Shown: piece after piece, positions 1 to 4,011 of the stretch
Layout of the letters: each line of letters starts with the position of its first letter
Numbering within the stretch: the first letter of the stretch is position 1
Origin: a virus
Taxonomy: Duplodnaviria > Heunggongvirae > Uroviricota > Caudoviricetes
Reading direction: 5' to 3' (one strand)
Length of the DNA: 4,011 nt
IMG/VR virus record: IMGVR_UViG_2713896779_000027
Notes under the pieces: model-generated
Database searches by the model: none
The model's input: the letters and a program-made list of their open reading frames with translations, nothing else
Told to the model about the DNA's origin: nothing
Position numbers and translations under genes: made by a program

Positions 1-185
1 GGCTGTTCCTGCTGAACGTTGTTATCAGCCACACGCCAGGTGTATACGCTTTTATCAACGAAGCCAGCCTTTTTCAGTTCCCACAGCTCGTTCAGTACTT
101 CTTCACGACTGATATCAAGTCGCGCAGCCAGCTCTACCGACGTGGCTTTTCCCATCGCTTTCAGTGCGTCAAAAACAGTCTCCAT
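1..185 (-). CDS. hypothetical small protein, 5' portion only (stop lies beyond the left edge); possibly winged-helix, weakly Ren-like
   Basis: ATG at 185..183 with GGGAGG (197..192) 6 nt upstream. Hand translation of the minus strand is open for 61 codons to position 1: [61 protein letters not shown]. Lies directly 3' of the P-like gene. Absent from the ORF track because the stop is outside the window. Confidence 0.55.
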
Positions 186-218
186 AAATTTCCTCCCGGT
201 AAAAAATCACTTCTCAAC

Positions 219-884
219 TCAAACAAAACCAGCCGCTTTCCGGCGTTCATATTCCTGTTTCAGCAACTCAATTGGCGTTGGCCCCGACGGGCGTTTGGGG
301 GCCGCCAGTTGTCGCCGGACTGGCGGAACGCTCAGGCCGTTACTAACATGCTTTGCCCATTTCGTCAGTTGCCGTTCTGCAAGCCGTTTTAATTCCCCTT
401 CGGTCATCTGGCGCTCAATCCCCTTTGAACGCATCTCGAGGCAAATGTGATACAGCACAGGCTGAGACCACGGGTACTTATCACTTCCGTCGTATCGCCA
501 GGACTCATTGCGCCAGCGGCGGTACTCCTCCATCACAGCATCCACCGTCAGACCGAATGGATTGGCTCCGCTTTTCGAAATCAGTGCCACAAACTCAGCC
601 AGGTCCGGAGGCCATGTTTCACCCGCCCGGCAGCGGTCCATGCACTGGCGGCAGACCTGCCGGATTTGCTGCTCAGTCATCGCGCCAATCTGTGCAATCC
701 AGAGCTTCGAAGGTGCGGCCCCGTTCTTCTGGGTCCAGCGGTTCGAATAAACCACCCCCATGAGTTCCCACAGCTTCCAGGCCGTTTCCGTCGCTGATAA
801 ATCCGTTTTCACGTTCCCACTGCTCACGTGCTGCCCGAATTTCCTGAACTGCCCGTGATGCGGTGCCACCTGGTGCTGCTGCAT
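219..884 (-). CDS. lambda P-like replication protein (helicase loader)
   Basis: 221-aa ORF. The C-terminal ~150 aa (from MTEQQIRQV...PDLAEFVALISK... through ...KYPWSQPVLYHICLEMR...ELKRLAERQL... to the end) aligns by eye with lambda P as I remember it (...GQFVAWCREEA...SYPWKSNAHYWLVTNLY...ELRRKAADEL...). AAGGGG sits 5 nt upstream of the ATG at 884. The start is uncertain: from 884 the gene overlaps the upstream O-like ORF by 212 nt; alternative in-frame ATGs are at 761 and 680, the latter giving an ATGACTGA start/stop junction with the O-like stop. Confidence 0.8.
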   Translation of the reverse strand: MQQHQVAPHHGQFRKFGQHVSSGNVKTDLSATETAWKLWELMGVVYSNRWTQKNGAAPSKLWIAQIGAMTEQQIRQVCRQCMDRCRAGETWPPDLAEFVALISKSGANPFGLTVDAVMEEYRRWRNESWRYDGSDKYPWSQPVLYHICLEMRSKGIERQMTEGELKRLAERQLTKWAKHVSNGLSVPPVRRQLAAPKRPSGPTPIELLKQEYERRKAAGFV

Positions 885-1713
885 GGTTTACCCCTTTGCT
901 GACTGGTTTAACCTGCGCCCTGACGTGATTTACGTGACGGGCGAATTTCTGCTCCCACTGAATCTGCGTAAACACTTTCCCCTCCGCTGCCCAGTAGTCC
1001 CGGAAGGCGGCAAGTTCAGCAGGTGTAAATTCTGTCTCCGGCAAAGCCATCCCCCACAACGCAGCCCGTCGTCGAAAATCCCGTGACGGATACCAGCTAT
1101 CGCTCATCGGGAATTTTCCGATGGGTTCGCTCAGGCCATACAGGAATACAGGGGGGGCTGCCTGTAACGACAAAACTTCCTGCTCACTGGTCGGAGCACT
1201 CTCGCGTGCGTTATGTGTGGGGTTTAGATCTTTGGGTTCCTTTGGGTTCCGTGATCCGTTTTTGGGTGTCTTTGATGGAAAATTTGGGTGTCTTTGGTTA
1301 TTTTCCATGCAGCTAAGAGTTCTGTTTTTGGGTCTGTTTTGTGCTGAAACATAACCATTTTCGGTACTGTTTTTATTAACAGCACCAATTTTACCCACCT
1401 TTAAAGACTCCCGTTTTTGGGTGTATTCAGGCTCGGCAACACTTTCTTCTACACCGATAAGTCGGTACACCACAATTTGCTTTGTTCTGCCTTTTCTCTC
1501 ACCGGTATCAACAATTAACCCAATCTCCATCAGGTGTCGTAAGCTGTCCTGCACAGTCTTTTTGTTCAGTTCCGTTACTTCTGCCAGTGCAGATACAGAC
1601 GGGTATGCACACAAATCGGCACCGCACATATCAGCAAGCCAGGTCAATACTGACTTACTGGATGAACTGCCGGTTTTCACCTTTTTAGCCCATCGTAGTG
1701 CATCGATACTCAT
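673..1713 (-). CDS. phage replication initiation protein, O-like in function (N-terminal HTH domain, iteron-bearing linker, C-terminal domain)
   Basis: Long minus-strand ORF (track: 673..1788). N-terminal region (...SVLTWLADMCGADLCAYPSVSALAEVTELNKKTVQDSLRHLMEIGLIVD...) matches the winged-HTH pattern of phage replication initiators. A Pro/Lys-rich linker (TPKNGSRNPKEPKDLNP) is encoded by the repeat array. Lies between the cII-position gene and the P-like gene. Start placed at the internal ATG 1713..1711 (MSIDALRW...), which has AGGGG 7 nt upstream and overlaps the upstream gene by only 29 nt; the 1788 start would overlap it by 104 nt. Confidence 0.8.
   Translation of the reverse strand: MSIDALRWAKKVKTGSSSSKSVLTWLADMCGADLCAYPSVSALAEVTELNKKTVQDSLRHLMEIGLIVDTGERKGRTKQIVVYRLIGVEESVAEPEYTQKRESLKVGKIGAVNKNSTENGYVSAQNRPKNRTLSCMENNQRHPNFPSKTPKNGSRNPKEPKDLNPTHNARESAPTSEQEVLSLQAAPPVFLYGLSEPIGKFPMSDSWYPSRDFRRRAALWGMALPETEFTPAELAAFRDYWAAEGKVFTQIQWEQKFARHVNHVRAQVKPVSKGVNHAAAPGGTASRAVQEIRAAREQWERENGFISDGNGLEAVGTHGGGLFEPLDPEERGRTFEALDCTDWRDD
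1231..1428. repeat. iteron-like direct repeats inside the O-like gene (candidate prophage replication origin)
   Basis: Six copies of a TTTGGGT core, starting at 1231, 1241, 1261, 1283, 1327 and 1416. Includes a perfect 10-bp tandem TTTGGGTTCC x2 (1231-1250) and a perfect 14-bp direct repeat TTTGGGTGTCTTTG (1261-1274 and 1283-1296). Spacings of 10, 20, 22, 44 and 89 bp are close to multiples of the helical repeat. An AT-richer stretch lies between 1340 and 1410. Lambda ori is likewise an iteron array within the O coding sequence. Confidence 0.6.
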
Positions 1714-2236
1714 ACGAACCCCTGGCAGACATTTGTTTATCTGCAAAGTAATATTGGTATTGCTGACGATACGCGTGCTTGAAAGCAATAGCTTTTTCTA
1801 TAAGCTCGTCAGTCTCACGTTCCACAACAACTGGATCCGCAAAAAGCAGCCCGGACTCCACCACATCGCCATATTCTTTGTTTAACCCGGCGATCATGTA
1901 CGTAATGCTTTTTCCGTCAGTAATTTCACAATACAATCTGAAATCGCTGATCCGGATAGCCTCCATAATTGCCGGAATCTGCGCCGTGAATTTGTCACGC
2001 TTATCTCTGGTGTCGATAGCTTTCCAGCGTTCGAATATCTTCACCCGGTTAACGCCCAGCGCCCGTTGATCAACCTCGCCATCATTAAACGTGACGCGTT
2101 GAACATCGATGTTCGGGCGTTCTTTCAGAGCCCAGAATGCTTCCGTGATTAATATCGTCGCCTGCTCCTGTGTCATTCCTGGTCGGCATACCCAGGTATC
2201 CAGAGCCTCACAAACCTGTTCAGTGGTGATTTTCAT
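1685..2236 (-). CDS. hypothetical early-operon protein in the cII position (possibly YdaT-like CII analogue)
   Basis: 183-aa ORF immediately downstream of the Cro-like gene (17-nt overlap) and upstream of the O-like gene. Translation looks protein-like with no low-complexity runs. The only start support is a weak GGGG about 10 nt upstream of the ATG at 2236. Function is assigned from position only; the family call is a tentative recollection. Confidence 0.6.
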   Translation of the reverse strand: MKITTEQVCEALDTWVCRPGMTQEQATILITEAFWALKERPNIDVQRVTFNDGEVDQRALGVNRVKIFERWKAIDTRDKRDKFTAQIPAIMEAIRISDFRLYCEITDGKSITYMIAGLNKEYGDVVESGLLFADPVVVERETDELIEKAIAFKHAYRQQYQYYFADKQMSARGSYEYRCTTMG

Positions 2237-2447
2237 TGTTCAACCGCCCCGCCCGCTTTGCCTTACGATATTCGTCATAAACTTTGGGGTCGTACTGAAG
2301 TTCCCCGCCGGATGCCTCTTGCAGGCGCATCGCGCGACCTTCAGGAACCAGTTCCCCCCATGCAGCAACGCTTGCCAGCCTAACTCCTGCGACATTGGCA
2401 AGCTTTGTTTTGCTGCCAAAAAACGCTATAGCATCAATTTTCAACAT
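2220..2447 (-). CDS. Cro-like transcriptional regulator (P22-Cro/DicC type)
   Basis: 75-aa ORF divergent from the repressor gene. The motif ...IDAIAFFGSKTKLANVAGVRLASVAAWGELVPEGRAMRLQEASGGELQY... matches the P22 Cro pattern (...VIDHFG...AVAKALGIS..AVSQW.EVIPEKDAYRLEIVTAGALKY...). AAGGGG sits 7 nt upstream of the ATG at 2447. A TTGACT/TAGTTT promoter with interleaved operators lies upstream. Confidence 0.85.
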   Translation of the reverse strand: MLKIDAIAFFGSKTKLANVAGVRLASVAAWGELVPEGRAMRLQEASGGELQYDPKVYDEYRKAKRAGRLNNENHH

Positions 2448-2457
2448 ATCGAACCCC

Positions 2458-2522
2458 TTAGATTTTCCTAAGAAAACTAGATCGTAGAGAAACCTAAGTC
2501 AAGAAAAATTAGAATTACCTAA
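2458..2522. promoter_or_regulatory. OR-like operator region: three TTAG-N6-CTAA palindromic sites between divergent repressor and cro genes
   Basis: Site 1 at 2458-2471 is TTAGattttcCTAA, site 2 at 2484-2497 is GTAGagaaacCTAA (reverse complement TTAGgtttctCTAC), site 3 at 2509-2522 is TTAGaattacCTAA. Centre-to-centre spacing is 26 and 25 bp. The sites interleave with both promoters' -35/-10 elements, as OR1-3 do in lambda. Confidence 0.6.
2474..2502 (-). promoter_or_regulatory. PR-like sigma70 promoter for the cro-like operon
   Basis: On the minus strand, -35 TTGACT (2502..2497), a 17-nt spacer and -10 TAGTTT (2479..2474). Operator site 2 fills the spacer and site 1 lies just downstream of the -10. 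A candidate divergent PRM-like -10 TAGAAT (2510-2515, plus strand) sits inside site 3 and would give a leaderless or near-leaderless repressor mRNA (ATG at 2524). Confidence 0.5.
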
Positions 2523-2523
2523 T

Positions 2524-2931
2524 ATGAAAAACGAAACCTTCGGTGCTCGCCTCTTATACAGGCGAAAAAAATTAAAACTGTCTCAGGCCGCATTAGGTAA
2601 GCTGGTCAAAGTGGCTCACGTAACAATTTCTCAATGGGAAAGAGATGAAACACAGCCAGCGGGGAAGAGATTATTCGCACTGAGCCAGGCGCTTCAGTGC
2701 TCGCCGACTTGGCTTCTTTTTGGAGATGAAGATAAGCAACCAGGCGAACCGATCCCAGATAATCAGCCAGTCAATCTGACAGAAGATCAAAAAGAGTTGC
2801 TTCAACTGTTCGACGCACTGCCTGAGTCAGAGCAAAAGGCTCTGTTGTCAGAGATGCGTGCTCGAGTTGAGAATTTCAACAAACTTTTTGAAGAACTACT
2901 CAAAGCTCGCAAAAGAAGCGCAAATAAATAA
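2524..2931 (+). CDS. dicA: DicA-like HTH (XRE-family) prophage repressor, CI functional analogue without an S24 peptidase domain
   Basis: 135-aa ORF. N-terminal HTH (...LSQAALGKLVKVAHVTISQWERDETQP...) and a C-terminal segment (...LFALSQALQCSPTWLLFGDEDKQP...LPESEQ...EMRARVENFNKLFEELLKARKR...) closely resemble E. coli Qin DicA as I recall it (...LFALSKVLQCSPTWILFGDEDKQP...LPESEQ...EMRARVKNFNKLFEELLKARQR...). Divergent from the Cro-like gene and flanked by operator clusters. The symbol denotes a homologue, not necessarily the K-12 Qin locus. Confidence 0.9.
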   Translation: MKNETFGARLLYRRKKLKLSQAALGKLVKVAHVTISQWERDETQPAGKRLFALSQALQCSPTWLLFGDEDKQPGEPIPDNQPVNLTEDQKELLQLFDALPESEQKALLSEMRARVENFNKLFEELLKARKRSANK

Positions 2932-3006
2932 CCCCCCTTTTTTTCGCAACTCTCTGTAATAAAAAGCACAAACTTTCAAATACTTGTGTTTTTTACATCA
3001 AGAAGC

Positions 3007-3059
3007 TTAGGTTTTTCTACACAAAAAGCTTGACCATAACTCTTAGGTTATTCTAAATT
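3007..3059 (+). promoter_or_regulatory. OL-like operator pair with candidate PL-like promoter downstream of the repressor gene
   Basis: Site at 3007-3020 is TTAGgtttttCTAC; with its 5' C (3006-3020, CTTAGGTTTTTCTAC) it matches the reverse complement of OR site 2 at 14 of 15 positions. Site at 3043-3056 is TTAGgttattCTAA. Between them is TTGACC (3030-3035), with TAAATT (3054-3059) as a weak -10 at 18-nt spacing overlapping the second site. Orientation is inverted relative to the OR sites, as OL is to OR in lambda. Confidence 0.5.
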
Positions 3060-3138
3060 CTACTCATCAAGACACCGCACGGTGTTCTCAGCAAACAGTT
3101 CCGCTACCCGGCGTTAAGGGGAAGCAGAGGATTTCTCA

Positions 3139-3290
3139 GTGGGCGAAGTCAAACATCAGAATGGAAGGCGTCCAGGGATCAGCAAAGAAACAGCGATGGC
3201 GCTTTATATTGATATCAGCGCCATTGCCGGACAGGTAAGAGTTATCAGAGCGGTAACTAAGCGGTATGCGCCTTTACTTCAGAAAGTCTC
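3139..3290 (+). CDS. hypothetical protein, N-terminal fragment interrupted by assembly gap
   Basis: GTG at 3139 with GAGGA (3127-3131) 7 nt upstream. Frame is open for 50 codons up to the N-run (VGEVKHQNGRRPGISKETAMALYIDISAIAGQVRVIRAVTKRYAPLLQKV). Contains AGG/AGA codons, typical of phage accessory genes. First ORF downstream of the candidate PL-like promoter. No recognisable family, so it may not be a real gene. Confidence 0.35.
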
Positions 3291-3340
3291 NNNNNNNNNN
3301 NNNNNNNNNNNNNNNNNNNNNNNNNNNNNNNNNNNNNNNN
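3291..3340. other. run of 50 N: assembly gap or masked sequence
   Basis: Fifty consecutive n characters, directly visible. True length and content are unknown, and the two flanks may not be contiguous. Confidence 0.99.
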
Positions 3341-3432
3341 ACCAATTTCCTCTCGAGTAACAGACCCCTCAGAGGATACCACCTCGCCTGACGTGGTTAA
3401 AAAGCAGGCAACGCTAACCACAAGGAGCCGAC

Positions 3433-3651
3433 ATGCAGAAACGAGACCCCGTCATCATCGCGCCAGACTATACCGATGATGAACTTTATGAGTGGATGCA
3501 CCAGAAAATTAAGGCGGTGCAGGACCTGAAATGGGCCAATGAAGCCAGGGCTAAGCAGGCTGAAAATCTGTCCGCTCTGGAGCAGGATATCACCAATCTG
3601 GAAAAAGCAGCGGCATTAAGCATTGCCAGAATGATTACATACCTGAGGTAG
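3433..3651 (+). CDS. hypothetical 72-aa protein, probably 3'-truncated by the IS insertion
   Basis: ATG at 3433 with AAGGAG (3422-3427) 5 nt upstream. Translation MQKRDPVIIAPDYTDDELYEWMHQKIKAVQDLKWANEARAKQAENLSALEQDITNLEKAAALSIARMITYLR is helical/coiled-coil-like. The stop (3649-3651) falls within the first bases of the inferred IS left end. No family recognised. Confidence 0.6.
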   Translation: MQKRDPVIIAPDYTDDELYEWMHQKIKAVQDLKWANEARAKQAENLSALEQDITNLEKAAALSIARMITYLR

Positions 3652-4011
3652 CCTGAGTTTAACGGACACTCCTTCCTGAAATAGAATGGCATCAGAAGGA
3701 GCTAATAATGAGCAGAAAAACCCAACGTTACTCTAAAGAGTTCAAAGCCGAAGCTGTCAGAACGGTTCTTGAAAATCAACTTTCGATCAGTGAAGGCGCT
3801 TCCCGATTATCTCTTCCTGAAGGCACTTTAGGACAATGGGTTACCGCCGCCAGAAAAGGGCTCGGTACTCCTGGTTCCCGCACGGTGGCTGAACTGGAAT
3901 CTGAAATTCTGCAACTGCGTAAGGCGTTAAATGAAGCTCGCCTTGAGCGAGATATATTAAAAAAAGCAACAGCGTATTTTGCACAGGAGTCGCTGAAAAA
4001 TACGCGTTAAT
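3644..4011 (+). mobile_element. IS3-family insertion sequence, left end and orfA (element continues beyond the right edge)
   Basis: orfA-type transposase gene with the characteristic HTH N-terminus and leucine-zipper C-terminus, followed by an A7 run (3959-3965) typical of the IS3-family -1 frameshift site. The -1 frame stays open to the window end. Left terminus inferred at TGAGGTAGCC... (3644), with GGACAC at 3664-3669, by analogy with IS3-family inverted repeats that begin with TG. The boundary could instead be at the TGAG at 3654. Confidence 0.7.
3708..4010 (+). CDS. IS3-family transposase OrfA (IS600/IS911-like architecture)
   Basis: 100-aa ORF MSRKTQRYSKEFKAEAVRTVLENQLSISEGASRLSLPEGTLGQWV...LESEILQLRKALNEARLERDILKKATAYFAQESLKNTR. 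Same layout and C-terminal ...ILKKATA...SLN..R motif as IS911 OrfA from memory. AAGGAG (3695-3700) 7 nt upstream of the ATG. Slippery A-run just before the stop. Confidence 0.9.
   Translation: MSRKTQRYSKEFKAEAVRTVLENQLSISEGASRLSLPEGTLGQWVTAARKGLGTPGSRTVAELESEILQLRKALNEARLERDILKKATAYFAQESLKNTR

Follow-up and report, generated by a model that had tools for sequence, protein, structure and literature searches.

On the minus strand of the window (the whole 4,011-nt stretch of DNA analysed here, from an E. coli prophage), a single run of 212 bases supplies both the 3'-terminal 70 codons of a replication initiator gene and the 5'-terminal 70 codons of a helicase-loader gene. Comparative sequence analysis makes it very likely that this segment encodes two proteins, with the O-like initiator running to TGA 675..673, the loader P starting independently at ATG 884 and the constraint divided by frame. 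The initiator gene (673..1713, minus strand, 346 aa; the same 346-aa CDS is annotated by PGAP) comprises a putative HTH region (~1608..1513), a linker with probable iterons, a DnaT-type domain (1134..904) and a tail (885..676) that ends at the TGA. The long form of the lambda-P-family loader gene (219..884, minus strand, 221 aa) starts at ATG 884..882, and its frame, +1 relative to O, is open from one codon 5' of this ATG down to 219. The dual-coded segment (673..884, minus strand) contains O codons 277–346 plus the stop codon and P codons 1–70. A Shine-Dalgarno sequence AAGGGG (891..896, minus strand), read as Lys-Gly in the O frame, lies 6 nt 5' of ATG 884. At the other end of the overlap, in the junction ATGACTGA (673..680, minus strand), ATG 680..678, which is Met69 of P and the 'start' in RefSeq, overlaps the O stop codon. 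The sequence-only reading had described both ORFs, their 212-nt out-of-frame overlap, the ribosome-binding site and the stop/start junction, and all of these were recovered at exactly the positions it gave. To our knowledge, dsDNA phages seldom have conserved out-of-frame overlaps of 70 codons, and the literature searched contained neither an account of this O/P overlap nor proteomic or ribosome-profiling data on its protein termini.

On sequence comparison, the overlap arrangement has been kept over a range that reaches from E. coli to Vibrio phages. The comparison set consisted of ~25 diverged loci from 24 Enterobacterales species and several Vibrio phage clades, and the same geometry (an overlap of 200–224 nt with the same frame offset) was found in ~23 of 25 diverged loci and in the Vibrio phage clades. 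This overlapping O/P junction is present in 1310 of 5426 complete E. coli genomes. Relatives from viral contigs were only 93–100% identical and were used for polymorphism alone; the viral contigs gave no match when queried with P of the Vibrio phage D62. A homologue search with a 75-aa O tail returned partial fragments only, and an exhaustive HMMER search with the tail yielded ~15 real matches, all of them C-terminal, the rest being low-complexity noise in very long proteins. A sequencing error or frameshift as the origin of the long O frame was rejected, since other genera and more than 1200 E. coli genomes have the stop at an identical position.

Purifying selection was detected in both frames by NG86 dN/dS with bootstrap, polymorphism by codon phase and codon choice, and it is partitioned along the segment: in the sequences compared, constraint on the O frame prevails in the 5' half and constraint on the P frame in the 3' half, with the subordinate frame under detectable selection in each. 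In the 5' half, ovA (789..881, minus strand), P codons 2–32, a variable leader predicted to be disordered, lie over O codons ~278–308, and dN/dS is 0.7–0.9 in the P frame and 0.22–0.49 in the O frame. The 3' half, ovB (678..788, minus strand), carries P codons 33–69 with the conserved block TAWKLWELMGVVYSNRWTQKNGAAPSKLWIAQIGA over the final 38 O codons; here dN/dS of the P frame (0.08–0.09) is as tight as in the remaining P, and that of the O frame exceeds 1. P-synonymous change amounts to 0.36–0.55 of the non-overlap P level in ovA and to 0.65 (CI 0.36–0.98) in ovB, the latter reduction not being significant in the more saturated 'mid' set (0.86, CI 0.71–1.04). O-synonymous change in ovA reaches 0.68 of that in the DnaT domain (CI 0.54–0.84). 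P3 diversity across 74 haplotypes is 0.066 in ovB versus 0.159 outside the overlap (p=3e-4), and O3 diversity in ovA is 0.041 versus 0.139 (p=7e-3). RNA structure was rejected as the cause of the synonymous suppression (fold z-score +0.49). With P in frame +1, hardly any site is synonymous for both proteins. The sequence-only reading had held that conservation of a single frame across 673..884 would speak against dual coding; locally this is half the case, one frame prevailing in either half of the overlap, but the subordinate frame is constrained as well, as shown by the avoidance of stops, by codon choice and by lower diversity at wobble sites.

The O frame in ovB might still be a by-product of translation, with O read to 673, no sequence-specific role for its last ~38 residues, importance confined to the helix in the 5' half, and an end set by the first available stop. 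An O-frame dN/dS above 1 in ovB is what such passive read-through would give, as are the radical Arg/Trp swaps that follow P wobble changes and the low AF2 confidence for the distal tail. In Vibrio phage Baybae the O tail stops after 113 nt of overlap, beyond the helix, which means that not all of these phages need the distal tail. The O-tail motifs EER, LD and DW were largely rejected as direct proof of O function, being consequences of conserved P codons: EE-R/W comes from K53-N54, L/V/M-D from L61-W62-I63 and W/R from the Ile66 wobble, and the EERG motif (O 329–332; 718..729, minus strand) is read from P codons (Q52)K53-N54-G55(-A56). The evidence for the tail is therefore limited to stop avoidance, wobble suppression and codon choice. 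All 25 loci together contain no stop in the O frame, versus 2–3 expected if P alone were coding. Under synonymous resampling of P, the probability of an open O frame is 0.09 in the E. coli prophage and 0.03–0.12 in 25 relatives, and for openness through ovB over 13 lineages of less than 75% identity the product is 3.9e-9. Lys53 of P is encoded by AAG in 22 of 24 loci (11 of 13 independent lineages, p=8e-4), which places Glu rather than Lys in O, and Gly55 by GGG in 9 of 13 lineages (p=1.4e-3), which places Gly in O. Together with a P3 diversity in ovB of under half that of the remaining P, and with a tail that stays acidic and keeps its end point from E. coli to Vibrio phages, these observations make a purely passive distal tail unlikely.

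Protein P belongs to the lambda P family. It matches Pfam PF06992 over residues 52–188 (E 9.5e-17, 61.7 bits, cut-off 26), a domain carried by all P homologues, and the profile of the P alignment A2 matches lambda P in PDB 8v9t (E 4.2e-6), with profile positions 57–190 corresponding to lambda P 69–203. In this profile match W62 of P is aligned to lambda P residue ~70, inside domain II (domain limits from bioRxiv 10.1101/2022.12.30.522210). Residues 33–68 are among the best-conserved of the family, and W39, W50, K53, N54, G55, P58 and W62 are invariant in alignment A2. W62 is invariant even against the P proteins of phiV10 and TL-2011b, and the block 5' of it aligns with both. AF2 left residues 1–28 of P disordered (pLDDT <50) and began the fold at residue 29, with helices at 29–54 and 60–67, both upstream of Met69; residues 33–68 are thus predicted to form the first two helices, the first half of the equivalent of lambda P domain II. 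The first ~30 residues are probably a variable, disordered leader equivalent to the domain I 'lasso' of lambda P. Codons 2–32 contain indels among the homologues, and a leader of 30–40 residues before the conserved block is also present in lambda P and phiV10 P. In lambda P, deletion of residues 9–86 abolishes function (PMC3640518).

The comparison of start sites supports initiation of P at ATG 884, and hence true dual coding, over a start at 680. The xATG at this position is invariant in 25 of 25 loci, whereas the O residue encoded there varies between His, Asn and Asp (CAT/AAT/GAT, never xAC) and the following O codon always begins with G. It is preceded by a strong Shine-Dalgarno sequence in ~22 of 25 loci, with an anti-SD duplex of -7 to -12.6 kcal/mol at a spacing of 5–10 nt (-7.9 in the E. 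coli prophage, -10 to -12.6 in most relatives, which have GGAGG), against a background with a mean of -2.5 and 3% of positions at or below -8; the signal is weak in L007 (D62) and L109. P thus has an independent, conserved start inside the O ORF. Both frames are open beyond chance across the relatives, the P frame being weakly informative: given the O protein, it would be open by chance ~45% of the time, and its openness in ovA barely exceeds chance (product 0.045). Because the openness test is this weak, what supports P is homology together with the conserved ATG and its Shine-Dalgarno sequence. With codons 2–32 near-neutral as well, the 884 start in particular rests on ATG/SD conservation and the domain layout of the family. 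The first of the two options left by the sequence-only reading, P from 884 behind AAGGGG with ~70 dual-coded codons, draws its support from this conservation and from residues 33–68.

A shorter overlap would result if P were initiated at an internal leader codon or at Met42 (761), leaving ~89–150 nt dual-coded and the ATG and Shine-Dalgarno sequence at 884 retained for the sake of a Gly-Gly linker in O. The near-neutral dN/dS and the indels of codons 2–32 are compatible with this, as is the lack of confident structure for residues 1–28. Many gene callers choose a product of ~180 aa, and Met42 is nearly invariant in the enteric homologues. We regard such a start as quite unlikely, since Met42 is missing in Vibrio phages and mostly has a duplex energy of only -4 to -6, far weaker than that at 884, and since the ATG at 884 is conserved as nucleotides and not as an O residue. 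Moreover, the conserved block and its predicted helix begin at residues 29–33, upstream of Met42, lambda P and phiV10 P have leaders of similar length, and O-synonymous sites are suppressed in ovA.

The other option of the sequence-only reading was a coupling junction, in which P would be made from ATG 680 in ATGACTGA by termination-reinitiation and the upstream P frame would be open by chance and untranslated. A start at 680 is annotated by PGAP and in two GenBank phage records, O/P pairs such as that of phiV10 typically have ATGA-type junctions, and the chance of an open P frame is considerable. This option failed the comparative tests and is very improbable. Met69 is replaced by Leu in many homologues, and the junction ATG is present only in the closer enteric relatives, being absent in L113, L105–L110, L114 and the Vibrio phages, so that it does not constitute a conserved downstream start of a translationally coupled pair. 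It has no Shine-Dalgarno sequence (-3.1 kcal/mol in every locus having the junction ATG). Upstream of it, P codons 33–69 show the low dN/dS and the seven invariant residues described above, and the Pfam match already starts at residue 52. With Met69 as the N-terminus, both N-terminal helices would be lost, and with them half of the domain II equivalent.

The public records of P differ accordingly in length, with four versions of 140, 153, ~180 and 221 aa. RefSeq/PGAP gives 153 aa from start 680 (three E. coli genomes) and GenBank 140 aa; both are probably N-terminally truncated, because ATG 680 would be an internal methionine. The 153-aa product would lack half of a conserved folded domain, and cloning or modelling of 'replication protein P' from such records would yield a truncated protein. 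The overlapping O/P junction concerned occurs in about one quarter of the complete E. coli genomes, in many other Enterobacterales and in Vibrio phages.

A programmed +1 frameshift that makes an O-P fusion, instead of or besides independent initiation of P, is extremely improbable: P is always +1 relative to O and an SD-like element lies just upstream in the O frame, superficially recalling the prfB frameshift site, but the site has no in-frame stop and no slippery or hungry codon, its invariant feature is an ATG at the canonical ~5–10 nt from the Shine-Dalgarno sequence, and in many loci the P frame is closed one codon 5' of the ATG, which fits a start and not a shift window.

The initiator itself is 'O-like' by position only, since it gave no match to Phage_rep_O (PF04492). 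It contains a DnaT C-terminal domain (Pfam PF17948, E 9e-17, 61 bits, cut-off 25), and residues 194–270 match that of PDB 6aep (E 1.7e-19) and positions 82–166 of NCBIfam PRK02854, i.e. the C-terminal ssDNA-binding domain of E. coli DnaT. In contrast to E. coli DnaT, the whole protein scores only 93 in NCBIfam, far below the cut-off of 201, and E. coli DnaT has no counterpart to the putative N-terminal HTH (HTH_36, 20.9 bits, below the cut-off of 25 bits) or to the 70-aa tail. Direct repeats within the gene, three copies of TTTGGGTGTCTTTG and three CCGTTTTTGGGTGT-like copies, are probable origin iterons judging from their sequence. The last 70 residues are predicted to consist of a disordered linker, one conserved helix SRAVQEIRAAREQWER (O residues 287–302; 808..855, minus strand) and an acidic, weakly structured end (EERG...LD..DW..DD). 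AF2 placed the helix at fragment residues 98–113 with a pLDDT of ~70 and low-confidence flanks, and the alignments keep it even where the O body is unrelated.

This tail behaves as a portable module, its limit of homology coinciding with the start of P. It is joined to at least five different initiator bodies (DUF1376+DnaT, DnaT-only, Phage_rep_O, HTH_36/DnaD_N and DUF1376-only), in every case co-encoded with the 5' end of P. Homology of TL-2011b to O ends at residue 273 and tail homology of Vibrio D62 begins at 275, the P ATG lying in O codon 277. L105, a relative with the same tail, does carry Phage_rep_O. Modules of the phiV10, TL-2011b and epsilon15 type likewise have a DnaT-domain initiator followed by a lambda-P-family loader, and the DnaT domain of TL-2011b is 71–81% identical to that of the prophage O, but their homology to O stops 4 codons before its P start. 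The initiators of phiV10 and TL-2011b have a different short acidic/aromatic tail, and the overlap between initiator gene and P gene amounts to 4 nt (ATGA) and 29 nt in these phages, respectively, as opposed to 212 nt here. The paper on the replication modules of Stx-phage 'Eru' does not cover a module of the type seen in the prophage.

The locus resembles lambda in gene order and operon context (repressor / cro / ... / initiator / loader), in the family of its P (Pfam and profile match) and in the probable origin iterons inside the initiator gene. The lambda O and P genes share no more than a few bases at the stop/start, as opposed to 70 codons here. Both initiators combine an N-terminal DNA-binding part, putative in the prophage O, with a C-terminal part, which in lambda contacts P; a construct of lambda O residues 156–299 was used with the DnaB-P complex (bioRxiv 10.1101/2022.12.30.522210). 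In our case the initiator consists of putative HTH, DnaT domain and tail instead of Phage_rep_O, and the C-terminal element is a short one-helix tail and not a folded domain. From the modularity of the tail and the analogy with lambda, we infer that it may be a loader-docking element.

In the preferred reading, that of two independently translated proteins, O would be translated through to TGA 675..673 and thereby acquire its 70-residue tail, and P would initiate separately at ATG 884 from its own Shine-Dalgarno sequence inside the O frame; O-translating ribosomes that pass the P start may link P synthesis to that of O. Tail and P would form a unit of exchange in mosaic recombination, and the overlap would physically lock the putative docking element of the initiator to its matching loader. 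More tentatively, it is possible that the O tail (helix 287–302 and acidic end) and the leader/domain II of P bind each other, and that the overlap evolved as a genetic lock on this interface. A recombinant gaining P would then gain the matching docking tail on any initiator body upstream, which would explain one tail on at least five unrelated initiator families and would give long overlaps a distinct reason, the co-inheritance of an interface, as opposed to genome compression or de novo gene birth. Since the overlap lies on a recombination-module boundary and joins cooperating proteins, the idea of co-inheritance by overlap can be put to a direct test, with point mutations silent in P or in O allowing a clean separation of the frames.

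Overprinted out-of-frame gene pairs are known from other viruses, e.g. A/B/K and D/E of phiX174 and Rz/Rz1 of lambda (reviewed in PMC8227390). The O/P overlap shares with them two frames on one DNA, asymmetric constraint, suppressed synonymous variation and disordered or low-complexity segments. In contrast to these pairs, it joins two adjacent, functionally coupled genes tail to head instead of nesting a small gene in a larger one, it belongs to a module of a dsDNA temperate phage and lies at the boundary of a recombination module, and neither of its products is an orphan.

The O-like replication initiator gene (1713..673, minus strand; 346 aa) and the lambda-P-family helicase-loader gene P (884..219, minus strand) overlap by 212 nt, with the P frame being the O frame +1. 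In the ORF map, the P-frame ATG (884..882), the AAGGGG preceding it (896..891), the O frame running to 673 and the out-of-frame overlap matched exactly the geometry described in the sequence-only reading. The O stop codon TGA (675..673) is part of the ATGACTGA junction at 680..673. Both genes belong to a lambdoid early-right operon on the minus strand, which also includes a Cro-like gene (2447..2220), a YdaT-like gene (2236..1685) and, after P, a gene annotated as DUF1627 in RefSeq whose N-terminal 61 aa lie within the window (1-185). A DicA/CI-type repressor (2524..2931) is encoded divergently on the plus strand. In the O protein, HTH_36 is matched below threshold, residues 194-270 clearly form a domain of the DnaT C-terminal type (Pfam 9e-17; PDB DnaT E 1.7e-19), and no family match was found for the ~75 residues that follow. 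It is thus an initiator of the DnaT-domain type and does not belong to Phage_rep_O, for which it was tested. P displays the membership features of the lambda-P-family loaders and matches PF06992 from residue 52 of its long form on.

The main comparative set comprised loci from 24 species-level Enterobacterales genomes (P identity 46-92%), to which the phages Chris1, Kp4865-4, Rac-SA53 and pPE4 and five Vibrio phages from four clades were added; polymorphism was sampled in 80 close viral contigs. The phages phiV10 and TL-2011b were taken as outgroups since, in contrast to the 212 nt of the window, their P and initiator genes overlap by only 4 and 29 nt, respectively. The O-frame ORF of virtually all intact loci ended 200-224 nt past the P-frame ATG, with an identical frame offset. 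The overlap measured 191-212 nt in the Vibrio phages and 113 nt in Baybae (L118, 1486-1598), where the O tail ends just past its helix motif. The P frame is broken in Leclercia (L111), probably by a frameshift or as a pseudogene, a Symbiopectobacterium endosymbiont (L115) holds a degraded copy, and the P homologue of Erwinia (L112) is not entered by a long upstream ORF; these exceptions appear decayed or differently organised.

Two starts had been considered for P, the ATG at 884, yielding a protein of 221 aa and a dual-coding overlap, and the junction ATG at 680 (Met69 of the long form), which would couple P to the O stop and from which a 153-aa P is called in Rac-SA53, phage pPE4 and RefSeq/PGAP. 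We consider the start at 884, and with it true dual coding, likely. The equivalent ATG was invariant (25/25 loci), and in about 22 of the 25 a GGAGG/AGGGGG Shine-Dalgarno (SD) sequence is located 5-10 nt 5' of it, with energies of -7 to -12.6 kcal/mol against a background mean of -2.5, -8 being reached at only 3% of positions. The O codon holding this ATG was CAT, AAT or GAT (His, Asn or Asp) and never the synonymous xAC in the 25 loci, while the next O codon always began with G and encoded Ala, Val, Glu or Gly; conservation at this site resides in the nucleotides rather than in the O residues. P residues 33-68 (TAWKLWELMGVVYSNRWTQKNGAAPSKLWIAQIGA) belong to the most conserved of the family and include a W62 that is invariant also in the P proteins of phiV10 and TL-2011b and is placed by the family profile at lambda P residue ~70. 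Lambda P has a disordered lasso (domain I, 1 to ~29) and a compact domain II (~30-119) (bioRxiv 10.1101/2022.12.30.522210), and removal of residues 9-86 abolished its function (PMC3640518). The domain layout of long-form P likewise supports the 884 start, with residues 1-28 at pLDDT <50 in the AF2 model and helices at 29-54, 60-67 and 71-86. A start at 680 would cost two helices of the conserved domain and is very improbable: the SD energy was -3.1 wherever the junction ATG was present, this ATG is missing from more distant relatives, and Met69 is replaced by Leu in many homologues. A start at Met42, with SD energies mostly of -4 to -6, would remove part of the first helix; this residue is not conserved among the Vibrio phages.

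The O frame was tested by resampling the synonymous codons of P with the codon usage of the same genes. P-only coding predicted 2-3 O-frame stops and a probability of an open frame of 0.03-0.12 per locus; stops were absent from 25/25 loci. Restricted to the 3' half of the overlap (P codons 33-69), since the P protein sequence is certainly under selection there, the test gave probabilities of 0.08-0.43 per lineage and a product of 3.9e-9 (13 lineages, <75% P identity). The O tail is alignable from the P start codon on, even between unrelated O bodies. AF2 modelling of O 190-346 returned a confident DnaT domain, a disordered linker holding the P SD and ATG, a single helix (O 287-302, SRAVQEIRAAREQWER, pLDDT ~70) and a low-confidence acidic end. 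Within the last 38 O residues, conserved P codons account for much of the motif conservation that can be seen: EE-R/W stems from P Lys53-Asn54, L/V/M-Asp from Leu61-Trp62-Ile63 and Trp/Arg from the Ile66 wobble. As the distal tail also tolerates radical Arg/Trp swaps and the Baybae tail is short, it is for the proximal, helix-bearing part that a functional role is well supported. Constraint on the distal acidic part is weaker, mainly compositional and by stop avoidance.

Selection was partitioned between the frames. In the 5' half of the overlap (P codons 2-32), dN/dS in the close and mid sets was 0.71 and 0.88 in the P frame and 0.22 and 0.49 in the O frame; in the 3' half, the values were 0.095 and 0.084 for P and 1.2 and 2.3 for O. 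Non-overlapping P (0.07-0.15) and the O DnaT domain (0.13-0.14) provided the levels outside the overlap in both sets. Hence, O dominates the 5' half and P the 3' half. The subordinate frame is still constrained in each half. Relative to non-overlapping P, P-synonymous change amounted to 0.36 (close set) and 0.55 (mid set) in the 5' half, and to 0.65 (CI 0.36-0.98, close set) and 0.86 (CI 0.71-1.04, mid set, saturating) in the 3' half; O-synonymous change in the 5' half was 0.68 of the DnaT-domain level (CI 0.54-0.84). Among 74 E. coli-level haplotypes, third-position diversity was reduced for P in the 3' half (0.066 vs 0.159 elsewhere in P, p=3e-4) and for O in the 5' half (0.041 vs 0.139 upstream, p=7e-3), and total diversity had its trough at 885..615, extending ~60 nt past the overlap into the conserved core of P. 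The invariant P Lys53 is encoded by AAG, which gives Glu in O where AAA would give Lys, in 11/13 independent lineages, against an AAG share of 38% among the other Lys codons of P (p=8e-4). P Gly55 favours GGG (9/13 lineages, p=1.4e-3), which encodes Gly in O. RNA structure was ruled out as the source of the synonymous suppression (fold z = +0.49).

The tail is attached to initiator bodies of diverse composition: HTH_36 with DnaT (window), DUF1376 with DnaT (Rac-SA53), DnaT with other N-termini (Chris1, Kp4865-4), a genuine Phage_rep_O (L105), HTH_36/DnaD_N without DnaT (L106, Vibrio D62), DUF1376 without DnaT (L107) and bodies without a Pfam match (L110, L114, L117). Pairwise homology limits coincided with the P start, whose ATG sits in O codon 277. 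The O of TL-2011b shares residues 157-273 with that of the window at 71% identity and diverges afterwards, and Vibrio D62 has only residues 1-67 (HTH) and 275-343 (tail) in common with it. In an exhaustive search, the tail formed the extreme C-terminus of every match. Together, these boundaries and the constant C-terminal position indicate that tail and P act as one exchange unit.

Viruses are well known to have long out-of-frame overlaps with asymmetric constraint (see, for example, the review PMC8227390). The distinctive feature is a 70-codon tail-to-head overlap of two cooperating replication genes, which, moreover, is kept from enteric prophages to Vibrio phages and coincides with a mosaic module boundary. 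No description of this O/P overlap was found in the literature searched. In lambda, the C-terminal part of O contacts P. A construct of lambda O 156-299 was used with DnaB-P (bioRxiv 10.1101/2022.12.30.522210). By analogy, a docking of the O tail on the loader, with the overlap enforcing co-inheritance, is plausible, albeit short of probable. The initiator would bind candidate iterons, probably inside its own gene, and a recombinant gaining this P would also gain the matching O tail, encoded within the P gene. Ribosomes on the O tail would cross the P SD and ATG, possibly linking the expression levels of O and P. Within the O gene, the linker that joins the HTH to the DnaT domain carries a threefold direct repeat TTTGGGTGTCTTTG (1231, 1261, 1283) and three copies of a 24-nt unit containing CCGTTTTTGGGTGT (1249, 1315, 1404). 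Similarly placed to the iterons inside the lambda initiator gene, these repeats (1231-1427) look like origin iterons.

Public annotation sidesteps the overlap, the junction sequence of which occurs in 1310/5426 complete E. coli genomes. P is called at 140 aa in PPompW/Stx2a phage records 99.9% identical to the window and at 136 aa in the Chris1 record, and the same gene appears in the protein collection at ~221-223, ~180, 153 and 140 aa, lengths that depend on the gene caller. Three entries (P0026, P0079 and P0107) are fused to neighbouring domains, which suggests frameshifted assemblies. In practice, reference annotation probably truncates P systematically at its N-terminus.

Overlapping gene junctions seem to be a general rule in this operon module. 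The Cro-like and YdaT-like genes share 17 nt out of frame (2220-2236, minus strand), and the YdaT-like and O-like genes 29 nt (1685-1713, minus strand), the latter being annotated by PGAP as well. The DUF1627 gene begins 34 nt past the P stop, its product has weak winged-helix/HTH-type matches, and it adjoins P in Rac-SA53, pPE4 and E. coli genomes as well. Between the repressor gene and an IS element lies a run of 50 N (3291-3340; masked or unresolved), and ORF calls spanning it (3139..3360 among them) cannot be interpreted. On the plus strand, an ORF of 100 aa (3708-4010) has its match in the N-terminal region of IS3-family transposases (NCBIfam NF033516, E 6.6e-13); it is complete with its TAA stop at 4008-4010 and is probably an IS3-family orfA, the remainder of the element lying past the window end.

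Follow-up and report, generated by a model that had tools for sequence, protein, structure and literature searches.

The array of direct repeats inside the initiator gene of this lambdoid prophage probably consists of binding sites (iterons) for the initiator that is encoded around them, and as such would mark the replication origin of the prophage module. This interpretation comes from comparison of sequences and predicted structures in and around the window, the whole 4,011-base stretch of DNA that was analysed. An iteron array and probable origin in the linker-coding part of the initiator gene was also the original prediction, and it gains support from the array in 60 of 73 homologs, from 121 core copies in the genes versus 6 in their flanks, from copies in several reading frames and from the helicase or loader gene next door. 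The design with repeats inside the initiator gene is already known from phage lambda; for this protein family there was no earlier description of it.

Repeat array in the window

TTTGGGT is found exactly six times in the window (at 1231, 1241, 1261, 1283, 1327 and 1416), always on the plus strand, whereas dinucleotide-preserving shuffles averaged 0.69 copies and never had more than 4, with six or more in 0 of 200. The six repeats with this core that had been reported were thereby confirmed as exact copies on one strand between 1231 and 1422. The same holds for the perfect 10-bp tandem, TTTGGGTTCC twice at 1231-1250, for which the repeat finder TRF gave a tandem at 1230-1250 with 100% match, and for the perfect 14-bp direct repeat, TTTGGGTGTCTTTG at 1261-1274 and 1283-1296. 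A seventh, weaker copy, CCATTTTCGG at 1355-1364, had been overlooked. The repeats all lie in the minus-strand ORF 673-1713, in codons 98-161 and within the stretch that AlphaFold2 leaves disordered, in agreement with their assignment to the linker-coding part of the gene, and the peptide NPKEPKDLNP had been quoted correctly. The array and its sites, from the 5' side of the gene onwards, are:

1231..1432, minus strand (iterons read on the coding strand): whole repeat array, probable origin core, from repeat search, shuffles, TRF and weight matrix
1411..1421, minus strand: full iteron 1, CCCAAAAACGG on the coding strand and CCGTTTTTGGG on the plus strand, with AA upstream; 29.3 bits; frame 0, peptide TQKR
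1355..1364, minus strand: weak iteron 2, CCGAAAATGG on the coding strand; 14.2 bits; peptide TENG
1322..1332, minus strand: iteron 3, CCCAAAAACAG on the coding strand; 22.2 bits; peptide RPKN
1277..1296, minus strand: variant site, CAAAGACACCCAAATTTTCC on the coding strand; contains one copy of the 14-bp repeat; peptide HPNFP
1256..1274, minus strand: full iteron 5, CAAAGACACCCAAAAACGG on the coding strand; 27.9 bits; frame 2, peptide TPKNG
1231..1250, minus strand: perfect 10-bp tandem, GGAACCCAAA twice on the coding strand, closing the array; peptides NPK and EPK, in different frames

The six TTTGGGT copies are of mixed kinds: one is the variant site, two make up the terminal 10-bp tandem and three match the family iteron of about 20 bp, and that only these three of the six fit it well speaks against the origin reading. 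The family weight matrix had just four positive matches in the window, all in the array and in one orientation, with a best score elsewhere of -4.1 bits. The sites are unevenly spaced, at 10-57 bp. The signal for their proposed helical-turn spacing is weak, the seven sites giving R = 0.76 at an 11-bp period (p ~0.04), and phasing was rejected as a family-defining feature, none being present across the family. Folding of the array as single-stranded DNA was mildly better than in shuffles (z = -2.5) and was given no weight.

Variation among strains touches several of the sites. Iteron 2 regains its consensus, CCGAAAACGG, through an A-to-G change at 1357 in strains OkiPb01715 and WL1467, and in these two and 2012C-4502 a T-to-C change at 1323 turns iteron 3 into CCCAAAAACGG. 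The variant site has a left arm identical to that of iteron 5 and a different right arm; sites of its type (CCCAAATTTCC and CCGTTTTTCCC) also occur in 6 and 10 homolog loci, respectively, in several frames. In homologs a tandem GAACC or 'EPxxEP' element closes the arrays on their 3' side and corresponds to the 10-bp tandem, of which one copy is precisely deleted in strain 2013C_3277. Deletion variants of 10 bp and 22 bp exist in other strains (2013C_3277 and USDA5905), and both are frameshifts that break the initiator gene.

The same repeat in homologous genes

The comparison covered 80 homologs in gamma-, beta- and alpha-proteobacteria; 73 distinct genes were used in the test of array position. 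An alignment of 17 sequences gave no sufficiently conserved stretch, and a version with 10 sequences was usable. The matching region of the homologs carries 4-8 copies of a repeat of about 20 bp, AAnnnnCC(C/G)AAAACGG on the coding strand. Comparison with related prophages, which had been proposed as a check, found the array at the corresponding place: a 10-mer present at least four times within gene nt 241-560 was seen in 60 of the 73 distinct homologs and in none of the control regions of equal length (0/73 upstream, 0/67 downstream). The core CC[AG]AAAACGG occurs 121 times on the coding strand of the genes (68.7 kb) and 0 times antisense, compared with 6 times on both strands of 348 kb of flanking DNA, and AA at 7-6 nt 5' of the core is kept in 98-99% of the sites. 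Neighbouring copies are most often 17-18 or 21-26 bp apart. The motif is kept in genes of 39% to 61% A+T and is conserved from Enterobacteriaceae to Sphingomonas, in a position that is constant with respect to the winged helix. The family is also found in phages, among them phiV10-like phages, Bcep176, Acinetobacter phages AB1/AP22, Vibrio H20-like phages and Edwardsiella phages.

Copies in more than one reading frame were present in 19 of the 24 genes with at least three core copies (in locus L055 seven copies take frames 0,1,2,1,0,1,0), and the same repeat DNA is read as different peptides, TQKR, PKNG or PKT. The copies in the window occupy three frames. Protein-preserving synonymous codon shuffling gave six ACCCAAA in 0 of 5000 trials (maximum 5, reached twice), and synonymous recoding with uniform codon choice gave at most 4. 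Because copies lie in several frames and recoding never gives six, the repeat is a DNA signal and not a peptide repeat. Since the sites fall where the disordered linker is encoded, this signal largely dictates the Pro/Lys/Asn/Gly/Gln-rich sequence of the linker, and not the reverse.

It is very improbable that the repeats are a mere by-product of a low-complexity P-K/E-N-G linker, made by slippage and kept for flexibility without a function at the DNA level. Such an origin would suit the P-K or P-N encoded by five of the six window copies, the family in which PxNG is the commonest frame and 41 of 76 neighbour spacings are divisible by 3, and the 10-bp and 22-bp deletions, by which slippage is seen to happen here. 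It does not suit the three frames in the window and the multiple frames in most family genes with their unrelated peptides, the shuffles that never reach six copies, the 10-mer that is kept at very different GC or the flanking positions that are conserved in a non-coding-like manner, and the frame analysis has already largely refuted it. A function of the motif in mRNA, for example in translational autoregulation or in slowing of the ribosome in the linker, has a minimal probability, even though every one of the 121 cores is on the coding strand, with no antisense copy. Strict coding-strand orientation alone cannot separate a DNA signal from an RNA signal, and a one-sided orientation is to be expected in any case, since the reversed motif would encode Phe/Leu/Trp-rich peptides in the disordered linker. 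The Rfam search of the window gave no match, the motif is A-rich and unstructured, and arrays of 17-24-bp repeats in the same orientation beside a helicase-loader gene are a classic signature of an origin.

Initiator protein

The gene that carries the array and the domains of its product are:

673..1713, minus strand: initiator gene, 346 aa, RefSeq WP_000020556.1, from Pfam, PDB match and AF2 model
1444-1713, minus strand: winged helix, aa 1-90, from the AF2 model and fold matches
1144-1443, minus strand: disordered linker, aa 91-190, AlphaFold2 pLDDT <52
904-1134, minus strand: DnaT-like ssDNA-binding domain, aa 194-270, followed by the C-terminal tail; Pfam DnaT 9e-17, 61 bits

The DnaT C-terminal domain in the PDB was matched at 1.7e-19, with aa 194-270 corresponding to DnaT residues 82-157. 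Homologs are named DnaT (primosomal protein I) in several records; this identity was rejected because the C-terminal domain alone matches, the N-terminus being a winged helix. HTH_36 scored 20.9 bits on the window initiator, below the cutoff of 25, and exceeded it in the tested homologs L006, L016 and L055. The protein had also been called O-like, which is justified by its position and role alone: a test for homology to lambda O did not show any, as there was no PF04492 match at E<=0.01 (lambda O itself scores 5.7e-36) and profile comparison with lambda O by hhalign reached 12.8% probability over 52 columns. The wing of the N-terminal domain contains the peptide DTGERKGxT. Its invariance in loci L003-L082 is partly ascertainment because it served as the search pattern for them, and the usable evidence is that it is near-invariant in alignment A1, which was collected independently.

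Gene neighbourhood and mosaic junction

The initiator gene lies among early genes of lambdoid type:

219..680, minus strand: lambda-P-like helicase-loader gene, 153 aa (RefSeq), WP_000139485.1 'replication protein P'; PF06992 9.5e-17
1685-2236, minus strand: YdaT-like gene in the cII position; PF06254 YdaT 21.2 bits
2220-2447, minus strand: Cro-like gene; PF14549 P22_Cro 3.2e-13
1229..1233, no strand: mosaic junction, with the N-terminal module and the array above 1233 and, below 1229, the DnaT-like and P modules that it has in common with Rac-type prophages

The loader gene overlaps the stop codon of the initiator gene. The Cro-like and YdaT-like genes are the upstream early genes of the same rightward-type operon, and their transcription would cross the array; a promoter and terminator scan of the window did no better than chance and found no promoter of this operon. 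The gene after the initiator is lambda-P-like in the window and in loci L004, L006, L009 and L060, and elsewhere it encodes a DnaB helicase (L055), a primase-helicase (L023) or a DnaC/IstB-like protein (L074).

In Megablast the match to Rac-SA53 and to many E. coli prophages breaks off at query position 630-634, and the protein alignment with Rac-SA53 YdaU begins at aa 161. The N-terminal module and the array are exchanged as one mosaic unit, with the homology break at 1229-1233. That the repeats are chiefly recombination substrates, boundary sequences through which prophages exchange initiator modules, is nevertheless highly unlikely. The break with Rac-type prophages exactly at the edge of the array and the precise deletions between repeats in other strains are what such a role would leave behind; however, the junction is at one edge of the array only, both deletion variants shift the frame and break the gene, and local recombination cannot explain a motif shared from Enterobacteriaceae to Sphingomonas at a fixed place relative to the winged helix.

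The replication module had been described as intact. This is true of the two ORFs, initiator and loader, which are 100% identical to their counterparts in E. coli O121 RM8352, but prophages of this type (PPompW) have been reported as defective overall (PMC8112680), so in its current setting the origin may never fire.

Candidate unwinding region and proposed initiation

Within the array lies one further feature:

1280..1400, no strand: AT-richest part of the gene, candidate DNA-unwinding region; GC 36%

Elsewhere in the initiator gene GC is 55-60% in the 3' half and 41-50% further 5', and the AT-richest 40 nt are gene nt 305-344, with 70% AT. A GC minimum inside the array is in keeping with an origin; on the other side, the stretch is modest, at 62-70% AT, and forms no discrete block. 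Across the family there is a GC dip at gene nt 451-510, 3' of the arrays, that is absent from the window, and in many homologs the AT-richest segment is 3' of the array and not inside it. Sites resembling DnaA boxes (TTWTNCACA, at most one mismatch) numbered 12 against 8.0 expected, which is not significant, and two one-mismatch sites are in the array; DnaA boxes accompany many iteron origins, though not all of them, and their lack of enrichment counts against the origin reading.

It is also conceivable, but unlikely, that the repeats bind the initiator chiefly for regulation (by titration or handcuffing, by autoregulating the transcription that passes through the gene, or by excluding related phages), with the origin elsewhere. 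Conservation at the DNA level suits any role as a binding site, no strongly AT-rich block stands beside the window array whereas many homologs have a dip 3' of theirs, and plasmid iterons are generally known to act in initiation and control alike (PMC3832669). On the other hand, one iteron set usually serves control and initiation together, the array is placed like the lambda ori within O, and the 4-kb early region beyond the array has no second repeat cluster and no other match to the weight matrix.

If the array is the origin, initiation could proceed as follows. Upon derepression, transcription from the cro-side promoter would lead to synthesis of the initiator and the P-like loader. The winged helix of the initiator would then bind the direct repeats of about 20 bp (AAnnnnCC(C/G)AAAACGG, coding strand), building a nucleoprotein complex over about 200 bp, and the AT-rich stretch at 1280-1400 would melt. 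The DnaT-like C-terminal domain may hold the melted single strand, and the C-terminal part of the initiator would presumably recruit the P-like protein together with host DnaB.

Comparison with known systems

The claim that iterons are encoded in the linker as in lambda O agrees, as regards layout, with the annotated lambda record. In both cases direct repeats lie inside the initiator gene directly 3' of the part encoding the DNA-binding winged helix: lambda has four iterons at O codons 117-145 (O nt 349-433), after PF04492 at aa 22-115, and the window has its array at codons 98-161 (gene nt 292-484), behind a winged helix that takes up aa 1-90. In both, a P-family loader gene follows directly, the module is downstream of cro and a gene in the cII position, and the N-terminal domain and the repeats move together as a mosaic unit. 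The window initiator differs in not being a PF04492 protein and in having a DnaT-like ssDNA-binding domain as its C-terminal part. Lambda iterons are internally symmetric, with inverted half-sites, whereas the window repeat is asymmetric with an A-tract core; by inspection, CCCAAAAACGG is not self-complementary and only the outer CC..GG is symmetric. Moreover, the window sites are of several kinds and unevenly spaced, and the AT-rich stretch is within the array instead of 3' of it.

A close parallel is found in DopC/DopE, chromosomal domesticated genes of Cellvibrionales and Oceanospirillales for which no iteron-like sequences or origin were found (Brezellec et al. 2017, PMC5509034). They combine an HTH_36 N-terminus with a DnaT motif at the C-terminus, and a protein of the lambda-P family comes next (PMC5509034); that this architecture is kept without iterons counts against the origin reading. 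Unlike the window genes, which are in an E. coli prophage and have the array, DopC/DopE are in genomes lacking dnaC and dciA. As the pair is domesticated and iteron-free and the window module is prophage-borne with an array, the latter looks like the phage-borne state ancestral to such pairs, an iteron-bearing phage counterpart to them.

Iteron plasmids with an HTH_36 or winged-helix Rep (for example Paracoccus pAES7, pMARC3 and pMOS2; the RepA/RepE/Pi class) likewise have same-orientation repeats of about 17-24 bp that are presumed initiator sites, accompanied by AT-rich DNA, for which the window has a candidate stretch, and their DNA-binding domain too is a winged helix. Their iterons are in non-coding DNA upstream of rep, in contrast to the window repeats, which are overprinted on the coding sequence of the initiator itself, and the partner in the window is a phage helicase loader. 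Rac-SA53 YdaU/YdaV has an initiator whose C-terminal 186 aa, covering the DnaT-like domain and tail, are 87% identical and the same P-like gene next to it, but YdaU has a DUF1376 N-terminal domain and another linker without TTTGGGT or CCCAAAAACGG repeats. An active origin, oriJ, has been reported for Rac (PMC3945230). Literature on ydaU, oriJ and primosomal protein with iterons gave no mapped origin, the position of oriJ included, and no description of iterons for the family; searches for the repeat strings returned primers and unrelated sequences only, a paper on the replication region of Stx phages ('Eru') does not mention iterons, DnaT or origins, and no binding or origin-activity experiment on any family member was found in the literature.

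Implications and distribution

A broader interpretation, which we put forward tentatively as a possibility, is that these genes represent a widespread, uncharacterised family of phage and prophage replicons with one origin signature: an HTH_36 winged helix with various C-terminal modules and an iteron of about 20 bp whose near-universal core, CC(C/G)AAAACGG, lies in all three frames of the linker. Domestication, as seen in DopC, would then be marked by iteron loss. If it is the DTGERKGxT wing motif that reads the core, capture of the melted strand would fall to the DnaT-like domain, and the initiators of unrelated prophages residing in the same cell could fire or titrate each other's origins. 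The general picture of lambdoid phage replication is unchanged by these results. The prediction of an origin extends to a large initiator family now annotated as 'primosomal protein', 'helix-turn-helix protein' or 'hypothetical', and the family consensus could be used for annotating origins, for predicting cross-talk and incompatibility between co-resident prophages and for new phage-derived replicons. In addition, the linker is a clean natural case in which a DNA signal determines how a disordered stretch of protein reads. At least 80% of the array region is held by 904 of 5426 complete E. coli genomes, among them O157, O121, O111, O145 and O55 strains, so that a concrete origin can be predicted for a replication module present in about one in six of these genomes.

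Probable iterons within the initiator gene

The window is the immunity and replication (early) region of an Escherichia coli lambdoid prophage. On the minus strand the genes follow in the order P22-Cro-like, YdaT-like, initiator and lambda-P-like.

Genes of the early region
2220-2447, minus strand, P22-Cro-like gene
1685-2236, minus strand, YdaT-like gene in the cII position
673-1713, minus strand, initiator gene (346 aa)
219-680, minus strand, lambda-P-like gene (RefSeq annotation)
2524-2931, plus strand, divergent cI-like HTH_3 repressor gene

The best explanation for the repeat array in the initiator gene is that the repeats are putative initiator-binding iterons marking a predicted origin, which we consider probable. 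The lambda-type design with the origin inside the initiator gene is already known and is met here in another initiator family, whose repeat core is conserved across Proteobacteria. The finding is useful and tidy, and will be no surprise to a specialist in phage replication.

TTTGGGT occurs six times, only on the plus strand (at 1231, 1241, 1261, 1283, 1327 and 1416) and nowhere else in the window, and dinucleotide shuffles gave a mean of 0.69 copies and never attained six. The six copies claimed in the original prediction are thus present, as are its perfect 10-bp tandem (1231-1250), its perfect 14-bp direct repeat (1261-1274 and 1283-1296) and the encoded peptide NPKEPKDLNP.

Conservation of the repeats in homologous genes

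Homologs of the N-terminal 160 aa of the initiator reach down to about 35-40% identity, and PxNG, TQKR/QKRN and FP motifs recur in every linker of their alignment. Scanning a single genome for each species gave 80 homologous loci from gamma-, beta- and alpha-proteobacteria. In 60 of the 73 distinct genes some 10-mer (at most one mismatch) had four or more copies between gene nt 241 and 560, and this was seen in none of the equal-length control regions (0/73 upstream, 0/67 downstream). The coding-strand core CC(C/G)AAAACGG is found in enteric, Edwardsiella, Plesiomonas, Proteus/Providencia, Arsenophonus and many betaproteobacterial genes, and the core in Acinetobacter genes is AGTCCCAACAAtGG. 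The 10-mer CC[AG]AAAACGG had 121 coding-strand copies in the 80 genes (68.7 kb), no copies on their antisense strand and a total of 6 copies in the flanks (348 kb), both strands counted. When these 121 core sites were aligned to define the repeat unit, the sequence around the core was also conserved, with AA 7-6 nt upstream in 98-99% of the sites, which makes the unit some 20 bp long, AAnnnnCC(C/G)AAAACGG(g)A. Neighbour spacings in the family cluster at 17-18 and 21-26 bp. In the window the proposed helical-turn spacing is weak, with R = 0.76 at an 11-bp period and p about 0.04, and in the family it is absent.

A weight matrix made from the 121 sites scored above zero at only four window positions, all on the minus strand and within the array; the best score outside them was -4.1.

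Matches to the family weight matrix
1411-1420, minus strand, core of a 29.3-bit match
1256-1265, minus strand, core of a 27.9-bit match
1322-1331, minus strand, core of a 22.2-bit match
1355-1364, minus strand, core of a 14.2-bit match, absent from the original list

The window thus additionally holds one weak candidate iteron that had not been listed. Other E. coli strains differ by single bases at 1357 and 1323, and with these changes both weaker sites match the family consensus. The copy at 1283 and the iteron at 1256-1274 have the same left arm, the 14-bp repeat; the right arm of the 1283 copy is distinct (CCCAAATTTTCC). Variant sites CCCAAATTTCC and CCGTTTTTCCC occur in 6 and 10 homologous loci, respectively, in several reading frames. 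In relatives a GAACC tandem ('EPxxEP') closes the arrays on their 3' side, and the 10-bp tandem is its counterpart. Real as the six copies are, they are not all alike: three are full iterons, one is a variant site and the rest make up the terminal tandem.

Many homologs have, at gene nt ~340-480, tandem sites besides the main iteron; their left arm is that of the main iteron, and their right arm is either a T-tract or an AT palindrome (aAAgAgtCCCGTTTTTCCC, CCCAAATTTCCC; CCCCAAATTTGGGG in locus L044). These are spaced by 21-22 bp and lie in several reading frames.

DNA signal versus peptide repeat

Repeats in a coding sequence could also reflect a repeated peptide; here it is the DNA that is conserved and not the peptide. 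Read on the coding strand, as ACCCAAA, the six copies are in frames 0, 2, 1, 2, 1 and 2 and encode TQK, RPK, HPN, TPK, NPK and EPK. When synonymous codons were permuted with the protein kept, six copies arose in 0 of 5000 trials (the maximum, five, twice), and recoding with uniform codon choice gave at most 4. As recoding never gives six copies, the DNA is more repetitive than the protein demands. The copies lie in more than one frame in 19 of the 24 genes with at least three core copies, and 35 of the 76 spacings between neighbouring core copies are not multiples of three. In Aromatoleum (L055) a unit of ~17 nt is present seven times in frames 0, 1, 2, 1, 0, 1 and 0, read as PKT, ENG and RKRN. 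ACC-CAA-AAA-CGG gives TQKR and, shifted by one base, PKNG, and the motif is kept in genes from 39% to 61% A+T.

Other origin features

Within the array, at 1280-1400, the GC content drops to 36%; the 3' half of the initiator gene has 55-60%, and the AT-richest 40 nt have 70% A+T. In the family the mean GC is lowered by 8.4 +/- 1.0 points immediately 3' of the arrays (gene nt 451-510), and this order, array and then dip, is lambda-like. The window departs from it, as its gene nt 451-510 is the DnaT-module junction and is not AT-rich. DnaA boxes were not enriched in the window.

The initiator and known systems

In an AlphaFold2 model from a 42-sequence alignment, aa 1-90 form a confident winged helix (pLDDT >90), aa 91-190 are disordered (pLDDT <52) and the C-terminal domain is folded. 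All repeat copies lie in codons 98-161, in agreement with their predicted location in the linker-coding part. The winged helix is generic, with fold matches to ArsR/MarR-type regulators, TubR and a plasmid Rep-DNA complex; HTH_36 is below cutoff in the window's initiator and above it in the tested homologs L006, L016 and L055. Residues 194-270 match the DnaT ssDNA-binding C-terminal domain (PF17948, 9e-17; PDB 6aep and 4ou6, 1e-18 to 1e-19). Phage records label homologs 'replication initiation protein' or 'primosomal protein'. A lambda-P-like gene lies downstream in the window and four relatives; elsewhere the gene at this place is a DnaB helicase (L055), a primase-helicase (L023) or a DnaC/IstB-like loader (L074), the usual mosaic of phage replication modules.

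In the annotated lambda record the PF04492 DNA-binding domain of O (aa 22-115) is followed at once by four iterons, at gene nt 349-433 (codons 117-145), and the O gene by P; the window shows the same topology. The description of the gene as O-like holds for this topology. That the protein belongs to the lambda O family is not supported: PF04492 gave no match, and profile comparison gave 12.8% probability, with the recognition helix and wing alone aligning. The closest described proteins are DopC/DopE, in which HTH_36 and a DnaT C-terminal motif are followed by a P-like protein (PMC5509034), the same architecture as in the window's pair. That study interpreted them as lambdoid genes that have been domesticated and did not find iterons in them (PMC5509034). 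The window looks like their phage-borne, iteron-bearing counterpart. Our literature search found no description of iterons or an origin for this initiator family, an absence that is no proof as most subscription journals were outside its coverage.

Mosaicism, spread and decay

In phage Rac-SA53 and hundreds of other E. coli prophages the DNA match is limited to the initiator 3' half and the P-like gene, and these matches end at window 1229-1233, the array edge. The Rac-SA53 YdaU protein is 87% identical from aa 161 onward and differs in its DUF1376 N-terminal domain and in a linker without the window's repeats. The DNA-binding domain and the repeats therefore move together, as would be expected of an initiator and its sites. 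The Rac-SA53 linker (L002, 3140-3331) has other short repeats (ATCTGTATCTGTATC; GTTCAAACACC / GTTTGAACACC / TTGAACAG), which might be binding sites of the Rac-type initiator.

The array region is found in about 900 of 5426 complete E. coli genomes, in 734 at >=99% identity. The window matches E. coli O121 RM8352 at 100% identity over 1-3290 and 3341-3643, and over 600-1800 it shares 99.8% identity with the 'PPompW' prophages of O145:H28 strains. Both replication ORFs (initiator and P-like) are intact in the window. PPompW prophages are described as defective, owing to IS insertions and to deletions, with early regions that are comparatively well preserved (PMC8112680), and the late region of RM8352 is visibly degraded; 'intact module' is therefore fair, and a functional prophage is not implied.

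In some lineages the initiator gene has decayed. Exactly one 10-bp tandem unit (aligned to window 1231-1240) is deleted in strain 2013C_3277 and exactly one 22-bp repeat unit (1261-1282) in O55:H7 USDA5905, each deletion frameshifting the initiator gene into two annotated pieces, which shows repeat-mediated deletion and decay. The gene is annotated as split also in strain 95JB1, with point changes adjoining the first iteron (1423-1424, TGT to TTC). In several deposited phage genomes, among them Vibrio anguillarum H20-like phages, the homologous initiator is annotated as two genes, a 'helix-turn-helix domain containing protein' and a 'DNA/RNA-binding protein', suggesting frameshifts within the repeat region or gene-calling trouble caused by it.

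Other observations

A seven-G run inside the initiator gene (1151-1157; C on the coding strand, Pro-Pro) has point differences and constant length in six other E. coli strains. The 50 N at 3291-3340 replace 185 bp found in otherwise identical RM8352 (L001, 8692-8876) and are an assembly gap or masked stretch with no biology. Identity with RM8352 stops at 3643, and 3644-4011 carries an IS3-family transposase orfA (HTH_Tnp_1, 3708-4010), an insertion peculiar to the window's strain and directly after a small ORF (3433-3651). Operator-like repeats matching CTTAGGTTnTTCTA lie at 2457-2523 and 3006-3055 (9 matches at <=3 mismatches versus 1.07 expected). Three sites are between the cro-like and cI-like genes, that at 2457-2472 being palindromic, and two exact sites, which overlap a 23-bp tandem (2988-3031), lie on the downstream side of the cI-like gene. 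The arrangement resembles an OR of three and an OL of two sites for the cI-like repressor.

Follow-up and report, generated by a model that had tools for sequence, protein, structure and literature searches.

Gene organization of the locus

The window examined here (the whole 4,011-nt stretch of IMG/VR record IMGVR_UViG_2713896779_000027) carries the two early regulators of a lambdoid prophage (Table 1). The prophage is of the PPompW type, whose integration site in STEC is ompW. Two minus-strand open reading frames that overlap by 17 nt together span 1685-2447 exactly, where an earlier note made from the sequence alone had placed a Cro-like gene followed by a 183-aa protein. The 75-aa product of the first is DicC; it matches NCBIfam NF007282 over residues 1-75 of 75 (167.6 bits, cut-off 130, 5e-50) and Pfam P22_Cro (49.7 bits, cut-off 30.2, 3.2e-13), and RefSeq names it 'Cro/CI family transcriptional regulator'.

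The dicC gene is the first of an early operon that points away from dicA, a divergent gene for a CI-type repressor. Within the 76-bp intergenic region between them lie three TTAG-N6-CTAA operators in an O_R-like cluster, and an O_L-like pair downstream of dicA flanks a promoter-like sequence. The motif has six matches in the window vs 1.17 expected, five of them clustered at 2458-2522 and 3007-3056. The dicA gene is not preceded by a Shine-Dalgarno sequence, and its translation from a long P_RE-type leader might therefore be poor. On the other side of the pair, an O-like initiator gene lies directly 3′ of the 183-aa gene, with a P-like helicase loader gene beyond it. The pair thus sits between an operator region and the replication genes, as the earlier note had it.

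The stretch is 100% identical to E. coli O121:H19 chromosomes and to other STEC, and among 5426 complete E. coli genomes, 1306 (about a quarter) cover at least 80% of it; RefSeq annotates both genes there. The order CI-like repressor, Cro-like gene, 183-aa homolog and replication genes also occurs in Citrobacter and other enterobacterial loci at an identity of only 35-45%, and the same order is found in Citrobacter braakii L010 and in Rac. Compared with relatives about 89% identical in protein, the conserved 161-codon core of the 183-aa gene has a dN/dS of 0.11-0.13. Given this selection, the conservation in STEC and the recurring gene order, both reading frames are real genes and not chance. 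PPompW-type prophages carry the adhesin gene paa and can be in tandem with Stx2a phages. The present prophage copy is degraded, with an inserted IS600 and frameshifted integrase and tail genes, so the circuit may be silent in its host.

Table 1. Features of the dicA-dicC early region, in window coordinates
Feature	Position	Strand	Basis
λ P-like helicase loader gene	219..680	-	Pfam Phage_lambda_P 9.5e-17; PHROG 109 2.8e-62; RefSeq start
Replication initiator gene, O-like N-terminus and DnaT-like C-terminal domain	673..1713	-	PHROG 1032 'replication initiation protein' 1.1e-90; Pfam DnaT 1e-16; RefSeq coordinates
183-aa gene (ATG), long-form YdaT family (YdfX type), in λ cII position	1685..2236	-	ORF
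Replication-module-specific tail, codons 162-183 and stop	1685..1753	-	mosaic breakpoint ~1754
Extra C-terminal helix PVVVERETDELIEKAIAFKHAYRQQYQ, codons 135-161	1754..1834	-	alignments A6 and A7; helical at low confidence
Putative equivalent of YdaT tetramerization helix alpha-6, codons 109-134	1835..1912	-	MAFFT alignment with CP-933P YdaT SSEYYREIVERRDRLVKDVDDFVASAVVLYD
N-terminal POU-like helix-turn-helix DNA-binding domain, codons 1-97	1946..2236	-	AF2 model; aligns to YdaT residues 3-98
Predicted recognition helix QRALGVNRVKIFERW, codons 57-71, ending in R70-W71	2024..2068	-	AF2 model, alignments
dicC (ATG), Cro-type repressor gene, 75 aa	2220..2447	-	ORF; NCBIfam DicC, Pfam P22_Cro
YdaT-box-like inverted repeat, predicted site of the 183-aa protein	2227..2242		minus strand TGAAC-AATGAA-AATCA; ATG (2234-2236) in spacer
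Predicted -10 hexamer TACGAT of P_RE-like promoter	2264..2269	+	cross-locus spacing from box
O_R-like operator cluster, three TTAG-N6-CTAA	2458-2471, 2484-2497, 2509-2522		motif search
dicA, CI-type repressor gene, 135 aa, divergent from dicC	2524..2931	+	NCBIfam DicA 1.6e-72, 241.6 bits (cut-off 101); Pfam HTH_3 4.3e-14
O_L-like operator pair, TTAG-N6-CTAA	3007-3020, 3043-3056		motif search
Promoter-like TTGACC-18-TAAATT	3030-3059	+	promoter scan

Family and fold of the 183-aa protein

The earlier note had wondered whether the 183-aa protein might form a distinct family, and had proposed a Pfam profile search and a structure prediction to look for an HTH domain. The Pfam search placed it just above the cut-off of PF06254, YdaT_toxin (21.2 bits, cut-off 21, E = 4.1e-4, residues 59-131). 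This is a marginal match, but PF06254 is matched by 20 of 23 long-form relatives (best 3.8e-22) and the precomputed annotation of almost every close homolog includes it. The protein also matches PHROG 163, titled 'CII-like transcriptional activator', at 5e-38. A single-sequence phmmer search of the PDB reached the YdaT chain of 8bt1 only at E = 1.4, below two anti-CRISPR chance matches, and so was too weak; the profile of the protein's relatives was needed, and it matches the YdaT crystal structures 8bt1 and 3c4r at 1e-15. The value from hhalign is 98.7%, with the alignment confined to the N-terminal part (YdaT residues 3-98). By phmmer against 1.8 billion representatives the protein found only 60 matches, many of them fragments and none a canonical Rac-type YdaT, which indicates that its branch is small and divergent. 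Taken together, these comparisons put the protein inside the YdaT family (PF06254), where it forms a divergent branch of long members, and it is no new family. Its close copies (99.9% identical DNA) are already named 'toxin YdaT family protein' in RefSeq, where identical copies are mostly 'hypothetical protein'. No NCBIfam model matched the 183-aa protein.

The AF2 model of the protein is a POU-like helix-turn-helix with a pLDDT of about 90 over residues 1-100 and helices at 5-16, 23-36, 57-71 and 77-97. The loop between helices 2 and 3 in this model has 20 residues (37-56), within the range of 9-23 that makes this loop unusually long and variable in the YdaT family (PMC9986795). Residues R70 and W71, at the end of the predicted recognition helix, are invariant in alignments A1, A6 and A7, Rac and CP-933P YdaT included. 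They correspond to R57-W58 of Rac YdaT, whose H56A/R57A mutant loses DNA binding (PMC11879457). A DNA-binding fold is therefore present, and the only curated models that match the protein are of the HTH-containing YdaT family; it has no enzyme or toxin domain. The absence of such a fold and homology to an unrelated enzyme family were the findings that the earlier note had named as contrary to its regulatory reading, and neither was found.

A conserved inverted repeat and a predicted antisense promoter

The start codon of the 183-aa gene lies in the spacer of an inverted repeat in the same register as the footprinted boxes of Rac and CP-933P YdaT (TTGAAC-AATGAA-AATCAC here, ATGATT-CATGAA-AATCAA in Rac), and the 183-aa protein is predicted to bind it. 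A search of viral contigs with a smaller alignment returned only 95-99% identical copies, and the diversity came from queries with distant members; TGA-N10-TCA lies over the start codon in all 90 related loci. Even in 'MITPE' variants, whose ATG is displaced by 3 nt, the N6 spacing of the box is unchanged. The box is the sole zero-mismatch match to TGAAC-N6-RATCA in the window. It is a poor palindrome, with 3 of 5 positions shared between its half-sites, TGAAC and TGATT, and the published consensus TTGATT-N6-AATCAA with three mismatches allowed is not enriched (3 matches in the window vs 2.44 expected). Counting consensus matches is thus uninformative, and the case for the box rests on its position and its conservation across loci.

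No second conserved box of the kind that looping by a tetramer might use was found across the related loci. Recurrent box-like matches at +262 and +534 proved to be conserved coding sequence, namely the LIPAIL motif and the beginning of a replication gene that the loci share, and a palindrome at 2100-2115 was rejected as a second box because its position is not conserved.

On the strand opposite the 183-aa gene, a TACGAT hexamer lies 21 nt from the box. Of 28 independent clusters of upstream sequence, 27 have an antisense TANNNT at precisely this distance of 21-22 nt, where other offsets average about 0.7, and the equivalent place is occupied by TATGAT in Rac and TACAAT in CP-933P; the spacing is conserved in every YdaT branch, these two included. 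If this hexamer is the -10 element of a P_RE-like promoter, plus-strand transcription would start near 2276, with the box centered at -41.5, and the RNA would cross dicC in antisense on its way to dicA. A generic sigma-70 scan predicted no plus-strand promoter at 2264, which counts against one there but is also what a promoter that needs an activator and has a poor -35 region would give.

In published reporter assays of both CP-933P and Rac, YdaT activated a promoter that faces the repressor gene. The Rac study places its YdaT-responsive promoter about 190 bp from the box and not adjacent to it, which counts against a box-adjacent model. The YdaT box may nevertheless be centered at -41.5 or -42.5 of a promoter antisense to cro, which differs from the published Rac model. 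The half-site type also tracks the recognition helix: TGAAC/GATCA occurs with NR[VI][KN] (that is, NR[IV][NK]), and TGATT/AATCA with NKQQ or NTQK, so that there may be specificity classes within the family. That both proposals hold jointly, with the box as the class-II-type activator site of a box-adjacent promoter and at least two DNA-specificity classes, is a tentative view to which we give slightly less than even odds. If the two classes are real, these proteins would be CII analogs with their own form of heteroimmunity, and the box in the window would be a hybrid of both half-site types.

The position of the box could also suit a protein that is mainly a repressor or roadblock, stopping early read-through into its own gene and the O- and P-like genes, with the antisense promoter incidental. 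The box covers the ATG and ribosome-binding region of the gene in every locus, the structure paper terms YdaT a 'repressor' whose footprint spreads to about 95 nt (PMC9986795), and Rac YdaT also binds over the ydaS promoter. We nonetheless think it unlikely that this is the main role, because it leaves the strictly placed opposite-strand TANNNT unexplained, whereas this spacing fits an activator site that overlaps a -35 region; moreover, the Rac and CP-933P reporters show leftward transcription being activated, and mutation of the Rac box changed ydaT expression little. The roadblock and activator roles are not mutually exclusive.

The C-terminal half and the origin of the extra length

The 183-aa protein is longer than Rac YdaT (140 aa), as the earlier note had remarked, and the extra length is accounted for by a longer loop between helices 2 and 3, a conserved C-terminal helix (135-161) and a 22-residue junction tail. 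Residues 109-134, which lie partly within the Pfam match, are aligned with alpha-6 of CP-933P YdaT by MAFFT only; sequence searches, hhalign among them, did not reach alpha-6. Both this segment and 135-181 are predicted helical at low confidence (pLDDT 50-70; 56-70 over 109-134). From the alpha-6 alignment we infer that the protein may oligomerize. The helix at 135-161 is conserved in the long-form branch, with an F-E-R-E-C-D-E-A motif, and is without counterpart in Rac and CP-933P YdaT. An assignment in which 98-134 was an inserted subdomain and 135-161 was alpha-6 was reversed by the Pfam envelope and the alignment with these two proteins.

Together with the stop codon, the final 22 codons share 29 nt with the O-like gene, whose ATG is at 1713. 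Phages HannyBb, PhiR42_1 and mEp460 resemble the locus in DNA sequence as far as window position 1754 (query position 70), the alignment with loci L004, L007 and L009 parts after CAGCAATACCAA, and 173-aa variants have a different tail. This tail thus arose where the immunity module recombined onto the present replication module.

One might ask whether the whole 183-aa frame is a remnant without present function, decaying or chimeric, that a recombination event in a defective prophage happened to lengthen. Its last 22 codons do come from the junction and vary with the replication module, its K-12 copy YdfX is truncated to 96 aa, many relatives are frameshifted in the C-terminal half, and the prophage in hand carries the damage noted above. 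Such a remnant is very unlikely, since strong purifying selection acts on the 161-codon core, which is intact, this core recurs unchanged in complete PPompW and Stx2a-phage-associated genomes (44-90 kb), and all family-invariant residues are kept; only the tail looks accidental.

Comparison with YdaT, YdfX and λ CII

The characterized YdaT proteins of CP-933P (PDB 8BT1) and E. coli O6 (PDB 3C4R) likewise have a long connection from helix 2 to helix 3, and their recognition helix too ends in R-W. Their genes likewise directly follow a Cro-type gene and precede replication genes. Where cro meets ydaT, CP-933P also has an N6-spaced inverted repeat whose spacer contains the start codon, and an antisense -10 hexamer at 21-22 nt. 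The similarity in protein sequence is weak (BLASTP E = 9e-7 over 95 residues). CP-933P YdaT has 141 aa to the 183 here, a loop about 9 residues shorter, a disordered tail in place of helix 135-161, and no junction tail. The left half-site is TGAAC here but TGATT in CP-933P, and the recognition helix has NRVK here but NTQK there; the partners here are a DicC/P22_Cro-type Cro and DicA, whereas the CP-933P repressor is PaaR2.

Rac YdaT (b1358 of E. coli K-12, with partners YdaS and RacR) has the same operon logic, box register and R-W pair, and when it binds the box, more transcription proceeds in the direction of the repressor gene. BLASTP aligns it with the 183-aa protein only over 29 residues around the recognition helix (E = 2e-5). 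Rac YdaT also binds elsewhere, between racR and ydaS and at host rcsA, and is toxic upon expression; no comparable extra site was found in the present locus.

YdfX of the K-12 Qin prophage (b1568), called the 'Qin prophage YdaT homolog' in a 2025 paper, is the direct counterpart of the 183-aa protein and is 86% identical to its residues 1-93. Qin DicC and DicA are likewise direct counterparts of the proteins in the window, which match their NCBIfam models end to end, and the Qin locus retains the same box and the same ATCGTA hexamer. The K-12 gene is without the whole C-terminal half and its replication genes are gone, whereas the gene in the window is full length and stands in a lambdoid early operon.

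In λ, the CII site at the cro/cII junction overlaps the -35 region of the weak promoter P_RE, whose transcript runs antisense to cro and into the repressor gene. The 183-aa gene is like cII in lying after cro and before O and P and in encoding a predicted tetramer with an HTH, probably an activator. It did not match Pfam Phage_CII at E <= 0.1, and the 'CII-like' of the PHROG title is a functional name. Moreover, the λ CII site is a direct repeat, TTGC-N6-TTGC, whereas the predicted site here is an inverted repeat; with one mismatch allowed the direct repeat has 7 matches in the window vs 6.19 expected, and none at 2200-2300. The 183-aa protein is an analog of λ CII and not a member of its family.

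These comparisons also bear on the names 'YdaT_toxin' and 'YdaS_toxin' in Pfam and on the RefSeq name of the close copies, which suggest a YdaS/YdaT-like type II toxin-antitoxin module, with the 183-aa protein as toxin and the 75-aa HTH protein as antitoxin and autorepressor. The two genes are indeed small, adjacent and overlapping, and overexpression of Rac YdaT is reported to cause filamentation and death, but such a module is scarcely credible here: the fold of the 183-aa protein is a DNA-binding HTH, with neither an enzymatic or toxin domain nor a PADLOC (defense system) match, DicC, which was also without a PADLOC match, is below threshold for YdaS_toxin (18.8 vs 30 bits) and clear for P22_Cro and DicC, the pair is not self-contained, with overlapping reading frames that run into the O and P genes and operators shared with the divergent repressor gene, CP-933P YdaT is reported to be non-toxic and to activate a P_RE-like promoter, and the toxicity of Rac YdaT is attributed to transcriptional effects on rcsA. 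The DicC match, the R-W pair and the conserved box agree with the earlier note's view of a Cro-like regulator with a second one in the cII slot.

Proposed role and significance

Our preferred reading, to which we give a probability of roughly 0.78, is that of a lambdoid early regulator pair in which the 183-aa protein is a CII-type activator acting at its own start codon. An early promoter in the dicA-dicC operator region would drive one minus-strand operon of dicC, the 183-aa gene and the O- and P-like genes. The long-form YdaT-family transcription factor made from it would fill the role of λ CII; its POU-like helix-turn-helix would recognize TGAAC-N6-AATCA at 2227-2242, probably as a dimer of a tetramer joined by the C-terminal helices. 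Bound about 41.5 bp upstream of the predicted start, it would recruit RNA polymerase to an otherwise weak promoter, and the plus-strand transcript, antisense to dicC, would extend into dicA. More repressor and less Cro would result, favoring the establishment or maintenance of lysogeny.

The pair of DicC and a YdaT/YdfX-family protein is real but ordinary and already annotated, and the PPompW circuit raises no new question. Two by-products are modestly useful, namely a position for the YdaT-dependent promoter that can be tested across the family and a rule linking recognition-helix residues to operator half-sites. An apt name for the gene is CII-like (YdaT/YdfX family) transcriptional regulator, and both 'toxin' and 'hypothetical protein' are misleading for a gene that roughly one complete E. 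coli genome in four carries and that lies beside Stx2a phages in STEC. There the pair would control whether PPompW-type prophages stay silent, and it is in this way relevant to prophage induction in STEC.

Gene organization

Coordinates 1685–2447 are filled exactly by two overlapping minus-strand ORFs. The 75-aa protein is the Cro-type DicC (NCBIfam 167.6 bits, cut-off 130; Pfam P22_Cro, 3e-13), and the product of the divergent gene is the CI-type repressor DicA (NCBIfam 241.6 bits, cut-off 101). The motif TTAG-N6-CTAA occurs six times in the window against 1.17 expected, and five of these matches are clustered in two places. The order of the ORFs, the two operator clusters and the matches of the adjoining genes to replication families (PHROG 1032, Pfam DnaT, lambda P) therefore bear out the setting given by the earlier note, with the pair flanked by the operator region on one side and the replication genes on the other.

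Features of the window
Feature	Position	Strand	Remarks
P-like gene	219–680	-	lambda P family match; start 680 per RefSeq
O-like gene, replication initiator	673–1713	-	PHROG 1032, Pfam DnaT
183-aa gene	1685–2236	-	ORF listing; 17 nt in common with DicC ORF
Mosaic breakpoint	~1754		within 3′ end of 183-aa gene (window 1713–1754)
14-bp palindrome	2101–2114		window 2100–2115
DicC gene	2220–2447	-	75 aa, ORF listing
YdaT-box-like repeat	2226–2243	-	TTGAAC-AATGAA-AATCAC
Predicted -10 hexamer	2264–2269	+	TACGAT; 21–22 nt box spacing as in long-form loci L093–L171
TTAG-N6-CTAA operators, n = 3	76-bp dicC-dicA spacer
dicA -10 hexamer	2510–2515		TAGAAT, inside third operator
DicA gene	2524–2931	+	135 aa, divergent from DicC and 183-aa genes
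TTAG-N6-CTAA operators, n = 2	downstream of dicA		around promoter-like TTGACC-18-TAAATT
Run of 50 N	3291–3340
ydfC-like gene	3433–3651		last codons replaced by IS600
IS600 (IS3 family)	~3647–4011		orfA from 3708 to window end

The good -10 hexamer of dicA ends only 8 nt before its ATG and the gene has no Shine-Dalgarno sequence, which suggests that the dicA maintenance transcript may be leaderless, like those of lambda cI and CP-933P PaaR2. At the other end of the window, an ATG at 884 would lengthen the P-like ORF to 219–884 and make it overlap the O-like gene, in another frame, by 212 nt at the latter's 3′ end. Overlapping parts of PHROG 15931 (482 positions) are matched by both the P-like and the O-like ORF, and it is possible that O and P are fused or frameshifted in some phages.

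Relationship of the 183-aa protein to YdaT

The earlier note observed, correctly, that this protein is longer than YdaT (140 aa in Rac, 141 aa in CP-933P), and suspected that it might form a distinct family. The Pfam search it proposed gives YdaT_toxin (PF06254) at 21.2 bits with a cut-off of 21, a threshold passed by 20 of 23 long-form relatives, and its PHROG match is family 163 ("CII-like transcriptional activator"; 5e-38, residues 1–170); no NCBIfam model matches it. In a single-sequence search of PDB sequences YdaT is barely detected (E = 1.4), and an exhaustive phmmer search yields no more than 60 relatives among 1.8 billion representatives. A profile built from nine relatives finds both solved YdaT structures (1e-15 and 3e-15), and hhalign gives YdaT a probability of 98.7% across residues 2–110. 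Structure prediction, also proposed, gave an AlphaFold2 model with pLDDT of about 90 for residues 1–100, for which the best four Foldseek matches in the PDB are YdaT chains (probability 1.00) and the next is at E = 0.8. In the alignments R70-W71 is invariant throughout the relatives, Rac and CP-933P YdaT among them, and corresponds to R57-W58 of Rac YdaT, whose H56A/R57A mutant has lost DNA binding (PMC11879457). On the profile, fold and residue evidence, the protein is thus a divergent YdaT-family protein rather than a new family.

Aligned with Rac and CP-933P YdaT, the 183-aa protein has a helix 2-3 loop about nine residues longer, and its residues 109–134 line up with alpha-6, the YdaT tetramerization helix. 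The predicted helix 135–161 is additional and is kept throughout the long-form branch (motif F-E-R-E-C-D-E-A in relatives), whereas the CP-933P tail is disordered there (PMC9986795). The dN/dS of the 161-codon core is 0.11–0.13. A large group of "MITPE..." relatives of about 164 aa has a frameshift within the alpha-6-equivalent region (L138–L171, for example L138 1441–1935; P0082; P0087), and frame +2 brings back the family C-terminus, "...LLGAPLADFERECDEAIYALQALRSGYRQQYQRHDQ" and stop; the shifted form may be a common dead allele. In the Qin prophage of K-12, ydfX lies directly downstream of dicC and encodes 96 aa that are 86% identical to residues 1–93; YdfX is a truncated copy of the 183-aa gene.

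The final 22 residues are confined to the 183-aa variant. Position 1754, at which DNA similarity to other phages ends, is also the exact point of divergence between the 183-aa and 173-aa variants, and the O-like start codon lies inside the tail. The tail is therefore a by-product of the fusion between the immunity module and the present replication module. Since this breakpoint falls inside the gene, different replication modules supply different C-terminal tails, and in all cases, 183-aa and 173-aa forms, a replication gene starts within the regulator tail.

Predicted binding site and antisense promoter

CP-933P YdaT footprints on TTGATT-N6-AATCAA at the ydaS/ydaT junction (PMC9986795) and Rac YdaT on ATGATT-CATGAA-AATCAA, with the ydaT ATG within the spacer (PMC11879457). 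The window's box has the same register as the Rac site. Box-consensus match counts within the window alone are uninformative, so we compared 90 related loci, taken from collections of genomes and of viruses; TGA-N10-TCA lies over the start codon in 90/90. There are two box types, each belonging to one group of proteins: in the "MEIKHE..." group TGATT-N6-AATCA goes with recognition helix NKQQ or NTQK, and in the window's group TGAAC-N6-GATCA goes with NR[IV][NK], which in the 183-aa protein is N63-R64-V65-K66. The window's own box combines the left half-site of its subgroup with the canonical right half-site. In "MITPE" variants the ATG is shifted by 3 nt with half-site spacing intact; what is conserved is therefore the DNA rather than the N-terminal codons.

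A perfect palindrome, GAACATCGATGTTC, occurs within the 183-aa gene at a distance of 127 bp from the centre of the box and resembles a doubled subgroup left half-site (TGAAC-N6-GTTCg). Its position is not conserved among the other loci, so it may be due to chance or be a type-specific second site for a tetramer.

When 28 clusters with independent upstream sequence are aligned on the box, 27 have an antisense TANNNT (sense A-N3-TA) exactly 21 or 22 nt from it; any other offset has about 0.7 such matches. The three bases kept are those that vary least in the sigma-70 -10 hexamer, and they recur in different codon phases, within Cro C-termini that are unrelated to one another. The element is also present in Rac (TATGAT, 21 nt; L172 1652–1657) and CP-933P (TACAAT, 22 nt; L175 1164–1169). 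The window's TACGAT predicts a plus-strand start near 2276 with the box centre at -41.5, and across loci the spacing puts the box at -41.5 or -42.5; the former is the classic location for activators whose site overlaps the -35 region. Here that region reads GTTCAA, a poor -35, and a generic promoter scan called no promoter at the hexamer. In published reporter assays YdaT activates leftward transcription in both CP-933P and Rac. The Rac authors name PracR4, some 190 bp away from the box, as the promoter responsible (PMC11879457); our comparison instead suggests a promoter next to the box. It is possible that the 183-aa protein is a repressor or roadblock at the box, which is compatible with an activator role but leaves the conserved antisense -10 unexplained.

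Like lambda P_RE, the predicted promoter would yield a transcript that runs antisense to cro and into the repressor gene, but the type of site and the protein family are unlike lambda CII/P_RE: the Pfam scan finds no Phage_CII homology in the 183-aa protein, and a window search finds no TTGC-N6-TTGC direct repeat at the junction.

Host distribution and state of the prophage

Chromosomes of E. coli O121:H19 and its STEC relatives match the window at 100% identity. In them the region is part of a lambdoid prophage integrated at ompW ("PPompW" in phage records), which can lie in tandem with Stx2a phages. A "dead remnant" reading would be limited to the 22-residue tail and perhaps this prophage copy, which is degraded, with IS600 present and integrase and tail genes frameshifted. 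The IS600 insertion is present in some O121 genomes and absent from others (e.g. RM8352). The N run corresponds to about 185 nt in matching genomes (record span 4146 nt, window 4011 nt), and the stretch behind it is ordinary coding sequence; the gene, for a hypothetical protein of 99 aa, lies between dicA and ydfC.

In GenBank records of phages with about 89% DNA identity the two genes are labelled "cII" and "Cro", and RefSeq calls identical or near-identical copies "hypothetical protein", "toxin YdaT domain-containing protein" or "toxin YdaT family protein". Legacy family names are the sole support for a toxin-antitoxin module, against which the fold, the gene context, the lack of matches to toxins or defence systems and the literature on homologs all argue. 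The earlier note's view of the genes as a pair of Cro-like and CII-slot regulators is supported. The 183-aa gene is a widespread, already annotated member of a known family; what goes beyond existing annotation is the conserved box/-10 architecture and the specificity split, both predictions from sequence comparison.

Follow-up and report, generated by a model that had tools for sequence, protein, structure and literature searches.

The closest described relatives of the system analysed here are the dicA/dicC region of Qin, a prophage of Escherichia coli K-12, and the immC region of phage P22, and the design that they share has been known since the 1980s for Qin and earlier for P22. The names Oc, Om, and Oa of the three Qin operators go back to work of the Bouche group in 1986–1988 (cited through PMC3441716 and PMC10448788). 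In vivo, K-12 DicA binds to Oc, and an A-to-C change that converts CTAA to CTCA abolishes the binding, while a ten-fold drop in DicA raises dicC about 700-fold (PMC3441716). When Om and Oa were cloned alone, they were not bound by K-12 DicA in vivo (“data not shown”; PMC3441716), and Reg-Seq detected a single DicA repressor site at dicCp, with no dicA start active on the plasmid (PMC7567609). K-12 dicA has no obvious promoter, and its transcription from the cloned region requires DicA (PMC3441716); in differential RNA-seq, dicA belongs to a group of just five E. coli mRNAs whose leader is under 10 nt (PMC4681348).

The second repressor of Qin, DicC, gives its strongest ChIP-seq signal at the dicA/dicC locus, where sites were inferred to the left and to the right of dicA, with the palindromic motif TT(A/C/T)G .. 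C(G/A/T)AA, and the induction of DicC lowers dicA 48- to 84-fold (PMC11430063). K-12 DicA is without a cleavage site, and its repression is relieved by the antirepressor Rem (PMC10448788). Moreover, other proteins act at the same place: Cnu/H-NS antagonises DicA at Oc (PMC3441716), and YjdC was reported to bind the dic operator region and to repress dicC in a dicA mutant (PMC9283627).

Here we analysed a 4,011-nucleotide stretch of phage DNA (hereafter called “the window”), in which three palindromes, O1 to O3, lie between divergent homologues of dicC and dicA. To judge from their sequence and surroundings, these palindromes are almost certainly where the repressor binds in an ordinary P22-like switch of a lambdoid prophage. 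The sites are homologous to the published ones, and what is new is only the set of operator sequences of this lineage and, probably, its specificity.

The immunity region of a PPompW-type prophage

In the window we recognise the immunity region of a lambdoid prophage of the PPompW type, from Shiga-toxin-producing E. coli (STEC) O121:H19. Its sequence recurs with 100% identity in chromosomes of O121:H19 E. coli and of related strains that produce Shiga toxin, and it is 99.7% identical to phages deposited as “PPompW”, in which the central genes are annotated dicA and dicC. Of 5,426 complete E. coli genomes, about half contain a similar stretch. The PPompW phages carry an annotated rem gene, and their reference records include head, tail, and replication genes as well as the type III effector genes espO, nleG, and espM; in some strains, the PPompW-type prophage stands in tandem with an Stx2a phage. 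A search of the whole window against Rfam, with E values up to 1, gave no match.

The preliminary description of this DNA had assigned the two central genes to a DicA/DicC-type switch, and both proteins score above the cut-offs of the corresponding families. DicA reaches 241.6 bits in NCBIfam NF007257 (cut-off 101) over residues 1–135 of 135, and DicC, whose gene is divergent from dicA, reaches 167.6 bits in NF007282 (cut-off 130) and 49.7 bits in Pfam P22_Cro (cut-off 30.2, E = 3e-13). They are 63% and 83% identical, respectively, to their counterparts in K-12 Qin. Residues 2–69 of DicA match the N-terminal domain of P22 C2 (PDB 1adr, 2r1j, and 3jxb; E = 1e-21). The repressor had also been said to lack a LexA-like cleavage domain, and Pfam indeed gives a helix-turn-helix domain only and no Peptidase_S24; the C-terminal S24 peptidase domain and the linker cleavage site of a LexA-like self-cleaving repressor are both missing from DicA. 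The C-terminal 68 residues matched PDB entries only with E values of 3 or worse, and the AlphaFold2 model of the single DicA sequence, with a mean pLDDT of 58, is usable only for “linker, then two helices”. DicA is composed of a P22 C2-like N-terminal domain and a short helical C-terminal part.

Probable operators and promoters on both sides of dicA

The gap between the leftward dicC and the rightward dicA is 76 bp long, with 32% G+C. Our reading of the sequence places the three sites exactly where the preliminary description had put them (Table 1), and the proposed spacing of 25–26 bp is borne out by their centres (2464.5, 2490.5, and 2515.5), which are 26 and 25 bp apart. All three had been described as TTAG-N6-CTAA palindromes. 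This is exact for the outer two, but O2 is an imperfect palindrome, because G replaces T at its first base (GTAG instead of TTAG). Each site is a pseudo-palindrome of about 16–18 bp, in which CTTAGR and YCTAAG enclose four A/T-rich central bases. The frame of O1, CTTAGA-TTTT-CCTAAG at 2457–2472, is a perfect 16-bp palindrome frame, and O2 of the window-type lineage keeps 7/8 core bases and 11 of the 12 positions of the 16-bp motif.

Table 1. Genes, predicted promoters, and candidate operators of the window
Feature	Position	Strand	Sequence or remark
lambda-P-like replication gene	219-884	-	
initiator with DnaT-like domain	673-1788	-	
YdaT/CII-like gene	1685-2236	-	
dicC, Cro-like second repressor	2220-2447	-	75 aa
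O1 (P22 OR1 / Qin Oc equivalent)	2458-2471		TTAGATTTTCCTAA, exact TTAG-N6-CTAA
leftward early promoter (PR / dicCp equivalent)	2474-2502	-	TTGACT 2502-2497, 17 nt, TAGTTT 2479-2474
O2 (P22 OR2 / Qin Om equivalent)	2484-2497		GTAGAGAAACCTAA, one core mismatch
rightward maintenance promoter (PRM / dicAp equivalent)	2487-2515	+	GAGAAA 2487-2492, TAGAAT 2510-2515
O3 (P22 OR3 / Qin Oa equivalent)	2509-2522		TTAGAATTACCTAA, exact TTAG-N6-CTAA
dicA, prophage repressor	2524-2931	+	135 aa
terminator-like hairpin after dicA	2960-2995	+	AAAAAGCACAA...TTGTGTTTTTT; folding z-score -3.2
OL2-like operator	3007-3020		TTAGGTTTTTCTAC; upstream of early-left -35
early-left promoter (PL / dicBp-like)	3030-3059	+	TTGACC, 18 nt, TAAATT; 9/12 match
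OL1-like operator	3043-3056		TTAGGTTATTCTAA; in promoter spacer, overlaps -10
gene interrupted by run of N	between dicA and ydfC-like gene		
ydfC-like gene	3433-3651	+	
first ORF of IS3-family element	3708-4010	+	

The sites are interlaced with two divergent promoters. O1 lies just 3′ of the leftward −10 and spans the predicted dicC transcription start, near 2467–2469. O2 occupies the spacer of the leftward promoter, with its right end overlapping the leftward −35 and its centre containing the weak rightward −35. O3 contains the rightward −10 and the predicted dicA start, and ends 1 nt 5′ of the dicA ATG. About 54 bp separate the starts predicted for the two promoters, and the leftward and rightward −35 regions therefore overlap.

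The leftward promoter had been called strong. Its hexamers and 17-nt spacer are present, but the strength was overstated: the hexamers match the consensus at 8/12 positions, and the promoter is absent from the list of our promoter scan because this match is below the threshold of 9/12. The K-12 dicC start was mapped via 5′RACE to the homologous promoter (PMC3441716), and dicC has a Shine-Dalgarno sequence, AAGGGG, at 2459–2454. The rightward promoter is a putative one, recognised by its hexamers and with the weak −35 GAGAAA; its −10, TAGAAT, sits 8 nt before the dicA ATG, and the sequence before this ATG contains no Shine-Dalgarno motif. The proposal of a leaderless repressor transcript agrees with this −10 placement, with the geometry of P22 PRM, and with the K-12 RNA-seq data, but a leader of about 3 nt, rather than zero, is expected, as the transcript is predicted to start near 2521.

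The sites at 3007–3020 and 3043–3056, around the early-left promoter, had been overlooked in the preliminary description. They are near-perfect reverse complements of O2 and O3, respectively (O2 and the reverse complement of the 3006–3020 site match at 14/15 positions), which makes the two operators, left and right, inverted copies of one another on either side of dicA, as in lambda and P22. Like a lambdoid OL with its PL, these sites overlap an early promoter beyond the repressor gene and are inverted relative to OR. Both are kept in relatives. The early-left promoter was picked up by the promoter scan and has its predicted start near 3066, in CATCA. The left operator has two sites, not three; a search of the window within one mismatch found no third OL site 5′ of 3007, and the terminator-like hairpin stands where P22 has OL3.

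Downstream of the early-left promoter, RNAalifold gave only a 4-bp hairpin with little covariation in the conserved leader. A put- or nut-like element in this leader is unsupported; the GTTCCGC..CC core is exact only at the original copy in the window. A search for YdaT boxes returned one candidate at the expected place, with a match count no better than chance.

Conservation, the proposed switch, and its alternatives

How well are these sites kept among relatives? From viral and genome collections we assembled 250 related loci, which gave 38 different DicA proteins and, when protein and upstream region are taken together, 88 different combinations; the automatic extraction of DicC took the wrong ORF at two of the loci (L179 and L181). 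Seventeen DicA lineages with 53–100% DicA identity, ranging from E. coli to Pantoea, Enterobacter, Citrobacter, Buttiauxella, and Yersinia, were aligned with MAFFT, together with P22. The invariant columns of the gap across the lineages are TTAG and TAA of O1, AGTCAA, TTAG..AT...CTAA of O3, and the ATG. Within a set of 72 close relatives, none of the 24 core positions varies, as compared to 13 of the 52 other intergenic positions (Fisher one-sided P = 0.004), and the polymorphisms of Oc in the K-12 group are confined to the central six bases.

The middle site departs from this pattern. In the window-type lineage, O2 is well preserved as far as 74% DicA identity (Pantoea and Enterobacter), but the left half can no longer be recognised in the lineages of E. 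ruysiae, E. albertii, Citrobacter, and Buttiauxella, and K-12 has only a poor version of it. O2 and the 3007–3020 site both retain the weakened GTAG/CTAC half-site. The right half of O2 overlaps the −35, and its conservation could thus be due to the promoter −35 alone. O3 is nearly invariant from E. coli to Yersinia, and in the cross-lineage comparison it is conserved whatever the divergence of DicC or DicA, so that it does not discriminate on a link to DicC. What keeps O3 constant could be the −10, the start of transcription, and the leaderless start codon, and not repressor binding.

The base that flanks the core distinguishes the window type (C-TTAG..CTAA-G) from the other lineages (G-TTAG..CTAA-C), and a symmetric change of this kind is expected because the dimer is two-fold symmetric. 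The flanking base tracks the third residue of helix 2 in the helix-turn-helix domain, which is Ala in the window type and P22, and Arg in the Qin and E. ruysiae/Citrobacter types. In addition, the inner fifth operator base, purine or pyrimidine, follows the recognition helix of DicA. The correlation between the flanking base and helix 2 is a lead rather than proof, because it represents only one or two evolutionary events. We tentatively put forward, as an idea with more doubt than confidence behind it, that DicA immunity specificities split by paired changes in protein and DNA, and that the C-terminal part mediates cooperative binding. The helix 2 Ala/Arg may be paired with the outer operator base pair, and the recognition helix with the inner fifth base, while the weakened middle operator (GTAG in O2 and 3007–3020) would fit cooperativity mediated by the C-terminal part. 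If this idea is true, then DicA's C-terminal part would be an independent solution to lambda-type cooperativity, possibly via the surface attacked by Rem.

The 65-bp block is probably the right operator of a P22-type DicA/DicC immunity switch that also has a two-site left operator; the layout of the sequence, its homology, and its conservation, as described above, are results of this analysis. In such a switch, a helix-turn-helix dimer would bind each site, and DicA and DicC, by homology, would both recognise the sites. In the prophage state, DicA would fill O1, the best site, over the dicC start, and probably also the weaker O2 in the leftward spacer and −35, which would keep dicC and the replication genes off. 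DicA on the sites at 3007–3056 would likewise turn off the early-left promoter. The bound repressor would let the weak rightward promoter fire, to yield a nearly leaderless dicA mRNA, and this activation may occur either through a contact with RNA polymerase from O2 or through the silencing of the overlapping, stronger leftward promoter. At high DicA levels, O3 would be filled and dicA turned down. Since DicA is without a self-cleavage domain, induction would require a Rem-type antirepressor, and DicC on the same sites would then silence dicA.

Several of these steps would be shared with the K-12 homologue, namely binding, dicC repression, dicA activation, and the leaderless mRNA. DicA would accordingly contact O1 via CTAA, as K-12 DicA does at Oc. 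The autoregulation that had been raised as a possibility has a published precedent, the positive autoregulation of dicA by DicA in K-12 (PMC3441716). The occupancy order, the cooperativity, and the negative autoregulation at O3 are what we infer for this lineage, and a cooperative, graded occupancy of the three sites, as had been proposed, is a hypothesis that the K-12 Om/Oa and Reg-Seq results, and the degenerate O2 of other lineages, call into question. Counting against the proposed switch are the 63% identity of DicA to the K-12 protein, with operators that differ at the flanking and inner positions, and the lack in DicA of the domain on which the cooperativity of P22 C2 and lambda CI depends.

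The main rival to this switch, favoured by the K-12 single-site assays, is simple repression through O1 alone. Here, only O1 and the 3043–3056 site would be functional for DicA, O2 would be a decayed relic, and there would be no three-site logic, with O3 kept for the −10, start, and start-codon context of dicA and used, if at all, only by DicC. It agrees with the binding of K-12 DicA to Oc and to neither Om nor Oa alone, with the single repressor site at dicCp in Reg-Seq, with the loss of the O2 left half in E. ruysiae, E. albertii, Citrobacter, and Buttiauxella and its poor state in K-12, and with a DicA that is without the C-terminal cooperativity domain of P22 C2 and lambda CI. However, the K-12 assays were blind to cooperative binding because the sites were tested in isolation. 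Moreover, O2 in the window-type lineage has retained all but one of its core bases, with conservation to 74% DicA identity, and the weak GTAG/CTAC half-site shared by O2 and 3006–3020 looks tuned, not decayed. The need of dicA transcription for DicA is also easier to understand with an occupied site near the rightward promoter. We consider simple repression unlikely, although it deserves to be kept in view, and prefer the three-site switch. A much less probable explanation is that the palindromes serve mainly another protein with affinity for this AT-rich region, either the host TetR-family regulator YjdC or H-NS/Cnu, with DicA in a minor role. YjdC has been reported on the dic operator region (PMC9283627), Cnu/H-NS antagonism occurs at Oc (PMC3441716), and a gap with 32% G+C is compatible with such a role, but the sites accompany dicA/dicC in phages from several genera, and the bases next to them vary in step with the DicA helix-turn-helix lineage. 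Furthermore, DicA-dependent repression in K-12 is lost when one base of the site is altered, the motif agrees with that of P22 C2, a relative of DicA, and precise 14-bp palindromes are unnecessary for H-NS.

Could the three matches be chance products of an AT-rich gap? Only eight bases are specified in the core, the gap is indeed AT-rich, and the six matches found in a window-wide search for the core with at most one mismatch (1.17 expected) were reached in 2/200 shuffles. However, under an order-1 Markov model trained on the AT-rich 76-nt gap itself, at least three matches in the gap arose in just 19 of 200,000 simulations (P = 9.5e-5), and mononucleotide shuffling gave at least three in 0/200,000 cases. 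The longer motif CTTAGR-N4-YCTAAG, with at most two mismatches, has exactly five matches in the window (0.38 expected; 0/200 shuffles reach five) and exactly five in the 44,350-bp PPompW phage, all flanking dicA; these counts are partly circular because the motif was built from these sites, but the lack of any further match in 44 kb is informative despite the partial circularity. In the same phage, the exact 14-bp core is present in three copies, as compared to 0.36 expected. The core positions are invariant both between lineages and within the population, and the sites have positional homology with the annotated P22 operators and with K-12 Oc, which was shown to bind DicA. A chance origin is effectively refuted by the local-composition P value, the conservation, and the 44-kb motif search, and we assign it a negligible probability.

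The preferred reading, a P22-type switch, supplies the PPompW immunity region with an annotation of five operator sites and three promoters, together with the places where transcripts probably begin, in a type of prophage that is common in Shiga-toxin-producing E. coli O121:H19. The comparison also suggests which DicA residues and operator positions set immunity specificity, and frames the question of whether a repressor without the classical C-terminal domain can bind cooperatively at all.

Comparison with Qin, P22, lambda, and antirepressor-controlled prophages

The Qin prophage has the same gene families as the window, the TTAG-N6-CTAA core in its outer sites, and a degenerate middle site. 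Its gap contains TTAGTCATAACTAA, TTAACAAAAACATA, and TTAGCATTAGCTAA at 25-bp steps, which later papers identify as Oc, Om, and Oa, so that the spacing is 25 and 25 bp, as compared to 26 and 25 bp in the window. AGTCAA, which reads TTGACT on the opposite strand, overlaps the middle site at its end, the ATG lies two bases past the third site, and two more sites surround the TTGACC promoter (dicB) 3′ of dicA, as around the early-left promoter here. The window shares the layout of the Qin-type operator block, with three sites about 25 bp apart and the dicC promoter over the first two. In contrast, the middle site has one core mismatch in the window and three in Qin, the base flanking the core is C in the window and G in Qin, and the inner fifth base is a purine in the window and a pyrimidine in Qin. 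The central bases also differ from those of Qin, and cross-immunity is therefore doubtful. Finally, Qin is a cryptic remnant, while the PPompW-type prophage, according to the annotation of its reference relatives, is not.

The three sites align column for column with OR1/OR2/OR3 of P22 and Oc/Om/Oa of Qin, which upholds the earlier view of an OR-like tripartite block. The parallel that had been drawn with the OR/PR/PRM logic of lambda is right as to the layout, but P22 is the closer model. OR1–OR3 of P22 span 66 bp adjoining the c2 start codon; as in the window, the three sites are 23–26 bp apart and the last adjoins the repressor ATG, with OR3 ending on the base that precedes it. The −35 of PR, TTGACT, overlaps the end of OR2, just as the leftward −35 overlaps O2, and the −10 of PRM (TAAGAT) is inside OR3 at the same offset as TAGAAT in O3. 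According to the annotation, the PRM transcript begins 4 nt before the c2 ATG, and the PR and PRM starts are about 53 bp apart, with the PR start estimated as 7 nt past the annotated −10. P22 PL consists of TTGACC and TAAATT, as does the early-left promoter of the window, with CATCAG as its start region, and the OL2–OL1 spacing is 35 bp, as compared to 36 bp for the left sites here. The window thus has the C2-like N-terminal domain and the OR3/PRM/PR layout of a P22-type immC, with a predicted transcript start.

The differences from P22 lie in the half-site, AYTWAAG in P22 and nCTTAGR in the window, and in the C-terminal part of the repressor: C2 has an S24 self-cleavage/oligomerisation domain and is subject to RecA-mediated induction, while DicA's C-terminal part is short and unrelated. 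P22 has three OL sites, whereas the window has two, with the terminator-like hairpin replacing the third. A blastn search in “distant” mode with window positions 2220–2740 against phages did not recover P22, and the comparison therefore rests on protein homology and layout.

Lambda resembles the proposed system in its divergent repressor and cro genes, in the three operators that serve two repressors, in the leaderless repressor mRNA, and in positive autoregulation. The PR and PRM starts of lambda are 82 bp apart, and their −35 regions are not shared. Its repressor, operator sequence, and cooperativity domain are not homologous in detail to those of the DicA system. A short repressor without a cleavage site, as found here, is shared with the Gifsy GfoR/GfhR repressors, with their antirepressors, and with the DicA/Rem pair of Qin.

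The predicted left operator and early-left promoter

Downstream of dicA, we located two more operator-like palindromes flanking a promoter, a pair that was missing from the preliminary description. This arrangement is the counterpart of the three-site operator block between dicC and dicA, and corresponds to the OL/PL region of lambdoid phages, or dicBp in the K-12 Qin prophage. On the 3′ side of this promoter lies a leader that is kept across E. coli, Pantoea, Enterobacter, and Citrobacter. The genes downstream of it vary from locus to locus. The leader has no Rfam match, and the sole structure that RNAalifold yielded was a 4-bp hairpin showing little covariation; the leader may act in antitermination or in RNA processing. 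The hairpin directly after dicA, with a folding z of −3.2, is probably a terminator, potentially active in both directions.

How intact is the early-left operon? A run of 50 N at 3291–3340, inside its first gene, is an assembly gap, and the window therefore derives from a scaffolded draft. Further along, the IS3-family ORF matches the NCBIfam IS3 transposase model with a score under that model's cut-off. Since the reference PPompW phage carries another gene at this place, the insertion element may interrupt the operon.

Features of the window and of two PPompW phages
Feature	Coordinates	Location or detail
Iteron-like direct repeats	1231–1427	within the replication-initiator gene
YdaT-box candidate, GTGATTTTCATTGTTCAA	2226–2243	overlaps the YdaT/CII-like gene's start codon on both sides
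Hairpin between an A-tract and a T-tract, AAAAAGCACAA...TTGTGTTTTTT	2960–2995	directly 3′ of dicA
Two operator-like palindromes around TTGACC-18-TAAATT	3007–3059	downstream of dicA
Leader, CATCAAGACACCGCACGGTGTTCTCAGCAAACAGTTCCGCTACCCGGCGTTAAGGGG	3066–3125	3′ of the early-left promoter
IS3-family insertion sequence, first ORF	3708–4010	after the ydfC-like gene; Pfam HTH_Tnp_1
rem, annotated	12478–12735	PPompW phage L255 (LC567822)
rem, annotated	666–923	PPompW phage L002

Promoter variants, iteron-like repeats, and a candidate YdaT box

Among the 72 close relatives compared in the dicC–dicA gap, seven (the loci L050, L054, L057, L058, L060, L067, and L080) carry C for T at the column of window position 2478. 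This substitution converts the leftward −10 element from TAGTTT to TGGTTT, with loss of the key −11 A; copies with this change may be unable to leave the repressed state. Within the replication-initiator gene, TTTGGGTGTCTTTG occurs at 1231, 1261, and 1283. Copies of a 24-nt unit with GTTTTTGGGT in common occur at 1249, 1315, and 1404. By analogy with the lambda O gene, these repeats probably constitute the phage replication origin.

The YdaT-box candidate has 3 mismatches relative to the published box, TTGATT-N6-AATCAA, which occupies the equivalent place in the Rac prophage (PMC11879457). The number of YdaT-box matches, this candidate included, is no better than that expected by chance.

The antirepressor gene rem

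The rem gene is annotated in two PPompW phages. In K-12, Rem is the antirepressor of DicA (PMC10448788), and the presence of rem in PPompW phages is consistent with induction without repressor cleavage.

Follow-up and report, generated by a model that had tools for sequence, protein, structure and literature searches.

Directly 3' of a small repressor gene, the stretch 3006-3059 raises the question of whether it is a second operator cluster with a promoter of its own, an OL/PL equivalent as proposed in the initial annotation, and which genes such a promoter would serve. The whole stretch of DNA analysed (4,011 nt, hereafter the window) belongs, judging by sequence identity, to a Qin-like lambdoid prophage of STEC O121:H19. 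Positions 1-3290 and 3341-3643 were 100% identical to E. coli O121 RM8352 (L001), and positions 2200-3290 shared 99.7% identity with the "PPompW" prophages of STEC and 99.6% with prophages of O157:H7. The immunity region comprises the following features:

2220-2447, minus strand: dicC (Cro analogue), 75 aa (NCBIfam NF007282 DicC, 167.6 bits, cutoff 130; Pfam P22_Cro)
2458-2522, no strand assigned: first operator cluster (OR analogue), three sites (2458-2471, 2484-2497, 2509-2522) at spacings of 26 and 25 bp
2524-2931, plus strand: dicA-type repressor gene, 135 aa (NCBIfam NF007257 DicA, 241.6 bits, cutoff 101)
2960-2995, plus strand: hairpin after dicA, AAAAAGCACAA, 12 nt, TTGTGTTTTTT, with A/T runs on both sides (fold z-score -3.2)

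The first operator cluster sits between the divergent dicC-like and dicA-like genes. The repressor was 63% identical to K-12 DicA and the Cro analogue 83% identical to K-12 DicC, and the N-terminal domain of DicA matched the DNA-binding domain of P22 C2 (E = 1e-21). The P22 operators, TTAAG-N4-CTTAA, span 14 bp, as does TTAG-N6-CTAA. The third OR site stops one base short of the dicA ATG, and this start lacks a Shine-Dalgarno-like sequence (2509-2526), resembling the leaderless cI and paaR2 genes. A homopolymer tract, CCCCCCTTTTTTT, lies right behind the dicA stop codon (2932-2944). The hairpin at 2960-2995, equalled in folding by one of 200 shuffles, probably serves as the terminator of dicA and would keep its transcription apart from the downstream promoter; unrelated hairpins occupy the same position in other lineages.

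To the left of dicC, a YdaT-like gene, a DnaT-domain replication initiator and a lambda-P-like gene were found. The initiator gene contained TTTGGGTKYC four times exactly and once in a near match (1231-1292 and 1416-1425, other strand), together with longer GTTTTTGGGT repeats; by analogy with the lambda O gene, the TTTGGGTKYC repeats look like origin iterons.

Downstream of the repressor gene, the candidate control region and its predicted transcript contain:

3007-3020, plus strand: distal operator (OL2 analogue), TTAGGTTTTTCTAC, 9 bp upstream of the -35; one mismatch to TTAG-N6-CTAA; PWM 19.0 bits
3030-3035, plus strand: predicted -35, TTGACC, of a rightward PL-like promoter (dicBp homologue), from the promoter scan
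3043-3056, plus strand: proximal operator (OL1 analogue), TTAGGTTATTCTAA, a perfect TTAG-N6-CTAA in the spacer, overlapping the -10; PWM 21.6 bits
3054-3059, plus strand: predicted -10, TAAATT, separated from the -35 by 18 nt and sharing its first three bases with the proximal operator
3065-3125, plus strand: conserved untranslated leader of the predicted transcript, with a putative start near A3066

CTTAGGTTTTTCTAC (3006-3020), TTAGGTTATTCTAA (3043-3056) and TTGACC (3030-3035) were all present where the initial annotation had placed them, and the pair of sites flanks the -35 as described. The first of these had been matched to the reverse complement of a site in the upstream cluster at 14 of 15 positions; the match stood (93%), but its partner lies at 2484-2498 and not at 2483-2497, one base off. 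The inversion of the second cluster with respect to the first was also borne out: the imperfect site of either cluster reads TTAG..CTAC in the direction of its promoter.

The sites were far more frequent than base composition alone would give. Three exact copies of TTAG-N6-CTAA were found in the 4-kb window (2458, 2509 and 3043) against 0.04 expected, a count reached in none of 200 shuffles, and allowing one mismatch added the sites at 2484 and 3007, five in all. The complementary 15-mer shared by the two intergenic regions at 14 of 15 positions was not equalled in 1000 shuffles (maximum 13, mean 10.9). In a symmetrised PWM trained on the very five sites it scores, these reached 19-22.5 bits, and no other position in the window rose above 2.1 bits. 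Three operators are given in the literature for dicBp, and the same scan of the window for a third downstream site returned nothing above that value; the sites thus number exactly five, with no hidden third one 3' of the repressor gene. An independent consensus promoter scan found TTGACC-18 nt-TAAATT at 3030-3059 (9 of 12 matches). Such a combination of sites and promoter layout is not expected by chance.

The position directly 3' of a DicA-family repressor gene, the reuse of the OR motif and the placing of one site upstream of the -35 and the other over the -10 all upheld the OL/PL-equivalent reading, and the region proved to be the positional homologue of dicBp in K-12 Qin. After dicA, K-12 Qin carries TTAGctatagCATA, 9 bp, TTGACC, 6 bp and TTAGtcatggCTAA; the CTAA of its proximal site runs into TAATCT, which is followed by a leader containing CATCAAcACACCGCACGGTGTTCTCAGCAAACAGTTCCGC. 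In the alignment, the window showed the same elements in the same order, with gaps of 9 bp and 7 bp, and the same leader (95% identical over 60 nt). Since layout and leader are those of the K-12 stretch behind dicA, 3006-3059 is best read as the dicBp orthologue in a different immunity allele, that is, as the early-left operator-promoter of a Qin-like lambdoid prophage at which DicA-type dimers repress through two sites (probability roughly 0.9).

What is known of function comes from K-12. The operator Oc, to which DicA was shown to bind in vivo, is TTGTTAGTCATAACTAACAA, with a TTAG-N6-CTAA core, and a single A-to-C change in it abolishes DicA binding, while Oa, the K-12 counterpart of OR3 in the window, was not bound by DicA in vivo (Yun et al. 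2012, PMC3441716). Deletion of dicA raised the expression of a dicBp-lacZ fusion 22-fold, lambda PR- and PL-like operators were described in both the dicA-dicC and the dicA-dicBp intergenic regions, and Qin is induced through the antirepressor Rem (Ragunathan & Vanderpool 2023, PMC10448788). ChIP-seq of DicC placed inferred sites "on either side of dicA" and gave the motif TT(A/C/T)G...C(G/A/T)AA (PMC11430063). Earlier work on dicBp (Bejar, Cam & Bouche 1986, NAR 14:6821; Bejar, Bouche & Bouche 1988, Mol Gen Genet 212:11) is given here as cited in PMC10448788. By this analogy, repressor binding, promoter activity and the transcription start would carry over to the present allele, all functional evidence being that obtained for K-12 Qin, with a DicA of only 63% identity.

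Conservation was followed among the DicA relatives of eleven genomes, each representing a species, and of 80 viral contigs. The arrangement of distal site, -35 and proximal site over the -10 was common to Escherichia, Citrobacter, Buttiauxella, Pantoea, Enterobacter, Erwinia and Yersinia, and the two downstream sites were 35-36 bp apart (start-to-start) in all the lineages examined. Among the positions invariant in an alignment of 14 lineages were TTA in the distal site, TTAG and TAA in the proximal one and, in the -10, T1, A2, A3 and T6 (columns T67, A68, A69 and T72). The -35 counterparts were TTGACC in K-12 dicBp and TTGATC, TTGCCT or TTGACT in other genera.

A scan for the leader core found it in at least 120 viral contigs. 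Fifty-six viral-contig instances kept the promoter frame and the leader but carried the palindromes TTGAGTTTTCTCA and ATGAGAAAACTAA at the same two positions; the adjacent DicA/DicC-family repressor and Cro had a different helix-turn-helix, and their own OR1, which the palindromes match, was ATTGAGTTTTCTCAAT. The two operator clusters thus vary in step with the recognition helix, as expected of real operators. Judged from these alignments, the co-variation is the classical pattern of lambdoid immunity modules, in which operator identity is exchanged as a unit with the recognition helix of the repressor while promoter frame and leader stay. This second immunity type, with TTGAG-N4-CTCAA-type operators in the same promoter frames, is seen in the viral contig L098 (about 3500-4160) and in 55 instances like it. 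A matrix of OL-versus-OR identity across immunity types set clearly apart the L098 type alone; it does not discriminate further because the TTAG/CTAA half-sites are common to most types.

The same observations bear on whether the downstream repeats could be dead remnants, either a duplicated piece of OR or the scar of a mosaic junction, with hexamers that resemble a promoter by coincidence. The prophage is damaged by IS600 in this genome, the related RM8352 copy has a frameshifted integrase and another frameshifted gene, and matches to consensus promoters are weak evidence on their own. Such a decay is nevertheless scarcely credible: position, spacing and key bases of the sites, the -35 and the -10 were kept across seven genera, the elements are present in the apparently complete phages mEp460, HannyBb and PPompW, a different repressor type goes with different operators, and the homologous K-12 promoter is active and repressed by experiment. 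A separate matter is which protein acts at the sites in a functional promoter. They might be mainly DicC targets that damp early-left transcription after induction, with DicA acting through the distal site or indirectly. The proximal site matched the reverse complement of OR3 at 13 of 14 positions, and DicA did not bind the K-12 counterpart of OR3 (Oa) in vivo; OR3 and the proximal site were more conserved across lineages than OR1, in parallel with the higher identity of DicC (83%, against 63% for DicA), and the DicC ChIP signal flanks dicA. Against a leading role of DicC, which is very unlikely on balance, deletion of dicC left dicBp unchanged in the experiments in which deletion of dicA gave the 22-fold rise (PMC10448788), and the K-12 proximal site resembles Oc, a site that DicA binds. 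Since lambdoid switches share sites between both proteins, the difference between DicC and DicA would be one of relative affinity and not of mechanism.

The initial annotation had also suggested looping between OL and OR across the repressor gene. In a lambda-like form of this reading, repressor oligomers would bridge some 585 bp, and the loop would be needed for full repression, for dicA autoregulation or for both. Clusters of at least two sites do lie on either side of the gene, and the site spacings (26 bp for OR1-OR2 and 36 bp for OL1-OL2, a difference of roughly one helical turn) were kept in all lineages and fit pairwise cooperativity on the same relative faces. PaaR2, a small CI analogue from an O157:H7 prophage with a confirmed PL/OL, forms octamers in solution (PMC8630535). 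DicA, however, consists of the HTH domain and a short helical tail, with neither a lambda-CI-type C-terminal domain nor a Peptidase_S24 domain in Pfam, though it may oligomerise in another way. The OR1-OL1 distance ranged from 538 to 613 bp, with the helical phase scattered over 0.0-0.9 of a turn; loops of this length tolerate some phase change, and the phases showed no clustering. Even among prophages with identical DicA the distance was 582-589 bp, a shift of up to 7 bp due to variation in a C/T tract (C5-8, T6-9). Finally, a K-12 dicBp fusion located outside Qin still rose 22-fold when dicA was deleted (PMC10448788), evidence against a strict dependence on OR in cis. With a repressor devoid of a CI-type C-terminal domain, a drifting distance and repression outside the locus in K-12, looping found no support here and is regarded as rather unlikely; local repression by DicA-type dimers at the two downstream sites is preferred.

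The leader consists of CATCAA, a hairpin ACACC-GCAC-GGTGT (3072-3085), CTCAGCAAACAGTTCCGC and CCC-GGCGTTAA-GGG, and from 3065 to 3125 E. coli prophages of three operator types showed almost no variation in it. In distant relatives, the first hairpin was formed by other stems (AATCAC/GTGATT, AACAC/GTGTT, CGGC/GCCG) with loops of 3-6 nt, and this retention of the hairpin with altered stems favours an RNA hairpin over a protein site of fixed spacing. Folded as a single sequence, the leader of the window was no better than its shuffles (z = -0.23), and RNAalifold on the MAFFT leader alignment gave only a 4-bp helix because MAFFT mis-registers hairpin 1. A search of the window against Rfam (E <= 1) returned no family, which is uninformative on put elements since Rfam has no put model, and BLAST gave no match between the leader and HK022 putL, sequence similarity alone being compared. 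The leader could be, for example, a factor-independent antiterminator or a processing/stability signal, by which PL transcripts would get past the DicF terminator to xis/int. That it is a novel RNA element acting in cis in lambdoid prophages without N is distinctly unlikely, and the same grade applies, separately, to the idea that DicA-type repressors bridge OR and OL without a CI-like C-terminal domain. In Citrobacter and Buttiauxella (L009, L008 and L010), a match to the boxA consensus (CGCTCTTTAACAA) lies about 60-100 nt past the leader with a hairpin before it, which suggests a nut-like site there; nothing comparable was seen in the window.

The genes downstream of the leader are the following:

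3139-3290, plus strand: first operon gene, hypothetical / ECs_2282-family putative zinc-binding protein (annotated ATG 3196, alternative GTG 3139), running into the run of Ns
3433-3651, plus strand: ydfC, second operon gene, its last codons replaced by the IS600 end at about 3644
3644-4011: IS600 (IS3 family), inserted in the last codons of ydfC, with orfA at 3708-4010

The run of 50 Ns (3291-3340) stands for 185 bp of RM8352 (L001 7092-7276) within the first operon gene, and reflects masking or a gap in the assembly and not a deletion. The downstream genes, which had been listed as unknown, were identified as a dicBF-type early-left operon (ECs_2282-family gene, ydfC, DicF-like RNA, dicB, ydfD, exonuclease, xis and int). 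In RM8352, dicB is annotated in this operon and the DicF-like RNA scored 43.5 bits (E = 1.4e-7), below the Rfam gathering score of 48; the integrase and another gene are frameshifted in that copy. The junction between ydfC and IS600 was found in six O121:H19-type genomes and was absent from O121 RM8352. Because IS600 intervenes in the source genome, control of dicF/dicB from the PL-like promoter may be impaired there, and the element may be polar on both.

Taken together, these features would fit the following mechanism. A sigma-70 promoter (TTGACC/18 nt/TAAATT) would fire rightward from a start near A3066. In the lysogen, dimers of the DicA-type repressor would occupy the two pseudo-palindromic 14-bp sites through their P22-C2-like helix-turn-helix domain, one at 3043-3056 over the spacer and the -10 and the other at 3007-3020, 9 bp upstream of the -35, and RNA polymerase would be excluded. 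Once the repressor is removed, which in Qin is the work of the antirepressor Rem and not of RecA cleavage, transcription from about A3066 would pass through the conserved leader into the operon, in the predicted order ECs_2282-family gene, ydfC, a further ORF, DicF-like RNA, dicB, ydfD-like gene, exonuclease, xis and int. DicC, the Cro analogue, would probably act at the same sites.

The analysis places a widespread STEC prophage (PPompW-like; O121, O157, O145), by its immunity region, in the DicA/DicC switch class and pins down its five operators and its early-left promoter, though it carries little weight beyond annotation. It may be of use in reading the expression of DicF/DicB, which affects cell division, phage resistance and EHEC virulence regulation, and in predicting shared immunity among Qin-like prophages.

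Among known systems, the OL/PL regions of lambda and of P22 (c2 repressor) likewise form a second cluster beyond the repressor gene, inverted with respect to OR, with operators over an early-left promoter for recombination, kil-type and xis/int genes; P22 C2 further shares the homologous DNA-binding domain and the 14-bp operator span. Two sites were detectable here against three in lambda/P22, and they lie 36 bp apart around the -35 where those of lambda/P22 are adjacent at about 24 bp. The 135-aa repressor, unlike those of lambda and P22, has no RecA-cleavable S24-type C-terminal domain, and neither an N gene nor a nut site was recognised in the window. PL933P/OL of CP-933P (PaaR2-YdaS-YdaT, E. 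coli O157:H7) resembles the present region in having a small CI analogue, a divergent Cro-like gene and a YdaT-like gene, and includes a second promoter with OR-like operators that was repressed by both regulators in a reporter assay (PMC8630535). CP-933P differs in its repressor family, in its operator consensus (GTTTAGTAA repeats), in the octamers formed by PaaR2 (PMC8630535) and in the toxin-antitoxin pair between PL and the repressor gene.

The K-12 Qin dicBp shares with the window the place immediately 3' of dicA, the succession of distal site, 9 bp, TTGACC, 6-7 bp and proximal site over the -10, the same NCBIfam repressor and Cro families, and an operon with ydfC, DicF, dicB and ydfD. 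The two differ in the flanks and the central six bases of the operators (CTTAG..CTAAG here, GTTAG..CTAAC in K-12), in the distal site, which is well preserved here and degenerate in K-12 (TTAG..CATA), in the first operon gene (ECs_2282-family here, ydfA/ydfB in K-12) and in the IS600 that interrupts the operon here. A PL/OL of this kind is already known, the promoter having been described in Qin since 1988.

What the first reader, a model, noticed from the sequence alone, without database searches (positions are those of the whole stretch)
3139..3651. Unidentified cargo between the PL-like promoter and the IS, in the repressor-proximal slot where lambda carries rexAB
Two ORFs with good ribosome-binding sites match no family I recognise: the GTG-initiated ORF at 3139 and the 72-aa ORF at 3433. 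They sit immediately downstream of the repressor and a candidate operator-controlled promoter. In lambdoid phages this position commonly holds superinfection-exclusion or defence cargo (rexAB in lambda). The locus is interrupted by a 50-N gap and clipped by an IS, so only fragments are visible. This is the most likely place in the window for an undescribed function, but the evidence is positional only.
Basis: partly seen in the sequence, partly recalled or inferred. Interest (0 to 1): 0.6.

Follow-up and report, generated by a model that had tools for sequence, protein, structure and literature searches.

The report
Prophage dicBF operon head, ordinary
The "unidentified cargo" is the start of a well-known prophage operon (the dicBF type of E. 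coli): one ORF is the already named gene ydfC, and the other is mostly the mirror image of a small zinc-ribbon gene on the opposite strand that is hidden in the assembly gap, so the locus is ordinary although the functions of both genes are still unknown.

Summary
The two ORFs exist, but the interpretation does not hold. The window is the immunity region of a defective lambdoid prophage. It is 100% identical to E. coli O121:H19 chromosomes and syntenic with K-12 Qin. The order is Cro/DicC-like gene, DicA-like repressor, dicBp/PL-like promoter with two operators, then the finding. This is the early-left (N) slot, not the rexAB slot. A terminator and the promoter lie between the repressor gene and the ORFs.

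The ORF at 3433 is ydfC, 93% identical to K-12 YdfC and of unknown function. IS600 (left end at 3644, 3-bp duplication ACC) replaced its last two sense codons and its stop.

The 50-N gap stands for 185 nt. Across it, the ORF at 3139 is 118 aa from the GTG, or 99 aa as annotated (WP_001240336.1, phrog_21318). On the minus strand it is overlapped codon for codon by a 66-codon CxxC…CxxC gene of the NCBIfam family ECs_2282. That gene has its own conserved promoter, ribosome-binding site and terminator hairpin. Substitution patterns show selection on the zinc-ribbon frame and neutral change in ORF1. This allele of the zinc-ribbon gene carries a premature stop.

There are no defence-family or N-like matches. 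The locus is already known and of low interest.

The parts
2524..2931 (+). DicA-like HTH repressor (135 aa), the CI equivalent. It is context for the finding.
   Evidence: Pfam HTH_3, E = 4e-14. 63% identical over 131 aa to K-12 DicA, and the same length. Annotated as WP_000787428.1.
2960..2995 (+). Terminator-like hairpin with a U run after the repressor gene. It separates the repressor transcript from the downstream operon.
   Evidence: Fold of 2926-3010: 12-bp stem, -12.5 kcal/mol, z = -3.13, 0 of 200 shuffles as stable.
3006..3057 (+). Two operator-like sites (3006-3021 and 3042-3057, CTTAG-N6-CTAAG type) that flank and overlap the promoter.
   Evidence: Pattern search: 6 sites in the window against 1.41 expected; none of 200 shuffles reaches 6. 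Three further sites lie at 2457-2523 between the cro-like and repressor genes.
3030..3059 (+). PL-like early-left promoter, homologous to dicBp of Qin (TTGACC-18-TAAATT).
   Evidence: Promoter scan. It aligns with the K-12 dicA-ydfA intergenic promoter region. dicBp is repressed by DicA (PMC10448788).
3064..3135 (+). Conserved operon leader with the hairpin ACACCG-CA-CGGTGT (3071-3086) and a ribosome-binding region. It is nearly identical to the K-12 leader upstream of ydfA.
   Evidence: Alignment with K-12. The hairpin folds, but the leader as a whole is not unusually stable (z = 0.07; hairpin alone z = -1.85).
3139..3360 (+). ORF1: 118 codons from GTG 3139, or 99 codons from ATG 3196 as annotated by PGAP, once the gap is filled. 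It is most likely a shadow ORF, possibly translated but not selected as a protein.
   Evidence: Complete sequence from the 100%-identical genome L001. phrog_21318 matches residues 20-118. ORF1-frame changes are neutral-like: 10 synonymous and 33 non-synonymous, with 0.23 synonymous expected. Within E. coli, pN/pS is 1.87.
3291..3340 (.). Assembly gap: 50 N standing for 185 nt. It hides nearly all of the zinc-ribbon gene.
   Evidence: The megablast match spans 861 nt of the record against 726 nt of query, in two pieces at 100% identity. Sequence read from L001.
3274..3339 (-). ECs_2282-family CxxC...CxxC zinc-ribbon gene, 66 codons in the real sequence. Its stop is at 3276..3274. Only its last five sense codons and part of a sixth (3277-3290) are visible. 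Its ATG lies 2 nt inside the right edge of the gap. In this allele codon 14 is TAA.
   Evidence: Antisense translations in seven lineages outside E. coli O121 keep the four Cys. NCBIfam NF047912 scores 52-58 bits against a cutoff of 37. PGAP annotates only this gene where it is intact. The stop at codon 14 is seen in L001 and L002.
3346..3400 (-). Expression signals of the zinc-ribbon gene on the minus strand: -35 TTAACC (3400..3395), 16-nt spacer, extended -10 TGgTATCCT (3381..3373), and ribosome-binding site GAGAGGAAA (3354..3346).
   Evidence: Conserved upstream of the zinc-ribbon ATG in E. coli, C. freundii, Serratia and two metagenomic lineages, and more weakly in Klebsiella and Citrobacter. 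The generic scan did not report it, so this is an inference from conservation.
3196..3224 (-). Terminator-like hairpin of the zinc-ribbon transcript (AUGGCGCU-13 nt-AGCGCCAU on the minus strand), followed by the U-rich tract 3195..3180. It coincides with the conserved N terminus and the ribosome-binding site of the annotated ORF1.
   Evidence: RNAalifold on 8 lineages gives 9 pairs, 3 of them with compensatory changes. Four sequences have G-U on the minus strand, which would be A-C on the plus strand.
3433..3651 (+). ydfC (72 aa). The native sequence runs to 3643. The last two sense codons and the stop come from IS600.
   Evidence: 93% identical to K-12 YdfC. phrog_1744, E = 9e-39. Annotated as ydfC. 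AlphaFold2: a single helix over residues 15-71, pLDDT 86.6. Junction alignment.
3644..4011 (+). Left end of IS600 (IS3 family), starting TGAGGTAGCC. orfA is at 3708-4010. The insertion splits the operon between ydfC and the downstream genes.
   Evidence: PGAP calls it an IS3-like element IS600 family transposase. Alignment with the IS-free locus L002 and with the right IS end in L001 shows the 3-bp duplication ACC.

Best explanation
Positions 3139-3651 are the promoter-proximal part of the early-left operon of a defective lambdoid prophage. The prophage belongs to the ompW-integrated PPompW type of Shiga-toxigenic E. coli, and this copy matches the O121:H19 lineage. The operon is the counterpart of the dicBF operon of K-12 Qin.

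Shown:
- A DicA-like repressor gene is followed by a terminator. Next comes a dicBp-like promoter bracketed by two CTTAG-N6-CTAAG operators, then a leader almost identical to the Qin leader.
- Where Qin has ydfA-ydfB, this prophage has a different insert. It is a self-contained cassette on the opposite strand: an extended -10 promoter, a ribosome-binding site, a 66-codon CxxC...CxxC zinc-ribbon gene of the NCBIfam family ECs_2282, and a terminator hairpin.
- ORF1 is the codon-aligned reverse reading of that cassette. It is extended by the inherited leader ribosome-binding site and GTG on one side and by a few codons on the other.
- Selection acts on the zinc-ribbon frame, not on ORF1.
- In this lineage the zinc-ribbon gene has a nonsense codon at position 14, and in the window its body is hidden in the N gap.
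- ydfC follows. It encodes a 72-residue protein with a conserved N-terminal peptide (PVIIAPDYTDDELYEW) and one long helix. It is the conserved gene ahead of dicF and dicB.
- IS600 landed in its second-last sense codon and cut the operon off from its distal genes: a 135-codon ORF, dicF, dicB, an exonuclease gene, xis and int.

Inferred:
- In the lysogen the repressor keeps ydfC off. On derepression, transcription from the PL-like promoter runs through the cassette in antisense and into ydfC.
- When intact, the zinc-ribbon cassette behaves as a moron transcribed towards the early promoter. It is expressed when that promoter is silent and opposed by it when active.
- YdfC most likely acts as a small coiled-coil, peptide-presenting binder of a host or phage protein during early lytic or derepressed growth. 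Its target is unknown.
For: Identity and synteny:
- The window is 100% identical to six O121:H19 chromosomes, including the IS600 junction. The ydfC part occurs in 3941 of 5426 complete E. coli genomes.
- K-12 Qin has the order dicC, dicA, ydfA, ydfB, ydfC, dicF, dicB, ydfD.
- The repressor is 63% identical to DicA and YdfC is 93% identical to K-12 YdfC. The leader is nearly identical to the K-12 leader.
- A DicF match lies at L002 7828-7877 (43.5 bits, E = 1e-7), followed by dicB.
- Operators and promoter. Repressor terminator.

Zinc-ribbon gene:
- The antisense ORF with four invariant Cys is conserved in E. coli, Klebsiella, Citrobacter (two species), Serratia and two metagenomic lineages.
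- NF047912 scores 52-58 bits against a cutoff of 37. phrog_4852 matches at E = 3e-9.
- PGAP annotates only this gene in intact alleles. It annotates ORF1 only where the zinc-ribbon gene is broken.

Selection:
- Across 7 lineages the minimum changes in the overlap at ORF1 codon positions 1:2:3 are 69:25:50.
- In 30 E. coli alleles they are 27:4:12. The ORF1 frame has 10 synonymous and 33 non-synonymous changes, equal to the neutral fraction of 0.23. The zinc-ribbon frame has 24 and 19 (0.56 against a neutral 0.21). Fisher p = 0.004.
- Between the O121 and divergent E. coli copies, pN/pS is 0.11 in the zinc-ribbon frame and 1.87 in ORF1.
- ORF1 tolerates six E/K charge reversals that are silent in the zinc-ribbon frame.

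Signals: conserved promoter and ribosome-binding site; hairpin with compensatory changes and strand-specific G-U pairs.

IS junction.

Literature:
- ydfABC are uncharacterised promoter-proximal genes of the dicBF operon (PMC5069750).
- dicBp is repressed by DicA and relieved by the antirepressor Rem (PMC10448788).
Against: - The ORF1 frame is open in all eight lineages examined and has a ribosome-binding site and start codon in each. The start is GTG in O121 and ATG in a divergent E. coli copy.
- The 26 ORF1 codons outside the overlap show a weak coding-like pattern (31:23:43, chi-square p = 0.04). They also have a slightly raised synonymous fraction (12 of 31 against 0.24 expected). These counts are not independent, and the stretch also holds the conserved hairpin.
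- AlphaFold2 gave a moderately confident fold for ORF1 (pLDDT 70).
- Between genera, the asymmetry between codon positions 1 and 3 is small (17-20 against 17-18).
- No expression data were available for either strand. The promoter and terminator of the zinc-ribbon gene are inferred from conservation, and the generic scan did not flag them.
- The body of the zinc-ribbon gene and its stop codon are not in the window. They are inferred from genomes that are 100% identical on both flanks.
- The functions of YdfC and of the zinc-ribbon protein are not shown by anything here.
Confidence: 0.8

Rival explanations
1. ORF1 (WP_001240336.1, phrog_21318) is a real protein of 99-118 aa. It would be translated from the early-left transcript as the first gene of the operon. 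It would be either the only real gene in this stretch or one half of a true antisense dual-coding pair with the zinc-ribbon gene.
For: - The frame is open in all eight lineages, down to about 44-53% zinc-ribbon identity.
- A ribosome-binding site and start codon are present in each lineage, with GTG in one E. coli copy and ATG in another.
- The ribosome-binding site is inherited from the ydfA leader, so ribosomes probably load there.
- The region outside the overlap shows a weak coding-like periodicity (31:23:43, p = 0.04).
- AlphaFold2 gives pLDDT 70.
- Among 30 E. coli alleles, ORF1 is never broken, whereas the zinc-ribbon gene is broken twice.
Against: - ORF1-frame changes in the overlap occur at the neutral ratio and include six E/K reversals.
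- Within E. coli, pN/pS is 1.87.
- The N-terminal extension (codons 1-19) is neutral-like: 4 synonymous and 15 non-synonymous.
- The conserved N-terminal motif coincides with an RNA hairpin whose G-U pairs work only on the other strand.
- NCBI's curated model and PGAP choose the other strand.
- The family is as narrow as the zinc-ribbon family, as expected for a shadow ORF: 10 clusters among 1.84 billion representatives.
Confidence: 0.15
2. The ORFs are lysogen-expressed superinfection-exclusion or defence cargo in a slot equivalent to lambda rexAB.
For: - The ORFs lie next to the repressor.
- The distal product of this operon type, DicB, protects E. coli from some phages (bioRxiv 10.1101/708461).
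- The zinc-ribbon cassette has the build of a moron and could be expressed in lysogens.
- There is a weak PADLOC hit, PDC-M14A, at E = 0.0014 and 17 bits.
Against: - The ORFs lie downstream of the repressed promoter, not between the repressor gene and that promoter. A terminator follows the repressor gene.
- ORF1, YdfC and the downstream 135-aa protein have no PADLOC match. The only hit for the zinc-ribbon protein is marginal and typical of zinc-ribbon similarity.
- ORF1 is not a selected protein.
- In this genome the zinc-ribbon gene is a pseudogene.
Confidence: 0.1
3. ORF1 or YdfC is an N-like antiterminator that acts on a nut-like site in the conserved leader, as expected for the first gene after PL.
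For: - The position is that of N.
- The leader, with a conserved hairpin at 3071-3086, is shared with Qin despite different first genes.
- The operon contains the DicF terminator, which must be read through to reach dicB (PMC5069750).
Against: - Neither protein matches a Pfam or PHROG antiterminator family.
- Neither has an arginine-rich N terminus. ORF1 has pI 8.9 with only GRRPG, and YdfC is acidic with pI 5.3.
- I found no boxA-like element by eye.
- The leader fold is not exceptional (z = 0.07).
- ORF1 is not under protein-level selection.
Confidence: 0.04

Closest known systems
dicBF operon of the E. coli K-12 Qin (Kim) cryptic prophage (dicA | dicBp-ydfA-ydfB-ydfC-dicF-dicB-ydfD)
   Same: - The gene order around the switch is the same.
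- The repressor is 63% identical and the same length.
- The promoter and leader are homologous.
- YdfC is 93% identical.
- In IS-free relatives, a DicF-like RNA and dicB follow.

   Different: - ydfA-ydfB are replaced by the convergent zinc-ribbon cassette.
- A 135-codon ORF lies between ydfC and dicF in the IS-free relative.
- The operator sequences differ.
- IS600 interrupts the operon after ydfC.

NCBIfam NF047912, ECs_2282 family putative zinc-binding protein
   Same: Relatives of the gene opposite ORF1 score 52-58 bits against a cutoff of 37. They keep both CxxC pairs and are annotated under this name by PGAP at the same locus.
   Different: The copy belonging to this window's lineage has TAA at codon 14 and is therefore not annotated. 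In the window itself the gene body is replaced by N. No function has been published; no paper in the library mentions the name.
Phage morons (a self-contained promoter-gene-terminator cassette inserted into a phage operon, as defined for lambdoid phages by Hendrix and colleagues; from my own knowledge)
   Same: - It has its own conserved promoter, ribosome-binding site and terminator hairpin.
- It is present or absent between otherwise homologous operons.
- It is found on the PL side in E. coli, C. freundii and Serratia and on the PR side, after cro, in Klebsiella and C. amalonaticus.

   Different: Expression in the lysogen and any benefit to the host are untested. The cassette always faces the nearest early promoter, which is not a general property of morons.
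Lambda rexAB
   Same: It is accessory cargo next to the immunity repressor.
   Different: - rexAB lies between cI and PL and is co-transcribed with cI in the lysogen.
- These ORFs lie beyond a terminator and beyond the repressed promoter.
- There is no sequence similarity and no defence-family match.

Antisense elements facing lambdoid early operons (lambda OOP RNA against cII, P22 sar against ant; from my own knowledge)
   Same: A short convergent transcript a few hundred nucleotides downstream of an early promoter. In Klebsiella and Citrobacter it occupies the cII position.
   Different: Here the convergent transcript encodes a conserved protein under purifying selection. Any regulatory effect on the early operon is speculation.

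Membership tests
YdfC (Qin prophage protein; phrog_1744) | Full-length sequence similarity to K-12 YdfC | tested here: met
   67 of 72 residues identical, E = 7e-49. phrog_1744, E = 9e-39. PGAP names it ydfC.
YdfC (Qin prophage protein; phrog_1744) | Position in a DicA-controlled operon, upstream of dicF and dicB | tested here: met
   Same order in L001, L002, L004, L101 and K-12. DicF match at L002 7828-7877. In the window itself the distal part is cut off by IS600.
YdfC (Qin prophage protein; phrog_1744) | Intact native C terminus (...TYPR) | tested here: not met
   IS600 replaces the last two sense codons and the stop, giving ...TYLR.
ECs_2282 family putative zinc-binding protein (NF047912) | HMM score above the curated cutoff and two CxxC motifs | tested here: met
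   Met for relatives at the same locus (52-58 bits against 37), with the four Cys invariant except in one cluster that looks frameshifted (P0136). For the window's own allele, the motifs are present in the 100%-identical genome L001.
ECs_2282 family putative zinc-binding protein (NF047912) | Uninterrupted ORF in this genome | tested here: not met
   L001 and L002 (the window's lineage) have TAA at codon 14, where other alleles have GAA. In the window itself this position lies in the N gap, so this is inferred.
phrog_21318 / WP_001240336.1 as a real protein family (ORF1) | Purifying selection in its own reading frame | tested here: not met
   In the overlap there are 10 synonymous and 33 non-synonymous changes, equal to the neutral expectation. 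pN/pS is 1.87 within E. coli. The other frame carries the constraint.
phrog_21318 / WP_001240336.1 as a real protein family (ORF1) | Open frame with translation signals in all relatives | tested here: met
   Open in eight lineages, with a ribosome-binding site and start codon in each. The ribosome-binding-site-like purine runs are the complement of the pyrimidine-rich (U/C) tract after the minus-strand hairpin.
Lambda RexAB-type repressor-operon exclusion cargo | Located between the repressor gene and PL and co-transcribed with the repressor | tested here: not met
   A terminator-like hairpin (2960-2995) and the promoter with its operators (3006-3059) lie between the repressor and the ORFs.
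Lambda RexAB-type repressor-operon exclusion cargo | Homology to RexA/RexB or to any catalogued defence protein | tested here: not met
   PADLOC gives nothing for ORF1, YdfC or the 135-aa neighbour. The zinc-ribbon protein has only a 17-bit marginal hit.
N-type antiterminator | Arginine-rich N-terminal motif and an N-family profile match | tested here: not met
   No Pfam or PHROG antiterminator hit. No arginine-rich motif is visible in either sequence.
N-type antiterminator | nut site (boxA plus boxB hairpin) in the leader | tested here: inconclusive
   A conserved hairpin at 3071-3086 is present and shared with K-12.
Moron cassette | Own promoter and own terminator flanking a single gene | tested here: inconclusive
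   A conserved extended -10 promoter and ribosome-binding site and a hairpin with 3 compensatory pairs are present by sequence. Transcription was not measured.
Moron cassette | Presence or absence between otherwise homologous operons | tested here: met
   K-12 has ydfA-ydfB in exactly this place, between the shared leader and the ydfC ATG. The cassette also occurs on the PR side in other genera.

The most novel reading that the evidence does not exclude
The ECs_2282-type zinc-ribbon cassette could be more than a passive moron. In every lineage examined it sits a few hundred nucleotides downstream of an early promoter and faces it: PL/dicBp in E. coli, C. freundii and Serratia, and PR after cro in Klebsiella and C. 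amalonaticus. An inverted repeat (CCAC-N10-GTGG) lies inside its promoter spacer.

It could therefore be a lysogeny-phase unit that does two things. It would produce a small acidic zinc-ribbon protein (net charge -7). It would also damp leaky early-operon expression by convergent transcription or antisense pairing, and so limit the toxic dicF and dicB products.

A second possibility is that the opposite frame, ORF1, is kept open and translated only to protect the early transcript from Rho-dependent termination. That would be coding without selection on the protein.
Probability: 0.15. Interest if true: 0.55.

Novelty: already known. Interest (0 to 1): 0.22.

Why it matters
For the scan, this removes a false lead. 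The "most likely place for an undescribed function" is a stretch present in hundreds to thousands of sequenced E. coli genomes, and both genes already have names.

Three practical lessons follow:
1. An N gap can hide the real gene and leave its mirror-image ORF looking like the feature.
2. Annotation flips between strands depending on a single nonsense mutation. PGAP calls the zinc-ribbon gene where it is intact and calls ORF1 a "hypothetical protein" where it is broken. As a result, phrog_21318 and WP_001240336.1 probably describe a non-gene.
3. Position relative to the early promoter, not just closeness to the repressor, decides whether cargo is expressed in the lysogen.

Biologically, YdfC and the ECs_2282 protein remain uncharacterised members of an operon whose other products (DicF, DicB, YdfD) all strongly affect the host. 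Both are reasonable targets for experiments, but not surprising ones.

Tried and rejected
- Pfam, NCBIfam and PADLOC on ORF1 and YdfC gave only sub-threshold noise: B1 domain, TcA_TcB_BD and GBS alpha-like, all at about 15 bits.
- PDB sequence searches with the ORF1 and YdfC profiles found nothing below E = 0.4.
- The AlphaFold2 model of YdfC is a single long helix, so I did not run a fold search on it.
- An exhaustive profile search for ORF1 found only 10 clusters in 1.84 billion representatives. There are no distant relatives to learn from.
- The genome-contig scan returned one real relative (Serratia). The other two hits (L017, L018) lack the shared promoter, opposite-strand ORF and hairpin and look like unrelated zinc ribbons, so I discarded them.
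- Rfam at gathering thresholds found nothing in the window.
- The leader as a whole is not unusually structured.
- The weak PHROG hit of the zinc-ribbon protein to "Lar-like restriction alleviation protein" (E = 0.004) and the PADLOC hit PDC-M14A (E = 0.0014) look like general zinc-ribbon similarity. I did not use them.
- My first cross-genus codon alignment was misregistered. It was corrected.
Full report
**What the window is**

The 4011-base window is the immunity and replication region of a lambdoid prophage. On the minus strand it carries a P-like gene, an O-like gene with iterons, a YdaT-like gene in the cII position and a P22_Cro-type gene. On the plus strand it carries a 135-aa HTH repressor gene at 2524-2931.

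Megablast of 2935-3660 against complete E. coli genomes gave 100% identity to six O121:H19 chromosomes, including the IS junction. At least 80% coverage was found in 515 genomes. The ydfC part alone was found in 3941 of 5426 genomes.

The same stretch occurs in GenBank prophage records named PPompW. In the annotated neighbourhoods the operon continues through dicB, a DUF1482 (YdfD-like) gene, an exonuclease gene, xis and int, next to an ompW fragment.

**Checking the observation**

Both ORFs are present with the ribosome-binding sites described.

The promoter claim holds. TTGACC-18-TAAATT lies at 3030-3059. It is bracketed by two CTTAG-N6-CTAAG-like sites. Three more such sites lie between the cro-like and repressor genes. 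That makes 6 sites against 1.4 expected, and none of 200 shuffles reaches 6.

The 50 N stand for 185 nt. The matching interval in the record is 861 nt for a 726-nt query, and I read the missing sequence from L001.

IS600 begins at 3644. Alignment with an IS-free relative and with the other IS end shows a 3-bp ACC duplication. The insertion lies in the second-last sense codon of ydfC, so the C terminus changes from ...TYPR to ...TYLR at unchanged length. ydfC is therefore essentially complete, not a fragment.

**The slot**

The repressor is 63% identical to K-12 DicA and the same length. The ORF at 3433 is 93% identical to K-12 YdfC. The 65 nt of leader after the promoter, including the hairpin at 3071-3086, are almost identical to the K-12 leader upstream of ydfA.

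K-12 Qin has the order dicC, dicA, ydfA, ydfB, ydfC, dicF, dicB, ydfD. In the IS-free relative L002, a DicF match (43.5 bits, E = 1e-7) lies just upstream of dicB.

The literature describes this unit as the dicBF operon:
- It is transcribed from dicBp.
- It is repressed by DicA and relieved by the antirepressor Rem.
- DicA and DicC play the parts of CI and Cro.
- ydfA, ydfB and ydfC are uncharacterised promoter-proximal genes.
(PMC5069750, PMC10448788.)

So the finding lies in the early-left (N) position, downstream of the repressed promoter. The rexAB position would be the 98 bp between the repressor stop and the promoter. That stretch holds only a terminator-like hairpin (z = -3.1, 0 of 200 shuffles).

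**ORF1 and the other strand**

With the gap filled, ORF1 is 118 codons from the GTG, or 99 codons from the ATG at 3196. The latter is the PGAP call (WP_001240336.1) and also the extent of the phrog_21318 match.

Its family is tiny. It has 23 clusters among 5.8 billion proteins and 10 representatives among 1.84 billion, all from Enterobacterales.

When I looked at relatives in Klebsiella and Citrobacter, the minus strand opposite ORF1 showed a conserved, codon-aligned ORF of about 66 codons. It has two CxxC pairs, for example MNTIKFSCPECGGE...GAICKNCGH....

Evidence that this is a recognised gene:
- It belongs to the NCBIfam family NF047912, "ECs_2282 family putative zinc-binding protein" (52-58 bits, cutoff 37).
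- It also matches an independent PHROG family (phrog_4852, E = 3e-9).
- In RefSeq genomes with the intact allele, PGAP annotates only this minus-strand gene.
- In O121 and O157 genomes, where it carries TAA at codon 14, PGAP annotates ORF1 as a hypothetical protein instead.
- The locus is present in 936 of 5426 complete E. coli genomes.

**Which frame is selected**

The two frames are codon-aligned, so position 1 of ORF1 is position 3 of the zinc-ribbon gene.
- Across seven lineages, the minimum number of changes in the overlap at ORF1 positions 1:2:3 is 69:25:50.
- Among 30 E. coli alleles it is 27:4:12.
- The ORF1 frame has 10 synonymous and 33 non-synonymous changes, exactly the neutral fraction of 0.23.
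- The zinc-ribbon frame has 24 synonymous and 19 non-synonymous changes (0.56 against a neutral 0.21). Fisher p = 0.004.
- Between two E. coli copies of ORF1 that share 69% of their residues, pN/pS is 0.11 for the zinc-ribbon frame and 1.87 for ORF1.
- ORF1 shows six E/K charge reversals that are silent on the other strand.
- The 19-codon extension from the GTG is neutral-like (4 synonymous, 15 non-synonymous).

The zinc-ribbon gene also has its own signals, conserved from E. coli to Serratia:
- TTAACC-16-TGgTATCCT, at window 3400..3373 on the minus strand.
- A strong ribosome-binding site at 3354..3346.
- About 50 nt after its stop, a hairpin at 3196-3224. It has three compensatory pairs and G-U pairs that exist only on the minus strand. 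A U-rich tract follows.

That hairpin and its tract explain why the annotated ORF1 appears to have a conserved N terminus and ribosome-binding site. The upstream GTG and its ribosome-binding site are simply the inherited leader signals that serve ydfA in K-12.

I conclude that ORF1 is the shadow of a real gene on the other strand. ORF1 may well be translated when the promoter fires, but it is not maintained as a protein.

Some evidence points the other way:
- The ORF1 frame is open in all eight lineages examined.
- Start signals are present in each.
- There is a weak coding-like periodicity outside the overlap (31:23:43, p = 0.04).
- The AlphaFold2 model has pLDDT 70.

I give the dual-coding rival 0.15.

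**What is visible in the window**

Of the zinc-ribbon unit, the window shows:
- the promoter and ribosome-binding site (3346-3400);
- the last five sense codons, part of a sixth, and the stop (3274-3290);
- the terminator hairpin (3196-3224).

The ATG lies 2 nt inside the gap, and the gene body is replaced by N. The nonsense codon is inferred from the genomes that are identical on both flanks.

**Cassette behaviour**

K-12 has ydfA-ydfB exactly where this prophage has the cassette, between the shared leader and the ydfC ATG.
- In inducible phages with other immunity types (Evi, vB_EcoS-640R1), the cassette and ydfC follow the repressor.
- In Klebsiella and C. amalonaticus prophages, the cassette sits after cro on the PR side, in the cII position.
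- In C. freundii, Serratia and two metagenomic lineages, it follows the repressor.

In every case it faces the nearest early promoter. This has the build of a moron. Whether it also regulates the early operon is speculation.

**YdfC**

The family is essentially confined to Escherichia. The N-terminal peptide MQKREPVIIAPDYTDDELYEW is conserved. AlphaFold2 predicts a single helix over residues 15-71 with pLDDT 86.6.

Among 31 E. coli alleles, changes at codon positions 1:2:3 are 4:12:15, with 11 synonymous and 20 non-synonymous. This fits a weakly constrained real gene. No Pfam, NCBIfam, PADLOC or PDB relative was found.

The only papers that discuss it call it uncharacterised (PMC5069750). One preprint used it as an inert starting point for directed evolution (bioRxiv 10.1101/2025.03.22.644768).

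My working mechanism is a small coiled-coil adaptor that presents its conserved acidic peptide to a host or phage partner once the operon is derepressed. This is inference from its shape and operon position only.

**Verdict**

Nothing here is new as sequence or as a family. ydfC and the ECs_2282 family are already named, and the window is identical to deposited genomes.

The useful results are three corrections:
- strand and gene identity for ORF1;
- the slot assignment;
- the exact IS600 junction.

Interest is low. The residual novel reading is a conserved convergent zinc-ribbon unit that modulates early-operon expression, or an ORF kept open without protein-level selection. I give it about 0.15.

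Noticed in passing
window 3064-3128: The operon leader, with the hairpin ACACCG-CA-CGGTGT and a following 45-nt tract, is almost identical to the K-12 dicA-ydfA leader. This holds although the promoter, the operators and the first gene differ. Such conservation suggests a function (processing site, nut- or put-like element, or translation signal) that I could not identify.
   Followed up: partly
window 3379-3396, minus strand (also L009, L011, L012, L014, L016): An inverted repeat, CCAC-N10-GTGG, lies in the spacer of the zinc-ribbon promoter and is conserved across genera. It could be an operator for an unknown regulator or an RNA hairpin in the early transcript.
   Followed up: no
window 1231-1427: Repeated TTTGGGTGTCTTTG and GTTTTTGGGT motifs lie inside the O-like replication gene (three copies of a 14-mer and three of a 24-mer). 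They are probably the origin iterons.
   Followed up: partly
window 1685-2236, minus strand: The cII position is occupied by a 183-aa YdaT_toxin-family protein (Pfam score 21.2 bits against a cutoff of 21). It overlaps the end of the cro-like gene by a few codons, as in Rac-type switches.
   Followed up: no
L002 7828-7877 and 7866-8071: The DicF copy of this prophage scores 43.5 bits, just under Rfam's gathering score of 48, so a gathering-threshold scan misses it. An STnc100-like match (32.5 bits) covers the dicF-dicB spacer.
   Followed up: partly
L001 8142-8549 (+) and 8527-8760 (-); L002 6875-7493: Downstream of ydfC in this prophage type there is a 135-aa ORF (phrog_1363, unknown function). 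A 77-aa gene on the opposite strand overlaps its end. This is a second convergent small gene inside the same operon, absent from K-12 Qin.
   Followed up: no
L001 12550-12861; L002 2427-4779: The prophage is decaying in different ways in different lineages. In the O121 genome int is frameshifted and IS600 splits the early-left operon. In an O157 genome IS1203 splits the O-like gene.
   Followed up: no
L019-L098 (E. coli viral contigs): Among 30 alleles the zinc-ribbon gene has been knocked out at least twice independently: TTC>TTA at codon 14 and CTC>CTA at codon 44 of the zinc-ribbon frame. The opposite ORF1 frame is never interrupted.
   Followed up: partly
L014 / L015 3995-4519: In Citrobacter freundii the frame opposite the zinc-ribbon gene is open for 174 codons, and gene callers report it as a protein. 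This is another place where annotation probably follows the shadow frame.
   Followed up: no

Follow-up and report, generated by a model that had tools for sequence, protein, structure and literature searches.

Can a gene be entered by an insertion sequence (IS), finish on a stop codon that the IS supplies, and still encode a protein of its normal length? This question is raised by a short open reading frame (ORF) in the IMG/VR virus record IMGVR_UViG_2713896779_000027, of which a stretch of 4,011 nucleotides (hereafter, the window) was analyzed. A sequence-only reading of the window placed the terminus of an IS at position 3644, assigned the final Leu-Arg-stop of the ORF to the IS, and concluded that the native protein must have been longer and is now truncated. 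To answer the question, the identity of the ORF, its native 3' end and the exact limits of the IS need to be established, along with the fate of the genes located on the other side of the element.

The Interrupted Gene

As to the identity of the ORF (Table 1), it had been described as helical and charged, which holds, and as unlike any family that could be named, which does not: it is YdfC. The exact 72-aa product is named “protein YdfC” in RefSeq (WP_001171901.1 in NZ_CP022407.1), it matches PHROG 1744 over all of its positions (1–68 of 68, E 9e-39), it is 92–99% identical to three phage YdfC alleles, and a homologue search returned 102 database clusters, many named YdfC, with a dominant length of 72 aa. 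Similarity to the YdfC proteins of phages and of Escherichia coli K-12 extends over the full length, and identity to the close alleles exceeds 90%. At the nucleotide level, megablast of positions 3341–3643 against phage records gives 100% identity to the “PPompW” prophages of EHEC O145:H28 and 96–98% identity to several temperate Escherichia phages, and the matched phage and prophage records annotate the ORF as ydfC or “YdfC family protein.” The gene is present in 3075 of the 5426 complete E. coli genomes, in up to 5 copies.

As to its function, the Pfam and NCBIfam scans returned no family for YdfC, PHROG 1744 has no function assigned, and a profile search against PDB sequences yielded nothing significant, only weak matches to designed coiled coils (E ≥ 0.11). 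No function is reported in the literature, where YdfC appears as a small dicBF operon protein whose function has yet to be assigned (PMC5069750), and in a preprint in which a YdfC-GFP fusion was evolved into an artificial yeast transcription factor, the wild-type fusion being inactive. The lack of a Pfam or NCBIfam model and of an experimentally reported function might be taken to mean that the ORF is not a gene, and that the IS sits in a non-coding spacer of an early-left transcript. We consider the chance of this very small, as the ORF has a strong Shine-Dalgarno sequence (the near-consensus ribosome-binding site was correctly recognized from the outset), it belongs to an existing PHROG family, it is annotated as a gene in both K-12 and RefSeq, and its relatives in 95 representative clusters (E ≤ 1e-3) keep the N-terminal motif and the helical region despite their divergence.

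Some features of the protein can be outlined from its sequence and from a structure model. A conserved N-terminal motif, EPxIIAPxYTDDELYEWM, is followed by one long amphipathic helix, and AlphaFold2, with an alignment of 17 sequences, models a single helix spanning residues 15–69 (mean pLDDT 86.8), with residues 70–72 being non-helical and of lower confidence than the helix. The motif and the helix together suggest a small coiled-coil protein of the early phage program, probably one that binds a partner. The 95 relatives were recovered by a profile search among 1.84 billion representative proteins, and their matches mostly span profile positions 1 to approximately 66, the tails beyond varying in both length and sequence. 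Across this wider family, a motif of the form EPxIIAxGxxxxELxxWM and the long helix are kept. Some relatives carry variable C-terminal extensions (up to 193 aa), and no Pfam domain was found in the ten longer relatives scanned (130–193 aa). YdfC is a widespread early phage protein, to whose function the window adds nothing.

TABLE 1. Features of the window discussed in the text (L004, the matching chromosomal locus of strain 16-9255).
Feature	Position	Strand	Remarks
P-like gene; DnaT/O-like replication gene; YdaT-like gene			lambdoid immunity/replication context of ydfC
P22-Cro-like gene		-	immunity region
DicA/cI-like repressor gene	2524..2931	+	HTH_3 match; annotated dicA in phage/prophage record
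Promoter-like TTGACC-18-TAAATT	3030..3059 (L004 5555-5584)	+	promoter scan; between operator-like CTTAGGTTnTTCTA repeats
Shine-Dalgarno AAGGAG of ydfC	3422..3427	+	5 nt 5' of ATG, read from sequence
ydfC ORF	3433..3651	+	ATG start, 72 codons, then TAG; ends ...ITYLR
Left target-site duplication copy, ACC	3641..3643	.	right copy outside window, L004 7568-7570
IS600, left 368 bp	3644..4011	+	full element 1264 bp, runs past window; left inverted repeat starts TGAGGTAGCCTGAG
IS-derived bases finishing ydfC	3644..3651	+	TG of Leu71, AGG (Arg72), TAG; native here CA CGT TAA
IS600 orfA	3708..4010	+	100 aa; HTH_Tnp_1 (PF01527, E 1.5e-20); first frame of frameshifted transposase

The Prophage

The window is 100% identical, outside a run of Ns, to a locus (L004) on the chromosome of the STEC O121:H19 strain 16-9255 (NZ_CP022407.1). 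The run of 50 Ns (positions 3291–3340) replaces 185 real bases (L004 5816–6000). It falls within an ORF of 118 aa located 5' of ydfC (phrog_21318, no assigned function), and so this ORF looks artificially short in the window. The surrounding genes are those of a lambdoid immunity and replication region, and over positions 1–3290 the PPompW prophage LC567818 differs from the window by 6 mismatches only. Operator-like CTTAGGTTnTTCTA repeats and their inverted copies are found on both sides of the dicA-like gene (positions 2457–2522 and 3006–3062), as expected for the OR/OL-type operators of an immunity region. The DnaT/O-like replication gene, which is on the minus strand, contains iteron-like direct repeats (positions 1231–1296 and 1249–1427), one a unit TTTGGGTGTCTTTG repeated three times and the other a 24-nt, GTTTTTGGGT-containing unit, also repeated three times; these probably mark the replication origin of the prophage.

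The arrangement matches that of the Qin cryptic prophage of K-12, dicC-dicA-ydfA-ydfB-ydfC-dicF-dicB-ydfD (PMC5069750), in which ydfC (b1573), encoding 72 aa as it does here, occupies the third place in the dicBF operon, ydfA-ydfB-ydfC-dicF-dicB-ydfD. As in K-12, ydfC lies 3' of a dicA-like repressor gene and an early-left promoter, and 5' of a DicF-like RNA and dicB; this placement between a dicA-type repressor and dicF/dicB is seen both at L004 and at an uninterrupted locus, L001, whose order matches that of K-12 (L005). By analogy with the dicA-ydfABC-dicF-dicB arrangement of K-12, the promoter-like site 3' of the dicA-like gene (Table 1) probably serves as the early-left promoter, of the dicB type, and would drive the 118-aa ORF and ydfC. 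Three differences from K-12 are apparent. The 118-aa ORF replaces ydfA and ydfB, an ORF of 135 aa is present between ydfC and the DicF-like RNA, and ydfC owes its two final codons and its stop to IS600 (P71L, TAG versus TAA). The window thus belongs to a Qin/P22-immC-like lambdoid prophage of STEC O121:H19, and ydfC to the early-left operon of this prophage, which is of the dicBF type and repressed by DicA.

The Insertion Sequence and Its Termini

When the window is aligned with three uninterrupted alleles, no difference is seen through position 3643, and the sequences part at position 3644; this divergence point, together with the same ends being found in other copies of the element, bears out the terminus that had been proposed from the letters. 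The right end and the target-site duplication, the search for which had been recommended, were located as well: at L004 the IS runs TGAGGTAG...ACACCTCA (TGAGGTAGCC... to ...GTACACCTCA), measures 1264 bp, and has ACC on both flanks. The element is annotated in RefSeq as an IS3-like element IS600 family transposase, with a joined coding sequence and a programmed frameshift, and it possesses the properties of the family. Its size is as expected (approximately 1.26 kb), its termini are TG...CA, with imperfect terminal inverted repeats, its target-site duplication is of 3 bp (ACC/ACC), and the orfA match along with the RefSeq annotation indicate the typical orfA (HTH)/orfB (DDE) organization expressed via a programmed -1 frameshift. 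The ends read TGAGGT...ACCTCA, and the left and right inverted repeats agree at 6 of the 6 terminal bases and over a CGGACACT block.

Five other IS600 copies, inserted at unrelated sites (L007–L011), agree with this one in their terminal bases and in their length of 1264 bp. At three of the five, 3-bp duplications are present (ATC, TCC, and TAC); at the other two no matching duplication is seen, which suggests a later rearrangement. The left flanks of the six copies (L004, L007–L011) look alike (ACATACC, ACATCC, CACATAC, CATATCC, ACAATC), and such similarity among independent insertions hints at a target preference.

Some sequence elements internal to the IS may also be mentioned. A promoter-like sequence, TTAACG-17-TAGAAT, is found inside the left end (positions 3659–3687). 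An imperfect hairpin can be drawn between CTCCTTCCTGA (positions 3669–3679) and TCAGAAGGAG (positions 3692–3701), in which the Shine-Dalgarno sequence of orfA would be paired, the -10 element being in the loop; because of this position of the -10 element, read-through transcripts could mask the ribosome-binding site of orfA while transcripts of the IS itself would not. The hairpin is present in the minimum-free-energy fold, yet this fold is no stabler than those of shuffled sequences (z -0.5). A hybrid outward promoter at the right end of the IS was considered and rejected: TTGCCA (L004 7552–7557) is followed, after 17 nt, by TTAATA, which agrees with TATAAT at 2 of 6 positions, and the site was not called by the promoter scanner.

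Length of the Fused Protein

Uninterrupted alleles, the other search that had been recommended, are on record, and from these the sequence preceding the insertion has been rebuilt. The empty site at L001 reads ATTACATACC CACGTTAA, and when the IS and one copy of ACC are removed from L004, zero differences remain over 1200 bp in comparison with the O145:H28 PPompW prophage (LC567818). The pre-insertion sequence is thus known exactly, ...ATT ACA TAC CCA CGT TAA TAG C.... The native part of ydfC comprises codons 1–70 plus the opening base of codon 71, the remainder being from IS600, so the assignment of the final Leu-Arg-stop to the IS was correct. In terms of mechanism, IS600 entered codon 71 just behind the initial C of CCA (Pro) and duplicated ACC, and the ydfC frame now continues across the junction as (C)TG-AGG-TAG, turning Pro-Arg-TAA into Leu-Arg-TAG.

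As to the proposed truncation, it is only in the origin of the stop codon, which truly belongs to the IS, that a longer native protein with a prematurely supplied stop finds support. Native ydfC does not extend past the IS-derived stop. In the phage and prophage records it encodes 72 aa, ending ...ITYPR (CCA CGT TAA), and its own TAA occupies the very codon position now occupied by the TAG of IS600. The PPompW prophages (LC567818 and relatives), which carry no IS here, end ydfC with Pro-Arg-TAA. K-12 ydfC is of 219 nt and 72 aa with the YPR ending, as are most of the full-length homologues in the 102 clusters, and 72 aa is the dominant length of the family. Intact homologues therefore end at the same residue, the very finding that had been named beforehand as refuting a truncation, and the probability of a truncation is close to nil. 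The IS-fused YdfC is not truncated: it is of the normal length of 72 aa, and its sole change is P71L, the C-terminus reading ...ARMITYLR in place of the ...ARMITYPR typical of the family, the difference at residue 71 being due to the IS.

How much of this outcome is accidental? The first 13 bases of the left end of IS600 (TGAGGTAGCCTGA, positions 3644–3656) contain a stop codon in each incoming frame (TGA at bases 1–3, TAG at 6–8, and TGA at 11–13), and so any host ORF entering this end would terminate within four codons. A quick stop after the junction is therefore little of a coincidence; the landing of the new stop on the position of the native one, by contrast, is a matter of chance, set by where the element inserted.

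Of the 5426 complete E. coli genomes, 6 contain the exact ydfC-IS junction, and half of these carry an O121 or O121:H19 label. Records of the exact LR allele come from 71 contigs filed as “Escherichia coli O121,” and those of the PR allele from at least 999 contigs. Other variants of the 3' end (P0106, P0002, and P0105) are also on record. A form of 74 aa, represented by 168 contigs, ends ...TYHVNS, as would be expected from the loss of 1 bp in the CCC run. A form of 69 aa, labeled “partial,” is represented by 284 contigs, and these calls are probably draft contigs breaking at this IS600. An 87-aa variant, P0002 (locus L006), at first resembled another IS insertion at this site, but it contains no IS and is a deletion fusion adjacent to dicB.

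Significance of the Change at Residue 71

Even with the length kept, P71L might inactivate or alter YdfC, making the insertion in effect a loss- or change-of-function allele, and proline is indeed the commonest residue at this position among the close homologues. We hold this to be unlikely. Residue 71 is proline in the majority of the natural homologues, but it is glutamine in others (P0014, P0026, P0036, and P0042) or leucine (P0064, ending ...HLR), and some divergent homologues (P0073, P0084, and P0086) end at residue 70 or 71, lacking the Pro-Arg tail altogether. In the structure model the tail is non-helical, with a confidence lower than that of the helix, and the remote relatives are not conserved past approximately position 66. 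Based on the variation at residue 71, the variable tails and the non-helical tail of the model, we infer that the LR and native alleles are equivalent in function, and YdfC with P71L is most likely still functional.

Probable Effect on the Operon

The more probable biological effect of the insertion concerns not YdfC but the genes that follow it. At L004, the IS is followed, in order, by the 135-aa ORF (phrog_1363), the DicF-like RNA, dicB, a DUF1482 (ydfD-like) gene, an exonuclease gene, an excisionase gene, and a frameshifted integrase gene. The DicF-like RNA (L004 8554–8603) scores 43.5 bits (E 9e-8), just under the Rfam gathering score of 48, and so it is read as a diverged copy of DicF that is missed at the default threshold. 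In K-12, a single transcript from the DicA-repressed promoter covers these genes, and DicF is released from it by processing (PMC5069750). The 1264 bp of IS600, in the same orientation as the operon, now part the 118-aa ORF and ydfC from the 135-aa ORF, the DicF-like RNA, dicB, the ydfD-like gene, the exonuclease, xis, and int. As IS600 sits between ydfC and the downstream genes, the expression of the latter should fall or become uncoupled, and such polarity, judged by analogy to K-12, is probably a more consequential effect than the change in YdfC. A scan across the IS for intrinsic terminators on the plus strand found none, and so transcripts that start at the operon promoter or in the IS may read through.

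IS600 has multiplied in O121:H19, one strain carrying 27 copies, and one precedent for its effects in this lineage is lacZ::IS600 of STEC O121:H19, in which gene inactivation results in delayed lactose utilization (PMC9397093). The ydfC insertion involves the same element in the same lineage, and it is a typical 1264-bp copy, with TG...CA ends, a 3-bp duplication and orfA/orfB joined by a programmed frameshift. Unlike the insertion in lacZ, it is so near the stop that the length of the ORF survives. In O121:H19, elements of the IS3 family can be excised with help of the IS-excision enhancer IEE (PMC9397093), and so the insertion in ydfC may be reversible. One could further imagine that the insertion has been kept for its very site, as a selectively favored “domestication” cut, possibly reversible via IEE-mediated excision. 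Full-length YdfC and the promoter-proximal genes would then be retained, with the toxic DicF-like RNA/dicB and exo/xis/int being cut from the DicA-controlled promoter, and YdfC alone would be beneficial to the host. We regard this scenario as quite improbable.

Conclusion

Overall, the ORF is read here as ydfC of a Qin-like prophage, entered by IS600 at codon 71, its length kept and P71L acquired, with the splitting of the operon as the likelier effect, and we hold this combined account with high confidence; no evidence contradicting its structural part, the ydfC-IS600 fusion, was encountered. The components are all of known kinds, including ydfC, IS600, the Qin/P22-immC-like prophage and the O121:H19 lineage, and RefSeq already pairs YdfC with the adjacent IS600 transposase. 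The only new detail is that IS600 supplies both final codons and the stop codon without a change in length, which is a curiosity and a caveat for annotation and does not imply a new mechanism. The caveat is that a stop codon supplied by a mobile element does not necessarily mean a truncated ORF: as the end of IS600 restores the stop at its native position, annotation pipelines rightly call a full-length YdfC. The detail matters little beyond correct annotation. For the biology of O121:H19, the point of interest is the effect that IS600 may have on the downstream DicF-like RNA, dicB and the recombination genes.

Follow-up and report, generated by a model that had tools for sequence, protein, structure and literature searches.

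IS600 was originally described from Shigella sonnei. The element and its A_AAA_AAA site are already documented, as is the amplification of IS600 in E. coli O121:H19 and Shigella. In the supplement of Sharma et al. 2014 (PMC4066793), the cluster A_AAA_AAA_1 is entered as 'Fam IS3/grpIS3/IS600 [true]; transposase A' with the values 86/385/100, and A_AAA_AAR motifs predominate among IS3-family elements in that study. IS600 is amplified in O121:H19, with 27 copies in strain 51104, and IEE-mediated excision of the element has been described in the same serotype (PMC9397093). In the Qin prophage of K-12, the roles of DicA and DicC resemble those of CI and Cro, and the dicBF operon is normally repressed by DicA (PMC5069750; bioRxiv 10.1101/2023.04.14.536235).

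The window analysed here, a stretch of 4,011 nt from the virus record IMGVR_UViG_2713896779_000027, combines these two systems: an IS600 copy occupies its 3´ end and interrupts a dicBF-type operon. On both sides of a run of 50 N's (3291-3340), all of the window matches the chromosome of E. coli O121:H19 strain 16-9255 (CP022407; L002) at 100% identity; this strain was used for positions beyond the window edge. In this strain the N's correspond to 185 bp of real sequence (L002 12360-12544), and N's at this position are absent from all public contigs that carry the prophage-IS junction. The 185 bp belong to an annotated 99-aa plus-strand ORF (phrog_21318). Their minus strand carries a zinc-ribbon-like ORF, MNTIKFSCPECGG (stop) VFDTSFKPQGSDSFAGAICKNCGHLV..., with one in-frame TAA and a weak phrog_4852 match.

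Positions 3644-4011 correspond to the leftmost 368 bp of IS600 (IS3 family, IS3 group), the complete element being 1264 bp long. Of 5426 complete E. coli genomes, 3233 contain IS600 copies that are 100% identical to this segment, and identical copies number thousands across E. coli and Shigella. The annotation of the matching copies reads 'IS3-like element IS600 family transposase', to which PGAP often adds 'programmed frameshift'; the name used here follows this RefSeq/PGAP annotation and the O121:H19 literature for 100%-identical copies. The insertion is defined by the following features.

3433-3651, plus strand: ydfC, the target gene; annotated, phrog_1744, unknown function; the last two codons and the stop are supplied by the IS end.
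3641-3643, no strand: left copy of the target-site duplication, ACC (3 bp), from the comparison of occupied and empty sites.
3644-4011, plus strand: left 368 bp of IS600; the window end falls inside the element, and the boundary comes from occupied versus empty sites.
3644-3672, plus strand: left terminal inverted repeat (IRL), TGAGGTAGCCTGAGTTTAACGGACACTCC; 20 of 29 positions match the reverse complement of the right end.
Beyond the window: sequence expected 3´ of the complete 1264-bp element, after the right ACC, CACGTTAATAGC.

Comparison of occupied with empty sites places the start of the element exactly at 3644 (TGAGGTAGCC...). In strain 16-9255 the complete IS600 spans 12848-14111 (1264 bp) with ACC on each side, and the occupied site reads TACAT-ACC-[IS600]-ACC-CACGTT. 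Deletion of IS600 and one ACC produces TACATACCCACGTT, which is found uninterrupted at 100% identity in strain 2014C-3599 and many other genomes. The two ends, the right one taken from strain 16-9255, are imperfectly inverted (TGAGGT...ACCTCA), the left starting with TG and the right closing with CA. A perfect 3-bp duplication flanks 13 of 38 distinct IS600 copies in Shigella and E. coli, where about 0.6 would be expected by chance.

The exact prophage-IS junction is present in six complete genomes, and all six carry the full 1264-bp element, the ACC duplication and an intact orfB. From these genomes, which are 100% identical over the window, we infer that the copy in the window is complete as well. 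A truncated, dead IS600 fragment in the source genome would agree with the 368 bp that are visible, with the partial IS600 copies that exist in Shigella and E. coli (L053, L056-L061, L064-L065) and with the many draft contigs whose sequence stops inside the IS after the junction. We consider truncation extremely unlikely, since every complete genome with the exact junction has the whole element and its duplication, and draft contigs ending in a multicopy IS are the usual outcome of short-read assembly. The complete copy is one of roughly 20-27 that have been amplified in O121:H19, and this amplification, together with IEE-dependent excision in the same lineage, implies an active transposase (PMC9397093).

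The insertion changes the C-terminus of YdfC from ...ITYPR-stop to ...ITYLR-stop (PR to LR), as seen when three alleles were translated; no function for YdfC was returned by Pfam or NCBIfam. The chimeric YdfC-LR protein is present in 72 blocks of the assembly collection, including one from O121:H19 strain E15042 (AP024478). The window can be assigned to the O121:H19 lineage, with the chimeric YdfC ending in ...YLR as a lineage marker. A third form of the gene occurs in the O121 strain RM8352 (L003), which has one C fewer compared with the occupied site and encodes a 74-aa YdfC variant ending in ...YHVNS. The differences of RM8352 across 22 kb are two single-base deletions in homopolymer runs (L003 12846 and ~4922), of which 12846 is exactly the target site; as deletions of this kind, they are probably assembly errors or simple slippage. 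An excision footprint in RM8352, or an insertion lacking a clean 3-bp duplication, was considered and rejected, because the site with CCC occurs at 100% identity in 2014C-3599 as in many other genomes. A 98%-identical IS600 was also found in a 1380-bp contig with a coverage of 1.3 that is labelled 'Streptomyces sp. UG1' (NZ_JBNGGG010000135.1; L044); it almost certainly derives from contaminating E. coli or Shigella DNA and is no genuine actinobacterial copy.

The coding part of the element begins a short distance inside the left end.

3659-3687, plus strand (L002 12863-12891): putative orfA promoter within the left end, TTAACG-17-TAGAAT; predicted by consensus scan only.
3708-4010, plus strand: orfA, a 100-aa HTH_Tnp_1 DNA-binding protein (Pfam PF01527, E = 1.5e-20).
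3947-4011, plus strand: beginning of orfB in the -1 frame; 299 codons in strain 16-9255, continuing past the window.

An AAGGAG Shine-Dalgarno sequence lies immediately 5´ of the orfA ATG at 3708, and the stop codon TAA at 4008-4010 follows 43 nt after the A7 run discussed below. The exact 100-aa OrfA sequence is found in public collections under 'IS600 ORF1'. orfA is followed by orfB, which partly overlaps it in the -1 frame; the last stop in this frame lies just before 3947, from where it is open up to the window edge. In strain 16-9255 orfB is intact and contains rve, rve_2, rve_3 and HTH_21 domains (Pfam; rve E = 5.9e-26). The DDE triad, located beyond the window, consists of D229, D289 and E325; the second D is separated from E by 35 residues, and position E+7 is a Lys. 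With a slip at the A7 run, 86 codons of orfA are followed by 299 of orfB, and the predicted 385-aa OrfAB corresponds letter for letter to the NCBI 'IS3-like element IS600 family transposase'. The NCBIfam profile NF033516 (transpos_IS3; cut-off 160 bits) matches OrfAB with 414.5 bits along its full length (positions 1-369 of 369), unbroken across the slip site, and the Pfam domains of OrfAB are HTH_Tnp_1, HTH_21 and rve. A sequence-only reading of the window had proposed an IS3-family element with an OrfAB fusion transposase and a -1 frame open to the window edge. All three proposals hold: the element is sharpened to IS600 by the nucleotide identity, the fusion computed across the A7 run is the exact NCBI protein, and the frame is open from 3947 on. 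Neither of the findings that would have refuted this reading, a missing orfB or missing inverted repeats, was made, as the right inverted repeat (20/29), the ACC duplication and a 299-codon -1 ORF with a DD(35)E triad are all present in the complete genomes that share the junction.

Two elements near the end of orfA make up the frameshift signal.

3959-3965, plus strand: slippery heptamer A_AAA_AAA, the programmed -1 site after codon 86, assigned from phase, reading frames, OrfAB identity and literature.
3968-4008, plus strand: candidate frameshift-stimulating stem-loop (MFE -13.1 kcal/mol, z = -2.73).

Tandem -1 slippage requires a heptamer in the phase X_XXY_YYZ. The A-run spans exactly 3959-3965, seven A's in all, and 3959 is a third codon position, which gives the 0-frame reading TTA AAA AAA GCA and places the heptamer in this phase. 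The position just before the orfA stop and the TTA-AAA-AAA-GCA context had been called correctly in the sequence-only reading. An A7 run alone is not rare, a second one being present in the window at 2565-2571. We take the run at 3959-3965 to be meaningful through its phase, its overlap with the 299-codon -1 ORF, the adjacent stem-loop and the fact that distant relatives conserve the entire cassette. Our values for slip codon, fusion length and OrfA length equal the published 86/385/100. That frameshifting occurs at 3959-3965 is taken from the literature, where stem-loop-stimulated -1 frameshifting is reported as proven for the IS600 cluster on unpublished data (PMC4066793).

The stem-loop at 3968-4008 is well supported. 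Its main stem of 9 bp pairs 3972-3980 with 3997-4005 and begins 6 nt past the heptamer; three further base pairs, 3968-3970 with 4006-4008, extend it, so that the structure finishes at the orfA stop. In addition, the loop nucleotides 3989-3993 (GUCGC) could form a second helix with a GCGAC about 10 nt past the window end (equivalent to 4021-4025), which suggests an H-type pseudoknot resembling that of IS3. A search with Rfam at permissive thresholds returned no described RNA family inside IS600; the only matches were DicF and a weak STnc100, both downstream.

Relatives at 56-68% protein identity retain the same cassette, stem included. A metagenome scan with a pattern of the cassette core yielded 94 further members, or 95 cassettes with IS600; the search pattern fixed columns 34-56, which lie inside the structure. 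The heptamer in the same register is A_AAA_AAG in 49 of the 95 cassettes and A_AAA_AAA in 37. The core of stem 1 and the second helix are maintained among them, synonymous sites included. The second helix is contiguous over at least 7 pairs in 89 of the 95, and its third-codon positions are compatible with pairing (column 72 is A or G in 94/95; column 75 is C or T in 89/95). Formal covariation in favour of the stem-loop and the pseudoknot is thin, the alignment of 8 sequences yielding double changes at only 2 pairs. Because of this thin covariation, the pattern-selected sample and the two overlapping reading frames, the pseudoknot is kept as a prediction only.

The metagenome members (L084-L203) form a large environmental IS3-group family that shares an almost invariant frameshift cassette of ~60 nt with IS600, with the consensus YTAAAAAAR-GC..GCGTACTT.GC..GGAGTCGCTGCC.GGTACGCGTTCATGAA......GCGACTCC. 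In one subgroup of this family the second helix has moved to TCGCUGCC/GGCAGCGA.

OrfAB could also arise if RNA polymerase added one A at the A7 run, which would bring orfA and orfB into frame in the mRNA. Homopolymeric A runs are known substrates for such transcriptional slippage, PMC4066793 notes that AAAAAAA might give mRNA indels in this way, and some IS3-family members use it (IS1447; PMC6211511). The distribution of heptamers argues against this route, as the 49 relatives with A_AAA_AAG have six A's only, a poorer slippage substrate, while ribosomal frameshifting in E. coli is most efficient on A_AAA_AAG. Likewise, conservation of a stem-loop 6 nt away, the canonical spacing, fits ribosomal frameshifting and not slippage, and IS600 is placed under stem-loop-stimulated -1 ribosomal frameshifting in PMC4066793. 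Transcriptional slippage as the source of OrfAB is therefore very unlikely in our judgement, and ribosomal frameshifting is the preferred reading.

The IS600 copy is located next to the immunity region of the prophage, which contains the following features.

2220-2447, minus strand: Cro/DicC-type regulator, divergent from the dicA-like gene (Pfam P22_Cro, E = 3.2e-13).
2524-2931, plus strand: DicA-type repressor of 135 aa, the 'immunity' gene (NCBIfam NF007257, 241.6 bits, full length).
3030-3059, plus strand (L002 12099-12128): predicted promoter at the dicBp/pL position, TTGACC-18-TAAATT, from a consensus scan.

Beyond the Cro/DicC gene lie a CII-like/YdaT-like gene, a replication gene with a DnaT domain and a lambda-P-like gene. 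On the 3´ side of the dicA-like gene, the order is the promoter-like site, the 99-aa ORF, ydfC and IS600; 3´ of IS600 follow a 135-aa ORF, DicF, dicB, ydfD, a 3´-5´ exonuclease, xis, int and ompW. The arrangement is thus of the dicBF type, with DicA, the divergent Cro/DicC gene, ydfC, DicF, dicB and ydfD all present; the DicF homologue (L002 15098-15147) scores 43.5 bits (E = 2.9e-07), which is under the Rfam gathering score of 48. The weak STnc100 match (L002 15136-15341) lies just 5´ of dicB and 3´ of IS600. The proposal that the insertion lies beside the immunity region agrees with this map, in which IS600 is ~0.7 kb 3´ of the gene for the DicA homologue and within the operon equivalent to early-left.

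Motifs of the CTTAGGTT/AACCTAAG type recur, by eye, in both intergenic regions that flank the dicA-like gene (2448-2523 and 2990-3060). They probably represent DicA/DicC operators, which would overlap the divergent promoters as well as the dicBp-like one. A TTTGGGT(G/T)(T/C)CTTTG-like motif was likewise seen by eye, in several copies, at ~1200-1430, inside the DnaT-domain gene (673-1788, minus strand); by analogy with lambda, these copies look like origin iterons inside an O-like gene.

IS600 parts the DicA-controlled promoter from DicF/dicB, which could matter should dicBF expression in O121:H19 become of interest. In one O121:H19 sublineage, the insertion may uncouple DicF and dicB from the control they are normally under, either by polarity or by read-out from the element, and precise IEE excision could make this a reversible switch, as for lacZ in the same lineage; we regard this idea as unlikely. 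If it were true, regulators of cell division, phage resistance and virulence would be freed from normal control. The O121 genome contains at least one more ydfC-type locus (two places in the record), so the dicBF functions may be redundant.

The sequence-only reading had gone further and proposed that the insertion separated the early-left operon from its distal genes and effectively crippled the prophage. The first part has a basis in the map, since IS600 does sit inside the early-left-equivalent operon, between the promoter-proximal ydfC and DicF, dicB, ydfD, the exonuclease, xis and int, and a 1.26-kb insertion can be polar. The second part did not stand, because O121 sister strains without the insertion are already defective. 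Strains 2014C-3599 and RM8352 have this prophage, likewise at ompW, but lack this IS600 copy. In both, a terminase fragment abuts another IS3-family element, the head and tail assembly genes are absent, and the tail-fibre gene and the integrase are frameshifted. The sisters without this copy are 100% identical across the 24 kb compared, one difference in tail-fibre length excepted, and strain 16-9255 minus IS600 and one ACC equals 2014C-3599 at 100% over 22,110 + 1,849 bp. The same defects in the IS-free sisters show that they are independent of the insertion, and by parsimony they predate it. Every distal gene (DicF, dicB, ydfD, exonuclease, xis, int) is retained, and no intrinsic terminator was predicted on the plus strand inside IS600. 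Inactivation of the prophage by IS600 is thus highly improbable, and the decay of a prophage that was defective before the IS arrived is not attributable to this element. As precise IEE excision of IS600 is documented in the lineage, the IS-free strains could be revertants, which leaves this conclusion unaltered.

With near certainty, the locus represents a complete and apparently functional IS600 with an ACC duplication in the last codons of ydfC, within a decayed Qin-like prophage, that would make OrfAB by -1 frameshifting. In the proposed sequence of events, IS600 inserted into the last ydfC codons of a DicA/DicC-controlled dicBF-type operon, in a cryptic lambdoid (Qin-like) prophage beside ompW of O121:H19. 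The event was late and lineage-specific, and the prophage had decayed before it. The element encodes OrfA, a 100-aa helix-turn-helix protein, and a fraction of the ribosomes translating it would shift one base backwards at A_AAA_AAA (3959-3965), probably aided by the stem-loop 6 nt downstream and possibly by the pseudoknot, whose 3´ arm would lie just past the window. A ribosome that has slipped would then read orfB and produce the 385-aa OrfAB DDE transposase. Beyond correct annotation, the importance of this copy is small.

Compared with known systems, the element is closest to IS600 itself. The 368 bp are identical in nucleotide sequence, and the 100-aa OrfA and the predicted 385-aa OrfAB are identical to deposited proteins; the length of 1264 bp, the 3-bp duplication and the A_AAA_AAA slip after codon 86 are shared as well. 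The difference from the known element is the insertion site only, which is the 3´ end of ydfC in the ompW-adjacent cryptic prophage of O121:H19. IS3 and IS911 likewise have overlapping orfA and orfB, a -1 slip at a motif of lysine codons, an RNA structure downstream of it and an OrfAB transposase of the DDE type (PMC4066793). IS911 differs in its A_AAA_AAG motif, a Shine-Dalgarno-like element upstream of it and a three-way junction, and IS3 uses a pseudoknot, whereas IS600 uses A_AAA_AAA with a stem-loop of 9-12 bp and has a pseudoknot by prediction only. The operon that received the element has the same order of DicA, divergent Cro/DicC-like gene, ydfC, DicF, dicB and ydfD as the K-12 Qin dicBF operon, and it differs from Qin in the IS600 at the end of ydfC, the location of the prophage at ompW and the presence of other replication genes.
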